Source: Candidatus Limnocylindria bacterium (GTDB lineage Bacteria; Patescibacteriota; Saccharimonadia; Saccharimonadales; JAGQNK01). Taken from it: a stretch of 64,000 nucleotides of DNA. The stretch is from contig DATHJH010000004.1 in NCBI GenBank assembly GCA_035489815.1, forward strand, positions 2,131 through 66,130. Direction: 5' to 3'. Shown in pieces: positions 1-64,000 of the stretch; within the stretch, counting starts at the first letter, position 1; every line of letters starts with the position of its first letter. The translations under genes and the position numbers were made by a program. The notes below the pieces were generated by a model. It was not told the origin of the DNA. It saw only the letters and a list, made by a program, of their open reading frames with translations, and ran no database searches.

Positions 1-80
1 GCAACCAGATGCTCCTGGCCAACGACTTCCTTGAGCGCAGCGGGTCGCATTCGTTCGGCAAGAGGCATTTCCCTGGACAT
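1..80 (-). CDS. RarA/MgsA-type replication-associated recombination AAA ATPase, N-terminal fragment running off the left edge
   Basis: Hand translation of the minus strand from ATG at 80 gives MSREMPLAERMRPAALKEVVGQEHLV. This matches the conserved PLAxRMRPxxLxExxGQxHL N-terminus of RarA. It is absent from the ORF track because the window edge truncates it. Confidence 0.6.
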   Translation of the reverse strand, partial: MSREMPLAERMRPAALKEVVGQEHLV

Positions 81-147
81 AAACCTCAGTATATACCCGG
101 CAGGCAACCACCGTCGAACGACGCTACTCCCCGGCAGTTACTTGAGG

Positions 148-675
148 CTACCTGTACCTATAGTGGTCGGTGCATACCTTGTGCATTCTGCCGGTCGCCA
201 TGCAGTCGGCATGTACTTTAACCCAGCTTCTGTCGCCGCTGCGATTACTCAGGAAGCCAGTCGGTGCAATTTTTACATAGGCTAAGCTTCTGCTGGCCTG
301 ATAATACTTTGTAATATCACGTGTTTTCGGGCCAAACAGGCCGTCCACTGTTATGTTTATGTGGTAGAGATACCTGTAAAAGGCTTGTATTGCGGCGGTG
401 CAACCGTTTCTGGTTCTGGGCGGTACTTCTTCGCGGAGGGTAGGCATAAACTTCAGACATTCGTCTACAGAGGGCGAACACCAGGGTGATGAATCCTTAT
501 TGCAAACTTGCCCCAACGCCTGACTACTACGAAGCGTATAGACACCACCTAGCACGGCTACGACGAACACGACCAGGGTCGCAGCGAACAGCGGGCTTTT
601 ACCCGAAGCCCAAGGGAGCTTTGACAGCTTTTTGCTTTTGCTGGTCTTTTTGGATGATTTTGCTTTTCCCGGCAT
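148..675 (-). CDS. Membrane-anchored protein with a peptidoglycan-binding (PG_binding_1-like) domain
   Basis: Lys-rich N-terminus followed by one hydrophobic helix. The segment IQAFYRYLYHINITVDGLFGPKTRDITKYYQ resembles the DGxFGxxT PG-binding repeat. Confidence 0.55.
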   Translation of the reverse strand: MPGKAKSSKKTSKSKKLSKLPWASGKSPLFAATLVVFVVAVLGGVYTLRSSQALGQVCNKDSSPWCSPSVDECLKFMPTLREEVPPRTRNGCTAAIQAFYRYLYHINITVDGLFGPKTRDITKYYQASRSLAYVKIAPTGFLSNRSGDRSWVKVHADCMATGRMHKVCTDHYRYR

Positions 676-887
676 GCGGATTCCCCTTATACTTATAAGG
701 CTATAGTAATTTCAACAACTGCCACTGTCAATAGCGTATGCGAGGTCGGAGTCAGCGGAAAGCTTTGGAATTGGTTCTAACGCAAGAGGTTGCTGCATTT
801 GGGCGTCACGTGGTTTAGAGTTTGGGCCAGAGATGATAAGGTAGAAGCAAATACTCCAGCTTATTAAAAAACAAAGAAGGGGAGCCG

Positions 888-1572
888 ATGTCCGTCATAG
901 CTACTGAAAAATTACAAAAAACGTATGGCAAGAAAGAAACGGCCTTTACGGCACTCAAGGATGTCGATCTGGCTATCGAGCCTGGCGAGTCCATTGCCAT
1001 CATTGGCAAAAGTGGATCGGGCAAGAGTACGCTCATGCACCTGCTGGCGCTGCTGGATAAGCCGACAAGCGGGTCGGTTGCCGTTGACGGCAAAAACGCT
1101 CATCAGCTTCCCAGGAGACAACTAGATGATTTGCGCAACCAAAGTTTTGGCTTTGTATTCCAGCAATTCTTTTTGAACGCCAACAATACCGTGCTGGACA
1201 ATGTGATTTTGCCGCTCAAGATCGCCGGCATCGGCCGCCGGGAGCGCACCCGCCGCGGTATGGAAGTACTGGAAGCGGTTGAGCTGGCTGATAAAGCCAG
1301 GAACAAGGCCAACGACCTGAGCGGCGGCCAGAAACAGCGTGTCTGCATTGCCCGTGCCCTTATAAATGCCCCGCGTATCATCCTTTGCGGACGAGCCTAC
1401 CGGCAACCTGGACAGCCACACCGGTGAAAAGATAGAGGATTTGTTGTTTAAGCTAAACAAAGAAAAAGGCATTACCTTGATTGTGGTGACACACGACGAC
1501 GACCTGGCAAAGCGCTGTGATCGCCAGATACACTTGAAAGACGGCCAAATCGTTACAAGGAGCAAAGCATGA
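888..1572 (+). pseudogene. MacB/LolD-type ABC transporter ATP-binding protein, disrupted by a +1 frameshift in the Walker B motif
   Basis: ORF 888..1427 carries Walker A (GKSGSGKST), a Q-loop and the signature LSGGQKQR. ORF 1366..1572 carries ADEPTGNLD and the H-loop (VVTHD). Deleting one T from the TTT run at 1384-1386 restores ...RIILADEPTGNLD.... Confidence 0.8.
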
Positions 1573-2861
1573 AACTCGTAGACATTTTCCTGACCGCCAG
1601 CAGTAACATGATGCGCAGCAAGCTGCGGTCATTTTTGACGATCGTGGCAGTCTTTATCGGTGCTTTGACCCTGACGCTCACCAACGGCATGGGGGCCGGT
1701 ATTTCCACTTATATAGACAAGCAGCTCGGCAATTTAGGCGCCAAAAACGTCCTGGAGGTGCAAGCCAAGATAAGCAACCCGTTCGACGGCGGACCACAAG
1801 AATATGATCCGAATCGTACAGTGTCAGGTAATAGCGTGAACGGTCCGGGCGGGATGGCCGTGTTGACCCAAAAAGATATCGAGTCGATCCAGGGCCAGCC
1901 GGGCATAAAGAGCATCGAGCCTGCCATCCTGCCCGCGCCGGATTATATCCAGGGGAACAGTGACAAAAAGTACAAGCTGACCATGCAGTCGTTTATAGAC
2001 GGCACCAATATTGATATAGCGGCCGGAAAATCATTGGGCAACGCCATAGAAGCCCGGGAACTGATTGTGCCGATTAGCTATGTGGAGCTGCTCGGCTTTG
2101 TTTCGAACGAGGCAGCGGTTGGCGAACAAGTAAAAATAGCCGTAACTTCGGGCCTGGGCGAACAGCAGGTTGTCGAAGCCACGATAGTCGGCGTACAACA
2201 ACAAACACTGCTTAGCACAGTCGGCGGCGCACAGGGGAACAAATCACTCATGGCCGCCCTGAACGATATTCAGACAGAAGGATTGCCCGACGCCCAAAAG
2301 AACCAGTACATAGCCGCATTTGCCACAGTAGACCAGAATATCAGCGACCAGGATATGCAGACAATCAAAGACGGCCTGGACAGTAAGGGCTACACCGCAG
2401 CCACACTTGACGACCAGATTGGCATTTTCAAGCAGGTTATTGACGCGATCATCATGGTACTTAATTTCTTTGCCGGTATCGCTCTGCTGGCAGCCAGCTT
2501 CGGCATCATCAATACTTTGCTGATGGCGGTCCAGGAGCGCACCAAAGAGATAGGGCTCATGAAGGCCATGGGAATGAGTAGCAAACGGGTCTTCCTGCTC
2601 TTCAGCATAGAGGCTATTTTGCTGGGTTTTTGGGGGAGCCTGCTCGGATCATTGGCGGGAATCGGCATCGGCAAGCTCGCCAACAGGGTGGCATCAGATA
2701 CCTTTCTAAAGGATTTGGCTGGCTTTGACCTGACATCGTTCCCTCTGACCTCGGTGCTTGCCATTATGCTCATCATCATGACCATCGCCTTCCTCGCCGG
2801 CACGCTGCCTGCGCGGCGTGCCAGTAAAAAAGACCCTATAGAGGCATTGCGCTACGAGTAG
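1569..2861 (+). CDS. ABC transporter permease, MacB/FtsX family
   Basis: N-terminal TM helix, a large periplasmic-type domain, and a C-terminal FtsX-like 3-TM bundle (LLMAVQERTKEIGLMKAMG). The start overlaps the stop of the upstream ATPase (ATGA). Confidence 0.8.
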   Translation: MKLVDIFLTASSNMMRSKLRSFLTIVAVFIGALTLTLTNGMGAGISTYIDKQLGNLGAKNVLEVQAKISNPFDGGPQEYDPNRTVSGNSVNGPGGMAVLTQKDIESIQGQPGIKSIEPAILPAPDYIQGNSDKKYKLTMQSFIDGTNIDIAAGKSLGNAIEARELIVPISYVELLGFVSNEAAVGEQVKIAVTSGLGEQQVVEATIVGVQQQTLLSTVGGAQGNKSLMAALNDIQTEGLPDAQKNQYIAAFATVDQNISDQDMQTIKDGLDSKGYTAATLDDQIGIFKQVIDAIIMVLNFFAGIALLAASFGIINTLLMAVQERTKEIGLMKAMGMSSKRVFLLFSIEAILLGFWGSLLGSLAGIGIGKLANRVASDTFLKDLAGFDLTSFPLTSVLAIMLIIMTIAFLAGTLPARRASKKDPIEALRYE

Positions 2862-2940
2862 AAAAATCCCACACCGTATTACTTGTGCATGAGTTCTGTT
2901 GTTTGTAGTTTTGCAGTCTGGCACTGTAGAATAAGTCCTG

Positions 2941-3867
2941 ATGATTGAAGTTCAAAACCTGCAGAAGCGCTTTCGGCGAAAAGTTGCGGTAGACGATGTT
3001 ACATTCAGAGTTGAGACCGGCAAGGTTACCGGCTTCCTGGGACCAAACGGGGCGGGTAAATCTACTACCATGCGGCTCATGCTGGGGCTGGACAACGGCG
3101 GCGGTTCGACGACTTTTGACGGCAAGGCCCTGCGTGAGTATGATCAGCCATCAAAGGTGGTGGGAGTCCTTTTGGAAGCCAAAGCCTTTCACCCCACGCG
3201 TTCCGCCCGCAGCCACCTGAAGGTGCTGGCAGACGCCGGCAGTGTGCCTCATTCGCGGGTAGATGAAGTCCTGGAACTTGTGGGCCTAAGCGATGTCGGC
3301 CGCAAAAAGCCGGGTAAGTTCAGCCTTGGCATGAGCCAGCGCCTCGGTGTAGCGGCAGCTATATTGGGGGAACCAAAATACCTGCTGCTGGACGAACCAG
3401 CCAACGGCCTGGACCCGGAGGGCATTGCCTGGCTGCGTGATTTTCTGAAAAGCTACGCGGACGACGGCAATGCCGTGTTTGTTTCCAGCCACCTGCTCAG
3501 CGAAATGGCGCTGATGGCCGACAACGTAGTAGTTATTGGCAAAGGCAAATTGATTGCCGATACGTCAATGAAGGAACTGGTGGCGGGCAATGGCCACTCC
3601 AGCGTATTCGTGCGCAGCAACAAACAGAAATCGCTCGAAAAATCCCTGACCAAAGCCGGTTTTGCCACCGAGCCGCAAGACGGAGGCTTCACGGTAAAGG
3701 GCGCCAGCACAGACCAAATTGGTAAGCTGGCCTTTAAGAACGGAGTGACTATTCTGGAGCTGGCGCCGCACATGGCATCACTAGAGGACGCTTTCCTGGA
3801 ACTTACCGCCAATGCTCAGGAGTACCATACCAAATCGGTTGTCGGCGGGAAAGAGGCTGTTACATGA
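2941..3867 (+). CDS. ABC transporter ATP-binding protein (ABC-2/DrrA-like)
   Basis: Walker A GPNGAGKST, signature FSLGMSQR, Walker B LLLDEPANGLD, H-loop SSH. Confidence 0.85.
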   Translation: MIEVQNLQKRFRRKVAVDDVTFRVETGKVTGFLGPNGAGKSTTMRLMLGLDNGGGSTTFDGKALREYDQPSKVVGVLLEAKAFHPTRSARSHLKVLADAGSVPHSRVDEVLELVGLSDVGRKKPGKFSLGMSQRLGVAAAILGEPKYLLLDEPANGLDPEGIAWLRDFLKSYADDGNAVFVSSHLLSEMALMADNVVVIGKGKLIADTSMKELVAGNGHSSVFVRSNKQKSLEKSLTKAGFATEPQDGGFTVKGASTDQIGKLAFKNGVTILELAPHMASLEDAFLELTANAQEYHTKSVVGGKEAVT

Positions 3868-4634
3868 TTCCTTTGTTGAAGAGCGAGGCCAGAAAACTCC
3901 TGTCAGTAAGGTCCACGTATGTCATGGGCATTCTTGCTCTGCTGATCGTTGCAGGAACGTCGTTTTGGGTAGAGGGCTACAAGGGAATGAGCGGCTCCCC
4001 GGCTTCTGTACTGGGCGACAAAGCGGTTGAAGAGATCTTTCGCAATTCCACCTTGCTTGCCAGTGCTGCCGGTACTTTTGTGGCAGTGCTGTATATGGCG
4101 CACGAATACCGCTACAACATAATCATGTATACCCTCACTGCAGCCAACAGTCGCAGCAAAGTGTTGTTGGCCAAGATTCTGACCCTGGTCTGGTATACCG
4201 TTGCCTTTACCGCTATCTGCGGTCTGGTCGGTTTTGCCGGGTACTACCTAGGCTTATCTTTACGCGACGCTTCTTTGCCGGCGCAAAATATAGACTGGTT
4301 GTATATGACCGGCCGGGTGTTGTTCTATAACATTGGCCAGATACTCATCGCCCTGCTGATAACCGTTCTGACCAGAAGCATTGTGGCGGCTATTGCATTT
4401 TTGTTCCTGTTTTCCTCTACGGTTGAACCGCTTCTTGGCATTATCCTTAAGGAAAAGGCCGCCTACCTGCCGTTTTCTGCCTTTGAACGTGTGATCTCTG
4501 CTTTTGGCGGAGAAGCGGCACAAACAGTACAAGGGGAGTTGTCAGTAGGGCGGGCAGTTGTAGTGTGTAGTGTATACCTTGTAGTGGGTTGGCTTATCAC
4601 CTGGCAACTGTTCTTGCGCCGCGACGCGAATTAG
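3864..4634 (+). CDS. ABC-2 type transporter permease
   Basis: Polytopic hydrophobic protein. It is translationally coupled (ATGA) to the preceding ABC ATPase. Confidence 0.6.
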   Translation: MIPLLKSEARKLLSVRSTYVMGILALLIVAGTSFWVEGYKGMSGSPASVLGDKAVEEIFRNSTLLASAAGTFVAVLYMAHEYRYNIIMYTLTAANSRSKVLLAKILTLVWYTVAFTAICGLVGFAGYYLGLSLRDASLPAQNIDWLYMTGRVLFYNIGQILIALLITVLTRSIVAAIAFLFLFSSTVEPLLGIILKEKAAYLPFSAFERVISAFGGEAAQTVQGELSVGRAVVVCSVYLVVGWLITWQLFLRRDAN

Positions 4635-4671
4635 ACACACTTGACAGACATAAGCTGATATACTGGTTAAC

Positions 4672-5046
4672 ATGTTAAGTGTCGATGACGAACTATTTGA
4701 AAAGCTCATTGGCGAGGCCATGGACGAGTTACCGGAAAAATATGTTAAGGGCCTGGACAATGTCCTGGTCACATACGAGGACGAGCCTACGGCCGAACAG
4801 CGCGTTGAGCTGAAGCTCCACTGCAATCAAACACTCTTTGGGTTGTATCAAGGCGTTCCGCGTACCCAGCGGGGCAATGGTTACAACATGGTATTGCCGG
4901 ACAAAATAACTATCTTTAAAAATCCGATTGTCCACACCTCATCAGATATAAAAGCACTGAAAAAGCAAATCAAGCACACCATCTGGCACGAAATAGCCCA
5001 CCACTACGGCCTGGACCACGACCGGATCCACAGCTTGGAGGGTTAA
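4672..5046 (+). CDS. Zincin-like metallopeptidase family protein (Zn-dependent, HExxH)
   Basis: The C-terminal TIWHEIAHHYGLDHDRI carries an HExxH motif. The overall pattern LFGLYQGVP...PDKITIF is typical of this small metallopeptidase family. Confidence 0.7.
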   Translation: MLSVDDELFEKLIGEAMDELPEKYVKGLDNVLVTYEDEPTAEQRVELKLHCNQTLFGLYQGVPRTQRGNGYNMVLPDKITIFKNPIVHTSSDIKALKKQIKHTIWHEIAHHYGLDHDRIHSLEG

Positions 5047-5072
5047 AGAATCACCGCAGCTAAACTCAAACT

Positions 5073-5110
5073 GTACTCTAAATTTGTCCGGCCGGACAAA
5101 TTTAGAGTAC
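5073..5110. repeat. Family A palindrome, copy 1 (perfect 38-bp: gtactctaaatttgtccgg/ccggacaaatttagagtac)
   Basis: Perfect dyad read directly from the sequence. The 5' half is nearly identical (1 mismatch in 31 nt) to the copy at 14344-14374. Confidence 0.85.
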
Positions 5111-5174
5111 AAAGCATATGCGCACGTGGATCAGATCTAAAGGCAGGTTCATGGATATGTCGTATACTGGATAC

Positions 5175-5804
5175 ATGACAAGGGGGAGAAAAGGCAATGC
5201 TTGGCAACATAGGCGTAGCGCTGTAGTTTATGCGCTTATAACCGTGCTGGCCGCACTGTCACTCATGGCTTCGACCGGTGACATGGGTGCAGCAGAACGA
5301 AGCGTCTTTGACTGGATCTATGGTATGCCCGACAGTCTGCGCTGGTTTGCTTTGGTCGCTACCCAGTTAGGCAACTTCTGGCTGATGATTGCCGTAGTCG
5401 GCTTATTACTTGTAATAAAGTGGAACCCAAGGCCCAGTCTGCTGGTTCTTCGCGGCGGCGTGCTGGCGTACGGCATAGTGGCAGTCATTAAAGTTGTGGT
5501 AAGCCGGCCACGGCCTATGATACTGCTGAGTGAAGTGACCTCGCGGGAGATTACGGTTGTGGGCAGCGGCTTTCCCTCGGCCCACACTGCGCTTGCCACA
5601 GTCGTCAGCCTGACGGTCCTGCCGTACCTGCCAAAGCAGCTACGCTGGGTACCAGTTCTGTGGATCGGACTGGTGGCCTGGTCCAGAATCTACCTGGGCG
5701 TGCATGCGCCGCTGGATGTAGCGGGCGGATTTATCATCGGCCTGCTGGTGATACTGCTGGCCGACGTCATTCCCTGGCCGCCTGCGCGAAAATCCTCAAA
5801 ATGA
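5175..5804 (+). CDS. PAP2-family phosphatase (undecaprenyl-diphosphatase / phosphatidate phosphatase type)
   Basis: Three PAP2 motifs are present: VVSRPRP, FPSAHTA and SRIYLGVHAPLDV. ORF-track start 5118 is shortened to ATG 5175 because TATACT at 5163-5168 lies 6 nt upstream. Confidence 0.75.
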   Translation: MTRGRKGNAWQHRRSAVVYALITVLAALSLMASTGDMGAAERSVFDWIYGMPDSLRWFALVATQLGNFWLMIAVVGLLLVIKWNPRPSLLVLRGGVLAYGIVAVIKVVVSRPRPMILLSEVTSREITVVGSGFPSAHTALATVVSLTVLPYLPKQLRWVPVLWIGLVAWSRIYLGVHAPLDVAGGFIIGLLVILLADVIPWPPARKSSK

Positions 5805-5906
5805 TTATGCTTTAGTATTGCAATGCACTTGTTCGCAGAGTAAGCTGAAAGCGGAAGTGTGAGGCTTCCACAGACCCTGGGTTATTCACCCGGGGTCATT
5901 TTAGTT

Positions 5907-5934
5907 CCGCGGCGAGAATCCTCTCTCGCCGCGG
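5907..5934. other. GC-rich hairpin (11-bp perfect stem ccgcggcgaga/tctcgccgcgg, 6-nt loop) in a convergent intergenic region
   Basis: Read directly. Further hairpins lie nearby at 5951-5969 (gtcccga gtaaa tcgggac) and about 6021-6045. Confidence 0.5.
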
Positions 5935-6082
5935 GCAGGTTCGCGCGGAGTCCCGAGTAAATCGGGACATCCGGCTCCAACAGGCTGCAGGGCTCATGAT
6001 CCACCTCTTCCACCTGACGGCCTTTCCGAGAAATTCTCAGAAAGGTTGGATAGTATAGATACTGGCTGCTGCTTACTGTGTT

Positions 6083-6772
6083 CTATTGCTCTGGAAATAG
6101 TCCCTCTGTGGGGTCTGGAAAATCGCGCATAGCATCTGGTGAATGAGGGCCATCTTCCCGTGGCACCCAGAACATAGCTACCTTACCAACGCCACGTTCT
6201 CCTGGCTCCGGCGCCCAAACACTGTCGGGGAGTCGTTCCGGTCTAAACCGTGCCCGAAAGGCAAGTCTTTGTACCGTACCTTCTTCAACATCTACAGAAA
6301 TAACGCCCCCACCTCGTCCAACATGGCCGCGTAAGTCCACTTCAATGTCTCTCGGATCGGTCACCCCCCAGTGATCTGCCTCTGGGTCGCCTACTATAGC
6401 ATGGCTCTCGTCTGCATGCATTTGCAAAGCCACCATGGGTAGCCGTTCTTTTTTGGCGAGAGCGGCTACCGAGTAGGGGAATCTATAGGGACCCATGGAC
6501 TGCTCATACCAGCGGGGAGGCCGGCCCCTGACTGCTTCCATATAATCCGGCTCTATACTGTCTGAAGCGGGAGTCAGGATATAGTTCTGGCCCGACCTGC
6601 TAAACACATCACTAAAAAGCGGAAGCGACAGATCACCGGCAGGCGGACCGGCCACTATATCATATTCGGCAACTACGCCGCTCTCTACAAGTTGGGGATC
6701 CACCCTCACGATGCCCGGATCAACTTCCCAGCCGCTATCTACATGACGCTTCCACATTGTGCAACCCTTCAT
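6083..6772 (-). CDS. Hypothetical protein (no recognisable domain)
   Basis: Long ORF with no competing gene on the other strand. It is Pro/Gly/Asp/Arg-rich and I recognise no motif. Confidence 0.5.
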   Translation of the reverse strand: MKGCTMWKRHVDSGWEVDPGIVRVDPQLVESGVVAEYDIVAGPPAGDLSLPLFSDVFSRSGQNYILTPASDSIEPDYMEAVRGRPPRWYEQSMGPYRFPYSVAALAKKERLPMVALQMHADESHAIVGDPEADHWGVTDPRDIEVDLRGHVGRGGGVISVDVEEGTVQRLAFRARFRPERLPDSVWAPEPGERGVGKVAMFWVPREDGPHSPDAMRDFPDPTEGLFPEQ

Positions 6773-6839
6773 TTATAGATTTTATTGCGTCATAGTATCA
6801 AATAACGGACAGCCGCACCAATGTGTCATGAAGCCGGGT

Positions 6840-6871
6840 CTATAGAAAATTGTCTTCTGTAGGTGTTATTT
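6840..6871. repeat. CTATAGAA-N3-TGTCTTCTrTAGGTGTTATTT element, copy 1 (overlaps the stop codon of the Fur-family gene)
   Basis: 28 of 32 nt are identical to 53916-53947. It contains an imperfect dyad, ctatagaa/ttctgtag. Confidence 0.7.
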
Positions 6872-7294
6872 TGGGTCAGATTGGCAGGTGGGGCACAGGC
6901 CGCGGAGTTCCAAGCTGTGGCTGGTGAGCTGGAAATTCAGTTCTTTGGACAGAGCGTGGATGCCAGCTTCCAGTTCTGGGTTTTCTTCAAAGGCGGTAAC
7001 TTTTCCGCACTGCATACAGGCGGCGTGGTGGTGGTGCCCGGCAAAGGCTTCGCTGAGTTCCAGCTTGTACTTCCAGCCAATCTGCAGACGATTAACCACA
7101 CCAAGTTTCTCAAAAAGGTCGATTGTCCGATAAATACTTGCCCGGTCCATTTTGTGCTGCAGTTTACGCGTCAGTTGACTCATGCTCAGGGCGTCACTGT
7201 CTGCCAGAGCGTTAAATACCTGCTGCCGGGTTTTGGTCAGGCTGTAACCGTTCTGTTTGAGAACGACTGCAATAGTGGGAATTTCTCCAGACAT
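6866..7294 (-). CDS. Fur-family metalloregulator (putative Zur from context)
   Basis: Winged-helix N-terminus (MSQLTRKL...RASIYRTIDLFEKLGVV), an HHHH cluster, and CxxC...CxxC (CMQCG, CPTC). It is adjacent to a ZIP transporter and a His-rich membrane protein. Confidence 0.85.
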   Translation of the reverse strand: MSGEIPTIAVVLKQNGYSLTKTRQQVFNALADSDALSMSQLTRKLQHKMDRASIYRTIDLFEKLGVVNRLQIGWKYKLELSEAFAGHHHHAACMQCGKVTAFEENPELEAGIHALSKELNFQLTSHSLELRGLCPTCQSDPK

Positions 7295-7295
7295 G

Positions 7296-7332
7296 ATGCA
7301 ATACTAGCACATATTGCGACAATTTTGCAGTG
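7296..7332. promoter_or_regulatory. Candidate Fur-family operator, site A (TGCAAT-N10-ATTGCGAC-N5-TTGCAG)
   Basis: 27 of 37 positions are identical to site B at 8916-8952, with the same internal spacing. It lies in the divergent promoter region between the Fur-family gene and the His-rich protein gene. Confidence 0.5.
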
Positions 7333-7367
7333 TACCCTGTTATGCTGATATCCTGACAGGCGTGACT

Positions 7368-8891
7368 ATGACCGAAAGTGGCTTGGTAGAGCAGCCGAAC
7401 TCTCTGAATGACAAAAACTTTGCTGCTGAAATTCAGGAGCTGGAGCGTCTTTTTGCGCCCGGCTGCCGTCCCGAATCATCACTAGAACCCCGTCCAGCTA
7501 GCTTGTCCTGCGAAAGCCGGCGATTGGATGAATCTCCTTTAGAACACGCTCATAGCAAGCATGGTACCGCGCATGACACGCCTCATCTGCATAATCACCC
7601 GCATAACGAAACGTTGAGCGTCAGCGACCCCAACATCCGTACCGGGATCAAGGATCGGATTACCTACGGCGTAGCTGCGATTGGTTCGCTGGCGCTCAGC
7701 GCGTTCGAGCTTAAAACGGGCGTTGCCCGTGATGCGCTGGGCGTGGTCATGGATAGCCTGCACAACGTTGGCGACGCCCTGGCTTATGGCCTGCAGGCTG
7801 TTGCTTTAGCCGCAGAAGGAAAAATCACCGAAACAAACAAAGAAACTTCGGCCCACCGGAAGTGGCGAAAGGCCGCCGCGGCAGCCATAGGCATAGCGGC
7901 CGGTGCTTCTTTACTCCATACCGGGTTCCATACTGGGGAATTTATCGGCGATGCCGCAGATGAGCCTCGGCAGTTGCTTCATATGGGGCTGGAGACAAGC
8001 AATCTCCTGCCGGTGGCAGTCGGTGCGGCAGGCAACTTTGGTATCAGTGAGTGGATGATCCGCCGCACAGCAAATAACCACACCGTACACCAAGAAGCTG
8101 TAGAACATGCCGAGATTGACCGCAAGACATCGTTCAAACTACTTGCTACCGCGCTCATCCCCTCGGCCTTCCTGCGGCCGGTGGCAGAGATTGGGGTTGG
8201 GGTCTGGTACAGCCTAAAGAGCCGCCATTTGGCTCAGCGTATGTGGCGCAGCCCGGATGCAACTCATGAACATGAGCATGGAGGTCGCCATTCTGAACCT
8301 CACGGTGACGACGAGACACATGCAGAACTCCCGCTGCACAGACACAACAGCCTAAAGGATAAGATCAAGCTTCTACGGACTTCCGCAAAAACCAAGGCAA
8401 TAATCGGAATATCGGGTCTGGCGCCTCGAAAGGTGCTCACCAAAGAAGATGCTGCGGGCGAACGCAGGGTAAGCCGGGGGCGGGTGATGTTGGCCGGGCT
8501 GGGCAGCTTGGCTATGGGTGCGCTGGGCTTGTACACGATCCAAAAATTTGGGCTAGGGTTTGACCATCAGTCACTGGGAGGACGCCACATGGCCAACCAT
8601 CAGTGGGGCGGCTCCAGGGTACTGGGTCAGATGCCAACTGGTGTGCCGTTGCCAAAACAACCAACCACCCCAGATCTGCCGACCATAGTAAGGCTCCGTC
8701 CAGGAGACAACCCTTGGAAGCTTGTTGGCGAACACGCAGACCGGCTTGGCATCCACCTGACGCTCGGACAACACGATGCCTGGGTAGATGCAACCCGAGA
8801 GGCGAGCGGTCATATGAGTGAACAGGATGCCACACGGTTGCCAGTCAGCTCAATCTTACACATACCCGATCCAGGAGTCATTAACTTATAG
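7368..8891 (+). CDS. His-rich polytopic membrane protein with a weak cation-efflux-like signature and a LysM-like C-terminus
   Basis: His-rich tracts (HAHSKHGTAHDTPHLHNHPHNE; THEHEHGGRHSEPHGDDETHAELPLHRH). The segment VVMDSLHNVGDALAYGL resembles the CDF TM2 DSLxD motif. Several hydrophobic helices are present. Start chosen at MTESGL (7368); the ORF track begins at 7314. Confidence 0.55.
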   Translation: MTESGLVEQPNSLNDKNFAAEIQELERLFAPGCRPESSLEPRPASLSCESRRLDESPLEHAHSKHGTAHDTPHLHNHPHNETLSVSDPNIRTGIKDRITYGVAAIGSLALSAFELKTGVARDALGVVMDSLHNVGDALAYGLQAVALAAEGKITETNKETSAHRKWRKAAAAAIGIAAGASLLHTGFHTGEFIGDAADEPRQLLHMGLETSNLLPVAVGAAGNFGISEWMIRRTANNHTVHQEAVEHAEIDRKTSFKLLATALIPSAFLRPVAEIGVGVWYSLKSRHLAQRMWRSPDATHEHEHGGRHSEPHGDDETHAELPLHRHNSLKDKIKLLRTSAKTKAIIGISGLAPRKVLTKEDAAGERRVSRGRVMLAGLGSLAMGALGLYTIQKFGLGFDHQSLGGRHMANHQWGGSRVLGQMPTGVPLPKQPTTPDLPTIVRLRPGDNPWKLVGEHADRLGIHLTLGQHDAWVDATREASGHMSEQDATRLPVSSILHIPDPGVINL

Positions 8892-8915
8892 CATCAGGCA
8901 CTCTTGTTGTGTAAG

Positions 8916-8952
8916 TTGCAATAACGACTAAAATTGCGACTAATTTGCAGAG
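8916..8952. promoter_or_regulatory. Candidate Fur-family operator, site B, upstream of the ZIP transporter
   Basis: Same architecture as site A. Candidate -10 elements TATACT (8967-8972) and TATAAC (8979-8984) follow it. Confidence 0.5.
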
Positions 8953-8995
8953 TTCGTCAGACTCACTATACTTGCTGGTATAACATACAAGGAAC

Positions 8996-9874
8996 ATGAA
9001 CATGGCAAACTACTGGCAGGTATTATTTTTTTCACTGGTTGGCGGTGTATTTTCACTGGTTGGCGGCATGCTGCTTTTAAGCCGCAAAAAAACGGCAGAA
9101 GCGCTGGCCCGCTACTCGACACCTTTTGCAGCCGGGGCCTTGCTGGCGGCAGCGTTTTTTGACCTGCTGCCGGAATCCCTGCATGAGCTGGACGCAGAGA
9201 TAGCCGCCAGATGGATTTTGGGCGGTATGGTGCTGTTTTTTCTACTGGAGCATTTCCTGCACTGGTTTCATCACCATCATGAACATGATGGCAAACACAG
9301 TCAGGTCAGTTCACCGGCGCCGCTCATTATTGCTGGCGACAGTATTCATAATCTTCTGGACGGTGTTGCCATTGGTGCAGCCTTTCTGATCGACGTACCA
9401 ACCGGTATCGTTGCTGCAATTGCGGTGGCTGCCCATGAAATCCCGCAGGAGATCGGCGATTTTGGCCTGCTGCTAAAGTTCGGCTATGCCAGGCGAAGGG
9501 TGATACTTATTAATGTACTAAGCGCCTTGACGTCTACAATAGGCGCACTCGTGACCTTCTGGCTGGGATCGGAATCAGAATTGCCGGTGGGCGCGCTGCT
9601 GGCCGTCACGGCCGGTATGTTTATATACATTGCTTCCAGCGATTTGATCCCGACTATTCATGAGGAATCTAAGCGTAAGGTCGGCCACCTCGCAGCAGCG
9701 TTACTCATTGCAGGTATAGTGGTGATTGGTATCACCACGACGGTAGCACACCAATACATTGACACCGGTCATGCCGAAGAAGAAGCCAGCGCGCATGTCG
9801 AGGGAGCTCACTATGACACAGGGATGGAAGACCATCCTGGTCATGACGAGGCCTACGATGGTCATAGCCAGTAG
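8996..9874 (+). CDS. ZIP-family divalent metal (zinc) transporter
   Basis: HNLLDGVAIGAAF and AVAAHEIPQEIGDFGLL are the ZIP signature helices. The loop WFHHHHEHDGKH is His-rich. Confidence 0.85.
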   Translation: MNMANYWQVLFFSLVGGVFSLVGGMLLLSRKKTAEALARYSTPFAAGALLAAAFFDLLPESLHELDAEIAARWILGGMVLFFLLEHFLHWFHHHHEHDGKHSQVSSPAPLIIAGDSIHNLLDGVAIGAAFLIDVPTGIVAAIAVAAHEIPQEIGDFGLLLKFGYARRRVILINVLSALTSTIGALVTFWLGSESELPVGALLAVTAGMFIYIASSDLIPTIHEESKRKVGHLAAALLIAGIVVIGITTTVAHQYIDTGHAEEEASAHVEGAHYDTGMEDHPGHDEAYDGHSQ

Positions 9875-9907
9875 CCGGCTGGCCCTCGATCAGATATAAT
9901 CAGGCTA

Positions 9908-11101
9908 ATGATTATCGTGGTCATCATTTTGGGGGTGCTCAACCTGGTTGGGCTGGTCTATCTGGCAACACGCAAGAGCGGGGCCGGGCTGGACGGCTCT
10001 TTGCGGGAAGAGTTTGCCCTCAGCCGCAAAGAGTTCTCTGCTGCCAATAAAGACTTGCGGCTGGAGCTCACCGACCAGCTGGAACGCTTGCGGGACAAAA
10101 ACGATAACAAGCTGGAGCACATCCGCAAAACCGTAGAAGGCCGGCTGGAGTCGCTCCAAAAAGACAACGCCGAAAAACTGGAAAAAATGCGTGCCACCGT
10201 GGATGAAAAGCTCCAAAGCACCCTGGAAAAACGCTTGGGTGCCAGTTTTAAACTAGTCAGCGAACGGCTGGAACAAGTTCATAAAGGCCTTGGCGAAATG
10301 CAAGGCTTGGCCACTGATGTGAGTGATTTCAAGCGTGTGTTGACCAACGTCAAAACCCGCGGCACCTGGGGTGAAGTCCAGTTGGAAAACTTGCTGGAAC
10401 AAATTTTTGTGCGTGACCACTATGACAAGCAGGTCATGCTCCGCCCGGGCAGCCAGGATCAAGTAGATTTTTGTATCAAGCTGCCGGACAAAAGTTCCGC
10501 CAAAGGCTTTATCTACCTGCCGATCGACGCCAAGTTCCCGCTTGAGGACTACCAGCGGCTGGTGGCAGCCCAGGAAAAAGGCGACCTGGAAGGCGTCACT
10601 GCAGCAACCAAGGGCCTGGTAACCCGTGTCAAGCTAGAAGCCAAGTCCATCAAGGAAAAATACATTATTCCTCCCAAAACAACCGACTTTGCAGTGTTGT
10701 ATGTGCCGATTGAAGGCATGTACGCCGAGGTGTTGCGCCAACCTGGCCTGTTTGAGCACCTACAGCATGATTACCGCGTAACCGTGGCTGGGCCCACCAC
10801 TATCGCCGCTATTCTGAACAGCTACCAGCTGGGTTTCCGCACCCTGGCCATTGCCGAACAAACCAGCCAGGTATGGGAGCTGTTGACCACCATCAAGGGA
10901 GAATTTGGCAAGTTTGGCGATCTGCTGGACAAAACGCGGGACAAGCTGGTGCAAGCTACCAGGACCATAGACTCGGCCAGCACTAAAAGCCGGACCATCG
11001 AACGCAAACTGGGCAAAGTGCAGAAATTGGCGGACAAAGCCACTGAAGAGGCCACGGAAACAGCCGAAGAGACAAAATTATTAGACGGATTGGAGGAATA
11101 A
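9908..11101 (+). CDS. rmuC: DNA recombination protein RmuC
   Basis: N-terminal TM helix and a long coiled coil. The C-terminal nuclease-like region (LPIDAKFPLEDYQRL...FAVLYVPIEGMY) is typical of RmuC. Confidence 0.8.
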   Translation: MIIVVIILGVLNLVGLVYLATRKSGAGLDGSLREEFALSRKEFSAANKDLRLELTDQLERLRDKNDNKLEHIRKTVEGRLESLQKDNAEKLEKMRATVDEKLQSTLEKRLGASFKLVSERLEQVHKGLGEMQGLATDVSDFKRVLTNVKTRGTWGEVQLENLLEQIFVRDHYDKQVMLRPGSQDQVDFCIKLPDKSSAKGFIYLPIDAKFPLEDYQRLVAAQEKGDLEGVTAATKGLVTRVKLEAKSIKEKYIIPPKTTDFAVLYVPIEGMYAEVLRQPGLFEHLQHDYRVTVAGPTTIAAILNSYQLGFRTLAIAEQTSQVWELLTTIKGEFGKFGDLLDKTRDKLVQATRTIDSASTKSRTIERKLGKVQKLADKATEEATETAEETKLLDGLEE

Positions 11102-11102
11102 C

Positions 11103-11777
11103 ATGCCGGCTAAAAAAACAGCAAAGGTAGCTCAGCCCACAAATCTAAAAGTTGCAGCTAGTAGCACGCCAGGTGTGCCAACCCGGACACCGGGCAAACT
11201 GCAAAAATATTTCCCCTGGGCGCTTGTCACCGGCGGACTGATTGGCCTGGTAGCCGCGTTTGTACTGATGGTAGAAAAGGTTGCGGTGCTGAAAGATCCC
11301 ACCCATGTGCCTTCCTGCAATATCAACCCTATCCTGGCCTGCGGTTCGGTTATTGACACGCCGCAGGCAAGTGCCTTTGGCTTTCCTAACCCCATGCTGG
11401 GGCTCATTGGCTTTACAGCCGTCATTGTCGTAGGCGTCAGTTTGCTTGCCGGCATGCGGATTGCCAAAGCCTGGTACTGGCGGACGTTCTGGGCAGGCAC
11501 TATCTTTGGCGTTGGGTTTATTCACTGGCTGTTTTTTCAAAGCGTTTACCGGATTGGCGCACTCTGCCCCTACTGCATGGCAGTCTGGGTCGTAACCATT
11601 CCGATTTTTTGGTACACAACCCTTTGGATGTTCCGGGAAGGACACTTACCCACACCCCGGGGCTGGGACAGGACGGTTGCCTTTGCCACCGTTAATCACC
11701 TGGGCATTCTGCTAAGCTGGTACCTTGTAATCATTGGGCTCATCCTGTATCACTTTTGGTACTATTTTGGCATATGA
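11103..11777 (+). CDS. Vitamin K epoxide reductase (VKOR) family membrane protein
   Basis: The Cys pair C..N....C in the first loop (SCNINPILACGSV), the CxxC motif (CPYC) in a TM helix, and four or five TM segments. Confidence 0.8.
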   Translation: MPAKKTAKVAQPTNLKVAASSTPGVPTRTPGKLQKYFPWALVTGGLIGLVAAFVLMVEKVAVLKDPTHVPSCNINPILACGSVIDTPQASAFGFPNPMLGLIGFTAVIVVGVSLLAGMRIAKAWYWRTFWAGTIFGVGFIHWLFFQSVYRIGALCPYCMAVWVVTIPIFWYTTLWMFREGHLPTPRGWDRTVAFATVNHLGILLSWYLVIIGLILYHFWYYFGI

Positions 11778-11799
11778 GGAACCCCGAACGGGTTCCTCA
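11775..11799 (+). terminator. Hairpin starting at the VKOR stop codon (10-bp stem tgaggaaccc/gggttcctca)
   Basis: Perfect stem with a 5-nt loop and no obvious U-tract. It shares GGAACCC/GGGTTCC arms with the hairpin at 11921-11941. Confidence 0.4.
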
Positions 11800-11977
11800 C
11801 CCCACCCCGTGAAACAGGTTTGACGGGGACCCGGACAAGAGCGTAGTTTTTTGATGTGGGAAATGTGTTTGGCAGCATAAGCGATTTGTGCTACCATTTA
11901 GCACTTGAGCGCACATATCTGGAACCCATTTAGTGGGTTCCGAAGCGTTTTATTACTGTAAAAAAAGGACGTAAAAC

Positions 11978-12313
11978 ATGTCAGATACGGGTCCAAATAG
12001 CGGCGGCTTTCCAGGGGATGGTGAACCGGATATTATGATGTCACATCTATGGGTTGGCGGGGAAGCGTTTCCTGACGATGGCGCAAACTATCAGGGTTTA
12101 TATGATGTAGACCCAGGGCAGCCAAATGGTGCTTGGGCGGGGGACGGCCAGACAGCGCCGTCAACCACCTGGGACGTTGTGCTGGCGCGGTCTCGAAAGT
12201 CGGCAGATCAAGCAGCAAAAGACCATGGGTCTTTCCTTTCGGAAGCCGATCAAATTGGTCCTCTCCCAGACTGCCCGGAATGGGGCTACGGTCCTACCAT
12301 ATATGATGCGTAG
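11978..12313 (+). CDS. Small acidic Gly/Pro/Asp-rich hypothetical protein (111 aa)
   Basis: ORF in an otherwise empty region. The N-terminal GGFPGDGEPD resembles GGFSEDESGDSD in ORF 12693. Confidence 0.45.
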   Translation: MSDTGPNSGGFPGDGEPDIMMSHLWVGGEAFPDDGANYQGLYDVDPGQPNGAWAGDGQTAPSTTWDVVLARSRKSADQAAKDHGSFLSEADQIGPLPDCPEWGYGPTIYDA

Positions 12314-12359
12314 GCCAAGTTCCGGTCAGGTGCTAAACGGGTAATGACAGGGAGCCGAC

Positions 12360-12674
12360 ATGAATGAAGCAGGTGTGCCAGATAGTATGATTGAAGCGCT
12401 GTTCGGTATTGGCAATAAAGAGACAGACGAGGACGACATGTTAGCAACGGTATGGCCGACAGAGCTTCATCCCGCGTTTCTGAATACCAACAAGGTAGAT
12501 GAAGATGACCAGATGACAGAGGAGATTCCCGTAGAAACAACCCCCTTGCAGGGAAGCTCTCAGGCAGAATCATCCTTTACACGGCTTGATGTGCCTGCTA
12601 AGCACTGGACACGTCTGGCGGGTTTAAGTGAAACGGCCAGCCAGCCAAATACCTTGAACCCGGAAGAACGCTAA
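12360..12674 (+). CDS. Small acidic hypothetical protein (104 aa)
   Basis: Same-strand ORF between two similar acidic ORFs. No domain recognised. Confidence 0.4.
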   Translation: MNEAGVPDSMIEALFGIGNKETDEDDMLATVWPTELHPAFLNTNKVDEDDQMTEEIPVETTPLQGSSQAESSFTRLDVPAKHWTRLAGLSETASQPNTLNPEER

Positions 12675-12692
12675 GGCCGGAGAACCGATTTT

Positions 12693-12968
12693 ATGCCCGC
12701 ATCAAATTTTTATGGAGGCTTCTCAGAGGATGAGTCAGGTGATAGTGACTTTGGCATGCATGCGCTCGGCTGGGAGCCGACTGACCCCAAAGGAGGAGAC
12801 GCCGTGCTTAGTCTGCTTATGTTTAGCGATCCACCTGCTGATGGAGCTCCTCCGGGGATAACTGCTGACCAGTGGAAATCGGCTCAGGCTTCAGCCAGTG
12901 AACTCGGCCTACCGTTCACTTTTGGTCCGGCTTTTGGTCCGGAAGATGGGCCAGAAGATCAATGGTAA
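12693..12968 (+). CDS. Small acidic hypothetical protein (91 aa), distant paralog of 11978..12313
   Basis: Shares the N-terminal GGF-acidic motif. Its 3' end overlaps the 3' end of the convergent glycosidase gene by about 50 nt. Confidence 0.4.
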   Translation: MPASNFYGGFSEDESGDSDFGMHALGWEPTDPKGGDAVLSLLMFSDPPADGAPPGITADQWKSAQASASELGLPFTFGPAFGPEDGPEDQW

Positions 12969-14271
12969 GCGCAGCAGTCCAGGAGAAGTTTTCCGCCCCG
13001 GAGGGCGACCCGTCCAGCGGGCTGAAGTATTCGTAAAAGCCAGATTGCTTGACCATCTCTATCGTTGATTCTGTGAGGGCGGCAGCATGATCCTCAAACC
13101 CATAACGTCTCAGCCCATCAATAATCAGCCAGTTGGTATTAACCCAGCTGGGTCCCTGCCAATAGCAATGGGGATTAAAATAGCTGCTGTTCAGCGGCGC
13201 GCTGGGCACCGGGTAATGGGCGCCAAACTGGTGCTCGTCCTCCAGCAGCTTAACCAACTGTTTGGCCCGTTCTTTGGTGACCGACCCGGCATACAGCGGC
13301 ATAAGCGTGCCGATGCTGGGTACTTTCAGCAGCCGATGGGATACAAACTCTCTGGAGTAATACTGTGAAGTGTATGGGTCCCACAGACCTTCGAAAGTTT
13401 GCTCGGTTTTCTTCATCCGGGTCAGGAGGTCCTCTGGCAATTCTTTGCGAATGGTTTTGGCGATCTGTACCAGATGCTGGTTGGCCCGTATGAATATAGC
13501 GTTAAAGCTGACGTCTTCTATGGCAAACAGCGAATGGGACAGAATACGCTTAATGTCGTAGTTTTTGCGGCGCAGGCGGCGCTGGGTACTGTACAGTGCC
13601 AGAGCGTCAATGGTCCGCATGCGCTGTTCGGCCGGAATGAGTTTGGTGTCCCGGCGGAAAAAGTTAATGATTGGCGAAAGCTTTAGTTTGCCCACGGCTT
13701 GAATCCAGAGCGGCATCTGGTGATCCTCCAGCTCGCTTACCCAAGGCGGCGTATTGTCCAGGCCTGTTTCCCACGGATGGACCAGCAGCACAAGCCCCTC
13801 GCCATGTGGATCCCGCTCCGTATACAGCCATTGGTGATAGGCCAGTAGCGCCGGAAAAACGGCCAGGTACCAGCTGCGGCGTTCGGGTTTTGTCAGCTTT
13901 TCGCCAATCCGCACTACAGCCTCGGCGACGATTGGCGGCTGGGTAATACCGCTGGTACTCAGGTCATCCGGTGCGTTGGGGTTCAGCCAGCTGCGCCAGA
14001 TATTGGCATCGCGGTCATGGCGGCCTCCGCTCAGGATCATATTTGGCATCATGCCGTTGGCCCATTGTCCAGCCAGGAGGCTGAGTATCTCGGTCTTGGC
14101 CCGGTCCACATCATAATGCCTCCGGCCAATGGCCACAAAGCAGCTGTCCCACAGCCATTGGTGCGGATAGAGGTGACTGTTAGCTGGTGCCGTATAAATG
14201 CCGCGGTCGTTCAATTCCAGAACTGTCTTGGCCGCTTCTAACAAATTATCAGTTGTCTGTTTTTCATCCAT
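12916..14271 (-). CDS. (alpha/alpha)6-barrel glycoside hydrolase, GH63 / MGH1-like (glycogen-debranching or trehalase-like fold)
   Basis: HLYPHQWLWDSCFVAIG, HPWETGLDN and YWQGPSWVNTNWLIIDGLRRYG are typical of this hydrolase class. Start set to MDEKQ (14271); the ORF track begins at 14316. Confidence 0.7.
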   Translation of the reverse strand: MDEKQTTDNLLEAAKTVLELNDRGIYTAPANSHLYPHQWLWDSCFVAIGRRHYDVDRAKTEILSLLAGQWANGMMPNMILSGGRHDRDANIWRSWLNPNAPDDLSTSGITQPPIVAEAVVRIGEKLTKPERRSWYLAVFPALLAYHQWLYTERDPHGEGLVLLVHPWETGLDNTPPWVSELEDHQMPLWIQAVGKLKLSPIINFFRRDTKLIPAEQRMRTIDALALYSTQRRLRRKNYDIKRILSHSLFAIEDVSFNAIFIRANQHLVQIAKTIRKELPEDLLTRMKKTEQTFEGLWDPYTSQYYSREFVSHRLLKVPSIGTLMPLYAGSVTKERAKQLVKLLEDEHQFGAHYPVPSAPLNSSYFNPHCYWQGPSWVNTNWLIIDGLRRYGFEDHAAALTESTIEMVKQSGFYEYFSPLDGSPSGAENFSWTAALTIDLLAHLPDQKPDQK

Positions 14272-14344
14272 CTTGAGGATTAGTATACTGCTTATGTCCC
14301 CGTGGTAACAGAGCACTCAATTCTACTATGTCGTAGGCCAAAGA

Positions 14345-14390
14345 AACTGTACTCTAAATATGTCCGGCCGGACAGGTTTTGAGTACAGTT
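14345..14390. repeat. Family A palindrome, copy 2 (imperfect)
   Basis: The sequence is aactgtactctaaatatgtccggccggacaggttttgagtacagtt. It has the same core as copy 1 and lies just 3' of the yajQ-like gene. Confidence 0.8.
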
Positions 14391-14415
14391 TGGCACCATG
14401 ACTGATCGAACTCTG

Positions 14416-14913
14416 CTATCGATAATTTGTGAAGTTCAGCGGGAAGTCGAAGTCCTTTGACTTTATAAGCTGCATGACGGCCTGCAGGTCGTCTTTGCTG
14501 CCGCTCATAACGCGTACGGCATCGCCCTGAATTTGCGTCTTGATCTTGGGCAGTTCATCCCGGATGAGCTTGGTCAGCTGTTTGGCTTTGTCCTGGTCCA
14601 GGCCTTGTTTAAACAGTACTTCTTTGGTGGTCTTCAGATTGCTGGTCACGGATTCTTTAGAGGCATCCAGGACTTTTTGCGATTGCCCGCGGGTGGCCAG
14701 TTTTTTACGAAAGATATCCAGGATTGCGTCTATTTGCCAGTCGCCGCTGCCCGTCACTTTGATGCCGGTTTTCTCTGCATTCAGCCACTCCAGCTCTGCC
14801 GGAGTGCCCTTAAAGTCGTAACGGCTGGTGATCTCCCGCTGTGTTTGGTCAAAGACGTTGTTCATCTCTGCCTTGTCGTATTCCGAAACAATATCAAATG
14901 AAAAGTTAGCCAT
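14416..14913 (-). CDS. yajQ: YajQ-family nucleotide / cyclic-di-GMP-binding protein (UPF0234)
   Basis: MANFSFDIVSEYDKAEMNNVFDQTQREITSRYDFKG...NFTNYR matches the YajQ family end to end. Start at MANFSF (14913). Confidence 0.85.
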   Translation of the reverse strand: MANFSFDIVSEYDKAEMNNVFDQTQREITSRYDFKGTPAELEWLNAEKTGIKVTGSGDWQIDAILDIFRKKLATRGQSQKVLDASKESVTSNLKTTKEVLFKQGLDQDKAKQLTKLIRDELPKIKTQIQGDAVRVMSGSKDDLQAVMQLIKSKDFDFPLNFTNYR

Positions 14914-14967
14914 GGTTAGTAGGTTAGTTTTACTCCAGTTGCTTCTGCCACTTTTATGATCCATTGC

Positions 14968-15162
14968 TCAAGTCGATCTACCTTGTGCGCCAGCATCATC
15001 ATCTCCTGCATATACTACATCGGCCTTTTTGGCATACGCATCCACTGCGTTTGTTAGTGTGTCCAACTCTTTTTTTGTCGCCGTTTGCTCAAGCTGATCG
15101 TTTACCTTTTTGAACTCCACCTGCATATACTTGAAAAGCTTGGTAAATTGATCTTCACTCAT
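14968..15162 (-). CDS. Small coiled-coil hypothetical protein (64 aa)
   Basis: Starts at MSEDQFTKLFKYMQ. TACAAT (minus strand, 15174-15169) lies 6 nt upstream of ATG 15162. The ORF-track extension to 15315 would run through the pheS promoter and start. Confidence 0.4.
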   Translation of the reverse strand: MSEDQFTKLFKYMQVEFKKVNDQLEQTATKKELDTLTNAVDAYAKKADVVYAGDDDAGAQGRST

Positions 15163-15206
15163 TTGTCTATTGTAACACCCATCTATAGGATATAATGAAA
15201 CGCAAT

Positions 15207-16259
15207 ATGCAGTATGAAAATCAGAAGATTGTTGACGTTGCTGAAGTACTGAAGGCACGGATGGATCAAGCAAAAAACAAGGCAGAAGTGCTAAAAGCCG
15301 TGGAGCTAAAAGCACTCTATGCGGAAATCCCCACTTTACCCGCAGACCAGCGAGCTGGGTTTGGCAAAGAAATCAACCAGCTAAAAGCAGAGCTGGAGCA
15401 ACAAATTGCCGGGCATCAGGAAAATGATGAACAGTTACCGCCAATAGATGTCACTGCACCATTTGACGTCAACGTCGGCGACAAAAAGCCGCAGCTGCTG
15501 CCATCAGAAACCGGCAGCAAGCACCCGCTCATGAGCGAATTGGATAAAGTACTGGATATCTTTGGTCGGATGGGCTTCACACCCGTAGAGTCACGTCAAC
15601 TTGACGATGAATATCACATGTTCAGTTCGCTGAACTTCCCAGAGGGGCATCCGGCCCGCGACGACTACGATACCTTCATGACCAAGGAAACAGACAAAAA
15701 TGATCATCCATTTGTGGCCCCGGCTCATGCGAGCGTGATGCAAAACCGACTGCTGCAGCAATACAAAGGCAATCTGGAAAAGGGCGAACCCATAAGTGCG
15801 GTATATGCCGGCAGAACCTTCCGTAATGAAGATGTTGATGCCCGGCACGAACATACGTTTTATCAGGTGGAGCTGATGTATGTCGACAAAAACGTTCATG
15901 CGGGTAATCTCGTAGCTGCCTTCAAGACCTTCCTGGAAGAATATTACGGCCAGGAATTAGAGGTTATGAGCCAGCCGTTCTACTTTCCGTTTACCGAACC
16001 AAGCTTTGAGCTTGCACTCAGCTGTCCATTTTGCAAGAAAAAGGGCTGCAACGTCTGTAGTTACACCGGCTGGATAGAGCTGCTGGGTATGGGTATGGTG
16101 CATCCCAACGTACTCAAAATGGGCGGTATTGATCCGACCAGGTACACTGGTTTTGCCGGTGGCATGGGCTTGGACCGGCTGGTGATGATGAAATACGGTA
16201 TAGAAGACGTTCGCAACTTCCACTCCGGCAAGCTAGAATTCCTCAGGCAGTTTGCATGA
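15207..16259 (+). CDS. pheS: Phenylalanine--tRNA ligase alpha subunit
   Basis: Class II aaRS motifs are present (HPARDDYDTF, RTFRNEDVDARHEHTFYQVE, GFAGGMGLDRL). ORF-track ATG 15195 lies inside TATAAT 15191-15196, so ATG 15207 is preferred. Confidence 0.9.
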   Translation: MQYENQKIVDVAEVLKARMDQAKNKAEVLKAVELKALYAEIPTLPADQRAGFGKEINQLKAELEQQIAGHQENDEQLPPIDVTAPFDVNVGDKKPQLLPSETGSKHPLMSELDKVLDIFGRMGFTPVESRQLDDEYHMFSSLNFPEGHPARDDYDTFMTKETDKNDHPFVAPAHASVMQNRLLQQYKGNLEKGEPISAVYAGRTFRNEDVDARHEHTFYQVELMYVDKNVHAGNLVAAFKTFLEEYYGQELEVMSQPFYFPFTEPSFELALSCPFCKKKGCNVCSYTGWIELLGMGMVHPNVLKMGGIDPTRYTGFAGGMGLDRLVMMKYGIEDVRNFHSGKLEFLRQFA

Positions 16260-16864
16260 ACAAAGACAAGCCGGTTATATATGCCTTCATAGACAGTCAA
16301 AATTTGAACCTTGGTGTTCGCTCACAAGGTTGGAAGATGGACTACAAAAAATTTCGACTATACTTAACGAACAAGTATGGCGTGACGAAAGCCTACATGT
16401 TCATAGGCATGGTTGCAGGCAATGAAGGTTTATATCAAACCCTCCAAGAGGCCGGGTTCATTCTTGTTTTCAAGCCGACTGTTCAGTATTTCGAGGACGG
16501 CAAAGAAACTGTAAAAGGCAATGTCGATGCCGAACTAGTATTGCATGCCGCGGCAATTGAATATCAGAATTATACTAAGGCTATCATCGTGACAGGCGAT
16601 GGTGACTTCCGATGTCTCGTTAAGTTTCTGGCTGCTAAAAACAAGCTGCTCAATGTCATGGCGCCGAATAGGTATTTCTCGAAACTCCTAAGAGAGTATT
16701 CTGGCTACATTATTCGTATAGACTTACTCAAAAAAGAATTAGAGTACAAAAAACGCCGGGATCGGCGGTCGGTCGAAACCTTAGGCCTACCCGGACATGG
16801 TGATACAAAGAGAATTATAGCAAAGAAGGCCACGAAGAACAAGAAGAAGCGGAGTACTAAATGA
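16256..16864 (+). CDS. NYN-domain (LabA/PIN-like) putative ribonuclease
   Basis: IYAFIDSQNLNLGV...VDAELVLHAA...IIVTGDGDFRCLVKFL matches the NYN acidic-residue pattern. The start overlaps the pheS stop (ATGA). Confidence 0.75.
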   Translation: MNKDKPVIYAFIDSQNLNLGVRSQGWKMDYKKFRLYLTNKYGVTKAYMFIGMVAGNEGLYQTLQEAGFILVFKPTVQYFEDGKETVKGNVDAELVLHAAAIEYQNYTKAIIVTGDGDFRCLVKFLAAKNKLLNVMAPNRYFSKLLREYSGYIIRIDLLKKELEYKKRRDRRSVETLGLPGHGDTKRIIAKKATKNKKKRSTK

Positions 16865-17193
16865 GCTTGCAAGAACTACAGCATCGTGCACTTGAAGTTG
16901 CTAATCATTACGATGAGTACAATAGGCTTGCCAGTCACAAGGCATGGGATGTTCGCGATTATGTTTCGGGCTTGGTAGGAGACGTAGGCGACTTGGTAAA
17001 AGCCACCATGGCTATGGATGGTCGCCGTGATATGCCGGCTGCTGCAAAAAAAGTTGAACATGAGTTAAATGACATTATGTGGTCGCTTCTGCTGCTGTAT
17101 AAAATGTATGGGCTTAATCCAGACCAGTCTTTCTTGGATGCGATGAGCACATTGGAAAAAAGAGTAGTATCTATGAAAGAGGGTCTGGCATGA
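16861..17193 (+). CDS. MazG-like all-alpha nucleotide pyrophosphohydrolase
   Basis: About 110 aa, helical. The segments GLVGDVGDLVKA and KVEHELNDIMWSLLLL resemble the MazG-like metal-binding helices. ATGA-coupled to the NYN gene. Confidence 0.6.
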   Translation: MSLQELQHRALEVANHYDEYNRLASHKAWDVRDYVSGLVGDVGDLVKATMAMDGRRDMPAAAKKVEHELNDIMWSLLLLYKMYGLNPDQSFLDAMSTLEKRVVSMKEGLA

Positions 17194-17468
17194 GCAAGGT
17201 TATAGAGAAAAAGATCCGTACAGACTATTTTGACCAGGTTAAATCCGGTCAAAAGACTTTTGAACTGCGGCTTGCTGATTGGGACTGCCAACCGGGTGAT
17301 GTACTGGTACTCAAGGAAGTCGACATCAACGGCCAATACACCGGCCGGTCTCTTCGTAAAAAAGTTGGTTTTATAGTCAAAACCAAAGAGCTTGACTTCT
17401 TCACCCCACAAGAAATTGAAGAACACGGTTATCAAGTAATTTCTCTGTTGGAAGAGGGTGCGGCATGA
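17190..17468 (+). CDS. ASCH-fold protein (DUF3850-like)
   Basis: KIRTDYFDQVKSGQKTFELRLADWDCQPGDVLVLKEV....YTGRSL matches the DUF3850/ASCH beta-barrel pattern. ATGA-coupled on both sides. Confidence 0.65.
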   Translation: MSKVIEKKIRTDYFDQVKSGQKTFELRLADWDCQPGDVLVLKEVDINGQYTGRSLRKKVGFIVKTKELDFFTPQEIEEHGYQVISLLEEGAA

Positions 17469-19948
17469 AAATTAGTCTGAATTGGGTCAAGCAGTTTACG
17501 GACATTGATTTGTCTGTTGATGAGTTAGTCACAAAAATTGGCGCGCAATTGGGAGCGGTCGAAGAGGTTATTGATCTGGGGGCAAAGTACAAAGACGTTG
17601 TCATTGCCCAGATTGTTGAGAAAAAGGATCACCCAAATGCTGACAAATTGGCTATCTACCAAGCACAAGTCGGCCGTGAAGAGCTGGTGCAGGTGGTGTG
17701 CGGTGACAAAAACCTTCAGGTAGGCGACAAAGTGGCTTGGATTCAGCCCGGAGCGGTTGTACCCAGTACCCACGACAAGGAACCCTTCACTATGGAGGCC
17801 CGGCCGCTGCGCGGCGAGGTCAGCAACGGCATGTTCGGCAGCGGCGCAGAACTACTGCTGAATGACAATCACGGCAGGGTGGTAGCCCTGGACACACCGG
17901 CCGACCCTGGCACATTGTTTGCGGATGCCTATGAACTAAACGATTTCATTGTAGATATAGAAAACAAGATGTTCACCCACCGGCCGGACTGCTTTGGTAT
18001 TTTGGGTGTGGCCCGGGAAATTGCCGGCATCCAAAACAGTGCCTTCAAATCGCCAGACTGGTACCTGAAGTCCCTGGACCGGGTGAAACCCGGCAAAACC
18101 AAATTGCCGCTGGACGTCCGCAACCAGGCCGGCGAATTGGTCCCGCGGTTCATGGCTGTAGCCATGGCAGATGTCAAAATGGGCGACAGCCCGCTCATAA
18201 TTCAGTCATACCTGAGCCGTGTGGGGCTGAAGTCTATTAATAACATTGTGGATGTCACTAATTATCTGATGATACTGACTGGCCAGCCTTTGCATGCCTA
18301 CGACTACGACAAGGTGAAAGAGCGCAGTGGGGACATGCCGGTCCTGATTGCCCGAAAGGCCGGAGCAAAGGAAAAAATCAGGCTGCTAAATGGTAAAGAG
18401 ATTGCCTTTGACGACCCCGCCATACTCATTGCCACCGACAAAGAACCGATTGGCGTCGGCGGCATCATGGGCGGTGCGGATACTGAGGTGGACGAAAATA
18501 CCAAAAACATTATTCTAGAGTGCGCCAACTTTGACATGTACTCCATCCGCCGCACTGCTATGAAGTACGGGTTGTTTACCGATGCGGTAACCCGGTTCAA
18601 CAAAGGGCAGAGTCCCTTGCAGAATGACATTGTGCTGGAGGAGGCTGTTGCCACTGTGCAGTACGTTAGCGGCGCGCACGTTGCCAGTGATGTATTCGAT
18701 GTAAAAACCCAGCTACAAAAACCGGCGCCAGTAAAAGTTACAAACGGCTTTATAAATGTGCGGCTGGGGCTGGATTTGCCTGCAGAGGACATGGCCCGGT
18801 TGCTGGAAAATGTGGAGTTCATGGTAGATGTCCATGGTGATGAATTGTCGACCGCGCCGCCATTTTGGCGCACAGATATTGAAATCCCGGAGGACATCGT
18901 CGAGGAAGTCGGACGACTGTATGGCTTTGACCATTTGCCGGTAGTATTGCCAAAGCGCACTATCAAGCCCGCCCAAAAGGACAATTTGCTTGATCTAAAA
19001 ACCAGGATCCGCGATGTCCTGGCCAAAGCCGGTGCCAACGAAGTCCTGACCTACAGCTTTGTCCACGGCAACTTGCTGGACAGGGTAGGCCAGGACAAGA
19101 CCAAGGCCTTCGAGCTCAGTAATGCCCTGAGCCCGGACCTCCAATACTATCGCCTCAGCCTGACGCCAAGCCTGCTGGAGAAAATTCACCCCAACATAAA
19201 GGCCGGCTATGATGAATTCGCTATTTTTGAAATTGGCAAAGTGCACATCAAAGGCCTTTTAGATGACAAAAACGGCGAAAACGTGCCCAGAGAGCTTAAC
19301 CGCATTGCCTTGGTTTTTGCCGCCAGCCCTAAAGCCCAAAAATCCTACCAAGGCGCAGCATACTACCAGGCCAATACGTACCTGCACAAAGTTCTAAACA
19401 CGTTCGTCGGGCAAGGGGCACTCACCATGAAGCCTTTGCATGAAGCCGACTTTGGCGAACACCTCCTCATACAACAAATGACGACACCCTATAACCCAGA
19501 GCGGGCAGCAGTGCTTGTCAAAAATGATCTGGTTGTTGGTGTAGTGGGTGAGTACCGAACTGACGTAGCAAGGAGCCTCAAGCTGCCTGCATACACTGCT
19601 GGTTTTGAGATATTTCATAGTTTCCTCATGGCCGACCCGGCGGAGCTGTATACACCAATTTCAAAGTTTCCGAAGGTTGAACAGGACATTTCTTTGAAGG
19701 TTTCCGGAGACCAACCATATCAGCCGCTGTTTGATGAGCTTTTGGCCGGGCTGCACGAACTATCAGATGAAAACCTAAAAACCAGTCTCATGCCTCTGGA
19801 TATTTATAAAAAAGACGGGAACAAGCACTTCACCTTCCGTCTCTCTGCTGCTCACTACGGCAAAACACTAAAAGCCGCAGAGATAAACCAGCTCTTGGAC
19901 AAATTAGCCGACCGGGCCAAACAAAAGTTCAACGCCGAAAGGATTTAG
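17465..19948 (+). CDS. pheT: Phenylalanine--tRNA ligase beta subunit
   Basis: N-terminal tRNA-binding domain (HPNADKL..VVCG), then B3/4, B5 and FDX-ACB-like regions, at the typical length of 827 aa. Confidence 0.9.
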   Translation: MKISLNWVKQFTDIDLSVDELVTKIGAQLGAVEEVIDLGAKYKDVVIAQIVEKKDHPNADKLAIYQAQVGREELVQVVCGDKNLQVGDKVAWIQPGAVVPSTHDKEPFTMEARPLRGEVSNGMFGSGAELLLNDNHGRVVALDTPADPGTLFADAYELNDFIVDIENKMFTHRPDCFGILGVAREIAGIQNSAFKSPDWYLKSLDRVKPGKTKLPLDVRNQAGELVPRFMAVAMADVKMGDSPLIIQSYLSRVGLKSINNIVDVTNYLMILTGQPLHAYDYDKVKERSGDMPVLIARKAGAKEKIRLLNGKEIAFDDPAILIATDKEPIGVGGIMGGADTEVDENTKNIILECANFDMYSIRRTAMKYGLFTDAVTRFNKGQSPLQNDIVLEEAVATVQYVSGAHVASDVFDVKTQLQKPAPVKVTNGFINVRLGLDLPAEDMARLLENVEFMVDVHGDELSTAPPFWRTDIEIPEDIVEEVGRLYGFDHLPVVLPKRTIKPAQKDNLLDLKTRIRDVLAKAGANEVLTYSFVHGNLLDRVGQDKTKAFELSNALSPDLQYYRLSLTPSLLEKIHPNIKAGYDEFAIFEIGKVHIKGLLDDKNGENVPRELNRIALVFAASPKAQKSYQGAAYYQANTYLHKVLNTFVGQGALTMKPLHEADFGEHLLIQQMTTPYNPERAAVLVKNDLVVGVVGEYRTDVARSLKLPAYTAGFEIFHSFLMADPAELYTPISKFPKVEQDISLKVSGDQPYQPLFDELLAGLHELSDENLKTSLMPLDIYKKDGNKHFTFRLSAAHYGKTLKAAEINQLLDKLADRAKQKFNAERI

Positions 19949-19950
19949 CC

Positions 19951-21776
19951 ATGAGGCTCGCTATCCTCCTCCGTCATTCCGGGCTTGATGCGGAATCCAG
20001 TCAAAAACGAACAAACTGGATCCCGCATCAAGTGCGGGATGACATCGGGTGGAAACTTGGCCTGATACTTGCGGCACTCTTGTTTTGTTTGACCGTCCCC
20101 GCAAAAGTTCATGCTGACGTGAATGACTTTGTCGTTCACGATTTTCATGGCCGCTATGAACTCAGCAAGGATGTACATGCCGGCAAGTTGGCCGTGACAG
20201 AAACCATCAAACTGACTTTTTCTGACCAAAACCACGGCATAGAGCGAGCCATTCCGGTAGATTACCGGGGCAGTTTGCTCAAGCTGGACATAAAATCAGT
20301 CACACGGGACGGCCAGCAGGAAGACTACACCACCTACCGCCAGAGCAATAACCAGGTGCTGCGGATTGGTGATGCCGACAAAACCATCACCGGCCAGCAT
20401 GCCTACGAGATCAAATACGAAATGCGAAACATCATCGACTTTTACAGCGAATACGATGAATGGTACTGGGACATAAACGGCGACCAGTGGCAACAGCCGT
20501 TCGAAAGGTCAGCGGTGAGGTTATTATGCCTGCCGGCTGGCAAGTTGAAGGCATCCCCAGTGCGTCCTGCTACACTGGCAAGTTCGGAAACACACAATCT
20601 GTTTGTGACATCACCAGAACGGCGACCGGCTATACGTTTTCAGCACGAGGGCCACTGGGCCCCGGCGAAACGCTGACAGTTGCAACGCCCTTCCAGAAAG
20701 GCTTGTTTACTCCGCGGGACCGCAGCGATTGGTACCGTGAAAACGCCTGGCAGTTCGTAGGCTTGGCGGTTGGAGCGAGCCTGAGCTACCTGGCCTTCAG
20801 GCAGTGGTGGCGCTGGGGCAAAGACCATAAGGGCCGGGGAGTCATCATCCCGGAATACCAAGCGCCAAAGGGTTTGACCCCCGCCGAGGCGGGACTACTC
20901 ATGGACTATTCCGTCGATGGCAGAGACCTCACGGCAACCATCATTGACCTGGCTGTCCGCGGGTTCATCAAAATCCACGATACAGAGAAAAAGACCCTTG
21001 GCCTGTTTAAGTCGCATGAATTCAGCCTGGAACTTGTAAACGACAAAGCGGGCTCTTTGAAATATCACGAAAAAAAGCTGCTGGAAGCACTCTTCAAGCC
21101 ACTCGCAAAAGGTACGATTCAAAAAATAAAAGACATCAAAAAAGCAGAAATGCACACCGCCGTGACCGATATTCGCAGCAAGCTGAAAACTTCGCTGACC
21201 AAAGAACACGGTATGTTTGAGGAAGCGCCATTGAAAGCCCAGGTCATCCTCTGGTCGCTTGGGATCGGAGCCTTTGCTTTGTTATTTATTGTACGGCCGG
21301 GCTGGGGGTGGATAGTCGGCTTGGCGGCAGCAGGCGTCAGCGCCGTTGGGTTTGGATTGCTCATGAAACGCCGCTCCCATGCCGGGGTTGCCGAATACGA
21401 AAAGATCAAAGGCCTGAAACTGTACATGGATACCGCAGAAAAGGACCGGCTCAAAATGATGCAGAGCGTCGACCGGCCGTACGCCGAACCATCCAAAACA
21501 GTAGATCTATTCGAAAAACTCCTACCCTTTGCCGTAGCTCTGGGCGTCGAAAAGTCCTGGTCAAAACAGTTTGAAAACATCTACCGCGAACCGCCCGGCT
21601 GGTACAGCGGTAACTATGCGGCTTTCAATACGGTGTACTTTGCCAGCAGCTTAACCAGTGGAATCTCCACGTTTAATTCCAGCTTCTCGGCATCAACCTC
21701 ATCATCCAGCTCTGGCAGCGGAGGTGGCGGCTTCTCCGGCGGCGGAGGAGGAGGTGGAGGCGGCGGCGGTTGGTAG
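19951..21776 (+). pseudogene. DUF2207-family membrane protein, split by a 1-nt deletion in an A-run
   Basis: ORF 19951..20676 ends its conserved part at ...EWYWDINGDQWQQPFE. ORF 20460..21776 continues with KVSGEVIMPAGW..., then TM helices and a C-terminal poly-Gly tail (GGGGFSGGGGGGGGGGGW) typical of DUF2207. The frames join at gaaagg, 20503-20508. Confidence 0.75.
19973..20043. repeat. Pair of inverted C-type hairpin units (gtcattccgggcttgatgcggaatccagt ... actggatcccgcatcaagtgcgggatgac)
   Basis: Read directly. The unit type is the same as the one embedded in family E and B elements. The pair lies inside the first 31 codons of ORF 19951. Confidence 0.8.
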
Positions 21777-21804
21777 AGTGAGTCTCTAAAAAAAATGGCT
21801 GCCG

Positions 21805-21828
21805 GTCAAAAATCTGCCGGTTTTTGAC
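21805..21828 (+). terminator. Hairpin gtcaaaaa-tctgccgg-tttttgac downstream of the DUF2207 gene
   Basis: An 8-bp AT-rich stem flanked by gagtc/gactc. It is only weakly terminator-like. Confidence 0.3.
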
Positions 21829-21872
21829 TCAGAAGTTATTTTGGGATGGGTTCTAGGCTATACTATCCAGCA

Positions 21873-24677
21873 ATGATTAAACCTTCGCGTAAAGGGGTGG
21901 CGAAGACGCAGACTGAGCAACTGTCATTCATGCAGCGGTTTGGGCTGTTTTTTTACGACCGGCACGAGGTAACCTATCTCTACTTGTTGGCCCTGGTTGT
22001 CCTGGGTGCGCTCAGCTACGCAGTACTCATGCAGCGGCAGGGTTTTCCGGCGGTGGATGTACCCGTAAGCGTGGTCAATGGTACTTATTTTGTAAATAAC
22101 CGGCAAAAAGTGGACGCTGACATTACCCGCCCGGCTACCCAGGCCCTGAGTAGATTGCCAGAGGTCGAGTCCGTCACCAGTCAGGCCGGGGATACCTTCT
22201 TTGTCATTATTGTCCGCTACAAAGAGGGCACCACATCTGCTGCCGGCAACACGCTGGCCCGGGCAACGCTGGAGGATGGCAAGCTTTTGCCGCCATCTGT
22301 CCAGGCGGAATACAAGCCCATCAACGCCACCAAATTTGCAGAAGAATACGACCTGTTAGTGTCGGTGTATGGAACAAGCAAAACCAGCCTCCGGCAGTTG
22401 AACGACGGTGCCGTGCGGGTAGCCGCCGAACTCCAAAAACACCATGGCATAAGCCGGGCAACGGTGCTCAAGCAGTTTGAATCTGGCGTGGATCCCCGTA
22501 CAGGCAAGACCGCCACAGAGCTGCGGCATTTTGACCGCCTGGGTATACGCGCGGGTGGTTCGTTTTCATTCCACCCCTCGGTAAGCATCGGGGTTATCAG
22601 TAGTTCCGGGGCAGATGCACTGAAGTTATCTGACGACGTGCATGCCGCTGTAGAGGATATCCGTGACGAGCCGGGCAACAAAGATCTGGGCGTACTGGTC
22701 ACCGCAGACTTTGCAGAAGACATCAGGGAACAGACCAGCGGCCTGCAGCGTAGTTTGCTTGAGGGCCTGGCTGTAGTATTGCTGATTTGCTTCTTGCTTA
22801 TATCCTGGCGAGCCAGTGTCACGGCCGCCTTGGCAATGTTTACGGTTGTGCTGACCACCCTTGCTATCCTCTATCTCACTGGTAACACCCTCAACACCAT
22901 CACGCTGTTTGCGCTTATTCTGAGCCTGGGGCTGATTGTAGACGACACGGTCATTAAGGTCGAAGCAATAGATGCGGCCAAATCCGAAAGCCGGCGCAAG
23001 CGGCACATTGTAGCCCTGGCCGCCAAGCGCGTGTCGCTGGCCAGCGTAGCCGGCACGGCGACTACTATGCTGGCTTTTGCACCCATGCTGTTTATCGGCG
23101 GCACCTTGGGTGACTTTATCCGCGTACTGCCCGTTACGGTGATCATCAGCCTGGCTATGTCGCTGCTGGTTTCGCTCGTACTGGTGCCGCTTTTTGCAAG
23201 TGGGATCATCCTCAGGGGCCACCCAAAACCGGGGCGCAACCCCATCACCCGGCTGGAGACATTTGTGTCGGGCGGTCTGGCACAATTGGTGCTAGTTGGC
23301 ACACGATCGCGAGTAAAGGGTGCACTTATCGGACTCACAGCTTTTTCGATTGCCGGCGCTTTGATCGTTGCCAGCCTGCCCTTTTTCCAAAAGCTGCAGT
23401 TTGACATCTTCCCAGCCACCAAGGACACCAATGTTTTGCAGGCGGCTATCAGTTTTCCGCCAAACACCTCTATAGGCCAGGCGCAAACGGCAGTTGACGG
23501 CATTAACGCCCGCATAGCGCAAACACTTGGCGAAAACCTGGAGCGAGTGACGTACAGAAACTCCGGGTCCCCCACAGAAGCACTCGCCACAATTGACCTC
23601 ATAAGCTTCAAAGACCGCGACCAGACCTCGCCGCACCTGGCAGAAGAGCTGCAGGAACAGCTCAGGGACTATGATACAGCTAGAATAAAAGTGAGCCAGG
23701 TGGACGTTGGCCCGCCTAAAGAAGACCTGCCATTCCGTGCTCAGATTCATGGCGAGGACGAAGCCAAAACCACAGCGTTTGCAAATGACGTCGTAAAGTT
23801 TCTGAGCGGGCGGACTGTAAAACGCCCGAACGGAGCAGAGGCCCGGGTCACCCGGGTAGAAATCGCTAACCCCACACAAGTGATGCGCGCTCATGGTGAG
23901 AGAGTAGTAGAAGTTCGGGCTGGCTTTGATGCCGACGACACCTCCGCGCTGGTTGGTGCAACGCAGGAGGAAGTCGAAGGAGCGTTTCCCCCAGGCAAGG
24001 TTGCGGCATATGGGCTACCAGAGGACGCCCTTGGCTTTGACTTTGGCGCAGAGACGCAGAATCAGGAGTCATTCAGTTCGCTCCTGATTGCCTTCCCTAT
24101 ATTGCTGTGTGTGATGTACCTCCTGATGGCGTTTCAATTCAAATCATTCCTGCAACCCCTGCTTATTTTCATGGCAATACCGTTCAGCTTCTTTGGCGTA
24201 GCGGTGGGGCTGTACCTGACCGACAACCCGCTGAGCTTTTTTGTGATGGTCGGCTTCTTTGCCCTCATAGGCATAGCCGTCAATAACACCATCTTACTGA
24301 CAGATTATGCCAACCAGGCCCGCAAAGAAGGTCGCGGCCGGCGTGATGCCATTGCCTACGCCGTGCGGGCCCGCTTTCGACCGCTGATCACAACATCACT
24401 CACCAGCGTGGTGGCGTTGGTGCCGCTTGCGCTCAGCGACCCTTTCTGGGAAGCGCTCAGTGTCACCCTTATATGCGGACTGCTATCCAGTACGTTTCTG
24501 GTTGTGGTGGCTTTCCCCTACATCTATCTGGGCGGGGAAGTACTCCGGATCTTTGGCTCCAGGCTATGGCGCAGACAATTGCCAGCACTACTCCAGTATC
24601 CGCTGGACCTCGTTATTGCACCCATCAGACTGCTCGCTCTCCTGCTGCACATAATTTTTCGCCATAAACCGGCTTAG
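21873..24677 (+). CDS. RND-superfamily efflux transporter permease (AcrB/MMPL-like)
   Basis: A 12-TM architecture with two large loops. Typical segments include LSLGLIVDDTVI and ALIGIAVNNTILL. Start moved to ATG 21873 (TATACT 21859-21864 lies 8 nt upstream); the ORF track begins at 21846. Confidence 0.8.
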   Translation: MIKPSRKGVAKTQTEQLSFMQRFGLFFYDRHEVTYLYLLALVVLGALSYAVLMQRQGFPAVDVPVSVVNGTYFVNNRQKVDADITRPATQALSRLPEVESVTSQAGDTFFVIIVRYKEGTTSAAGNTLARATLEDGKLLPPSVQAEYKPINATKFAEEYDLLVSVYGTSKTSLRQLNDGAVRVAAELQKHHGISRATVLKQFESGVDPRTGKTATELRHFDRLGIRAGGSFSFHPSVSIGVISSSGADALKLSDDVHAAVEDIRDEPGNKDLGVLVTADFAEDIREQTSGLQRSLLEGLAVVLLICFLLISWRASVTAALAMFTVVLTTLAILYLTGNTLNTITLFALILSLGLIVDDTVIKVEAIDAAKSESRRKRHIVALAAKRVSLASVAGTATTMLAFAPMLFIGGTLGDFIRVLPVTVIISLAMSLLVSLVLVPLFASGIILRGHPKPGRNPITRLETFVSGGLAQLVLVGTRSRVKGALIGLTAFSIAGALIVASLPFFQKLQFDIFPATKDTNVLQAAISFPPNTSIGQAQTAVDGINARIAQTLGENLERVTYRNSGSPTEALATIDLISFKDRDQTSPHLAEELQEQLRDYDTARIKVSQVDVGPPKEDLPFRAQIHGEDEAKTTAFANDVVKFLSGRTVKRPNGAEARVTRVEIANPTQVMRAHGERVVEVRAGFDADDTSALVGATQEEVEGAFPPGKVAAYGLPEDALGFDFGAETQNQESFSSLLIAFPILLCVMYLLMAFQFKSFLQPLLIFMAIPFSFFGVAVGLYLTDNPLSFFVMVGFFALIGIAVNNTILLTDYANQARKEGRGRRDAIAYAVRARFRPLITTSLTSVVALVPLALSDPFWEALSVTLICGLLSSTFLVVVAFPYIYLGGEVLRIFGSRLWRRQLPALLQYPLDLVIAPIRLLALLLHIIFRHKPA

Positions 24678-24691
24678 GCTATACTGTTTGT

Positions 24692-25147
24692 ATGAGTAGA
24701 ACATCTGCACGGGCTATTGTCATCCGGGATGGCCGGTTACTGGTTATGCGCCGGAACAAGTTTGGAAAAGAATATGTAACCTTACCCGGCGGCAGCGTAG
24801 AAATTGGTGAAAAGCCAGAGCAAACAGCTGTAAGGGAGGTCCTTGAAGAAGCGACAATCACTGTTCAAAACCCTCGCCTGGTCTTTATAGATCACGCCGA
24901 ATTCTATGGTGATCACTATATCTACCTGTGCGACTACGTTTCGGGCGAGCCTAAGCTTTCACCCGGCAGCACCGAGGCAGCCATCCATAAAATGGGCAAA
25001 AACCTGTACGAGCCGGGTTGGCTGCCGCTTTCCGAACTGCCCGACGTGCCGTTTCTGTCTGCAGAATTACAACAGGCAGTCATCCGCGGTAACACCTCTG
25101 GCTGGCCAGAACAAGTCGAGGAATTCACTAGCACCCGCAACGTCTAG
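24692..25147 (+). CDS. NUDIX hydrolase
   Basis: Nudix box GGSVEIGEKPEQTAVREVLEEATI. Confidence 0.85.
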   Translation: MSRTSARAIVIRDGRLLVMRRNKFGKEYVTLPGGSVEIGEKPEQTAVREVLEEATITVQNPRLVFIDHAEFYGDHYIYLCDYVSGEPKLSPGSTEAAIHKMGKNLYEPGWLPLSELPDVPFLSAELQQAVIRGNTSGWPEQVEEFTSTRNV

Positions 25148-25242
25148 GCGGTATACTGCATTAAGCAGCCGAGGAGGATAGTATTGCCGTTTTGGCGGCA
25201 AAGCGGACTTTTCGCTAAGGGAACCATAAACAGGAGACAACC

Positions 25243-25806
25243 GTGGCTAAGACACAGAGAGCCTTCGCACTTATATTTGCCATACTATTCCTGGCTACGT
25301 CTGTAGCAACGGGCATAGCGGTGATAGTTCAGATAAATAAAGATAATAAGGAAAGCGCCGCTATAGATTCTGACGCCCAGCAGGTAGCGGGCAGCACGGA
25401 CCAGGCAGCACAAGAACCAAAGGAGGGACAGTTGCAAGGAACAAAATTAAACGGTTTTCAGCCAGTAGCGAGCGTACCTAAACTTCAGATCATAGACTTG
25501 CAGGTTGGTACAGGTGAAGAAGCAAAAGCCGGTGCCACGGTCACCGCACATTACACCGGGGCACTAACCAAAGACGGCACTATCTTCCAAAGCTCGCATG
25601 ACGGCGGACAGCCGATAGAATTTTCACTAGACGGCGTCATCAAGGGTTGGACTGACGGGGTCCCGGGCATGAAAGTAGGCGGCAAGCGCCGCTTGATCGT
25701 TCCACACAGTCAAGGCTATGGCGATGCCGGCAGGCCGGACGGCGGCATTCCAGGCAAGGCAGACCTGGTGTTTGATATTGAACTCACCGCTGTCAAAAAT
25801 CCTTAA
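25243..25806 (+). CDS. FKBP-type peptidyl-prolyl cis-trans isomerase, membrane-anchored
   Basis: VTAHYTGAL.DGTIFQSS...EFSLDGVIKGWTDGVPGMKVGGKRRLIVP...GYG...IPGKADLVFDIEL is the canonical FKBP domain. GTG start. Confidence 0.9.
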   Translation: MAKTQRAFALIFAILFLATSVATGIAVIVQINKDNKESAAIDSDAQQVAGSTDQAAQEPKEGQLQGTKLNGFQPVASVPKLQIIDLQVGTGEEAKAGATVTAHYTGALTKDGTIFQSSHDGGQPIEFSLDGVIKGWTDGVPGMKVGGKRRLIVPHSQGYGDAGRPDGGIPGKADLVFDIELTAVKNP

Positions 25807-25938
25807 CAACTCATACACCTCAGCAGGTGCGTGAGTTATTAGGATGAGCAAAAAACACAACATGTAGCGCTCTTGCTTAAACCACAAGCGCTATATATAC
25901 TGATACGGAGACTTAAAAAACCAAGAGAGGGTTCGTCA

Positions 25939-26187
25939 ATGGTCAAAAACATCACTATCTTCACCACGAATACCTGCGCCTACTGCGTTATGGTCAAGAA
26001 GTGGCTAAATGCCAAGGGTTATTCCTATGAGGAGGTCAACCTAGACTCCAATCCAGAACGCCAAAAGGAAGCCTTCGAAGCAAGCGGCCAGTTAGCCGTA
26101 CCCGTAACCTTCATCACCAAGCAAGATGATTCCAAGGAAGTAGTGGTTGGCTACAACCTAGCAAGGCTAGCCCCCGCCGTCGCCTAG
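25939..26187 (+). CDS. Glutaredoxin-like protein (NrdH/YruB-type, CxxC)
   Basis: ITIFTTNTCAYCVMVKKWLNAKGYSYEEVNL...VPVTFI has the thioredoxin-fold CAYC motif. Start at MVKNI, preceded by agaggg. Confidence 0.75.
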   Translation: MVKNITIFTTNTCAYCVMVKKWLNAKGYSYEEVNLDSNPERQKEAFEASGQLAVPVTFITKQDDSKEVVVGYNLARLAPAVA

Positions 26188-26193
26188 CCACAA

Positions 26194-26364
26194 AATCCTA
26201 AATCCTAAGCACTAAATCCTGAACAATATCAAATGACCAAAATCCAAATTTCAAAGCATAGTCCGGCCGGTTTAACTTTTAGATTTAGAGTTTTAGATTT
26301 ATGATTTGTTTAGGATCCCCGATCAGAGTCGAGGACAAGCTTAGATATTAGAGATTAGGATTTA
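26194..26364. repeat. Family B AT-rich long hairpin element, copy 1 (with a nested C-type unit at 26313-26340)
   Basis: The arms atcctgaacaatatcaaatgaccaaaatcc and ggatttatgatttgtttaggat pair around the centre gtccggccgg. Outer arms at 26194-26218 and 26341-26364 also pair. Confidence 0.75.
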
Positions 26365-26372
26365 AGAACAAT

Positions 26373-27392
26373 ATGGCTGACAAAGCAACAAAAGACATAC
26401 ATGATGTGGTGATGATCGGGGCAGGGCCGGCGGCCTTGGCCGCAGCTATCTACACCACCCGTGAAGACATTGACACCGTTTTATACGAAAAGGGCGCCAT
26501 TGGGGGGCTGGCGGCCGTAACCGACTGGGTGGACAACTATCCTGGTTTTCCAAAGGGTGTTGCCGGGCTGGAACTGGCGCAGGGCCTGAGCGATCAAGCC
26601 GAGCGCTTTGGCGCCGACATCCGCCTGGGCGAGGTGCTAAAGATTGAAGACCAGGGCGCACTGAAAAAACTAACTACTACTGATGGCGACATCTTTGCCA
26701 AGGCTGTCCTGATTGCTACCGGCAGTGACTACAAAAAACTCGGCATCCCGGGTGAGCTGGAATACTATGGCCGCGGTGTCCACTACTGTGCTACTTGCGA
26801 CGGTGCCTTCTACCGTGACAAGCGGCTGGTAGTTGCCGGCGGCGGTAACTCCGCGGTGCAGGAGGCCATATTCCTGACCCGCTTTGCCACCCACATAGAC
26901 CTCCTGGTGCGTAGCGACAAGATGCGGGCTTCTGACATTTTGCAAGAGGAACTCAAACGGCACACCGAAAAAATAACCGTACACTTCAACACCACCACCG
27001 ATGAAATTGTTGCCAACGAAAGCGGCCAGGTCACCAACGTCGTCGGTACTGATAAAATTGCCGGCAAGCAGGTAGAATTTGCCACCGACGGGGTATTTGT
27101 ATTTATTGGCTTGTTGCCCAACACGGGTTTCCTCAAAGGCACAGCTGTTAAGCTGGATGCAATCGGCATGATTGTAACCGACGGCAAACTGGAAACTACT
27201 ATTCCCGGGGTATTTGCAGCAGGCGACGTCCGCAGCGGCGCCACCATGCAGGTTGCCAGTGCCGTGGGTGAAGGCGCTACCGCCGCCCTTATGCTTCGCA
27301 AGCACCTGGAGGAAACAGAAAAGCACATCATGACGCCGCCCGTCCCGGCAGTTGCTGACGTCACATCTAGTACCTCATCCCCCATGAACTGA
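26373..27392 (+). CDS. trxB: Thioredoxin-disulfide reductase
   Basis: FAD motif GAGPAALAAAIY, redox-active CATCDG, NADPH motif GGGNSAVQEA, and C-terminal GDVR...Q. Confidence 0.9.
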   Translation: MADKATKDIHDVVMIGAGPAALAAAIYTTREDIDTVLYEKGAIGGLAAVTDWVDNYPGFPKGVAGLELAQGLSDQAERFGADIRLGEVLKIEDQGALKKLTTTDGDIFAKAVLIATGSDYKKLGIPGELEYYGRGVHYCATCDGAFYRDKRLVVAGGGNSAVQEAIFLTRFATHIDLLVRSDKMRASDILQEELKRHTEKITVHFNTTTDEIVANESGQVTNVVGTDKIAGKQVEFATDGVFVFIGLLPNTGFLKGTAVKLDAIGMIVTDGKLETTIPGVFAAGDVRSGATMQVASAVGEGATAALMLRKHLEETEKHIMTPPVPAVADVTSSTSSPMN

Positions 27393-27470
27393 CGGCCAGA
27401 TGGTTGGCCAGGGCGCCTGGTGCTGTTTTCCTGGGTGAGCAGTCCCGTCAGGGTATGGGGGATGAGGTAC
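27370..27470. repeat. About 100-nt hairpin straddling the trxB stop codon (16-bp perfect outer stem gtacctcatcccccat/atgggggatgaggtac)
   Basis: Outer stem 27370-27385 pairs with 27455-27470. Inner pairing is ctgacgg/ccgtcag. Confidence 0.7.
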
Positions 27471-27495
27471 CAGACCAAAGGCATAAACCCCCGAG

Positions 27496-27615
27496 CTGAG
27501 GTCCATTTCACCTGTCTCCAAACCCCAACCCTCCTCTGTCATCCCCAGCTTGACTGGGGCCCGGTATGGCAGGATTGGGGTTTGGAGACAAGTTATTTCT
27601 GCATGCATGTGGCCA
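27496..27615. mobile_element. Family E MITE-like element, copy 3 (short variant)
   Basis: Internal 13-bp IR ctccaaaccccaa/ttggggtttggag (27516-27528 and 27575-27587). C-type hairpin ctgtcatccccagcttgactgggg at 27536-27559. Its ends resemble the family E termini. Confidence 0.55.
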
Positions 27616-27669
27616 ATTGTAAGATTTTTACTTTACAAGATATAGCTTCATAGGTAAAACTAACACACT

Positions 27670-28134
27670 ATGAATGAAAACACAGACATGCGTGGGTTTG
27701 TTTCTATGTACGAAGCTTGTTTGCTTCACTCCCGGGCGGACCGAGCCCTGCGCCTATTAGTTTCCAGGCAGTTGGAACAATTTAACGTCACTATGATGGA
27801 GTGGCTCCTGCTGGGCGCTACCCAAGGCGGGCCTAAGGAAGGCATGACTATGTCGGCAGCGGCCTCCGCCCTGGACGTGACCTTGCCGCAGGTCACAGCC
27901 CTGACGGCCAGTCTGACCAAACTCAAACTTCTAAAACAAAAGATCAGCCGTCAGGATCGCAGAAGCCGGCGTCTGATCACGACAAGCGCCGGCAAAAAGC
28001 TCCTGGCAGAAATCGAAGGAGCAGTAAATACAGCCATGCAGGAGTGGGTAGCTGACATTCCGCCCGGGCAGCTTCAAACCTATATGCAAACGCTGAAATT
28101 GCTAGCCAACCGCAAGGACGATAAGGAACTCTAA
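27670..28134 (+). CDS. MarR-family transcriptional regulator
   Basis: About 150 aa with a winged-HTH pattern (MTMSAAASALDVTLPQVTALTASLTKLKLLKQKISRQDRRSRRL). Confidence 0.7.
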   Translation: MNENTDMRGFVSMYEACLLHSRADRALRLLVSRQLEQFNVTMMEWLLLGATQGGPKEGMTMSAAASALDVTLPQVTALTASLTKLKLLKQKISRQDRRSRRLITTSAGKKLLAEIEGAVNTAMQEWVADIPPGQLQTYMQTLKLLANRKDDKEL

Positions 28135-28190
28135 GAACAGGTTCTAAGAATTAGCTGTAATGCTACAATAAAAATATAAAGGGGTACACT

Positions 28191-28658
28191 ATGAAGAAAT
28201 CAACAATTCTAATCGCTGTAGCAGTAATTGCCTTAGCGGCTCTAGGCGGGTTTATGGTATTTTCCGGTCGATCAGACGACAACAGCGAAACCACCACCCC
28301 AGAATCCACCTCGGACACCCAAGAATCCACCCAGCCCAGCGACACCAGCCAGACCCAGGAAACCACCCCCTCAACCAATACCGACAATCAACCCGCAGAA
28401 AAAACAGAAGTAGAGATCAAGGATTTCGCCTTCCGTTCAGCCAGCATTACCGTCAAAAAAGGCACCACTGTTACCTGGACCAACAAAGACAGTGTCCAGC
28501 ACAGCGTAGTACCAGATACCGAAAGTAACGCCTTTGATGGCAGCGAGCTGCTGGCCAAGGATGCAAGCTACAGTTTTACCTTCAGTGTCCCGGGTACCTA
28601 CGCCTACCACTGCGGGCCACATCCAAATATGACCGGTACCGTAACCGTTACAGAGTAA
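28191..28658 (+). CDS. Cupredoxin (plastocyanin/amicyanin-like blue copper protein), membrane- or signal-anchored
   Basis: The type-1 Cu ligand pattern is H (SVQHSV) then YHCGPHPNMTG (C, H, M). An N-terminal hydrophobic anchor is followed by a Thr/Ser/Glu-rich linker. Confidence 0.85.
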   Translation: MKKSTILIAVAVIALAALGGFMVFSGRSDDNSETTTPESTSDTQESTQPSDTSQTQETTPSTNTDNQPAEKTEVEIKDFAFRSASITVKKGTTVTWTNKDSVQHSVVPDTESNAFDGSELLAKDASYSFTFSVPGTYAYHCGPHPNMTGTVTVTE

Positions 28659-28659
28659 C

Positions 28660-28848
28660 AGTTTGGAATTGGTTCTTAGAACCTATCCAAGATCTTTTCC
28701 TCTGACTCCGACCACTTTTCGCATGCAATCCGCTCGCCTTTTGCTCCGAAAGGTACCGATAGGTACCTTTCAAACCAAAAAACAAGCGGCTCACACCCAA
28801 AAACTGCTCTCGGCAAGGAGAAAAGATCCTGGATAGGTTCTTAGATAC
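28660..28848. repeat. Family D long hairpin element, copy 1
   Basis: Outer arms ttagaacctatccaagatcttttcctc and ggagaaaagatcctggataggttcttaga pair. Central hairpin aaaggtacc-gata-ggtaccttt lies at 28749-28770. Confidence 0.75.
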
Positions 28849-29000
28849 CTGAGTCTCAAAATCCTCAATCCTGTCATACCGGGCTAGACCCGGCATCCTC
28901 GTAATAAAGAAATTAATTTATATATATCTACTGGATCCCCAGTCAAGCTGGGGATGACAGTGGAGGGGATGAAGTGTGGGTTGGGGTTTTGAGGGTCAGG
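28848..29000. mobile_element. Family E MITE-like element, copy 4
   Basis: Terminal IRs are cctgagtctcaaaatcctc and ggggttttgagggtcagg. It contains two C-type hairpins. Positions 28937-28960 are the exact reverse complement of 27536-27559. Confidence 0.6.
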
Positions 29001-29001
29001 T

Positions 29002-29706
29002 TTAGATGGCTTGATAGCCAGGAAAGTAGTCAGTGACCAGGCGGTGTCCGGGGATACCTTTTGCCCGGAGTTCTTTGTAGAATACTTCTATCATAGGTTC
29101 GGGTCCGGCCAGGTAGACCAGGGCGTTGGTTTGCACACCTGGCAGCTCCAGAATACTGTCTGTCGTCAGGCGACCGGTGCGGCCTGGCCAATCCGGGGAT
29201 GGCTTGCGAAGCACCAGTTCCAGCGTAATAGGCGCGGCTTCAAATACCTCCCGAAAGGGTGCCTCTTCCAACGTAGGAACGGCGTATACAAGATGAACCT
29301 GCCGGTGCCCGGCAGTGTCCTGAAGCCACTTAACCATGCTATGTATAGGGGTTACGCCTATGCCGGCAGCGATGAATACAAGCGGGATGTCTGTTTTCCT
29401 GGGTAAAACAAAATCACCCATAGGCTGGGCCAGATCTACCCCGGTGCCAGGTGCCAGCGCAGCAAGTGATTGCTTGAATGTACTGGGGCGAGCTGGATCA
29501 ATCCGGGTGGTAATACTGACTAACTTTTCCGTAGGCGAAGACGACAGCGTAAACCAGCGCCGGTCGCCGCGACTGTCCATGCCGGCATGCGGCAAACGGA
29601 TTTCGGTGAATTGCCCGGCCTCATAGCGGATCGGCTGGTCCGGCCTGAACCAAAACGTCATAGTATGTTTGGCAACGTGTTCGCTGCGATCAAATGTGGC
29701 GTGCAT
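29002..29706 (-). CDS. FNR-type FAD/NAD(P)-binding oxidoreductase
   Basis: FAD-binding RWFTLSSSP (RxYS-type) and NAD-binding FIAAGIGVTPIHSM, at a two-domain size of about 230 aa. Confidence 0.65.
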   Translation of the reverse strand: MHATFDRSEHVAKHTMTFWFRPDQPIRYEAGQFTEIRLPHAGMDSRGDRRWFTLSSSPTEKLVSITTRIDPARPSTFKQSLAALAPGTGVDLAQPMGDFVLPRKTDIPLVFIAAGIGVTPIHSMVKWLQDTAGHRQVHLVYAVPTLEEAPFREVFEAAPITLELVLRKPSPDWPGRTGRLTTDSILELPGVQTNALVYLAGPEPMIEVFYKELRAKGIPGHRLVTDYFPGYQAI

Positions 29707-30475
29707 GGGACTTCTTCTTGCTTGCAGGGTATTGGGTTATGCTGGACTGCTTTCGAATCTTTCGAGTGCGGCGCGCTGTTTTCCGGGTGTCAGATAGAAA
29801 GCCGAGCCGATGCGGATGATTGGTAGTAAGGCTGATATGCGGGTAGAGTATCTTCAAAAAGCGAGCCATCAACACATTGTTGACGGTATAAACAATGATT
29901 TCCAAGCCAGAACGACGGGCCAGCCAGTAGCTGAGCGGATTCAGAATCCAGAAGTTCAGATCAACACCGGTAAACTTGTTCTGACGTGCTGTTTTGATGG
30001 CCTCTTGGGCGCTTGTCCGTTCCAGGGCATAGACGGGGATGTGGGGGCACAGGAGGCTGAAGCTATAGAGTTCATCATGATCAAAGGCAATGACGCTGAT
30101 GTCCTGCCGGTGATTGTGGAGCAGCAGCTTGGCCAGCGGCGGTGCCCAGTCCTCACCTTTGGCATCTATGATGAGCGGCGTGTCGGCCATGACACGCATG
30201 GCCTCCTTAAGCGTGGGCATACGTTTGCCGTTGTGCAGCAGAACCGTCTGGAGTTCTTCCAGATGAGTCTGGTGGACATTTATGCTGGATGTACTGACAC
30301 GCCCGGTATGTACATCGTGTGACAATACCAGGTGGTGGTCCTTGGTCAGACGAACATCAATCTCTACGGCGTCCACGTTTGAGCGGATAGCCGATCGAAT
30401 GCTTTGCAGCGTGTTTTCCAGCGCAAGTCCTGCCGCGCCGCGGTGACCAATGATTTTCATGATTCTTGCTGTCAT
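29690..30475 (-). CDS. Glycerophosphodiester phosphodiesterase (GDPD) family protein
   Basis: IIGHRGAAGLALENTLQSIRSAI...VDAVEIDVRLTKDHHLVLSHD is the GDPD catalytic N-terminus. Start at MTARIMKII (30475) or MKII (30460); the ORF track begins at 30616. Confidence 0.8.
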   Translation of the reverse strand: MTARIMKIIGHRGAAGLALENTLQSIRSAIRSNVDAVEIDVRLTKDHHLVLSHDVHTGRVSTSSINVHQTHLEELQTVLLHNGKRMPTLKEAMRVMADTPLIIDAKGEDWAPPLAKLLLHNHRQDISVIAFDHDELYSFSLLCPHIPVYALERTSAQEAIKTARQNKFTGVDLNFWILNPLSYWLARRSGLEIIVYTVNNVLMARFLKILYPHISLTTNHPHRLGFLSDTRKTARRTRKIRKQSSITQYPASKKKSHARHI

Positions 30476-30618
30476 TGTACAATACAAGGTAGAATCACGA
30501 ATTAAAATGCGTAGAACGTGTAAAGTATTCTCGTATAATGTGTGGGCTGCAGCTGACGAGCGCAGCAAGGCGTTATACGTTATACCAAATACGTTGTACG
30601 AATCTGGAGGTTTCATCT

Positions 30619-31152
30619 GTGGCTGACTATAATCTAATCCTTGATGCCGGTGACGTAGAGGGCGGCGTTCTCAACACCGTTATAGAAATCCCAAAGTGGT
30701 CCACGCTTAAGATAGAGTGGAACCGCAAATTAGCCGTCTTTGAACTGGACCGGGTAGAACCCAGCATCTTTGCCAAGCCCGTCAACTACGGCTTTATCCC
30801 CCAGACCCTGGATGAAGACGGCGATGAGCTGGACACGCTGGTGCTCACCAACGATCCAATCCCTACAGGTGTCTACGTCAAAGCCCGCGTCATTGGCGTC
30901 CTGAACTTCGAAGACGACGGTGAAATGGACCACAAGATCATCTGCGTGCCAGTGGACGACCGCAATACGGACAACGCCATCAAGTCCATAGCCGACCTCC
31001 ACGACCGCTGGAAGCAAAAGATCGAACACCACTTCAGCCACTACAAAGACCTCAAAAAACCCGGCAGCACCAAAGTCCTGGGCTGGGGCGACGCCGAAGC
31101 CGCCAAGAAGATCATCAAAGAGTGCGTGGCAGCTTACGAAAAAGAAGCTTAA
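30619..31152 (+). CDS. ppa: Inorganic pyrophosphatase (family I)
   Basis: VIEIPKWS..KIEW..., YGFIPQTLDEDGDELDTLVL and HKIICVPVDD match family I PPase. GTG start at 30619, 8 nt after GGAGG. ORF-track ATG 30538 overlaps TATAAT 30533-30538. Confidence 0.9.
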   Translation: MADYNLILDAGDVEGGVLNTVIEIPKWSTLKIEWNRKLAVFELDRVEPSIFAKPVNYGFIPQTLDEDGDELDTLVLTNDPIPTGVYVKARVIGVLNFEDDGEMDHKIICVPVDDRNTDNAIKSIADLHDRWKQKIEHHFSHYKDLKKPGSTKVLGWGDAEAAKKIIKECVAAYEKEA

Positions 31153-31194
31153 TCGGCATCAATTTTAGGCTATATTAATCATGTAGGAGGCGGA

Positions 31195-31539
31195 ATGGGT
31201 TACAGCATTGAGGTCCTGGGAATTGGCAACGTAGATAAGCCGGCGGCTGTTGGCCGCAGAGAAGTATTTGACGTTACAGGACGAACAGACTTAGCCGTTG
31301 CCGCCTTGGGATCACTCGGCTTGATTACTGATCTGGACGCAGCACACGAAACTATCGGCAAAAGCATGCAAGTACTTAACGATGCGGTCGCAGCAGAGCA
31401 TGGTGACCAGCCCGATATAGAACCCTATGTGGGCATTGAGTTACCGAAAGGGGTTGGACTCACCAGATTGCTCACAACACTTGCCTCCCAGGGACTGCCA
31501 GTGTGGGGAGACGAGTCCGACGAAGACCTTGCAAAATAG
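31195..31539 (+). CDS. Hypothetical protein (114 aa)
   Basis: ORF preceded by aggagg. No domain recognised. Confidence 0.45.
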   Translation: MGYSIEVLGIGNVDKPAAVGRREVFDVTGRTDLAVAALGSLGLITDLDAAHETIGKSMQVLNDAVAAEHGDQPDIEPYVGIELPKGVGLTRLLTTLASQGLPVWGDESDEDLAK

Positions 31540-31605
31540 ACCGGACTTGATCATGCCCAGCTTAGTACCCGAACCTTTGGAGAATCGCAAACGCAAACTG
31601 ATAGC

Positions 31606-32013
31606 GTGGTAAGAGCGCAAGCTTTGGGCATGCAGCTTTCTAATGGGCATTCCCATGAAGAGGGCTTACAGTTTACCGGCCTATCCATAGGCGAGCAGGC
31701 AGAAGCTATCAAAACCAAGCAAGGCGAACAGCCGGCAGGTTCTCGCCTGGAGTTAGAGCCAATTAGTCCGGTGGGTTACCTTATACTGGATATTCAGCGC
31801 CGCGAAGAAGGCAGGCAATTGCTGGACAGGTACACACAAACCCGCTTCGTGCAACTTGCTGGGCAGCTCAGTGGTCAAAGAAGCACACCCGCTGCTGATT
31901 CATTCTACCCCTCAGGCGCAGGCGCGCCACAAGTCCGCCTGCTTAGCATGAATGAGCTGGCATTTTCCGCGGGTGGCGTGCGTGTGGTAGAAAGAGTAAA
32001 GACACCCTCGTAG
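31606..32013 (+). CDS. Hypothetical protein (about 127-135 aa, start uncertain)
   Basis: ORF with a GTG or ATG start. No domain recognised. The overlapping upstream ORF 31427..31612 in another frame leaves the true 5' end unclear. Confidence 0.4.
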   Translation: MVRAQALGMQLSNGHSHEEGLQFTGLSIGEQAEAIKTKQGEQPAGSRLELEPISPVGYLILDIQRREEGRQLLDRYTQTRFVQLAGQLSGQRSTPAADSFYPSGAGAPQVRLLSMNELAFSAGGVRVVERVKTPS

Positions 32014-32014
32014 T

Positions 32015-32182
32015 GGCGTTACTCATTAGACCTCTTTCCAACCCTCCGGAGAATCCGAAACACCGTTTGAGGAGTAAGATAGCAGTTTTCTTGGGCTGCA
32101 AAGGTAGCCGTAGCTACCTTTCAGACCAAAAAAACTGGTAGCTTGCCCTCAAATGATGTTGCAGGACACGGGGGTTTGGAAA
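32015..32182. repeat. Family D long hairpin element, copy 2
   Basis: Outer arms attagacctctttccaaccc and gggggtttggaaagaggtctaat pair. Central hairpin aaaggtagc-cgta-gctaccttt (32090-32111) carries a compensatory C:G to G:C swap relative to copy 1. Confidence 0.75.
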
Positions 32183-32266
32183 GAGGTCTAATTGTTGCGG
32201 TTCCACTCTCAAGGCTCTACAATAAAATATGACTATGCTAATGCTTTAAGATAGGGGTGCCTACGA

Positions 32267-33304
32267 ATGAAAACGAAAGTAGCTATTAATGGGTTTGGGC
32301 GGATTGGCCGCAGTGCTTTTAAGGTAGCCTTTGAACGCAGCGACCTGGACATCGTGGCCATAAACGACCTGACCGACACTAAAACCCTGGCACACCTGCT
32401 GAAACACGACAGCAATTACGGGACTTATGGGCATGAGGTCGGCTTTGACGAAACCGACATAAAAGTAGATGGCAAAGCCATCAAAGTCCTGGCAGAGAAA
32501 GACCCGGCCAAGCTGCCCTGGAAAGACCTGGGCGTAGATGTGGTGATAGAATGCACCGGCTTTTTTGTAAAGCCGGAACTGGCCCAGGCGCACATCAAGG
32601 CAGGGGCTAAAAAGGTCGTTATATCTGCACCAGCCAAGGGTGAGGGCGCCAATACTATTGTCCTGGGCGTCAACGAAGACACCATAGAGGGTTCCGGGGA
32701 GATCATCAGCAACGCGTCCTGCACCACTAACTGCATTACCCCGGTCGCAGCGATTATAGAAAGCAACTTTGGCATAGAAAAAGCCATGATGACCACCGTC
32801 CACAGTTACACCGCCAGCCAGCGCCTGCAGGACGCCCCGGCCAAGGACTTACGCGAAGCCCGCAACGCGGCAGAAAACATCGTACCCACCACCACCGGCG
32901 CTTCCATTGCCGCTGCCAAGGCACTGCCTGCCCTGGAGGGCATTTTTGGCGGCATGAGCATTCGGGTTCCCACCCCGGTCGTTTCGCTCTGTGATTTTGT
33001 GATCATTACCAAACGCCCCGTCACGGTAGAGGAAGTCAACGAAGCATTTAAAAAGGCCGCCAAGGAACCGTACTACCAGGGTATTCTGGACGTGACAGAG
33101 GAGGAATTGGTCAGCAGCGACTTCATTGGCAACAGTCATTCGGCCATTGTAGACCTCAAACTCACCGCTGTAGTAAGCGGCAATATGCTCAAGGTCGTAG
33201 CCTGGTATGACAACGAGTGGGGCTACAGCAACCGCCTGGTAGAAGTCGTGGCCGATGTTGGCCAGTTTCTGCACAAAGCAAACGGAGGACAGCATGAAGG
33301 CTAA
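32267..33304 (+). CDS. gap: Type I glyceraldehyde-3-phosphate dehydrogenase
   Basis: INGFGRIGR, SNASCTTNC (catalytic Cys) and WYDNEWGYS. Confidence 0.95.
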   Translation: MKTKVAINGFGRIGRSAFKVAFERSDLDIVAINDLTDTKTLAHLLKHDSNYGTYGHEVGFDETDIKVDGKAIKVLAEKDPAKLPWKDLGVDVVIECTGFFVKPELAQAHIKAGAKKVVISAPAKGEGANTIVLGVNEDTIEGSGEIISNASCTTNCITPVAAIIESNFGIEKAMMTTVHSYTASQRLQDAPAKDLREARNAAENIVPTTTGASIAAAKALPALEGIFGGMSIRVPTPVVSLCDFVIITKRPVTVEEVNEAFKKAAKEPYYQGILDVTEEELVSSDFIGNSHSAIVDLKLTAVVSGNMLKVVAWYDNEWGYSNRLVEVVADVGQFLHKANGGQHEG

Positions 33305-33812
33305 AGTTGGGTTGACTACTGATCACGCGGGCTTTGAGCAGATAAAGCAGCTGCAGGAATACCTCGCGGCCATGGGCTATGAGTGCATCTACTATGGCCC
33401 CCACACCCTGGACATGGCTGACGACTATCCGGATTTCATCCGCCCTGCCGCGCATGCTCTGGCCAAAGGCGAAGTAGATATGGCGGTTATCATGGGGGGC
33501 AGTGGGCAAGGAGAGGCTATGGTAGCCAACCGTATAGCCGGTGTCCGCTGCGCCGTGTACTACGGCCCTGCAGCCGCGCTAAGCACCATTGATGCCGAAG
33601 GCAGGATGGCCGCCGACCAGTACGAAAACCTACGGCTTTCGCGCCAGCACAACAATGCCAATATGTTAAGCGTCGCCGCCCGGTTTGTCAGCCAGCCTGA
33701 TATTGAAAAAGCGGTGGACGTTTGGCTGGAGACACCCTTCAGTGATGTCGAACGCCACACCCGCCGGGTTGCCAAGATTGACCAAACGGCAGTGGTACAG
33801 GGGACGAAGTAA
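33294..33812 (+). CDS. rpiB: Ribose-5-phosphate isomerase B (RpiB/LacA/LacB family)
   Basis: VGLTTDHAGFE....YYGP.....DDYPDF....A.......AVIMGGSGQGEAMVANR..GVRCA. Start at MKAKV after ggagga; it overlaps the gap 3' end. Confidence 0.8.
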   Translation: MKAKVGLTTDHAGFEQIKQLQEYLAAMGYECIYYGPHTLDMADDYPDFIRPAAHALAKGEVDMAVIMGGSGQGEAMVANRIAGVRCAVYYGPAAALSTIDAEGRMAADQYENLRLSRQHNNANMLSVAARFVSQPDIEKAVDVWLETPFSDVERHTRRVAKIDQTAVVQGTK

Positions 33813-33865
33813 TCTCAGGCGGATATGGAAGAGTTGAGTTAGGTTCATAGGGTATACTGTCTGCT

Positions 33866-34795
33866 ATGAAGTACGGCCAGAGAACAGCCATCGTCTGCAG
33901 TATAGGACTTTTAGGTGCAGCCTGTGGCCAGAGCGGTCACGAGTTAGACATAGAGTATGATCCTGAATCGATAGCAGCTGAGTATAAGGAGCTGCCCGCA
34001 GAGGTTCTAGGGGCTACTGGCAGTACTGTGTTAGTAGGGGTAAAGGTAGAGAATCCAGAATCAACTGCTGCCCCAGGGTCGGTTCAGATTGACGGTGCGT
34101 CTGGTGTGGTTGTAGAGCAACATGGCAAAAAGCTTATCCTTACCGCCAGGCATGTGCTGGAGACAGTCGACCTTACATGTCAAAGTGGAGTCGTAGCAGT
34201 TGATCTAAATCCTGATCCTGAGCTAGTTGAGCCGTACGCGGGGTACATAGAAAGGTTTTATACAGAGGAAGGGGAGCATGACCTGGCAATCATAGAGCCA
34301 ACGGCTGCCTTTGCAGAAAAACTTGAGACAATACCCGCTGTGCCCCTCCTTTCTGAAGAGGAACTAGAGCAGCAAGGAAAGGTAGGCCAGGCTGTTTTCT
34401 TTAGTAATTATGAGGTATTACCCGGCGCAGCCCACACGCCGTTCGCTGCCCCAGCCAATGAAGGGTATCCAAGCGTCTTTGCTGGAATGCTGATTGACCA
34501 AACCCAGAGCGGCAATGCGGTAGTAGTAGATGGCATACGGGGATATGGCCACACTGAGATGAGCGTACTTGCTGACCGTGCCAGCGGCGGTCCCGTGGTT
34601 TTCCCAGGTGGAACCCTTTTTGGACTATCTATTCTAAGGGAACCAGAATCGCTCAATGAAGATGAAATCAGAAGAGACTATGACACAAAGGTACCTGACG
34701 GCGAATACTCCATAGGCTATGTAGAGCCGGTGTGGGAAAAGCAGGTGGAAGCGCTTGTGAAAGGCTTAGAGGCTGAGCGTGCTTGTCCTGACTAG
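33866..34795 (+). CDS. Putative lipoprotein, trypsin-like (S1/PA-clan) serine peptidase fold
   Basis: Lipobox LLGAAC. Candidate triad contexts are TARHVLE, HDLAII and RASGGPVVF. Confidence 0.5.
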   Translation: MKYGQRTAIVCSIGLLGAACGQSGHELDIEYDPESIAAEYKELPAEVLGATGSTVLVGVKVENPESTAAPGSVQIDGASGVVVEQHGKKLILTARHVLETVDLTCQSGVVAVDLNPDPELVEPYAGYIERFYTEEGEHDLAIIEPTAAFAEKLETIPAVPLLSEEELEQQGKVGQAVFFSNYEVLPGAAHTPFAAPANEGYPSVFAGMLIDQTQSGNAVVVDGIRGYGHTEMSVLADRASGGPVVFPGGTLFGLSILREPESLNEDEIRRDYDTKVPDGEYSIGYVEPVWEKQVEALVKGLEAERACPD

Positions 34796-34964
34796 CGTTC
34801 GCGCGACAAACTCCTGGCTTTAGTCTGGGGCATTTGATGAGCAGAACTTAGACTGGGCAAGTTGCCTGGACATAGGCATAAACGGTATGCTTAGTAGCAT
34901 ATGGCTTCCAGTACTCATCTCAAAACCCTTTTCAAGTGCGAAAAGCATGTCCTGGTAGTGCCAG

Positions 34965-35019
34965 CCAGTTGTTCTTGTGACAAAGCGTATCTAGATACGC
35001 TGCGAAGCAAAACAACTGG
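34965..35019. promoter_or_regulatory. Nested dyad upstream of rpe: ccagttgtt ... AGCGTATCTAGATACGCT ... aacaactgg
   Basis: Perfect 18-bp palindrome at 34984-35001, flanked by perfect 9-bp inverted arms at 34965-34973 and 35011-35019. Confidence 0.5.
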
Positions 35020-35063
35020 TCTGGTGCACCAGGTATGGTTTGTAGCAGAAAGGGGGTTTTGAG

Positions 35064-35714
35064 ATGAGTACTGGAACCAGTATTTGTCCCGCAGTTTTAG
35101 CTGGTGAACCTCATGAGTTTCGTGAGCAGATAGAGCGTGTGTCGCCGTTTGCCAAGCGTATTCAGATTGACCTCATGGACGGGGTTTTTGCGCCCACTAA
35201 GTCTTTGGACCTTGCCCAGGTCTGGTGGCCGCCGCAGATTTTGGCCGACATTCACCTGATGTTCCAGCAGCCCGACGACCATCTGGAGGCGCTCATCAAG
35301 CTAAAGCCGCATATGGTCATTATTCATACCGAAGCCAAAGTGCATCACATGCGCTTTGCGGCCGAACTGCACCGCCATAACATCAAAGCCGGCCTGGCCC
35401 TGCTAAAGGAAACACCTGTAGAATGGGCAGAGCAAATCATGCACAGCTTTGACCACCTGCTGGTCTTTAGCGGCGACCTGGGCCGGTTTGGGGGGCAGGC
35501 CGACCTGACACTCCTGGGTAAGGTCAAAAAAGCTCGCAGCCACCACCCGGACATAGAAATCGGCTGGGACGGCGGCATCAACGCAGATAATGCCAAGGTG
35601 CTTGCCGATGGGGGCGTAGACGTACTGAACGTCGGCGGCTTCATCCAAAAGGCAGAGGATCCCAAAAGCGCTTATGCTACACTGGAAGCGGCAATAACGG
35701 GTACACATGAATAA
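35064..35714 (+). CDS. Ribulose-phosphate 3-epimerase family protein (divergent)
   Basis: IQIDLMDGVFAP, IHLM, G..GRFGGQ and WDGGINADNAKVLADGGVDVLNVGGFI parallel the Rpe TIM-barrel motifs. Confidence 0.7.
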   Translation: MSTGTSICPAVLAGEPHEFREQIERVSPFAKRIQIDLMDGVFAPTKSLDLAQVWWPPQILADIHLMFQQPDDHLEALIKLKPHMVIIHTEAKVHHMRFAAELHRHNIKAGLALLKETPVEWAEQIMHSFDHLLVFSGDLGRFGGQADLTLLGKVKKARSHHPDIEIGWDGGINADNAKVLADGGVDVLNVGGFIQKAEDPKSAYATLEAAITGTHE

Positions 35715-36594
35715 AAAACTCACCCTGCAGGAACTTGAAATCAAGGCCTATGACATCCGGATGGACCTCATTCGAATGTTGGAACAGGCCGGTTCCGGCC
35801 ATAGCGCCGGACCATTGGGTCTGGCCGATATTTTTACGGCTCTTTATTTTGACATTATGAGATACGACCCAAAAAACCCGGATTGGGACGAACGGGACAT
35901 TATGCTGCTCAGCAACGGCCACTGCGTGCCCATCCAGTATGTCACCATGGCCCACGCAGGCTTCTTTGATAAGTCAGAACTAAAAACCTTGCGGCAATTC
36001 GGATCACGATTGCAAGGACACCCGGAACGTCTCAAACTGCCCGGGCTGGAAAATACCAGCGGCCCCTTGGGCTGCGGGCTGAGCCAAGCCGCCGGTATGG
36101 CACTGGCCATGCGTATGAACCAGCAACACCACCGCTGGATATACGTGGGGATGAGCGATGGCGAACAGGACGAAGGCAATGTTTGGGAAGCGGCGCTGCT
36201 AGCCAGCAAATACAAACTGAACAACATCATTGCCATTACCGATCGCAACAACATACAAATTGACGGTCCGACGGAGGAGATCATGCCTCTGGGCGATTTG
36301 AAGGCCAAGTGGGAGGCCTTTGGCTGGCACGTCATAGAGATTGACGGCAATAATATGGAGGCCGTCATTGACGCTTGCGCCATGGGCCGGGCAGTTGTGG
36401 AAAAGCCAGTTATGATCATTGCCTATACCGTACCCGGCAAAGGGGTCAAATTTATGGAATACGACTTCCATTGGCACGGTGCCCCACCAGGGGGTATTCA
36501 GCCGGCCGGATCACCCGAAAAGGCCAGCCAGGCCAAAATTGCGTTGCATGAACTTAGGACTTTGCAGGGCAAAATCAGGAGCGAACATGAGTAG
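35707..36594 (+). CDS. Transketolase, N-terminal (TPP-binding) subunit
   Basis: GSGHSAGPLGLADI, SNGH and GMSDGEQDEGNVWEA. Size and end point match split transketolases. Confidence 0.9.
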   Translation: MNKKLTLQELEIKAYDIRMDLIRMLEQAGSGHSAGPLGLADIFTALYFDIMRYDPKNPDWDERDIMLLSNGHCVPIQYVTMAHAGFFDKSELKTLRQFGSRLQGHPERLKLPGLENTSGPLGCGLSQAAGMALAMRMNQQHHRWIYVGMSDGEQDEGNVWEAALLASKYKLNNIIAITDRNNIQIDGPTEEIMPLGDLKAKWEAFGWHVIEIDGNNMEAVIDACAMGRAVVEKPVMIIAYTVPGKGVKFMEYDFHWHGAPPGGIQPAGSPEKASQAKIALHELRTLQGKIRSEHE

Positions 36595-36710
36595 GCGTAA
36601 AATACTTTCGTATTTTAGAAGTGAGGAGATAGGAGTGCGGAGTGCGAAGGGGCTGCAACTCCTGACTCATGACTCCGCACTTCTGACTCCGCGACTGAAA
36701 GGAGCTGCCC

Positions 36711-37703
36711 ATGGCTGATATGTATCTTGTCAAAGACCTCTTAGCGGACGACATCAAAAAAGAAGCCACCCGCAAAGGCTTTGGCCGCGGGCTCAAAAAA
36801 GCCGGGGAGATTGACGAACAGGTTGTTGCCGCCTGCGCCGACCTGACAGAATCCACCAATATGAGTCTCTTTGCTGAGGCATTTCCCGAGCGGTTTATCG
36901 ACGTCGGCGTGGCTGAACAAAACCTGGTGACAGTCGGTTCAGGCTTGGCAGCACAGAACAAAATTCCATTTGTCAGCAGTTACGCCGCCTTTAGTCCCGG
37001 CCGCAACTGGGAACAAATCCGCACTACCATCTGCCTGAACGAACGGCCGGTAAAAATCGTCGGCTCCCACGCTGGCGTGTCCGTTGGCCCGGACGGCGCC
37101 ACCCATCAGATGCTGGAAGACATCGCCCTGATGCGCGTATTGCCACATATGGTTGTCGTTGTGCCTGGTGATAGCGTAGAAGCAGAAAAGGCCACGCTTG
37201 CCATGGCGGCAGACAAGATAAACCCCGGGTACCTGCGCCTGGCGCGGGCTGACAGCCCAATCTTTACCACTGACAAAACACCCTTTGAAATTGGTAAGGC
37301 CTATGTGTTCGACGAAGGTCAGGACGTCACCATCATCGCCACCGGTAACCTCACCTACCAGGCCCTGGTGGCTGCCGAAAAACTGTTCAAGGACGGCATA
37401 GACGCTGAAGTCATTCATTGCCCAACCATCAAGCCGCTGGACGCTGCAACCATTCTGTCCAGCGTCAAAAAAACCGGAGCCGTTGTAACCGTAGAAGAAG
37501 CCCAGATTGCGGGCGGGCTGGGCGGAGCAATTGCTGAACTGCTGGGCGAAAACCATCCGGTACCCATGATGCGCATCGGCATGAAAGACCGCTTTGGCGA
37601 ATCGGGCAAGCCAGAGGAACTGCTGGAATACTTTGGCCTGACCGCCAAACACATCGCCCTGGCCGCCCATCACGTATCGGATAAGAAGAAGGCAAAAGGG
37701 TAG
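36711..37703 (+). CDS. Transketolase, C-terminal (pyrimidine-binding) subunit
   Basis: FIDVGVAEQNLV, THQMLEDIALMR and a C-terminal domain ending ...EELLEYFGL. Confidence 0.9.
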   Translation: MADMYLVKDLLADDIKKEATRKGFGRGLKKAGEIDEQVVAACADLTESTNMSLFAEAFPERFIDVGVAEQNLVTVGSGLAAQNKIPFVSSYAAFSPGRNWEQIRTTICLNERPVKIVGSHAGVSVGPDGATHQMLEDIALMRVLPHMVVVVPGDSVEAEKATLAMAADKINPGYLRLARADSPIFTTDKTPFEIGKAYVFDEGQDVTIIATGNLTYQALVAAEKLFKDGIDAEVIHCPTIKPLDAATILSSVKKTGAVVTVEEAQIAGGLGGAIAELLGENHPVPMMRIGMKDRFGESGKPEELLEYFGLTAKHIALAAHHVSDKKKAKG

Positions 37704-37707
37704 AATC

Positions 37708-38619
37708 ATGTCACTGACACTCAGACAAATGCGGGAAAATTGCCAGCGGGCGCGCCAGGCCATGCAGCGGGCGCGGGAGCAGCACTTTGCCCTGGGCGCC
37801 TTTAACCTGGATAACCAGGAGACGCTAATAGCCGTGGCTCGGGCTGCCAAGGCCAAAAACGCTCCGCTGATGGTAGAAATCAGTCAGGGAGAAGCCGACG
37901 CCCTTGGCCTGGATAACGTCCGCGACATGGTGGACAATTACATCCAGCAATACGGCATAGAAATGTACATCAACTTGGATCACAGCCCCACCATTGCCGG
38001 GGCAATCGCCGGCATAGAGGCCGGGTTTGAGTTCATACACATCGACATCAGCCAGGCACGGCCTCATGCAACCCTGGAAGAGATCATTGCCGAAACCAGG
38101 CAAGTCGTAAATTATGCGCGGCTAACCGGAGCCATGGTAGAAAGCGAGCCCCACTACTTTGGCGGCTCATCCAACCTCCATACCGAAAAGATCGACTACG
38201 AAGAAATCAAGAAGACCTTTAGCACCCCCGAAGGCACCAGATCTTTCGTGGAGGCTACCGGGATTGATACCTACGCCGCAGCCGTCGGCAATCTGCACGG
38301 CAAATACCCCGTACCCAAAAAACTCGATCTGGATTTGCTCCGCCAAATCCGTGAAGCCGTTGACTGCAACATCTCACTACACGGCGGCAGCGGTACGCCA
38401 GGGCACTATTTTGTAGAAGCCGTAAAGATTGGGGTTAGCAAGGTAAACATCAACTCTGACATGCGTGTAGCCTACAGAAATACATTAGAAGACGTTCTAC
38501 AAAAAAACAAATCTGAATATGCGGTCGTAAAGCTGATGGATGACGTCATAGATGCCGTCCAGGGTGTAGTAGAAAGCAAACTAGACATGTTCAACGCTGC
38601 CGGCAAAGCTCTAGTATGA
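37708..38619 (+). CDS. fba: Class II fructose-bisphosphate aldolase
   Basis: ALGAFNLDNQETLIAVARAA, NLDHS, LHGGSGTP and KVNINSD. Confidence 0.85.
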   Translation: MSLTLRQMRENCQRARQAMQRAREQHFALGAFNLDNQETLIAVARAAKAKNAPLMVEISQGEADALGLDNVRDMVDNYIQQYGIEMYINLDHSPTIAGAIAGIEAGFEFIHIDISQARPHATLEEIIAETRQVVNYARLTGAMVESEPHYFGGSSNLHTEKIDYEEIKKTFSTPEGTRSFVEATGIDTYAAAVGNLHGKYPVPKKLDLDLLRQIREAVDCNISLHGGSGTPGHYFVEAVKIGVSKVNINSDMRVAYRNTLEDVLQKNKSEYAVVKLMDDVIDAVQGVVESKLDMFNAAGKALV

Positions 38620-38651
38620 ACTCAATGAAAAAGTACAGACATGCGCTCCTT

Positions 38652-38680
38652 GTAGGACCGCATGTCCTACTTGAATTTTG
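38652..38680 (+). terminator. Hairpin gtaggac-cgcat-gtcctac followed by ttgaattttg
   Basis: A 7-bp stem plus a T-rich tail, 33 nt after the fba stop. Confidence 0.4.
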
Positions 38681-38790
38681 CGCGGAATGTGCTCAGCCTA
38701 TAGTCAAGTTCCTGGACAAAAAAAAGCTACTGCAGGATAAGCTTGAATGTTACGGTTTCAAAAAAGAAGCGGAACCAGTATCATAGTTGC

Positions 38791-39123
38791 ATGAGCCTAA
38801 CGAAAGCCGACCTGCAAGCCATAAGCAAAATCGTGAACGAGGCAATTGAAGACTCGAAGCTTCACACTGCCGCCGGTTTTGCGGAGGTTCACGAGAAGTT
38901 CGCGGAGGTTCACGAGAAATTTGGGGAAGTTCACAACAAGTTCGCGGAGGTTCACAACAAGTTTGGGGAAGTTCACGAGAAGTTGGATCACCAAACGGCC
39001 GATTTGAGCGACGTAAAGGCTACGGTCAACCGGATCGAAAACATTCAGCGAGCTGAGGTGAATCGAGTAGACGAGCAGGCAAAAGCTACCGCTTCTATAA
39101 AGAGAAAGCTAAAACTGGCGTAA
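38791..39123 (+). CDS. Small helical protein with five tandem FAEVHEK-type heptads
   Basis: Start at MSLTKADL (TATCAT 38779-38784 lies 6 nt upstream). Contains FAEVHEK FAEVHEK FGEVHNK FAEVHNK FGEVHEK. Confidence 0.55.
   Translation: MSLTKADLQAISKIVNEAIEDSKLHTAAGFAEVHEKFAEVHEKFGEVHNKFAEVHNKFGEVHEKLDHQTADLSDVKATVNRIENIQRAEVNRVDEQAKATASIKRKLKLA
38878..38982 (+). repeat. In-frame tandem repeat, 5 x 21 bp
   Basis: Units ttt/ttc gcg/ggg gag/gaa gtt cac gag/aac aag/aaa, read directly. Confidence 0.9.
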
Positions 39124-39196
39124 AACGAAATGGGTGGGATATAAATGGCACCGCAACGACTGGTGAGTAAAAAAGCATGACCAGGAGAGGGCGGGA

Positions 39197-40195
39197 ATGA
39201 GCCAGCTAACAATCATATGCGTTGGTGATAACACAACCGACACATTCATCAAACTGGGAGACGAACAGGCCCATAGCTACGACAACGAGCATGGAAAGTG
39301 GCTGGCCGTGCCATTCGGCGCCAAGATTGAGTATGATCACGCAGAATTTGTCCCGGCAGCAGGCAATGCTCCTAACGCCGCCATCAGTTTTGCCCGATTG
39401 GGTTTTAAGGTTGGCCTGATTTCCAATGTGGGAAAAGACACTCACGGGCGGGACGTCATTGCAGCACTTGAAAAGGAAAAAGTAGACACGCGTTACGTGC
39501 ACATAAATCCCGGCAAGCGCAGCAACGCCAATTATGTACTGTGGTACAAAGAAGAACGAACAATTCTGATCAAGCACGAGGATTATGACTACCACTGGCC
39601 CCACCTGAGGCCTAAAGAAATCCCCAAATGGATTTACTTCAGCTCCACCAGCAAAAACGGCCTGGACATGCATGATGATCTGGCGGATTGGCTTGAGGAG
39701 CATAAGGACGTGGGATTTGCTTTTTCACCAGGTACGTTCCAGATAGACATGGGGCTTGAACGCTTGCGAAGGCTGTATGCACGGGCTGACGTGCTGCTGA
39801 TGAACCGGGAGGAAGCGACAGAGCTAACCCACGGCAATCATGATGATGTGCATGATCTTATGAACAAGCTCCATGAAGTTGGTGCCAAGATTGTCGTTAT
39901 CACCGACGGGCCAGCCGGGGCCTATGCCAGTGACACCAAAGAACGATTAAAAATGCCGCCCTACCCGGACCCAACACCGCCCGTCGAACGTACGGGTGCT
40001 GGCGATGCATTTTCATCGGCTTTTGTAGCTGCCATTATGCATGGCGGCAATATAGAGGCCGCTCTGCAATGGGCACCCATTAACTCTATGAGCGTCGTGC
40101 AGCAGACAGGGTCGCACGCCGGCTTACTCACCCAGGAAAAGATAGCCGAGTATTTGCAGCACGCTCCGGAATGGTACAAACCAGAACGCTTTTAG
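39197..40195 (+). CDS. PfkB-family (ribokinase-like) carbohydrate/nucleoside kinase, paralog 1
   Basis: N-terminal IICVGD, C-terminal TGAGDAFSSAF, and anion-hole and lid regions typical of PfkB. Confidence 0.8.
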   Translation: MSQLTIICVGDNTTDTFIKLGDEQAHSYDNEHGKWLAVPFGAKIEYDHAEFVPAAGNAPNAAISFARLGFKVGLISNVGKDTHGRDVIAALEKEKVDTRYVHINPGKRSNANYVLWYKEERTILIKHEDYDYHWPHLRPKEIPKWIYFSSTSKNGLDMHDDLADWLEEHKDVGFAFSPGTFQIDMGLERLRRLYARADVLLMNREEATELTHGNHDDVHDLMNKLHEVGAKIVVITDGPAGAYASDTKERLKMPPYPDPTPPVERTGAGDAFSSAFVAAIMHGGNIEAALQWAPINSMSVVQQTGSHAGLLTQEKIAEYLQHAPEWYKPERF

Positions 40196-40212
40196 CCACG
40201 AACCACTGGCAC

Positions 40213-40375
40213 CTGACCCACGTATATTTTAAAATCTACCCCCGTTCCTGTCATGCCGCACTTGAGGAGCTTGCCCCGCACTTGATGCGGGGGCATCCAG
40301 TCAGTCAAAGGAGTTAACTTTTTCCTTACTGGATTCCTGGGTCAGGCCGGGAATGATGAAGTGCATGTGGGTCAG
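40213..40375. mobile_element. Family E MITE-like element, copy 1
   Basis: Terminal IR ctgacccacgt / atgtgggtcag. Internal C-type hairpins are present. It aligns along its whole length with 52176-52342. Confidence 0.7.
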
Positions 40376-40529
40376 CTAGTTGGTGGGTAATGGTTTGTTC
40401 TGTTATGCTAGTGGTAATTATGCCAAAAATGCTGTCAGAACTGTTAGACACCACTGTTTTCAATTGCGTTCAATCAGCTAGAAGCATGGCGCGATGATTC
40501 ATAATACGCAAGATGGAGGGAAAACAACT

Positions 40530-41525
40530 ATGAACAAACCGCATATATTGTGCGTTGGCGACATCATCAGTGGCGCCTTTATCACATTGTTAGAAGAATA
40601 TGCTGCCGTGACTACCGACGACAAAGGGTACATGCGTTTGAGTTTTGAGCTTGGCGCAAAACTACCATACAAAGACTTGCAGGTAGTCAAGGCTGTTGAA
40701 TGTGCTCCGAATGCGGCAGTGTCAATGTCACGCCTAGGCCTCAGCGTCAGCCTGATGGCCTGGCTGGGCGACGATGAAATCGGGCAAGAAATGGCCAGCT
40801 ATCTAAAAGATCAAGGCGTAGGTACGGAAGACTTGGCAGTGGAAGCAGGCAAGCGGTCAAATTATCACTTTTACCTCAGGTACGGCGCTGACCGCACAAA
40901 ATTGCAAAAATTTGAAGATTATTCTTATAAGTGGCGTGAACCTTCAACCAAACCTGACTGGCTGTACCTGGGTGTTCTGGGCGAAAAGACCTGGCCGCTT
41001 CACGAGGCTATGTTGGCGTATCTTGAAGCCAACCCGGATATAAAATTGGCTTTCCAGCCCGGCATGTACCACCTCATGTGGGGCACCGAAAAGATGGCCG
41101 CCTTTTATAAAAGGGCAGCTATAGTCGTCCTAAACCGCGAGGAAGCCGCCCAGGTTACAGGTAAGGACCATAAAGACATGGCCGGCTTGATTCAAGGGCT
41201 CCATGAACTAGGCATCAAGGTTGCGGTCATAACCGACGGTCCCAAGGGCGCTTACGCATCCGACGGCCAGAAAACACTCTTTATGCCGATATATCCCGAT
41301 CCTAAGGCGCCGCATGACCGCACAGGCGCCGGCGATGCCTTCGCATCTACGCTGACTGCTGCTCTGGCGCTGGGAGAGTCACTGGAAACAGCTCTTATGT
41401 GGGCGCCGATTAATAGCATGAACGTCTCGCAGTACATAGGCGCACAAAAGGGGCTGCTGCCAAAAGAACAACTGGAAGAATACCTCAAAAACGCCCCTGC
41501 GCAGTACAAATCAGAACTCTTCTAA
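40530..41525 (+). CDS. PfkB-family (ribokinase-like) kinase, paralog 2
   Basis: ILCVGD and DRTGAGDAFASTL. Collinear similarity with 39197..40195. Start at MNKPH after ggaggg. Confidence 0.8.
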   Translation: MNKPHILCVGDIISGAFITLLEEYAAVTTDDKGYMRLSFELGAKLPYKDLQVVKAVECAPNAAVSMSRLGLSVSLMAWLGDDEIGQEMASYLKDQGVGTEDLAVEAGKRSNYHFYLRYGADRTKLQKFEDYSYKWREPSTKPDWLYLGVLGEKTWPLHEAMLAYLEANPDIKLAFQPGMYHLMWGTEKMAAFYKRAAIVVLNREEAAQVTGKDHKDMAGLIQGLHELGIKVAVITDGPKGAYASDGQKTLFMPIYPDPKAPHDRTGAGDAFASTLTAALALGESLETALMWAPINSMNVSQYIGAQKGLLPKEQLEEYLKNAPAQYKSELF

Positions 41526-41529
41526 CGAC

Positions 41530-41704
41530 AAACTCTAAATCCTAATATCGAAACTCTAAACAAATCCAAATGACCGAAATTCCAAATACTCAAAACAACT
41601 GACTTTGGAAGCTGGTTCTGTATTTTGAACATTTGAATTTGGATATTGTTTAGGATCCCCGATCAGAGTCGAGGACAAGCTTAGAAATTAGGGATTAGAA
41701 TTTT
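41530..41704. repeat. Family B AT-rich long hairpin element, copy 2 (with a nested C-type unit)
   Basis: Arms ctctaaacaaatccaaatgaccgaaattcc and ggatattgtttagga pair. Positions 41646-41685 are identical to 26306-26345. Confidence 0.75.
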
Positions 41705-41726
41705 CAAGAACCCTGTTCTTGATGGT

Positions 41727-43013
41727 ATGCTTATGGTAAGTATGTGCAAAGTATTAGCAGACCTTCTGGGCATAGATGACCCCTTGTTTTCCATAGGGGT
41801 GCATCAGCTGGAGCAAGCCAGCGGCCAGCCGGGCATAGACGTTCGGCTGTATTCGGAAATTATCCGCCGGTCCCACCAAAAAACCCGCGAACTGGGGCTT
41901 GATCCCCGGGATACTACAGCTGAAGAGCTCTACCATGCATTGATTGGGTTGGTCAAAAAGCATGATGAGTTTTTAGCCAAAAGGTTAGGCGGCCAGGACG
42001 CTGGCGATGTCCATGATTTGTTGCCGCGTATTCAATCGTTTATATCCCACCTTGATACCCCTAAGCAGGTGTGGGTGCTAAAACCCAGTACTGCCAAACG
42101 GATTATTAAAGCTACCCCGCCGCGTAAGATCATGAAGCAGCTCGGCTACCGGTCGGTTGACTCTATGCTGAAGCGGGAGCCTGTAGGGGAACTATTCGTA
42201 GCCATGCGCTTTGTGGAATCACCCGAGTGGCTGCGCAGCTTTGCCAAAAAATATAAACATCTTTCCCCGCGTGATTTTGAAACGCGCGATGTGGAATTTC
42301 TATATTTGGACGCTAAAAAGTGGGGCGTCACAGCCGAAAGCTATGTGCGGGGGCAGCACCACAACGTCACCCACATGAAAGAGATGGGCGTTATAGCCCT
42401 CCTGCCGCTGCCGGTCGGGCGGCTGCCCGGCATTACCATTACTCTGCTGCCGCTCCTGTTGTATTACCTTAATGAAATTCGTATGTACAGCGCATTCTTC
42501 AAGCTTCAGCAAGTCAGGCCGGACTTTGGTGAAACACTTGCCCGGACGCTGGCTTACGATCCGCATAACCACGTAAAGGTTGCCGGGCATGAGGTGCACT
42601 GGCGTACTGTGCATCGTCATCTTGGCAAACAGGAAACAGAAAACCGCGCAAATCATCCGGAGACCTTTGAGCCGCATGTCCAGCCAGAGGACCTCTTTTG
42701 GCGGGGAGCCGAGGATGTGCTGTACCGTATCGAGCCAGCTCTGCACTTTTGGCACAACATGGACTACGTGGCAGCAAAGCAGGGTGGCATAGTTAGCTTC
42801 AACCTTATGGACGCAGCTATATGCTATGTGAACAACCTCTCCTATGCCCAGCGGACAATCCATCATTTTCAGGCAGGGCTGTGGAACGAGCTCTTTGCCC
42901 GCTATATTGGTGAACCAGCTCTGGAGTACCAGGTCTTGCAACAACTGACACCCCAATCAAATCCTGTGTCCATGCCAGACAGCAACAGTATCCTGGAGGA
43001 GCTATTCATATGA
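41727..43013 (+). CDS. Hypothetical protein (about 423-428 aa), no recognisable domain
   Basis: Long ORF. The true start is possibly ATG 41742, because TATGCT 41726-41731 overlaps ATG 41727. ATGA-coupled to the next gene. Confidence 0.55.
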   Translation: MLMVSMCKVLADLLGIDDPLFSIGVHQLEQASGQPGIDVRLYSEIIRRSHQKTRELGLDPRDTTAEELYHALIGLVKKHDEFLAKRLGGQDAGDVHDLLPRIQSFISHLDTPKQVWVLKPSTAKRIIKATPPRKIMKQLGYRSVDSMLKREPVGELFVAMRFVESPEWLRSFAKKYKHLSPRDFETRDVEFLYLDAKKWGVTAESYVRGQHHNVTHMKEMGVIALLPLPVGRLPGITITLLPLLLYYLNEIRMYSAFFKLQQVRPDFGETLARTLAYDPHNHVKVAGHEVHWRTVHRHLGKQETENRANHPETFEPHVQPEDLFWRGAEDVLYRIEPALHFWHNMDYVAAKQGGIVSFNLMDAAICYVNNLSYAQRTIHHFQAGLWNELFARYIGEPALEYQVLQQLTPQSNPVSMPDSNSILEELFI

Positions 43014-43651
43014 GCCCAAAAACAAAACAAAGACCCCTGCAGTATTCTATTTGCGTTTCCGGCGCAGCGTCCGGCCCCACCATCAAATCATCATGGGATG
43101 AGGCAGAGGCATTAGGCAAGGCTATTGCCGAAGCCGGCCACGTCTTAACCACCGGCGCCACCGTGGGACTGCCATACTACGCTGCCAAGGGCGCTAAAGA
43201 GGCCGGAGGCATGAGCATCGGCTTTTCGCCCGCCAGTTCCCTGCGCGAACACCTGCGCAAATACCGGCTGCCGTATGACTACTTTGACTTCATTAATTTT
43301 ACGGGGCTTAACTACGTGGGCCGGGACCTGTATTTGGTCCAGTCAAGCGACGCCGTGCTGACCGTAGGCGGACGCATCGGATCACTGCATGAATTCACCT
43401 CCGCTCTTGAATCACGCCGACCCTGCGGTGTACTTATTGGCAGCGGCGGCACTGCCGACATGGTGGCTGCACTCGTCAACCTCCTTGACCCCACCCTCAG
43501 CGATCTTATTATCTACGACGAGGACCCGCTTAAACTCGTAGCCCGCATCGTCAAAGTCCTGGACAAAGAAAACAAGGACCTCCAGAAAGAAATAGACAAA
43601 CGAACAAACTCATGGTTCCTGCGTCAACCAGAACCACCCCGGAGCGGCTGA
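43010..43651 (+). CDS. LOG/SLOG-superfamily Rossmann-fold protein (TIGR00725-like, lysine-decarboxylase-like family)
   Basis: ICVSGAASG..., TTGATVGLPYYAAKGAKEAGG.SIGFSP and VLTVGGRIGSLHEFTSAL...GVLIGSGGTAD match the LOG-like nucleotide-binding pattern. Confidence 0.65.
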   Translation: MSPKTKQRPLQYSICVSGAASGPTIKSSWDEAEALGKAIAEAGHVLTTGATVGLPYYAAKGAKEAGGMSIGFSPASSLREHLRKYRLPYDYFDFINFTGLNYVGRDLYLVQSSDAVLTVGGRIGSLHEFTSALESRRPCGVLIGSGGTADMVAALVNLLDPTLSDLIIYDEDPLKLVARIVKVLDKENKDLQKEIDKRTNSWFLRQPEPPRSG

Positions 43652-43899
43652 TGCGAAAGTTCCTGAAACGAAAAGCCCGCCCAATGCCACCGAATCTATT
43701 GCTTGGATTGGTCTTTATAGTCCTGTTTGGCCTGGTCAGCTGGCTGGCTTACAGGCAGTTTACGAAGCCTGTAAAGGTCACTGATTTCGCCTCATGCGTA
43801 AAAGCTGGCAACGCAATCCTGGAATCCTACCCGGAGCAATGCGTCCACAATGGCCAGAGTTTTATAAACCCCACGCAAAACATACCAAAACCGTACTAA
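43651..43899 (+). CDS. Small single-pass membrane protein with a two-Cys ectodomain (82 aa)
   Basis: MRKFLKRKARP followed by a TM helix, then CVKAGNAILESYPEQCVHNG. The start overlaps the upstream stop (TGATG). Confidence 0.45.
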   Translation: MRKFLKRKARPMPPNLLLGLVFIVLFGLVSWLAYRQFTKPVKVTDFASCVKAGNAILESYPEQCVHNGQSFINPTQNIPKPY

Positions 43900-43973
43900 A
43901 AGGAGAGATACATAAAACTCAGTGCTAGAGGGATTACGGCAAAGCAGTTCCGTATCCGTAGTACAATTACTAG

Positions 43974-45938
43974 ATGACAAAGTTCCGTTTAGCTTCCGAC
44001 TACAAACCTATGGGCGACCAGCCCGCGGCTATTGCTCAGTTGACTGACGGGCTGCATAAAGGGGTCAAGGAACAAACCCTCCTCGGAGTAACAGGATCAG
44101 GGAAAACCTTTTCAATGGCCAACGTCATTCAGAATATACAAAAGCCTACATTGGTCCTGAGCCATAACAAAACCCTGGCCGCGCAGTTGTACGGCGAATT
44201 CAAGAAGTTTTTCCCGGATAACGCCGTCCACTATTTTGTCAGCTATTTCGACTACTACCAGCCAGAGGCTTACATTGCCCGCAGCGACACCTACATAGAA
44301 AAAGACTCCCAGATCAATGAAGAGATCGACCGGCTGCGCCACGCCGCCACCAGTGCGCTGCTGTCCCGCCGGGACGTCATCATCGTGGCCAGTGTCAGTT
44401 GTATCTACGGTATCGGTTCGGTAGACGACTACGGCGCAATGGCAGTAGACGTCAACCGCGGCGAGCGCCGGGTGCGCGACAAGTTCCTCCGCCAACTGAC
44501 AGACATCCAATACCAGCGCAACGATATAGACTTTCACCGCGGCACCTTCCGGGTCCGCGGAGATGTGGTAGACATTTTTCCCGCCGGGGAGGAACTGGCT
44601 TATCGGGTAGATTTCTTTGGCGATGAAATTGAGCGCATCACCAAGGTAGACCCCCTCACCGGCGAAATCCTGGCTACTCTGGAAAGTTTCAAAGTTTTCC
44701 CCGGGTCGCACTACGTTACCCCCCAGGACAAGCTCAAATTAGCCCTGGGCAAAATAGAGCAGGAACTGGAACAGCGCCTGCACTATTTTAAACAAAACAA
44801 CTTGCTGGTAGAAGCCCAGCGCTTAAAACAACGTACCCAGTTTGACCTGGAAATGCTGCAGGAAACCGGCTTTGTAAAAGGCATTGAAAACTACAGCCGC
44901 TACCTCACCAACCGCGAACCGGGCGAGCAGCCGGCAACACTTATGGACTATTTTCCGGACGATTTTTTAATGTTTGCTGACGAATCGCACATGACCATCC
45001 CGCAGGTCCGCGGCATGTATAACGGTGACCGGGCCCGCAAGGAAGTGTTGGTAGAACATGGCTTCCGGCTGCCCAGCGCCCTTGACAACCGGCCTTTGAC
45101 CTTTACCGAATTTGAAAAGCACGTCAACAAAATTGTCTATGTCAGCGCCACACCCGCTCAGTACGAACTGTCCCGCAGCCCGGAACCCGCCCAACAAGTT
45201 ATTCGACCAACCGGGTTGCTGGACCCGCCCATAGAAGTCCGACCTATCGAGGGCCAGATAGACGACCTCATCAGCGAAATCCGGGCCACCATAGACAAAC
45301 GCCAGCGTGTGCTGGTCACCACGCTGACCAAACGCATGTCAGAGGACCTGACCGATTACCTCAAGGAAATTAATATTAAAGTAACCTACCTGCACAGTGA
45401 CGTGGACACATTGGACAGAACAGACATCCTCCGGGATCTGCGGTTGGGAACGTATGACGTTGTGGTAGGTATCAACCTGCTGCGTGAAGGCCTGGATTTG
45501 CCAGAGGTGTCGCTTGTCGCAATCCTGGATGCCGACAAAGAAGGCTTCCTCCGCAGTGAACAAGCGCTCATTCAAACTGTCGGCCGCGCAGCGCGGCACA
45601 TCGAAGGCCGTGTTATCATGTACGCCGACCGTGTCACAGGCAGCATGCAGCGCACCCTGGACGAAACCACCCGCCGCCGAAAAATCCAGGAACAATACAA
45701 CCAAAAACATGGCATTACGCCAACAGGCATCGCCAAAGCAATCGAAAAAGGCATGCGCCCCGACCTGCCAGAGGAAGCCAAGCGTGCCAAACTGGACCTC
45801 AAAAAAATCCCCAAAGATGAATACAAGCACCTCATCAAAGACCTCTCGGCCCAAATGGATCTGGCCTCCGCCAACCTGGAATTTGAAAAAGCCGCCGAAC
45901 TCCGTGATATTATTTCAGATATAAAAGCAAAACAGTAG
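43974..45938 (+). CDS. uvrB: Excinuclease ABC subunit B
   Basis: [20 protein letters not shown], helicase motifs and the C-terminal UVR domain ([11 protein letters not shown]). Confidence 0.95.
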
Positions 45939-46091
45939 GAACTAAGGGGACTCCGCGGCCAACAGGCCCAAAGTCCATCCATCCTCTTAAATCCCATCCA
46001 AATGCGTATACTTATCTTAAATTCTTGATCAATTTTGCATAACCAAGAATAGTTACTTTTTTAAGGGGCTCTGCTAGAATAATCAATCACT

Positions 46092-46700
46092 ATGAGCTTG
46101 GACCCGCAAACTCCGGAAGTTTCAGATCACCTGGTCGTTGGCCACGAAGTTCCAACACTGGCGGGTCTACGGACCGAGCTGGCTGATCAAGCCACGGAAC
46201 TAGGCCTGACAGTCACCCAACCTGACCAACCACCACTCGCGCAACAGCTACCGTGGTCCCTTTTGCAAACCGCCGGGCTCATCATAGGCGTCATCCCGAA
46301 CGAACCAAAAATGACTGAGCGCCTGGAGACTGCCGTAGAGAAGTTTAGAAGCCAGGATAAGGCTGTTGCAGAAGGCGAAGATTTGAAGCTTACCGGCTTG
46401 ACAGTAGGCACCCATGCAGTCCTCGCCACGCTCGCCAGCCCCGGCAGAGAGGGACAGAGAGCTGTGCCGCTTCAGCGCGAACACCAGGCACTCCGCAGAC
46501 TTGTAAAGCTTCATGCCCAACCTGGTACCTTGACCCGAAGCGTACCTCTTATATCTTATGAAACTGGCGACACCAGCAGCCTCCAGGCTCGTATTGAGGT
46601 GCTGAACAAAGCCAACTCAGGCGACTCCATACCTACCTATAAGCTAGGCGATCTTGTCGTAACAAGAACAGCTTTTAATGATCCTCATATCAAGTTGTGA
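46092..46700 (+). CDS. Hypothetical protein (202 aa)
   Basis: ORF with no recognised motif. Confidence 0.45.
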   Translation: MSLDPQTPEVSDHLVVGHEVPTLAGLRTELADQATELGLTVTQPDQPPLAQQLPWSLLQTAGLIIGVIPNEPKMTERLETAVEKFRSQDKAVAEGEDLKLTGLTVGTHAVLATLASPGREGQRAVPLQREHQALRRLVKLHAQPGTLTRSVPLISYETGDTSSLQARIEVLNKANSGDSIPTYKLGDLVVTRTAFNDPHIKL

Positions 46701-46782
46701 TTTATTTCACAGCGCAAATTCCTTGTGTGTGCTAGTGGACAACATTCGCCAGAGGTTCCGTGCTCTGGTATACTGAACTGAA

Positions 46783-47076
46783 ATGGCGAAGTTATCACGA
46801 GATGATGTTTTAAAGCTTGCCCGCTTAGCCAGGCTGCGCTTGTCTGATGAGGAAATTGAGCAGTTTCGGCAAGAGATCAGTGCCATTTTGGGCTATGTTG
46901 ACCAATTGCAAAATGTAGACGTTTCAGGACTTGAGCCGACCAATCAGGTGTCGGGGCTCAAAAACGTGATGCGTCCGGATAATGAAAAAAGCTACGGCTA
47001 CACACCTCAGCAGCTCCTGCAGGGCGCCCCCGCCAAAGAAAACGGCCACATCAAGGTCAAGAGGATGCTGGGATGA
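46783..47076 (+). CDS. gatC: Asp/Glu-tRNA(Asn/Gln) amidotransferase subunit C
   Basis: LSRDDVLKLARLARLRLSDEEIEQF...ILGYVDQL matches the GatC pattern. Confidence 0.9.
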   Translation: MAKLSRDDVLKLARLARLRLSDEEIEQFRQEISAILGYVDQLQNVDVSGLEPTNQVSGLKNVMRPDNEKSYGYTPQQLLQGAPAKENGHIKVKRMLG

Positions 47077-47137
47077 TAAGAGCAAGAACCCATCCCTTGC
47101 CAGTTGTCCCTTGCTACCACCCCCAAGGTATTGCCCT

Positions 47138-48562
47138 ATGAGCAAGTGGCCTCCCATAGTTCAGATTGCACAAAAAGTCCAAGCCGGCGAGTTAAGCGCG
47201 GCGGCCCTGGTTGCGCAAGCGCTTCAGGCCATTGACGACAAAAAAGATTTCAATGCCGTTCTAGCCACAGTGCATGACCGGGCCCGCGAGCGGGCCAAAA
47301 CCATTGATGCACGGGTTGCCAAAGGCGAAAAGGCGGGACGCCTGGCTGGCGTTCCGTTTATTGCCAAAGACAATTTTTTAACTTTTGGATCAGAAACCAC
47401 TGCCGCCAGCAACATCCTGAAAGGCTTTGAGGCACCGTACCAGGCAACCGCTATAGAGAAACTGGAAGCCGAAGGAGCTATTTGCGTGGCCAAGGCCAAT
47501 CTGGACGCCTTTGCTCATGGCACCAGTACCGAAAACAGCGACTTTATGGTTACCAGGAACCCGCATGATTCTACTAGAGTACCCGGAGGTTCTTCCGGCG
47601 GTTCGGCGGCGGCGGTTATCTTAGAGCTTGCGCCTTTTGCCCTTGGGACAGATACCGGTGGATCTATTCGCCAGCCCGCAAGTTTCTGTGGCGCGGTGGG
47701 GCTTAAACCAACCTACGGGTTGGTGTCCCGGAGCGGGGTCGTGGCTATGGCCAGCAGTACTGACGTCATCGGCCCTCTAGCCCGGACCGTAGAGGACGCC
47801 GCGTTGGTACTGGACGTCATGGCCGGCAAGGATGAACTTGACAGCACGACTATTGATCGTGACCCAACTCCGTATACGGACCTTAAAACTGACATAAAGG
47901 GCCAGAAGATCGGCTTGGTCAAAGAGTATTTGGGTGAAGGTCTGGACCCTGATGTCAAAAAACAAGTACTGGACAGTGCTGATGCTTTTAAAAAGGCCGG
48001 TGCAGAAGTCGTAGAAGTAAGTCTGCCGTCACTACCGCTGGCCTTGGCTTGCTACTACATACTGGTCCCGGCAGAGGTCAGCAGCAACCTCAGCCGCTAT
48101 GATGGCCAGCGCTATGGCTTTTCGCATCCGGGTGCCGTAAGCCTAGAGGACAGCTATAATCTGTCACGCAGCCACGGCTTTGGCAAGGAAGCCAAGCGGC
48201 GGATTATGATTGGCACCTATGTCCTGAGCAGCGGCTATTATGACGCCTACTACCGCAAGGCCCAGCAGTTGCGGACCAAGCTCATCCAGGAATTTGAAGC
48301 AGCATTTAAAAAGGTGGATTTTTTAGCTGGACCGGTGGCCCCCACCACTGCCTTTAAGATTGGTGAAAACATAAACGATCCATTGGCTATGTACCTCCAG
48401 GATATCTACTCTGTAGCTGTCAACCTTGTAGGGATTCCCGCAGTCAGCATCCCGGCAGGTATGGTAAAAAGTATGCCGGTGGGATTGCAACTCATGGCAC
48501 CGCAGAAACACGACCGCAAACTACTGGCAATCGCCCGGGAAACGGAGGAACTGTTGAAATGA
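47138..48562 (+). CDS. gatA: Asp/Glu-tRNA(Asn/Gln) amidotransferase subunit A
   Basis: Amidase signature GGSSGGSAAAV and GTDTGGSIRQPA. Start at MSKWPP (47138); the ORF track is extended to 46982. Confidence 0.9.
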   Translation: MSKWPPIVQIAQKVQAGELSAAALVAQALQAIDDKKDFNAVLATVHDRARERAKTIDARVAKGEKAGRLAGVPFIAKDNFLTFGSETTAASNILKGFEAPYQATAIEKLEAEGAICVAKANLDAFAHGTSTENSDFMVTRNPHDSTRVPGGSSGGSAAAVILELAPFALGTDTGGSIRQPASFCGAVGLKPTYGLVSRSGVVAMASSTDVIGPLARTVEDAALVLDVMAGKDELDSTTIDRDPTPYTDLKTDIKGQKIGLVKEYLGEGLDPDVKKQVLDSADAFKKAGAEVVEVSLPSLPLALACYYILVPAEVSSNLSRYDGQRYGFSHPGAVSLEDSYNLSRSHGFGKEAKRRIMIGTYVLSSGYYDAYYRKAQQLRTKLIQEFEAAFKKVDFLAGPVAPTTAFKIGENINDPLAMYLQDIYSVAVNLVGIPAVSIPAGMVKSMPVGLQLMAPQKHDRKLLAIARETEELLK

Positions 48563-48972
48563 ATGTAGAAACCTTTGCACTGGTTATAGCAGGGATTCTG
48601 GTGGCATTGTTTAGTCTATTGGTAGTGGCACTGCGCATACCAAAACGCCTGAAGGAAACCTATTTTGTGTCTCAGTGGAAAGAACTGCAAAGCCTGTGCA
48701 AGGACAAAAAGTCCTGGCCCCAGGCGCTCAAAGAAGCCGACAAACTGTTGGACCGGGCGCTCAAAAAGCGCAAATTCAAAGGCAAAACCATGGGTGAGCG
48801 TATGGTTTCTGCCCAGCGGTCTTTCACTGACAATGACACAGCATGGTTTGCACACAACATTTATAAAAAGATCGTAGCCGACCCAAGTTTCAAACTCAAA
48901 GAAGCAGACGTAAAAGACGCTCTGATAGGTTTTCGCCAGGCGCTGAGGGACCTAGGAGCCCTCCCCAAATGA
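48559..48972 (+). CDS. Membrane-anchored hypothetical protein inserted between gatA and gatB
   Basis: N-terminal TM helix and a basic helical C-terminal part. ATGA-coupled to gatA. Confidence 0.5.
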   Translation: MNVETFALVIAGILVALFSLLVVALRIPKRLKETYFVSQWKELQSLCKDKKSWPQALKEADKLLDRALKKRKFKGKTMGERMVSAQRSFTDNDTAWFAHNIYKKIVADPSFKLKEADVKDALIGFRQALRDLGALPK

Positions 48973-48982
48973 CAAGTCCTAC

Positions 48983-49112
48983 TATCGAATGCCGAAACTC
49001 TAAACAATATCAAAGGCTCAAAGGCTCGAAACCCAAAACAACTACAAACGACGGCCTTTTTTGGGTTTTGGTCATTCAAATTTTGAATTTGTTTAGGATT
49101 TCGGCATTAGGA
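48983..49112. repeat. Family B AT-rich long hairpin element, copy 3
   Basis: Arms tcgaatgccgaaactctaaacaatatcaaa and ttgaatttgtttaggatttcggcattagga pair. Central stem aaacccaaaa/ttttgggttt. Confidence 0.7.
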
Positions 49113-49132
49113 TTTCGGATTTGGAGGGGTAT

Positions 49133-50578
49133 ATGACTTCAGACGAAGTGCGAAAGCAATACACCCCGACCATTGGGATTGAATGTCATGTGCAGTTGAG
49201 TACCAAAACCAAACTTTTTTCCGCCGTGGGCAACGATGCCCGCGAAGCACCGGCAAACACACTCATCAGTCATATTGATCTGGGCATGCCCGGAGCTTTG
49301 CCCGTGCTAAACGAGGCAGCCGTGCAGCTTGGCATCAAGGCCGCCTTTGCGCTGGGCACACCGCCGCAAAAATTCAGCAAATTTGACCGTAAGCATTATT
49401 TCTATCCGGACCTCCCAAACGGGTACCAGATTACCCAGTTTTATGACCCAATCATCAGGGACGGAAAAGTTACTTTTGCATATGAGGGCACAGAAAAGAC
49501 CGTCCGCATCCACGAAGCACATCTGGAAGCCGACGCCGGTAAAAGCACCCACCCAACAGGCAAAGATTATTCACTCGTAGACCTCAACCGCGCCGGAACA
49601 CCACTGCTGGAAATCGTATCAGAACCAGACATCCATTCGCCCGCCGAGGCCAAAGCCTATGCCCGCGAACTTCAACTATTGGTCCGCTACGCCGGCGTGT
49701 CTGATGCCAGCCTGTACTACGGCAACATGCGGTTTGATGTAAATGTCAGCGTCAGCAAAACCGACAAACTCGGCACACGCAGCGAAACCAAAAATCTGAA
49801 CAGTTTCCGCAGCGTCGAAAAGGCGGCCCAGTACGAAATCAACCGCCAGATAGAACGACTGGAAAAAGGTGAAAAAATCATCCAGGAAACCCGCGGCTGG
49901 GACGACGCCAAGCAAAAAACCTTTAGCCAGCGCAGCAAAGAAGAAGCCCACGACTACCGCTACATGCCAGACCCCGACCTCCCGCCTATCGAACTGGCGG
50001 ACGACCTGATAGCCGCAGTCGAAAAGACCATGCCGCTCATGCCAAACGACTACCGTGCACTGTTTAAAGACCTCGGCCTGGACGCTGCGGCAATTGAAAC
50101 ACTGATAGACTCTCCTCAAAACGCTGCTTTTGTAAAAGCCGTCTATGACCAGCACGGCGCAGACCATGCCAAGCGTATTGCCAACTGGTTCGTGAACATC
50201 ATCACCGCTTCAGAAGAGGACACCGGACAGGCAGCGAACAAAGCCGATGCCGGAGCAGCTGTCAAACTGTCCCAAATGGTAACGGACAGAAAGCTCAGCT
50301 CCACGGCGGCCAAAGAAATCTGGATAGAACTGTATAACAAAGGCGGCGACCCGGAAAAGATCGCCGCAGACAAAAACCTCCTGCAGGTTTCCAATGAAGG
50401 TGAAATTGCCAAAATTGTCGAACAAATCCTAGCAGACAATCCCCAAGCAGCCACCGATGTCAAAAATGGGGAAATGAAAGCCATCGGCTTCCTGGTAGGC
50501 CAGGTCATGAAAGCAAGCCGTGGCAAAGCTAACCCCAGCATGGCACAGGACCTTATTAAAAAACAACTTGGCATATAA
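49133..50578 (+). CDS. gatB: Asp/Glu-tRNA(Asn/Gln) amidotransferase subunit B
   Basis: IGIECHVQL, FDRKHYFYPDLP.GYQITQ, and C-terminal GatB/YqeY helices. ATG 49133 follows ggagggg. Confidence 0.9.
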   Translation: MTSDEVRKQYTPTIGIECHVQLSTKTKLFSAVGNDAREAPANTLISHIDLGMPGALPVLNEAAVQLGIKAAFALGTPPQKFSKFDRKHYFYPDLPNGYQITQFYDPIIRDGKVTFAYEGTEKTVRIHEAHLEADAGKSTHPTGKDYSLVDLNRAGTPLLEIVSEPDIHSPAEAKAYARELQLLVRYAGVSDASLYYGNMRFDVNVSVSKTDKLGTRSETKNLNSFRSVEKAAQYEINRQIERLEKGEKIIQETRGWDDAKQKTFSQRSKEEAHDYRYMPDPDLPPIELADDLIAAVEKTMPLMPNDYRALFKDLGLDAAAIETLIDSPQNAAFVKAVYDQHGADHAKRIANWFVNIITASEEDTGQAANKADAGAAVKLSQMVTDRKLSSTAAKEIWIELYNKGGDPEKIAADKNLLQVSNEGEIAKIVEQILADNPQAATDVKNGEMKAIGFLVGQVMKASRGKANPSMAQDLIKKQLGI

Positions 50579-50616
50579 CTGGCGTAAGTACCAGCAGTAG
50601 GGTATGCTTTTAGATT

Positions 50617-51066
50617 ATGAGTCCAGGAGAAGGCGAGCAACCGCTCGGGAACGAGGCACTAAGCAACCTTCGTGTTACCTTACAGGCCCAAAGGGCTCTT
50701 GCTCTTGATGCGCTTATAACAGTAAATCAGCAGCTCAATCTCGTAAACGGGGCACTCGGAATTCCGGGCCGGACTGAGCCTGATGATAGAGGCAGAACAG
50801 AAAGAAAACTCGTGCTAGGAGCAGCCATTAATGGAGTCTATCTTGGCGCGGGATTGCGTCAAGTAGATGTAGCGAAGGGCCTTGACGTGAGTCAATCTAC
50901 AGTCAGTGATTGGAAAAGAGGCGCCTTCACACCAAATGCCTTGCAGATAATTGAATTCGACCTGCTTGCCCGCAAGCCAGCAGGATTTACCTTGTTTGCT
51001 GCAGGATTGCTCCCCACTCAACTCGCCCCTTTTTATGAAGGCACTTCTGCAGAGCTAGAACCCTAA
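50617..51066 (+). CDS. XRE-family helix-turn-helix protein
   Basis: LRQVDVAKGLDVSQSTVSDWKRG is a typical HTH_3 motif. The stop codon lies inside family D copy 3. Confidence 0.6.
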   Translation: MSPGEGEQPLGNEALSNLRVTLQAQRALALDALITVNQQLNLVNGALGIPGRTEPDDRGRTERKLVLGAAINGVYLGAGLRQVDVAKGLDVSQSTVSDWKRGAFTPNALQIIEFDLLARKPAGFTLFAAGLLPTQLAPFYEGTSAELEP

Positions 51067-51165
51067 GAACCCATTCCAAAATCTTCTCCTTGCCGAGAGT
51101 ACTTTTCAGATGTGAGCCAGCTGTTTTTTGTTTTGGAAGAAAAGAAAAAAGGTCGGACCTTTAAC
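51063..51165. repeat. Family D element, copy 3 (partial, inverted relative to copy 1)
   Basis: The sequence ctaagaacccattccaaaatcttctccttgccgagag...gtgagcc.gct.ttttttg.tttgg aligns with the reverse complement of 28771-28845. Confidence 0.6.
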
Positions 51166-51278
51166 AGGGGTGTTTGTTTGCACGTTTTGTCAGGGCATGA
51201 CAAATGAGGAGTAAACTGGTCGTTGTCAGCCAGTCATTTCATAGGGCAGGTCTGCTTGGGGCTGGTACAATGAGCTTT

Positions 51279-52175
51279 ATGAGTAAAAAGCCAGTTAGAA
51301 AAGCTGTCATAGGAGCTGCCGGTTTCGGCACACGGTTCCTGCCGCAAACCAAGGCTATGCCCAAGGAAATGCTACCCCTTGTAGACAAGCCGATTATTCA
51401 GTACATCGTAGAGGAACTGGTACGGGCAGGCATCGAAGATATCGTCATCGTCACTGGCTACCATAAGCGAACTATCGAAGATCATTTTGACTACATTAGT
51501 GGTGACCTCCGCACCAATCTGGAACAAGGCAAAAAGCAAGAACTGTTAGAGCAAACACAAAAGATTTCAAGTCTGGCTAATTTCGTATATGTACGCCAGA
51601 AAGGCGTGTATGGCACTGCGACACCCGTCCAAAACGTTGCGCATCTCATCGGTGACGAACCGTTTATTTATGTTTTTGCCGATGACGTGATCATCGCAGA
51701 ACCAAACTGCTACAAGCAGATGATGGACACCCACTACGAAACTGGTGGGAGCGTCATACCCTGTATTCGCTTGACTGAGGATATAGAGTTTACCCGTTAC
51801 GGAGTTGTCGGCGGCAAGCACGTGAGTCCAGATGTCATACGTATGGATCGGATTATCGAAAAGCCAGGAAAAGCGAATGCTCCTTCAGACTTTGGAGCCG
51901 TCGGGGGCTATCTCTTAACACCGGATGTTTTTGATTACATTGATGCCGGCCTCAACTCACTCAAACCAGGCGAAGAATTTTATTTAACCGACAGTGTTAT
52001 TCAGCCGATGCTTGCTGCTGGTCAAAAATTCTACGGCACGCTTATCAAAAACAGCAGACGCTACGACACCGGCAACAAACTCGACTATTTAAAAACCATG
52101 GTCGATTTTGCCCTGCGTAACGAAGATGTCAAAGATGACTTTAAGAAATATCTCAAGTCGCTCAAGTTTGATTAG
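51279..52175 (+). CDS. galU: UTP--glucose-1-phosphate uridylyltransferase
   Basis: KAVIGAAGFGTRFLPQTKAMPKEMLPLVDKPIIQYIVEE is the GalU signature. ATG 51279 lies 7 nt after TACAAT 51266-51271; the ORF track begins at 51204. Confidence 0.85.
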   Translation: MSKKPVRKAVIGAAGFGTRFLPQTKAMPKEMLPLVDKPIIQYIVEELVRAGIEDIVIVTGYHKRTIEDHFDYISGDLRTNLEQGKKQELLEQTQKISSLANFVYVRQKGVYGTATPVQNVAHLIGDEPFIYVFADDVIIAEPNCYKQMMDTHYETGGSVIPCIRLTEDIEFTRYGVVGGKHVSPDVIRMDRIIEKPGKANAPSDFGAVGGYLLTPDVFDYIDAGLNSLKPGEEFYLTDSVIQPMLAAGQKFYGTLIKNSRRYDTGNKLDYLKTMVDFALRNEDVKDDFKKYLKSLKFD

Positions 52176-52342
52176 CTGACCCACGTGCACTTTAAAATTC
52201 ACCTCTGTTTCCTGTCATGCCGCACTAGATGCGGCATCCAGTCCATTTAAGGAGTTAATTGTTTCCCCGCTGGATTTTTGAAATCAATACCCAGTCAGGG
52301 CTCAAGCACATGGTTCAGAATGACAAGGTGGATGTGGGTCAG
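52176..52342. mobile_element. Family E MITE-like element, copy 2
   Basis: It begins directly after the galU stop. Terminal IR ctgacccacgt / atgtgggtcag. Collinear with 40213-40375. Confidence 0.7.
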
Positions 52343-52386
52343 TTTGATTAGAACCCGCTTGGGGCTTGCTGTATACTAAAGACTAC

Positions 52387-52662
52387 ATGGAAAACGCTCA
52401 AGAAGTTTTGGTTGTATTTCTGTCCACGGCACTGGCCATCTTTCTACTATTGTCCATTATGCTGCTTATTATTTGTATAAAGATCGCCAACCATATAAAA
52501 CGTATTTCCGAAAAGGCAGAGGCCATCACTGACCGTGCCGAAGACATTGCAGACTTTTTCAGTAAAGCCGGTACGCCTATGGCCCTTGGCAAAGTCATTG
52601 GATCTGTTATGGACGCAGTAAGAGGCCGGGGCAGGCAGAAAAGAGGAGGCAAAGATGACTAA
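52387..52662 (+). CDS. Small membrane protein (DUF948-like)
   Basis: An N-terminal TM helix followed by a helical region (KRISEKAEAITDRAEDIADFF). Confidence 0.45.
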   Translation: MENAQEVLVVFLSTALAIFLLLSIMLLIICIKIANHIKRISEKAEAITDRAEDIADFFSKAGTPMALGKVIGSVMDAVRGRGRQKRGGKDD

Positions 52663-53098
52663 CGCCAAAAACAACAAGGGACGCAACCTGGCACTGGGCG
52701 CAGTAATTATTGGCCTCGTCGGCTATGTAGCCGGGATCCTGACCGCGCCAAAGAGCGGCAAAGAAACCAGAAAAGACATTCAGCAAAAGGCCGCCCGGGC
52801 CAAAACAGAAGCAGAAAAAAAGCTGAAGGCTTTGCACAGCGAGCTCAATGAACTCATGGCCGCAGCCCGAAAAAACGCTCAGAACGTTAAAAGCTCTGTC
52901 GCTGGCGACCTCACCGAGGCCCTGGCCGTAGCCCAGACTGCCCGCAAGAAAGCCCGTGAGATGCTGAGCGCAGTCCACGAAGGCGACGCCGACGACAAAG
53001 ACCTCCAAAAGGCAATCACAGAGGTTAAAAGTGCTATCGACCACCTAAAAAAGTTCGTTACTAAAGACATTTCCAAAGATGTCCCGGCCAAAAAGTAG
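52655..53098 (+). CDS. YtxH-domain protein
   Basis: LGAVIIGLVGYVAGILTAPKSGKETRKDIQQKA is the YtxH motif, followed by a coiled coil. Confidence 0.7.
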   Translation: MTNAKNNKGRNLALGAVIIGLVGYVAGILTAPKSGKETRKDIQQKAARAKTEAEKKLKALHSELNELMAAARKNAQNVKSSVAGDLTEALAVAQTARKKAREMLSAVHEGDADDKDLQKAITEVKSAIDHLKKFVTKDISKDVPAKK

Positions 53099-53381
53099 CG
53101 ACTCTGCCAGCAGAGGCGACAGACCAAACACCCTTTCCAAGGCCGACTACGAAGAGCTTGGCCGCCGGCTGGAAAACATTTATTTAGTCGGCTACATCAG
53201 CAAAAAAGAGATGCTCAAGATGAGCTTCCTTAAAGGCATCGTGGCCGGTTTTGGCGGTGTAGTAGGGGCCACCATTGTAGTTGGCCTGGTCGTCTGGATA
53301 CTGTCACTTTTTCACACCATCCCATTTATTGGGCCACTCGTAGACAACGCCGAAAACACCGTCAAAACCCAAAAGAAATAA
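53079..53381 (+). CDS. Small membrane protein (DUF5665-like)
   Basis: SFLKGIVAGFGGVVGATIVVGLVVWILS..IPFIG pattern. Confidence 0.45.
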   Translation: MSRPKSSDSASRGDRPNTLSKADYEELGRRLENIYLVGYISKKEMLKMSFLKGIVAGFGGVVGATIVVGLVVWILSLFHTIPFIGPLVDNAENTVKTQKK

Positions 53382-53385
53382 CACA

Positions 53386-53811
53386 ATGGTCATGGAAAAT
53401 ATCCTTAAACTCGCTATCTTTGGCGCAGCGGCACTTGGCATAGAGGTCATCTTTACCGCCCTCGCCCACCTTAAAAACCCAAAGAAAAGAAACCGCCAAA
53501 AACTCTTTGGCTATAGTTCCTTGTGGTACCTTCCCATTTACGGCCTAGGCGTACCTGCAGTTTTGTACCTACTACGATCTCCGCTCGAGGGCCAGCACTG
53601 GATCCTTCGAGGGCTTGTGTACGGGCTCTTCTTGCAGGTCGGTGAATTTATTTCTATGGGGCTGCTGCATGTAGCAAACGGTGAGTCGCCATCAGAAGAG
53701 GAATACAAAGCTTCCGGCCGAAGCCTTTTTGGATTTGTAAGGCCCGACTTTTTTCCAGCGTTTGCAGTCATGGGGCTTATTTTTGAATATCTGTACCGGA
53801 CACTGTTCTGA
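53386..53811 (+). CDS. Polytopic membrane protein, unknown function
   Basis: Four predicted hydrophobic helices. Confidence 0.5.
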   Translation: MVMENILKLAIFGAAALGIEVIFTALAHLKNPKKRNRQKLFGYSSLWYLPIYGLGVPAVLYLLRSPLEGQHWILRGLVYGLFLQVGEFISMGLLHVANGESPSEEEYKASGRSLFGFVRPDFFPAFAVMGLIFEYLYRTLF

Positions 53812-53884
53812 CACCTACAGAACTTCTGCTTCAGGAATATATTCCAGGCAAGGCACTTAATTTTGCTCAAGTTACAACTCATAT

Positions 53885-53947
53885 CTTATAGAAGTCTTCG
53901 ACCTATAGAAGCGACCTATAGAAGACTGTCTTCTATAGGTGTTATTT
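53885..53947. promoter_or_regulatory. Array of CTATAGAAG motifs (3 direct, 1 inverted) including a 25-bp perfect palindrome, about 120 nt upstream of dnaE
   Basis: Motifs lie at 53885-53894, 53903-53911 and 53916-53924, with the inverted copy at 53930-53938. The palindrome cctatagaagac-t-gtcttctatagg spans 53915-53939. Confidence 0.55.
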
Positions 53948-54067
53948 AGTGTCTTGTCTTTATTGTGGCTTATGGAGTCTGAAGGGTCTAACTTGTTCGT
54001 TGTAATTAAAAGCGTCGCGGTTACCCTGGGAACTTGTTAGAATAAGAACATAAGAGGGCGACAACTT

Positions 54068-57000
54068 ATGGCGGCAGGCAAGGCCTTGCGGGCACGTGAC
54101 TATGTGCACCTGCATAACCACACTCAGTACAGTTTATTGGACGGTCTGACACAAATCGGACCATTGATGGATTTTGCCAAGGACCAGGGTATGGAAGCCG
54201 TTGCCATGACCGACCACGGCACACTTTCTGGTGCAATTGAATTCTATAAAGAAGCCAAAGCCAGGGACATTAAACCCATTATCGGCATAGAAACCTATGT
54301 TGCCGCCAGGAGACACACCGACAAGGATCCCCAGAAGGACAAAAATCGCTTTCACCTGATCCTGCTGGCAATGAACCACCAGGGCTATCAGAACCTGATG
54401 AAGCTCAGTACCATTGCCAACCTGGACGGCTTTTACTACTACCCCCGCGTCGACCATGAGTTACTGGAAAAGTATAACGAAGGCATCATTGTACTCAGCG
54501 CCTGCATGGGCGGCGAGGTCGGCAACGCACTCAAACAGGATCAGTATGAAAAGGGCAGGGAAATTGCCCAGTGGTACAAATCCGTATTTGGCGACCGTTA
54601 CTACCTGGAACTCCAGGACCACGGCCACCCGGAAAACCCGCTGCATAGTCCGGAGCAGCTCGTCGTGAACGAGCAAGTGCTCAAGCTGGGCAAAGAGCTG
54701 GACATTCCCATGGTCGTGACCTGTGACGCCCACTATCTGAGGCACGAAGATCAGGATGCGCATGAAATTCTGCTGTGCGTTGGCACCGGATCATTCCTGA
54801 GTGACGAAAAGCGTATGTCATTAAAGGACTATCCCCTGCATGTGGAAGCACCAGAGGAGATCATCAAACGCTGGGGCAAGGACTACCCGGAAGTCATCAC
54901 TAATACCAAAGCTATCGCCGACCGCTGCAATCTGGAACTGGAACTGGGTAAGATCCTCATCCCCAAGTTCCCGGTACCAGAAGGGGAGACCGAAAAAACA
55001 TACCTGGACAAACTTACCTACCGCGGCCTGGCCTGGCGTTACGGCGGCAAGGCCGAGCAAGAGGCGGCCACACTATCCATAGCCGAGGCCAAAAAGACTT
55101 TGCCTAAGGAAATTGCCGAACGCACCACCTACGAGCTAAAGGTCATCGACAGTATGGGCTTTAACGGCTACTTCCTGATCATTCAGGATTTTATTAACTG
55201 GGGGAAGGACAACGGCATTGTCTTTGGACCGGGCCGCGGGTCAGCCGCCGGGTCTATTATTTCCTACGCCCTGAAGGTCACGGAATTGGACCCCCTGACT
55301 TACGACCTGCTGTTTGAACGGTTCCTGAACCCCGACCGCATCAGCATGCCGGACGTTGACATTGACATCCAGGACACCCGCCGCAACGAAGTCATCCAGT
55401 ACTGCGTGGAAAAATACGGCACCGAACGGGTAGCAAATATCGTCACCTTTGGCCGGATGTTTGCGCGCAACGCCGTGCGCGACGTCGCCCGCGTGCTGCA
55501 GGTACCGTATGCCGACGCCGACCGCCTGGCCAAGATGATTCCGCAGCCTGTTCAGGGCCGCCATATTCCGCTTGCCAAATCACTCCAGGCCGACCCGGAC
55601 CTGAGGCGTGAGTACGAAACCAACGAGACTTCCAAACAAGTCCTGGACCAGGCGGTGCGCCTGGAAGGCACGGTCCGCAGCCACGGCGTACATGCAGCCG
55701 GCGTGGTGATTGCCCCGGATGACATCGTCAAGTTTGTGCCGCTTGAAATGGCCCAAAAAGGCGTGGTGGCCACCCAGTACCCGATGGGCCCGGTGGAAGA
55801 GCTGGGTCTACTAAAGATGGACTTTTTGGGCCTATCAAACCTGACCATCATTAAAAACGCCCTGCGTATTATCAAAAGAGTCTACGGCAAAGATATAGAC
55901 ATCAACACCCTGCCGCTGGACGATGAAAAGACCTACCAGCTGTTCCAGAAAGGCGACACCACCGGCGTCTTCCAGCTGGAATCTGCCGGCATGAAGCGCT
56001 ACCTCAAGGACCTCAAACCCACGGTCTTTGAAGACATCGTAGCCATGGTGGCCCTCTACCGCCCTGGACCTATGCAGTTCATAGACAGCTTTATCAAGCG
56101 CAAACACGGCCAGGAAACAATCACCTACCTCCACCCCGGCCTGGAAAATTCCCTCAAAAGCACCTACGGTATCCTGGTCTACCAGGAACAATTCATGCAG
56201 ATTTCCAAGGAATGGTGCGGTTTTACCGGCGGCCAGGCCGACACCCTGCGCAAAGCCGTGGGCAAGAAAAAGATCGACCTCATGCGCAAGGTAAAAGTAG
56301 AGTTTGTTGACGGCGCAGTCAAACACGGCGGCGCAACCGAGGCCATGGCCGAAAAGTTCTGGAACCAGCTGGAAGAGTTTGCCAACTACTGTTTCAACAA
56401 ATCCCATGCCGCCTGCTACGGCCTGATTGCCTACCAGACCGCCTACCTGAAAGCTCATTACCCCTCAGCCTTCATGGCTGCGCTCATGTCCAGCGACTAT
56501 GACGACATCGACCGTCTGGCTATTGAGATTACCGAGTGCAAGCACATGGGGATCGAGGTTCTGCCGCCGGACGTCAACGAATCCTACGTTGAATTCGCAG
56601 TAGTGCCCAAAACCGGCCAGATCCGTTTCGGGATGTCAGCCATCAAAAACGTCGGCACCGGTGCGGTGGAAGAAATCCTGCGCGTGCGCGACGCCGAAGG
56701 ACCGTTTAAGACACTGGAAGAATTCTTTGAAAAAGTCAATACGCGTACCGTCAATCGCAAAGCCCTGGAAAGCCTTATCAAATCCGGCGCCTTTGATCGT
56801 TACGGCGAACGCAGCTTTTTGCTGCACAACCTGGACGTACTGCTGGCCTACTCGTCCCGCCTGCAAAAGGAACAGGCCAGCGGCCAGACTGACCTCTTTG
56901 GCAACCTCATCGGTGACGACACCGTTACTATTAAGGTCCAGCTAACCCTGGATAAGCCCGCCACACTGTTTACCAATCATGAACAGTTAATCTGGGAAAG

Positions 57001-57703
57001 GGAACTCCTGGGCCTGTACCTCAGCCAGCACCCCCTGCAAACCTTTGAGGTATTTCTAAGCGAACACACGGTACCCCTGAACACGCTGAAGCAGGATCAT
57101 GACGGACGGGCAGTCACTATTGGCGGGGCCATCCAGGAATTCCGTGAAATCACCACAAAAAATGGCCAGAAAATGGCATTCGTGAAGGTCGAGGACCAAT
57201 TTGGTGACACCGAACTCATCCTGTTCCCCAGCATGTACCAGCAAACCCTGGGCATCTGGGAACGCGACCGGGTGGTGCTGATCAAGGGCAAGGTCAACGC
57301 CCGTGACCGTGACGGCAACACCACGACCGAGATTAAAATCATGGTAGATGATGCGCGGGAGGTCACGCCGGAACAAGCCTCCGCCTACCAGGCCACCGGT
57401 AAAAAGCCCAAGACCCCCGCTAACGGCAAAAAGGTGGCTGCCGCTACAGTCACGGCGCCTAAACCCGCCAGTACTACGCCGCCCCGGGTCTACATCCGCA
57501 TAGAACAGGGTGACGATCACCAGACGCTGACATCTCTGCGTGCAATTGTAGACGCCAACAAGGGTGAAACGGAAGTCGTTTTAGTAGTCGGCCCAACAGC
57601 CTCCAAGCAGATCATCCGCTTGCCCATGAAAATCAAGTCCGACACAGAATGCTTAAACCTCTTCAGTGAACTAGTAGGCAAAGAAAACGTTCGAGTTCAT
57701 TAA
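54068..57703 (+). CDS. dnaE: DNA polymerase III alpha subunit
   Basis: PHP domain (HLHNHTQYSLLDG), palm and fingers (GPGRGSAAGS, PDVDIDI), a beta-binding region and an OB fold; 1211 aa. Confidence 0.95.
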   Translation: MAAGKALRARDYVHLHNHTQYSLLDGLTQIGPLMDFAKDQGMEAVAMTDHGTLSGAIEFYKEAKARDIKPIIGIETYVAARRHTDKDPQKDKNRFHLILLAMNHQGYQNLMKLSTIANLDGFYYYPRVDHELLEKYNEGIIVLSACMGGEVGNALKQDQYEKGREIAQWYKSVFGDRYYLELQDHGHPENPLHSPEQLVVNEQVLKLGKELDIPMVVTCDAHYLRHEDQDAHEILLCVGTGSFLSDEKRMSLKDYPLHVEAPEEIIKRWGKDYPEVITNTKAIADRCNLELELGKILIPKFPVPEGETEKTYLDKLTYRGLAWRYGGKAEQEAATLSIAEAKKTLPKEIAERTTYELKVIDSMGFNGYFLIIQDFINWGKDNGIVFGPGRGSAAGSIISYALKVTELDPLTYDLLFERFLNPDRISMPDVDIDIQDTRRNEVIQYCVEKYGTERVANIVTFGRMFARNAVRDVARVLQVPYADADRLAKMIPQPVQGRHIPLAKSLQADPDLRREYETNETSKQVLDQAVRLEGTVRSHGVHAAGVVIAPDDIVKFVPLEMAQKGVVATQYPMGPVEELGLLKMDFLGLSNLTIIKNALRIIKRVYGKDIDINTLPLDDEKTYQLFQKGDTTGVFQLESAGMKRYLKDLKPTVFEDIVAMVALYRPGPMQFIDSFIKRKHGQETITYLHPGLENSLKSTYGILVYQEQFMQISKEWCGFTGGQADTLRKAVGKKKIDLMRKVKVEFVDGAVKHGGATEAMAEKFWNQLEEFANYCFNKSHAACYGLIAYQTAYLKAHYPSAFMAALMSSDYDDIDRLAIEITECKHMGIEVLPPDVNESYVEFAVVPKTGQIRFGMSAIKNVGTGAVEEILRVRDAEGPFKTLEEFFEKVNTRTVNRKALESLIKSGAFDRYGERSFLLHNLDVLLAYSSRLQKEQASGQTDLFGNLIGDDTVTIKVQLTLDKPATLFTNHEQLIWERELLGLYLSQHPLQTFEVFLSEHTVPLNTLKQDHDGRAVTIGGAIQEFREITTKNGQKMAFVKVEDQFGDTELILFPSMYQQTLGIWERDRVVLIKGKVNARDRDGNTTTEIKIMVDDAREVTPEQASAYQATGKKPKTPANGKKVAAATVTAPKPASTTPPRVYIRIEQGDDHQTLTSLRAIVDANKGETEVVLVVGPTASKQIIRLPMKIKSDTECLNLFSELVGKENVRVH

Positions 57704-57800
57704 TCCAGCCAATTTCCAGAAAGCGCACAAAAAGTATCTCATACAGCTTTTGATAACTGCATAATACATTATAGCGGGAACAGTAGAGAGAGTTATATAC

Positions 57801-57973
57801 TAACCTGAGTTCGACATAAGCACCTCCGTTAAGGAACAATAACTGTCAATTTAAGTGCCCTGGGTCTGGTTTAACCGAAAAATCATCTGTTTTGTAGCTG
57901 TTTGGCCAAGAAGTCGCAAACAACAGATTATAAAATGTGAACAAAAGACGATCCTTATGTCGAACTCAGGTTA
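57801..57973. mobile_element. 173-bp AT-rich element bounded by perfect 20-bp inverted repeats (taacctgagttcgacataag / cttatgtcgaactcaggtta)
   Basis: IR-L at 57801-57820 and IR-R at 57954-57973, verified base by base. No ORF lies inside. Confidence 0.7.
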
Positions 57974-58004
57974 CACTACACTTCGTCATAAGAGTAGCTA
58001 ACAT

Positions 58005-58657
58005 ATGAGCAACGAAAGAAACCTTGAAGAAGCAAGTGCCGTCATTTTAGCTTCCGGTAATGGAAGTAGGCTTGGCGAGATAGCTCAAACTACACCCAAA
58101 CCTTTGCTGCACGACACCTTGGCTCGGCTTGAGTATCAGCCTAAGACAGTACTTCCACACTTTCATGACACTGCGTTCTACATGAGAAGATTAGCGCACC
58201 TTGTGTCTAACCTCCCATCACCCAAGGCAGAACGGCTTGCAAACAGCACGCTGCGAGCCTATCGGGAATTGCCTGAACTGGACACCACAAGAACTCAGCT
58301 AATCCATGGCGATCCCAGAACTAATAATATTTTATTTAAACGGGGGACGCCGTATGCGTACATTGATTTCGATACGCTTATGTATGGCACAATTTGGTCA
58401 GACATTGGAGACTTACTACGTGCATTATCAGGGGATAATACGCAAACAGTGGCAGCCTTCTCTTACGAACAGCATTCCTAGAAAACTCACTAACTGCTAT
58501 GCGGGCAGTGGCCCTAGAGCTCGCAGCGCGATTTATGATAGACGTCGTAGAGGGCACTTACTTTGGCTGGGATAACACGCGATATAAGAGCAGACGAGAA
58601 AATAACCTAGTCCGTGCAGAAGCCCAGTGGAAAGTGTATTCCGACTCAATGAATTAG
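58005..58657 (+). pseudogene. Degraded chimeric gene: NTP-transferase N-terminal stub fused to the C-lobe of an APH/choline-kinase-fold kinase, also frameshifted
   Basis: AVILASGNGSRLGEIAQTTPKPLL is a nucleotidyltransferase G-loop. About 60 aa later come the kinase catalytic loop LIHGDPRTNNILF and the IDFD motif, with no N-lobe. The C-terminal helices (ENSLTAMRAVALELAARFMIDVVEGTYFGWDN...) continue in another frame from about 58439-58481 to the stop at 58655-58657. Confidence 0.6.
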
Positions 58658-58682
58658 CGAATTCTTTGGTATCATAAACACT

Positions 58683-59441
58683 ATGCAACCTATACAAATC
58701 AAACCCATAGAAAACGGTAGCATAACGATTCAGTTTACAGGTGAAAAAGTGCACCTGCCCGAAGAAGTAGCGCGTAAGGTTTCCGAACATTGGCAACGAT
58801 TAATTGAAGCTAAACCCCGGATGCGCAACGGTGAAGTATTTACCGCAACCAAAGTAGAAGACGAAGCTAATGGATTACGCGTAGAACTTGCTGAGACCGA
58901 CTATGCGCATTACATGTACAGTCATCAACTAGGGGATCTTGGTGAGTATACAGTACGAATCATCCATTCGGCCGTTTTGGTCATCACTACAGATAATAAG
59001 CTTGTGTTTGGTGCGATGAGTGAGCACACCAGCCGACTGGGTGTCATTCAATGCTGTGGCGGTGGCATTGACCATAATGATATTACCGACGGCGTCGTGG
59101 ATATGAAGCACAATGCCGTAAATGAGTTGCATGAAGAGCTTGGCATTGATGTCCAAGACAAAGAACGAGTCGCCAACTTTACACCTGCCTACCTTAAATT
59201 TGGTGGTCCAACCGGCAAGATGACCGTTGTCTATACATTGCGGCTCAACCAGAATAGTGAGGAGTTTCTAAAAGCTTACGACGCATTTGCTACATATCTC
59301 AGAGCGACCAGCGAAGAGCCAGAATTCGGCAAAATCTTCACATTGGACAGGGACAAGCAGATTGTCAATCAATTCATATCCGATCATGCCGACAAGCTAG
59401 ACGAATACATGCCTATATTGCTGCGAACTGTCGCGGAGTAA
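58683..59441 (+). CDS. Nudix-fold protein (degenerate Nudix box)
   Basis: GGGIDHNDITDGVVDMKHNAVNELHEELGI resembles Gx5Ex7REUxEExGU with substitutions. Confidence 0.5.
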   Translation: MQPIQIKPIENGSITIQFTGEKVHLPEEVARKVSEHWQRLIEAKPRMRNGEVFTATKVEDEANGLRVELAETDYAHYMYSHQLGDLGEYTVRIIHSAVLVITTDNKLVFGAMSEHTSRLGVIQCCGGGIDHNDITDGVVDMKHNAVNELHEELGIDVQDKERVANFTPAYLKFGGPTGKMTVVYTLRLNQNSEEFLKAYDAFATYLRATSEEPEFGKIFTLDRDKQIVNQFISDHADKLDEYMPILLRTVAE

Positions 59442-59544
59442 AACTAGCTTATCCAAGCCAAAGGCAGGGTATGCAACGTGCGCAGAGAGATACTCAGCCC
59501 CCGCGCTCAGCAAGTCATGGTTTTTGGGGAATACCACCGAAATT

Positions 59545-60564
59545 CTAGAGTATCGTGCCCACGGTGCGGGAAAGGACGGTTCCTAGGACAACCAGCCCCA
59601 GGAGCGTGCTTTCCAGCAGGGGATGATGCAACACAAACCGCTCGGTGTCATGGATGAGGTCATGTACCAGGTGCCGGGCCTTCAGGCTATGATGCAGCAG
59701 CAAGGCTACGAGCGCAAAGCCAGTAAGCAACACGGCAGCAGTCAGTGCCCAGGGTGCCCGGCCGTTGGTAAGAGTCTGAGCCTTGGCTATGTTTTGGGAA
59801 GTCGGTGCAGCTGCAGCAATCGGCTGTTCTGTTGTAATTGGCAGTGGATTAGCTGGCTTGGGCTCTTCTTTTTTGGCGGGTGCTGCCTGCTTCTTAGGTG
59901 CAGGCGTAGGAGCAGGAGGGGAAGACTGGGTGGAAGGTGCCGTGCTGGCGGGTGCCGGAGGACTTTGGGTCGCGGCCAGGACTTGCGGCTGACCGTACAT
60001 GGCCACTACCACTGTTTGCTTGCCATCGCCGTTAAAGCCAGTGCTGTTGGCATAGCCAAACCCTACTTCAGTAAAGGTACTATCCAGCATATTCGCCTTA
60101 TGCGCCGCACTGTTCATCCAACCCGCGACCGCGTCTGGGCTGGTGGCAAAACCGTAAGCCAGATTTTCCCCGGCTTTGGTGTAGTCATAACCGGCCGCCT
60201 GGATAAACACCCACGGCTCCTTGCCGTCAGGTGTAGTATGCGACCAGTAGTCACGCGCCACCATGTCGTTCGCCTTAGCCTGAGCGGCGCTGCTCAGTTT
60301 TGAGTTAATGCCTAGAGCTGCTTTGCCATTGCCCGCCCGCTGGGAATTTGTAGCAGATAAAAGGCCGCCAGAACTCATGCTGGTAGCGTAGGCGAGTGTC
60401 ATGCCGCTCGACGGCTGCCAAAAGTTCAGAAAGACACTGGCTATAATAGAAACAACTAACGGCAGATACGGTGCGTAGACCTTGACATACTTGCTGGTCC
60501 TTTTGTGGTGCTGGCCGTGGCGTTTGGTGTGGACTCTGGTGTGGGATCGGGGAGTTCTGGACAT
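59545..60564 (-). CDS. CAP/SCP (YkwD-like) domain membrane protein with a Pro/Ala-rich linker
   Basis: LSSAAQAKANDMVARDYWSHTTPDG..PW.F...AGY.Y..AGENLAYGF......V.GWMNS.AHKANML matches CAP-domain motifs. TM helices lie at the N- and C-termini. Confidence 0.75.
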   Translation of the reverse strand: MSRTPRSHTRVHTKRHGQHHKRTSKYVKVYAPYLPLVVSIIASVFLNFWQPSSGMTLAYATSMSSGGLLSATNSQRAGNGKAALGINSKLSSAAQAKANDMVARDYWSHTTPDGKEPWVFIQAAGYDYTKAGENLAYGFATSPDAVAGWMNSAAHKANMLDSTFTEVGFGYANSTGFNGDGKQTVVVAMYGQPQVLAATQSPPAPASTAPSTQSSPPAPTPAPKKQAAPAKKEEPKPANPLPITTEQPIAAAAPTSQNIAKAQTLTNGRAPWALTAAVLLTGFALVALLLHHSLKARHLVHDLIHDTERFVLHHPLLESTLLGLVVLGTVLSRTVGTIL

Positions 60565-60603
60565 GTTGATTTTATATACCTTAGAACTTATGGTAAAACA
60601 ATT

Positions 60604-61104
60604 TCAGAAAAAAGTACATTGATAAAGCGCCATCGCTGCTGCTTGCACCACATTAAAGGACTCTTTCTGGCCGAACATCGGAATTTCCAACACCCCGTCA
60701 CAAACCGCCAGGACTTCTGGCTCTACACCCTCAACTTCACGTCCCACCAGTAGTGCCATCCTCTCCGGCGGTGTAAACTCCGGCAGCTTTATAGAACCCG
60801 CCGTCTGTTCCAGGGCATACACCGCAAAGCCTTCCTGCCTGAGCGCCCGGATTACTTCAAAAACGTCTTCTGCCTGCGCCCAGTCCAGCATCTCCTCGGC
60901 ACCCAGCGCAGTTTTGCTGATTTGCCTGTGAATTTTGCGGGACTCATGCGGTAGACGGCTCTCAACTTTTGCCATTGGATACGGCGTGTAACCGGTCAAA
61001 AACACTTTGCCGACGCCCGACCCTTCAGCCGTCCTAAGCAGCGAGCCTACATTGTGGCAACTACGAAGGTTATGAGCAATTAATACAATCTTACGCATTC
61101 TCAT
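60604..61104 (-). CDS. SpoU/TrmH-family RNA 2'-O-methyltransferase
   Basis: HNLRSCHNVGSLLRTAEGSGV, LLVGREVEGV and IPMFGQKESFNVVQAAAMALY are SPOUT motifs. Confidence 0.8.
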   Translation of the reverse strand: MRMRKIVLIAHNLRSCHNVGSLLRTAEGSGVGKVFLTGYTPYPMAKVESRLPHESRKIHRQISKTALGAEEMLDWAQAEDVFEVIRALRQEGFAVYALEQTAGSIKLPEFTPPERMALLVGREVEGVEPEVLAVCDGVLEIPMFGQKESFNVVQAAAMALYQCTFF

Positions 61105-61107
61105 TAA

Positions 61108-61236
61108 ATTCTAATCTCTAATATCGGAATCCTAAACAATTTTCAAAACACAAATGTTAGAAATGCAAAACAAGGCAACAAAGAAAAGGTTTTGAACATT
61201 AGGAATTTTGGTCATTCGATATTGTTTAGGATTTTA
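61108..61236. repeat. Family B AT-rich long hairpin element, copy 4 (between divergent genes)
   Basis: Arms ctaatatcggaatcctaaacaattttcaaaac and gttttgaacattaggaattttggtcattcgatattgtttaggatt pair. Confidence 0.7.
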
Positions 61237-61260
61237 TCATAAGCGGTTATAATGGGGTTT

Positions 61261-62862
61261 ATGAGTCAGGACGCCCGACGCGATGAAGAACTAACCACCC
61301 AACGCCGGGCCCAAATACTGGGGCTCAACTATATTGACACAGGTCAAATTGGTGAAAAAGCCCTTTATAAGGAACTCTTAAGCCCGCAGGAACTCTACAG
61401 CATGCGCGTCGTCCCGCTACGTGCTGATGAACATAATATTACTTTTGGCATCACCAACACCACCTCGCAGCAAACCATGGACAACCTGCGCCATAGGTTT
61501 CTGGACCAACGCATTGCCTTTGGCATGATCTCGGACGCCGGTTTCCGGGAATATATGAAACTTTACGACCCGCCCAAAAAAGTAGAGTACAAGGACATTT
61601 CTGTTACAGCGGCCGGCCAGGAAGACCTTATCACCGCCGTATCCAAAACGTTAGAGCAAGTCCGTGCGGATGACATGCTGGCTTACCTGGTACAACAAGC
61701 ACACAAGCTCAATGCCTCGGACATCCACCTGGAAACACAGACCAAACACATACGCGTACGTTTCCGCATAGACGGCGTGCTGCACCCCGTGGCCCGGATC
61801 AGCCCGGAAAAATACCGTGTTCTCATCTCCGCCATTGCCAGTGCCGGCAATGTATCTACTAATGCCAATGAGGCACAGCAGGGACACATTGCCCAGCACC
61901 TGCAGATGGCAGATGGGGAAAAGGTAGACATCAACCTTCGTCTGGAAACCGTGCCTGCCATCACTGGCATGGACGTTGTGATGCGCCTCTTTAATATGAA
62001 CCAGGACATGTACCGGCTGGACCGGCTGGGCTTGTCAGAGCAGGAGCGCAAAATAGTCGACGACATCATATCCAAGCCAACCGGCCTGGTGCTGGCCGTC
62101 GGGCCCACTGGCTCCGGCAAGACGACCACCCTCTATTCCATGCTTAACTCGCTTAACTCCGAAAATCGCAAGATCATTACCATCGAAGACCCGGTAGAGT
62201 ATCAGTTTGAGGGCATCACCCAGATATCCGTGGCCACTCAATCCTCCCAGGAATTAAGCTTTGCAGAAAAGCTCCGCGCCGTGCTGCGGCTTGATCCGGA
62301 CATTGTTATGGTCGGGGAGATCCGCGACATGGACACTGCCAAAACAGCTCTGCAGGCCGCCCTGACCGGACACCTGGTATTGTCTACGTTCCACGCCGCT
62401 TCGGCCGCAGCTGCACTGACGCGCATGGCAGACATCATCGGCCAGAATCCCCTCTTTGTATCTGTTATACGGCTGGTCATGGCTCAACGCCTGGTACGCC
62501 GGCTGGATGATGCCACCAAACAGCCGTATACCCCGGACGAGGCCGCGCTGCGTGGCATTCAAGAGGTCGTAAACAGCTTGCCGGAAGGCATAGACAAACC
62601 GGATCTTGCCAACCTGCAACTTTATGAACCCGGCTCTTCGGACGAAAATCCTTTTGGCTACAAAGGCCAGATAGCCCTGCGCGAACAGTTCACCATGCAA
62701 GGCACCATCGCCACCCTGCTGGCAGACGGCAAGAACCCCACAGTCCAGCAGCTGGAAGCCGCCGCTATCCAAAGCGGCATGCGCACCATGCTGCAGGACG
62801 GCATCCTGAAAGTCATCGAAGGCCAAACCACCCTGCAGGAAGTCTACCGCGTGCTCGGCTAA
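61261..62862 (+). CDS. pilB: Type IV pilus / type II secretion assembly ATPase (GspE/PilB family)
   Basis: N-terminal T2SSE_N-like region, Walker A GPTGSGKTTT, Asp and His boxes (DPDIVMVGEIRD, GHLVLSTFH). ATG 61261 lies 7 nt after TATAAT 61248-61253; the ORF track begins at 61252. Confidence 0.85.
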   Translation: MSQDARRDEELTTQRRAQILGLNYIDTGQIGEKALYKELLSPQELYSMRVVPLRADEHNITFGITNTTSQQTMDNLRHRFLDQRIAFGMISDAGFREYMKLYDPPKKVEYKDISVTAAGQEDLITAVSKTLEQVRADDMLAYLVQQAHKLNASDIHLETQTKHIRVRFRIDGVLHPVARISPEKYRVLISAIASAGNVSTNANEAQQGHIAQHLQMADGEKVDINLRLETVPAITGMDVVMRLFNMNQDMYRLDRLGLSEQERKIVDDIISKPTGLVLAVGPTGSGKTTTLYSMLNSLNSENRKIITIEDPVEYQFEGITQISVATQSSQELSFAEKLRAVLRLDPDIVMVGEIRDMDTAKTALQAALTGHLVLSTFHAASAAAALTRMADIIGQNPLFVSVIRLVMAQRLVRRLDDATKQPYTPDEAALRGIQEVVNSLPEGIDKPDLANLQLYEPGSSDENPFGYKGQIALREQFTMQGTIATLLADGKNPTVQQLEAAAIQSGMRTMLQDGILKVIEGQTTLQEVYRVLG

Positions 62863-63992
62863 CGAATGGCTTTGGCAATGGATGGCACCAGACGTTCATC
62901 CAGTACGCTGGGTATGATTTCTTCTGCCGATGGCCGTTTGACAAGATTTGCAATTGCCTCTGCCGCAGCAATCTTATGATCGTCTGTGATCATACGCACT
63001 TTGTTGTCAAGCGCACCGCGGAAAATGCCGGGGAAGGCCAGGGCATTGTTAACTTGGTTGGGGAAGTCGCTGCGGCCGGTAGCCATAATAGCCACCCCGG
63101 CAGCCTTAGCCTCATCCGGCATGATCTCCGGCGTAGGGTTAGACATGGCAAAGACGATCGGGTCAGATGCCATGGTTTTGATCATTTCAGGCGTAAGCAG
63201 GCCGGGCTTCGACACACCAATAAAAATATCCGCACCCTTGAGCGCATCTGCCAGCGTACCACTGACGCCCTGATGATTCGTAAACTCCAGCAGCTTTTTC
63301 TTCTCATCATTCAAATCAGTCCGGTCAGAACTAACGATCCCCTTGCTGTCAACAGCCAGAATTTCAGGATGGGCGTACTTGTCTATAAGTTTCATAATGG
63401 CCGTGCCGGCGGCACCGGCCCCCACGCAGACAATCCGGCAATCTTTAAGCTGACGACCCGTTACTTTCATGGCATTGATCAATCCAGCCAGTACTACCAC
63501 GGCCGTCCCATGCTGGTCATCGTGAAAGACCGGGATGGGCAGGTCGGCCTTTAATCGCTCTTCTATTTCAAAACACAGCGGCGCAGCAATGTCCTCCAGG
63601 TTGATGCCCCCAAAGCTGGGGGCAATAGCCTTAACAGCTGCCACAATTTCATCAGCCGTGTGCACATCCAGTACAATCGGCACCGCGTCTATACCGGCAA
63701 AGTGCTTAAACAGCATAGCTTTGCCCTCCATGACCGGCAGGGCACCGTAGGGACCAATGTTACCCAGGCCCAGCACCGCCGATCCGTCCGACACGACCGC
63801 CACTACGTTATTCAGCCAAGTATACTCCCGTGCTTCTTCCGGGTGTTCTGCCACATAACTGGAAACCGCCGCCACACCCGGGGTGTAATACGTGCTGAGC
63901 TTGTCTTTAGAATCGAGCGCATCCTTCAGGGAAATGTTGATCTTCCCTCTCAGTTTTTTATGTTTCTTGAGCGCTTCTTTACTATAGTCCAT
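62859..63992 (-). CDS. NAD(P)-dependent malic enzyme (short bacterial type)
   Basis: LSTYYTPGVAAV, FGGINLEDI, VCVGAGAAG and SNPTPEI are malic-enzyme motifs. The stop overlaps the pilB stop (convergent, 4-nt overlap). Confidence 0.9.
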   Translation of the reverse strand: MDYSKEALKKHKKLRGKINISLKDALDSKDKLSTYYTPGVAAVSSYVAEHPEEAREYTWLNNVVAVVSDGSAVLGLGNIGPYGALPVMEGKAMLFKHFAGIDAVPIVLDVHTADEIVAAVKAIAPSFGGINLEDIAAPLCFEIEERLKADLPIPVFHDDQHGTAVVVLAGLINAMKVTGRQLKDCRIVCVGAGAAGTAIMKLIDKYAHPEILAVDSKGIVSSDRTDLNDEKKKLLEFTNHQGVSGTLADALKGADIFIGVSKPGLLTPEMIKTMASDPIVFAMSNPTPEIMPDEAKAAGVAIMATGRSDFPNQVNNALAFPGIFRGALDNKVRMITDDHKIAAAEAIANLVKRPSAEEIIPSVLDERLVPSIAKAIR

Positions 63993-64000
63993 ACCAGACA

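Follow-up and report, generated by a model that had tools for sequence, protein, structure and literature searches.

Three small genes between pheS and pheT of a Saccharimonadales bacterium: probably one filling of a hypervariable accessory-gene slot

Results

Layout of the operon and its junctions

The DNA analyzed here is a 64,000-nt stretch (the window) from a Saccharimonadales bacterium (Saccharibacteria), in which three small genes separate pheS from pheT, the genes for the alpha and beta subunits of Phe-tRNA ligase. Are these genes parts of a dedicated system, or are they neighbors by chance? The operon consists of five co-directional ORFs on the plus strand: pheS (15195..16259; 354 aa; PF01409 E = 1.5e-71, TIGR00468 E = 1.4e-68), an NYN/LabA-like nuclease gene (16256..16864; 202 aa), a gene for a MazG-like all-alpha NTP pyrophosphohydrolase with a predicted DCTPP1/iMazG-like four-helix bundle (16861..17193; 110 aa), an ASCH/DUF3850 gene whose product has a PUA-like fold (17190..17468; 92 aa), and pheT (17465..19948; 827 aa; TIGR00472 E = 1e-167, five Pfam domains matched). 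pheS and pheT form the left and right borders of what we call the slot.

Four ATGA overlaps join the ORFs on the plus strand, at 16256..16259 (pheS stop, NYN start), 16861..16864 (NYN stop, MazG-like start), 17190..17193 (MazG-like stop, ASCH start), and 17465..17468 (ASCH stop, pheT start); both the overlaps and the coordinates of the three genes are exactly as a preliminary description of this DNA had them. Clear SD-like motifs precede three of the four starts by about 8 to 12 nt, namely GGAG at 16851-16854 for the MazG-like gene and GAGGG at 17179-17183 and 17454-17458 for the ASCH gene and pheT, and the NYN start has a weaker AGG (16245-16247) within the pheS 3′ end. Independent initiation is thus possible, and the "obligatory co-translation" earlier read from the overlaps was an overstatement. 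The overlaps are no chance curiosity, since 4-nt overlaps are frequent in relatives both at unoccupied pheS-pheT junctions (23 of 30) and at junctions within occupied slots (89 of 133). Promoter- and terminator-like sites in the window's operon did not exceed shuffled expectation, and none was found on the plus strand within the insert.

Two sequence features accompany the layout. A 20-nt direct repeat on the plus strand (17174..17193 and 17449..17468; 17 of 20 positions identical) exactly flanks the ASCH gene, with 13 of the 16 nt upstream of the ATGA matching, compared with a background frequency of 0.18%. The nearest ASCH homologue likewise ends in ...SLLEEGGI, so the ASCH tail may be native; the repeat is probably convergent SD and tail sequence and not a target-site duplication. 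Just past the pheT stop lies a long, perfect-looking hairpin without a U-run (19973..20043, plus strand; MFE −60 kcal/mol for 19940-20060, z = −7.8), which has a sub-threshold Rfam match on the minus strand only and is possibly the 3′ boundary of the operon.

Fold and predicted active sites of the three proteins

The NYN protein matches Pfam PF01936 (58.9 bits, cut-off 24.2, E = 1.1e-15) and PDB 2qip (E = 3.9e-7), the LabA-like NYN protein VPA0982. Its NYN domain spans residues 11-153; the C-terminal tail beyond it is basic and conserved (RRSVETLGL...KKKR). The AlphaFold model (pLDDT 84) finds its best matches in 2qip (TM 0.79) and in MARF1 NYN domains (TM 0.68-0.70), and residues D13, N16, D91, E93, D115, and D117 are invariant among 27 to 28 homologues. 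On this model, the protein has a PIN-like fold with conserved acidic active-site residues and is predicted to be a ribonuclease. Fold and acidic residues are common to LabA-like NYN proteins (2qip) and the MARF1 endoribonuclease domain, to which the window protein adds the conserved basic extension of about 45 aa. Its family is very large and Patescibacteria-wide (more than 7900 matches at 60-75% identity); we know of no characterized member.

The middle protein falls below the threshold of Pfam MazG (PF03819; 12.9 bits, cut-off 22), a family that 10 of 15 close homologues match weakly (best E = 6.5e-4). Its AlphaFold model (monomer, pLDDT 95) is a four-helix bundle, for which the top 50 Foldseek PDB matches are without exception all-alpha NTP pyrophosphohydrolases, with DCTPP1/RS21-C6 the best (TM ~0.71); a profile search against the PDB returned weak, mostly MazG-type matches (5ie9, 4qgp, and 3cra). 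The motifs GLVGD41VGD44L and E66-H-E68-L-N-D71 supply a predicted metal-binding pattern on helices 2 and 3, D41-x-x-D44 and E68-x-x-D71 (expected ExxE ... ExxD), and these acidic residues align to EExGE and EELGD of 5ie9. Of these residues, E68 and D71 never vary, D41 shows at least 90% conservation, and 23 of 24 sequences carry D or E at position 44. By modeled fold and predicted metal-binding residues, the protein belongs to the MazG-like all-alpha NTP pyrophosphohydrolase superfamily. With DCTPP1/RS21-C6, YpjD, Bacillus MazG 5ie9, and AF1178, it shares a four-helix bundle of about 110 aa (TM 0.6-0.72) and acidic pairs spaced i, i+3 on two helices (D41/D44, E68/D71), but it differs from known members in its sequence identity of just 11-22% and sub-threshold Pfam score, in a first acidic pair that is Asp-Asp where aligned MazG-type proteins have Glu-Glu, and in an invariant His67. 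The family is small, with 400 clusters at 50% identity.

The ASCH protein matches PF12961 (61.9 bits, cut-off 22.9, E = 6.5e-17), PF04266 (25.3 bits, cut-off 21.2, E = 2.5e-5), and PDB 3iuw (E = 3e-7); the PUA-like fold and the GxKxxExR motif, here G20-x-K22-T-F-E25-L-R27, are common to it and the ASCH superfamily (PDB 3iuw). All 25 homologues compared share G20, K22, R27, D30, G36, D37, T51, G52, and R53, and most of them have E or D at position 25. Within the superfamily, E. coli YqfB is reportedly an N4-acylcytidine amidohydrolase and a Zymomonas ASCH protein is said to be an ssRNA ribonuclease. The window protein belongs to a minimal DUF3850 branch of about 90 aa, also frequent in phages, for which we know of no activity. 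Thus, profile matches bear out the earlier NYN and ASCH/DUF3850 calls, and the MazG-like call holds by four-helix fold and PDB matches but not by Pfam MazG; predicted catalytic or metal-binding residues are conserved in all three proteins.

Slot content across relatives

The window PheS is 62-78% identical to PheS of the 80 best-matching species, almost all of them Saccharibacteria/Saccharimonadales. We compared 78 relatives with both borders on one contig, all of them species-level representatives at this PheS identity and metagenome-assembled genomes throughout. Of these, 30 have nothing between pheS and pheT and 48 (about 60%) have an occupied slot, with one gene in 32, two in five, three in six, four in three, five in one, and six in one. 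The 83 cargo genes all lie on the operon (plus) strand and fall into 23 families and 25 architectures. HIT-like genes are found in 16 of the 78, MazG-like in 10, PNPOx in 9, 23S-rRNA-IVP-like in 7, NYN in 4, and ASCH in 1; further families are RidA, SDR, GDSL lipase, NUDIX, methyltransferase, cupin, cyclase, FlavRed, c10, and DpnI. Nucleotide-handling families seem to dominate the cargo (MazG-like, HIT-like, NUDIX, nucleoside-deoxyribosyltransferase-like, and dCMP/cytidine deaminase), which fits an organism living on salvaged nucleotides. DUF5674 and c5 occur six times each and always together (6 of 6 slots); they are a truly linked pair, and NYN, MazG-like, and ASCH look like chance neighbors.

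The trio recurs in a single species, L047, in the same order and at 59, 59, and 51% identity. L047 is not the nearest neighbor of the window in a rough PheS+PheT tree, so inheritance or transfer of the trio as a block is possible. Elsewhere, the slot has the closest ASCH and NYN homologues next to different genes or as its only cargo. Genes of the trio occur in arrangements such as NYN-MazGl-PNPOx (L005), MazGl-NYN-c10-FlavRed-PNPOx (L010), MazGl-GDSL-SDR (L011), MazGl-DpnI (L009), ASCH alone (L176), and seven-gene arrays that include ASCH-MazGl (L174) or begin with NYN (L177). The neighboring junctions vary too (YajQ-pheS in 44 of 64 loci, pheT-FKBP in 46 of 50), so gene flux is general in the region and the pheS-pheT slot is not unique.

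Base composition also sets the insert apart. Whole-gene G+C is 42.9% for NYN, 45.0% for MazG-like, and 44.1% for ASCH, against 49.4% for pheS and 51.1% for pheT, and the 1205-nt insert, at 44.0%, lies in the lowest 0.3% of windows of the same size (mean 52.0%, sd 2.7%). In 52 of 56 loci, cargo G+C is below that of pheS and pheT; the mean difference is 4.4 points (Wilcoxon p = 1e-10). The preliminary description was right in the direction of this shift; its figures were off, the shift extends from NYN to the whole insert, and the 65% given for pheT reflects a local 100-nt peak (maximum 67%).

The locus thus combines conserved flanks, variable content (25 architectures in 78 species), and deviant composition, as flexible slots do. 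We consider it likely that Saccharimonadales have a lineage-wide, hypervariable slot for accessory genes at the pheS-pheT junction and that the trio is one particular filling of it, not a dedicated three-part system, because in relatives this gap ranges from 0 to 7 genes, which represent more than 20 families. The surveillance or conflict module envisaged earlier is not what synteny in the 78 species revealed: 0 to 6 genes, 23 unrelated families, and the trio in L047 only, close to the arbitrary, unrelated spacer genes that the preliminary description had itself named as counterevidence. We found no published description of a pheS-pheT gene slot in Saccharibacteria, and the slot is apparently an undescribed locus.

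Copies of the pheS tail inside slots

In 11 relatives' slots, copies of the 16-nt pheS 3′ tail stand at internal junctions. The corresponding motif, GAGGCA[AG]TTnnn[AGT]TGA, occurs 68 times at pheS ends, 11 times inside slots, and 0 times in the other 1.26 Mb. The gene behind such a fossil tail belongs to a family found directly behind pheS elsewhere (PNPOx, c10, MazGl, DUF5674) or is pheT itself. These fossil tails suggest that new genes enter directly behind pheS and that the tail is duplicated in the process; the window has no fossil tail, so there the mechanism is put forward by analogy.

Discussion

The ancestral state of the junction is pheS and pheT overlapping by ATGA, and about 60% of related species have received small genes at this point; these all follow the orientation of the operon, and new 4-nt overlaps join most of them. 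Cargo would be transcribed from the pheS promoter and translated by coupling or from SD motifs within the 3′ end of the gene upstream. The individual cargo genes may each encode an independently useful small enzyme; in the window, these would be an endoribonuclease (NYN), a DCTPP1-like NTP pyrophosphohydrolase that clears noncanonical (d)NTPs (MazG-like), and a protein with RNA or modified bases as its ligand or substrate (ASCH). Content would change as single genes are gained and lost, with the fixed DUF5674-c5 pair as the exception, a new gene entering directly behind pheS with duplication of the tail (stop, SD, spacer, ATGA). Natural competence has been described in Saccharibacteria (PMC10633639), and exchange probably takes place in naturally competent cells, where the conserved pheS and pheT flanks would recombine.

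A bolder version, which we regard as doubtful, makes the 16-17-nt pheS 3′ tail (TGAGGCAATTnnnATGA: out-of-frame stop, SD, spacer, start) a recombinase-independent attachment site that yields a cassette array free of integrase and attC. Single-gene units between two connector copies could loop out and re-insert by short-homology recombination, and species could exchange units by way of the pheS and pheT flanks once natural transformation had brought them in. If true, an essential tRNA-ligase operon would contain an integron-like cassette array that lacks integrase and attC alike, and through this array Saccharimonadales would draw on a common pool of genes for nucleotide salvage and house-cleaning.

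Other readings assign the trio, or the cargo as a whole, a joint role. Selection might have kept the three genes as a dedicated module expressed with PheRS, in which, for example, NYN degrades RNA, the MazG-like enzyme hydrolyzes aberrant or modified (d)NTPs, and ASCH recognizes or processes modified bases. Action on RNA or nucleotides is plausible for all three, the order NYN-MazGl-ASCH is found again in L047, and NYN adjoins the close MazG-like subfamily in the window, L005, L010, L013, and L047 and lies one gene away in L045. Counted by slots and ignoring kinship, NYN accompanies the close subfamily in 6 of 12 and the distant one in 0 of about 17, and of the 4 slots with ASCH, 3 (the window, L047, and L174) have it beside a MazG-like gene, although most of these loci were found by searching with those very genes. 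We nevertheless judge such a module unlikely. MazG-like stands alone in L030, L034, L036, L044, L052, and several metagenome loci, ASCH stands alone in L176, and NYN lacks both partners in L020, L070, L177, and L180. The order varies (NYN-X, X-NYN, X-HIT-NYN, X-ASCH, ASCH-X), and the trio is found in just 1 of 78 species, whereas the truly linked DUF5674 and c5 share every slot in which they occur. Outside Saccharimonadales, MazG-like homologues are unlinked to pheST, have a DHH-DHHA2 phosphoesterase as commonest neighbor (9 loci), and have neither NYN nor ASCH nearby. Aminoacyl-tRNA synthetases produce Ap4A, and aminoacyl-adenylates are hydrolyzed by HIT enzymes; cargo might accordingly serve PheRS by clearing aminoacylation by-products (Ap4A, aminoacyl-adenylates, PPi-linked nucleotides) or by processing tRNA-Phe. 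The commonest cargo does consist of nucleotide hydrolases (HIT-like in 16 of 78, MazG-like in 10 of 78, as well as NUDIX), whose expression would be matched to that of the subunit genes between which they lie. But 30 of 78 relatives do without cargo, PNPOx, GDSL lipase, SDR, cupin, cyclase, and DpnI have no conceivable link to PheRS, NYN is also inserted in an ABC-transporter operon (between the Wzm-like and Wzt-like genes in L180), the neighboring nonoperonic junctions are equally variable, and of the HIT profile, just the N-terminal two thirds align with the HIT-like protein. A service to PheRS is very improbable on this evidence.

The fast turnover of content and the low G+C could mark an antiphage defense or conflict hotspot, with the trio as an undescribed defense system. 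A methyl-directed restriction enzyme of DpnI type is encoded in the L009 slot (PADLOC mREase_II, E = 1.7e-90), NYN has a weak partial match to the PADLOC NYN model (E = 8e-8), and ASCH/DUF3850 has phage homologues (PHROGs matches; 18 phage records). Yet DpnI is the only strong match among 13 cargo proteins compared with PADLOC, the MazG-like and ASCH proteins have no PADLOC match at all, and NYN and MazG-like proteins are unmatched in 50,697 phage records. Cargo families mostly encode small enzymes of metabolism or house-cleaning (HIT-like, PNPOx, RidA, SDR, GDSL, NUDIX, methyltransferase), and among the genes called within 10 kb there was no integrase, transposase, or multigene defense architecture; we give a defense hotspot hardly any credence. 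The inserted genes could also be functionless neutral hitchhikers that decay after chance insertion, given their patchy distribution, their low G+C, and a 24-aa ASCH fragment (79% identical) in L016 at 11233-11304. This is quite unlikely, as cargo ORFs aligned by tblastn are full length and free of stop codons across species at 50-75% identity, active-site residues are invariant, translational-coupling junctions are kept, and seemingly empty gaps proved to hold intact genes after proper start-codon calling.

An exchangeable slot, the reading that we prefer, has practical consequences. Annotators need not take a tightly coupled trio in an essential operon for a "system", and comparative synteny tells real modules from chance neighbors. 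The slot is an easily recognized locus at which reduced-genome, epibiont Saccharibacteria keep changing small accessory enzymes, many of them nucleotide-acting. Fossil pheS tails offer a concrete, testable hypothesis of how an operon can gain genes and keep its translational coupling intact, and the slot could be a natural "landing pad" for genetic work in naturally competent, cultivable Saccharibacteria.

Several known arrangements resemble the slot. An integron cassette array was considered and rejected: the slot ORFs overlap by 4 nt and leave no room for attC hairpins, the only three inverted repeats found in the insert are weak (85-87% complementary) and do not lie at a gene boundary, and no intI integrase is among the genes called within 10 kb. 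The likeness lies in units of one gene each that share an orientation and probably depend on an upstream promoter for expression, and in a short sequence repeated at some unit boundaries; in the slot, unlike in integrons, this boundary is a pheS-derived connector of stop, SD, and start. iMazG (PDB 2q5z and 2q73), the integron-borne MazG of Vibrio DAT722, is one of the proteins that the MazG-like protein matches in structure. With the flexible genomic islets or integration hotspots of Proteobacteria pangenome studies, the slot shares conserved flanks, variable content, lower cargo G+C, and plausible exchange by homologous recombination in the flanks. Unlike these islets, it has no integrase, tRNA, or transposase nearby and lies inside an operon, between the subunit genes of one essential enzyme; its cargo consists of single small co-oriented genes, mostly joined by 4-nt overlaps, lacks promoter or terminator signals of its own in the window, and serves mostly house-cleaning or metabolism, not defense or virulence. 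Phage morons are extra genes between conserved genes of lambdoid phages, with their own promoter and terminator. Like morons, the slot genes are extra genes of lower G+C between two genes that are adjacent in relatives; unlike morons, they seem to depend on the host operon, here an essential operon of the cell.

A three-gene insert between pheS and pheT

In the window, pheS (15195-16259, 354 aa) and pheT (17465-19948, 827 aa) are separated by an NYN nuclease gene (16256-16864, 202 aa), a MazG-like gene (16861-17193, 110 aa) and an ASCH/DUF3850 gene (17190-17468, 92 aa). The five ORFs all lie on the plus strand and, as the preliminary description had proposed, overlap at every junction through an ATGA stop/start. 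SD-like GGAG or GAGGG motifs are found 8-12 nt 5′ of three of the four starts, within the preceding gene; at the NYN start there is a weaker AGG only. Promoter-like and terminator-like matches across 14300-20700 were no more frequent than in shuffled sequence, and no plus-strand terminator was found inside the insert. Directly 3′ of the pheT stop, a hairpin (19973-20043) with a stem of ~27 bp but no U-run is not a canonical terminator; the minimum free energy of 19940-20060, which spans it, is -60 kcal/mol (z = -7.8). An Rfam search in and around the operon returned nothing credible, the sub-threshold, minus-strand match of mir-1954 to this hairpin being surely spurious. An antisense ORF (16959-17435, 158 aa) has no Pfam match and lies opposite two genes with conserved homologues; it was treated as a shadow ORF.

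The insert has a G+C content of 44.0%, compared with 52.0 ± 2.7% in windows of the same size (lowest 0.3%), and its GC3 of 43-49% is below the 55-60% of pheS and pheT. The low G+C first noticed in hand-counted samples thus holds for the whole insert, whereas the 65% reported for pheT reflects a local peak in a gene that averages 51%.

Downstream, two ORFs that differ in frame and share 217 nt divide DUF2207 (19951-21776) between them: the N-terminal domain is in 19951-20676, and DUF2207_C is in 20460-21776, which ends in a long tail of Gly and Ser. In L009, one of the relatives compared below, both domains belong to one gene of 611 aa. A frameshift, a pseudogene or an error in assembly may account for the split in the window. 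At NCBI, proteins identical to the window's are labeled 'Candidatus Limnocylindria bacterium' (Chloroflexota); nearly all of the PheS relatives are Saccharimonadales, as is the gene order, and the MAG is probably mis-binned or mislabeled. A few relatives also carry odd labels (Bacillota, Verrucomicrobiia, Burkholderiaceae).

Domain assignments of the three proteins

All three domain calls of the preliminary description were upheld. The NYN protein matches Pfam NYN (E = 1.1e-15) and PDB 2qip (E = 3.9e-7), and its AlphaFold model (pLDDT 84) superposes on 2qip with a TM score of 0.79 and on the MARF1 NYN endoribonuclease domains with ~0.7. Residues D13, N16, D91, E93, D115 and D117 are invariant in 27-28 homologues, and the C terminus carries a conserved RRSVETLGL motif followed by a basic tail. 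In Patescibacteria this is a very large family, with >7900 matches at 60-75% identity.

For the MazG-like protein, nothing in Pfam scored above threshold, and the assignment is correct by fold and motifs. A word index retrieved 16 homologues and an exhaustive profile search 400 clusters. The model is a four-helix bundle (pLDDT 95). Every one of its 50 top-ranking PDB matches is an all-alpha NTP pyrophosphohydrolase, among them DCTPP1/RS21-C6 (TM 0.71), iMazG, YpjD, Bacillus MazG and E. coli MazG. Its conserved acidic pairs, D41/D44 and E68/D71, align to EExGE and EELGD of the MazG-type structure 5ie9. The third protein matches PF12961 (E = 6.5e-17) and PDB 3iuw (E = 3e-7), and its homologues retain the ASCH/DUF3850 motif GxKxxExR.

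The pheS-pheT slot varies among relatives

We compared the window with its best 80 relatives by PheS among GTDB representatives (one genome per species). Nearly all are Saccharibacteria/Saccharimonadales, with PheS identities of 62-78%. At each locus, the end of pheS and the start of pheT were located and the intervening DNA was annotated; slot statistics cover the 78 loci where one contig carries both borders. The two genes are adjacent in 30, overlapping by 4 nt in 23 and by 1 nt in 4 of these, and in the other 48 loci one to six genes occupy the slot. All 83 cargo genes lie on the operon strand, and within occupied slots a 4-nt overlap joins the genes at 89 of 133 junctions. Cargo G+C is below that of pheS/pheT in 52 of 56 loci (mean gap 4.4 points, p = 1e-10).

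The cargo falls into 23 families in 25 architectures. HIT-like genes are commonest (16), followed by MazG-like (10), PNPOx-like (9), 23S-rRNA-IVP-like four-helix protein (7), DUF5674 and the unannotated family c5 (6 each, always paired in that order), NYN (4), SDR and nucleoside-deoxyribosyltransferase-like (NDT-like; 3 each), and SAM methyltransferase, NUDIX, RidA and a 50-aa Cys-rich protein (2 each). ASCH, GDSL lipase, dCMP/cytidine deaminase, cyclase, cupin, serine hydrolase and DUF900 occur once each. The slot is dominated by nucleotide-handling enzymes. Neither c5 (~110 aa, no Pfam match) nor the IVP-like protein is a disguised MazG relative (hhalign probability <1%). DUF5674 followed by c5, in the slots of L022, L038, L040, L053, L079, L084 and L138 and in 6 of 6 cases of the unbiased sample, looks like a true two-gene unit. 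The slot of L009 holds a DpnI-type methyl-directed restriction endonuclease (2201-2827; PADLOC mREase_II, E = 1.7e-90) that, unlike other cargo, is set off by long spacers of 226 and 159 nt.

Between species, cargo genes align over their full length without stop codons in tblastn, so that slot gaps do not represent cargo pseudogenes, with one ASCH fragment left over. This fragment (L016, 11233-11304), the only clear remnant of decayed cargo seen, encodes 24 aa that are 79% identical to the N terminus of the window's ASCH protein, in a 31-aa ORF between NUDIX and methyltransferase genes.

Homologues of the three genes keep changing partners

The preliminary description had suggested that the trio forms an RNA or nucleotide surveillance or conflict system. 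Comparison did not support this: the trio recurs in one of the 78 loci (L047, followed there by the 50-aa Cys-rich protein), and the synteny across relatives is variable. Loci found by protein search place close MazG-like homologues always between pheS and pheT, with differing partners: NYN-MazG-like-PNPOx (L005), NDT-like-MazG-like-IVP-like (L007), MazG-like-DpnI (L009), MazG-like-NYN-c10-flavin reductase-PNPOx (L010; c10 is another cargo family), MazG-like-GDSL-SDR (L011) and HIT-NUDIX/MTase-MazG-like-NYN (L013). The two closest ASCH homologues on long contigs, 73% identical, also occupy the slot, one alone (L176) and one in the seven-gene series IVP-like-PNPOx-PNPOx-ASCH-MazG-like-GDSL-polyketide cyclase (L174). 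The closest long-contig NYN homologue (L177) heads a seven-gene array without MazG-like or ASCH genes.

NYN accompanies the close MazG-like subfamily in 6 of 12 slots, and MazG-like accompanies ASCH in three of the four ASCH-bearing slots. We nevertheless regard a functional link within either pair as unlikely. Instead, the three proteins would be an RNase, a nucleotide-pool sanitizer and a protein that binds RNA or modified bases, each working on its own.

In L180 (4566-5389) and L181 (3014-3837), the ABC2_membrane (Wzm-like) permease and ABC_tran/Wzt_C ATPase genes of a transporter operon are separated by a 70%-identical NYN gene plus a 70-aa ORF, again with overlapping junctions. Other two-subunit operons may thus also take up NYN genes between their partner genes. 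Outside Saccharimonadales, the MazG-like family occurs away from pheST in genomes of 34-71% G+C; its commonest neighbor there is a DHH-DHHA2 phosphoesterase just upstream (9 loci). Tandem MazG-like pairs (tblastn match ~630 nt) were seen there in other metagenome loci, L132, L140, L149, L151, L161 and L170.

Copies of the pheS tail at internal junctions

PheS ends in L-R-Q-F-x, and the last 16 nt of its gene, GAGGCA[AG]TTnnn[AGT]TGA, supply an SD and a start codon for the gene that follows. We counted this motif 68 times at the ends of pheS, 11 times at internal slot junctions (L005, L009, L010, L012, L040, L053, L079, L084, L138, L144 and L165) and not once in the 1.26 Mb that remain of the loci. 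Several internal copies contribute, through the TGA of TGAGG, the stop codon of the cargo gene before them. Because the CAATT past this stop codon is free of coding constraint, the best explanation for the internal copies is that they are pheS-tail fossils. The gene 3′ of a fossil belongs to a family seen directly behind pheS elsewhere (PNPOx, c10, MazG-like, DUF5674) or is pheT itself, and inserted blocks carrying a fossil have direct repeats of at least 16 nt on both sides. In L040 and L084, the copy lies directly 3′ of the DUF5674-c5 pair. New genes would thus enter directly behind pheS, duplicating its tail, and exchange could proceed via the conserved pheS and pheT flanks in naturally competent cells. 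Saccharibacteria are naturally competent (PMC10633639).

No fossil pheS tail was found in the window. A 20-nt direct repeat (17/20 identical) flanks its ASCH gene and is the best among 63 flanking pairs compared. A target-site duplication is disfavored: such pairs show no general enrichment, and SLLEEGGI is likewise the C terminus of the nearest ASCH homologue. Convergence of SD and tail sequence is the probable origin of the repeat.

Origin and nature of the slot

Several other origins were considered. An integron is contradicted by the lack of attC-like structures and of an integrase among the genes called within 10 kb, and a defense island by negative PADLOC results for the 13 cargo proteins searched, apart from the DpnI-type enzyme of L009. 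Against a phage source, 50,697 phage records gave no NYN or MazG-like match; the ASCH protein has phage relatives, all distant. IMG/VR yielded two NYN matches at 53-54% and three at 24-28%, and one MazG-like match at 40%. Cargo identity to the window does not track PheS identity (NYN versus PheS, 44% versus 73% in L010 and 72% versus 67% in L177), a pattern that either paralogy or transfer may explain, and we do not adopt recent horizontal transfer as the reading. We think it probable that the Saccharimonadales pheST operon contains a hypervariable accessory-gene slot and that the trio represents one of its states.

Variability is not unique to this junction. The YajQ-pheS (window 14965-15194), trehalase-YajQ and pheT-FKBP spacings are variable in most genomes, with differences of kilobases among relatives, and the order NUDIX-FKBP-Grx-TrxR (glutaredoxin, thioredoxin reductase) is stable; across Saccharimonadales, flux of genes between core genes in conserved order seems to be widespread. 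Our literature search found no publication describing the pheS-pheT slot. As a flexible region between core genes, it is of a kind already known; it is distinguished by lying within an operon for two subunits, with cargo genes that are strictly co-oriented and coupled.
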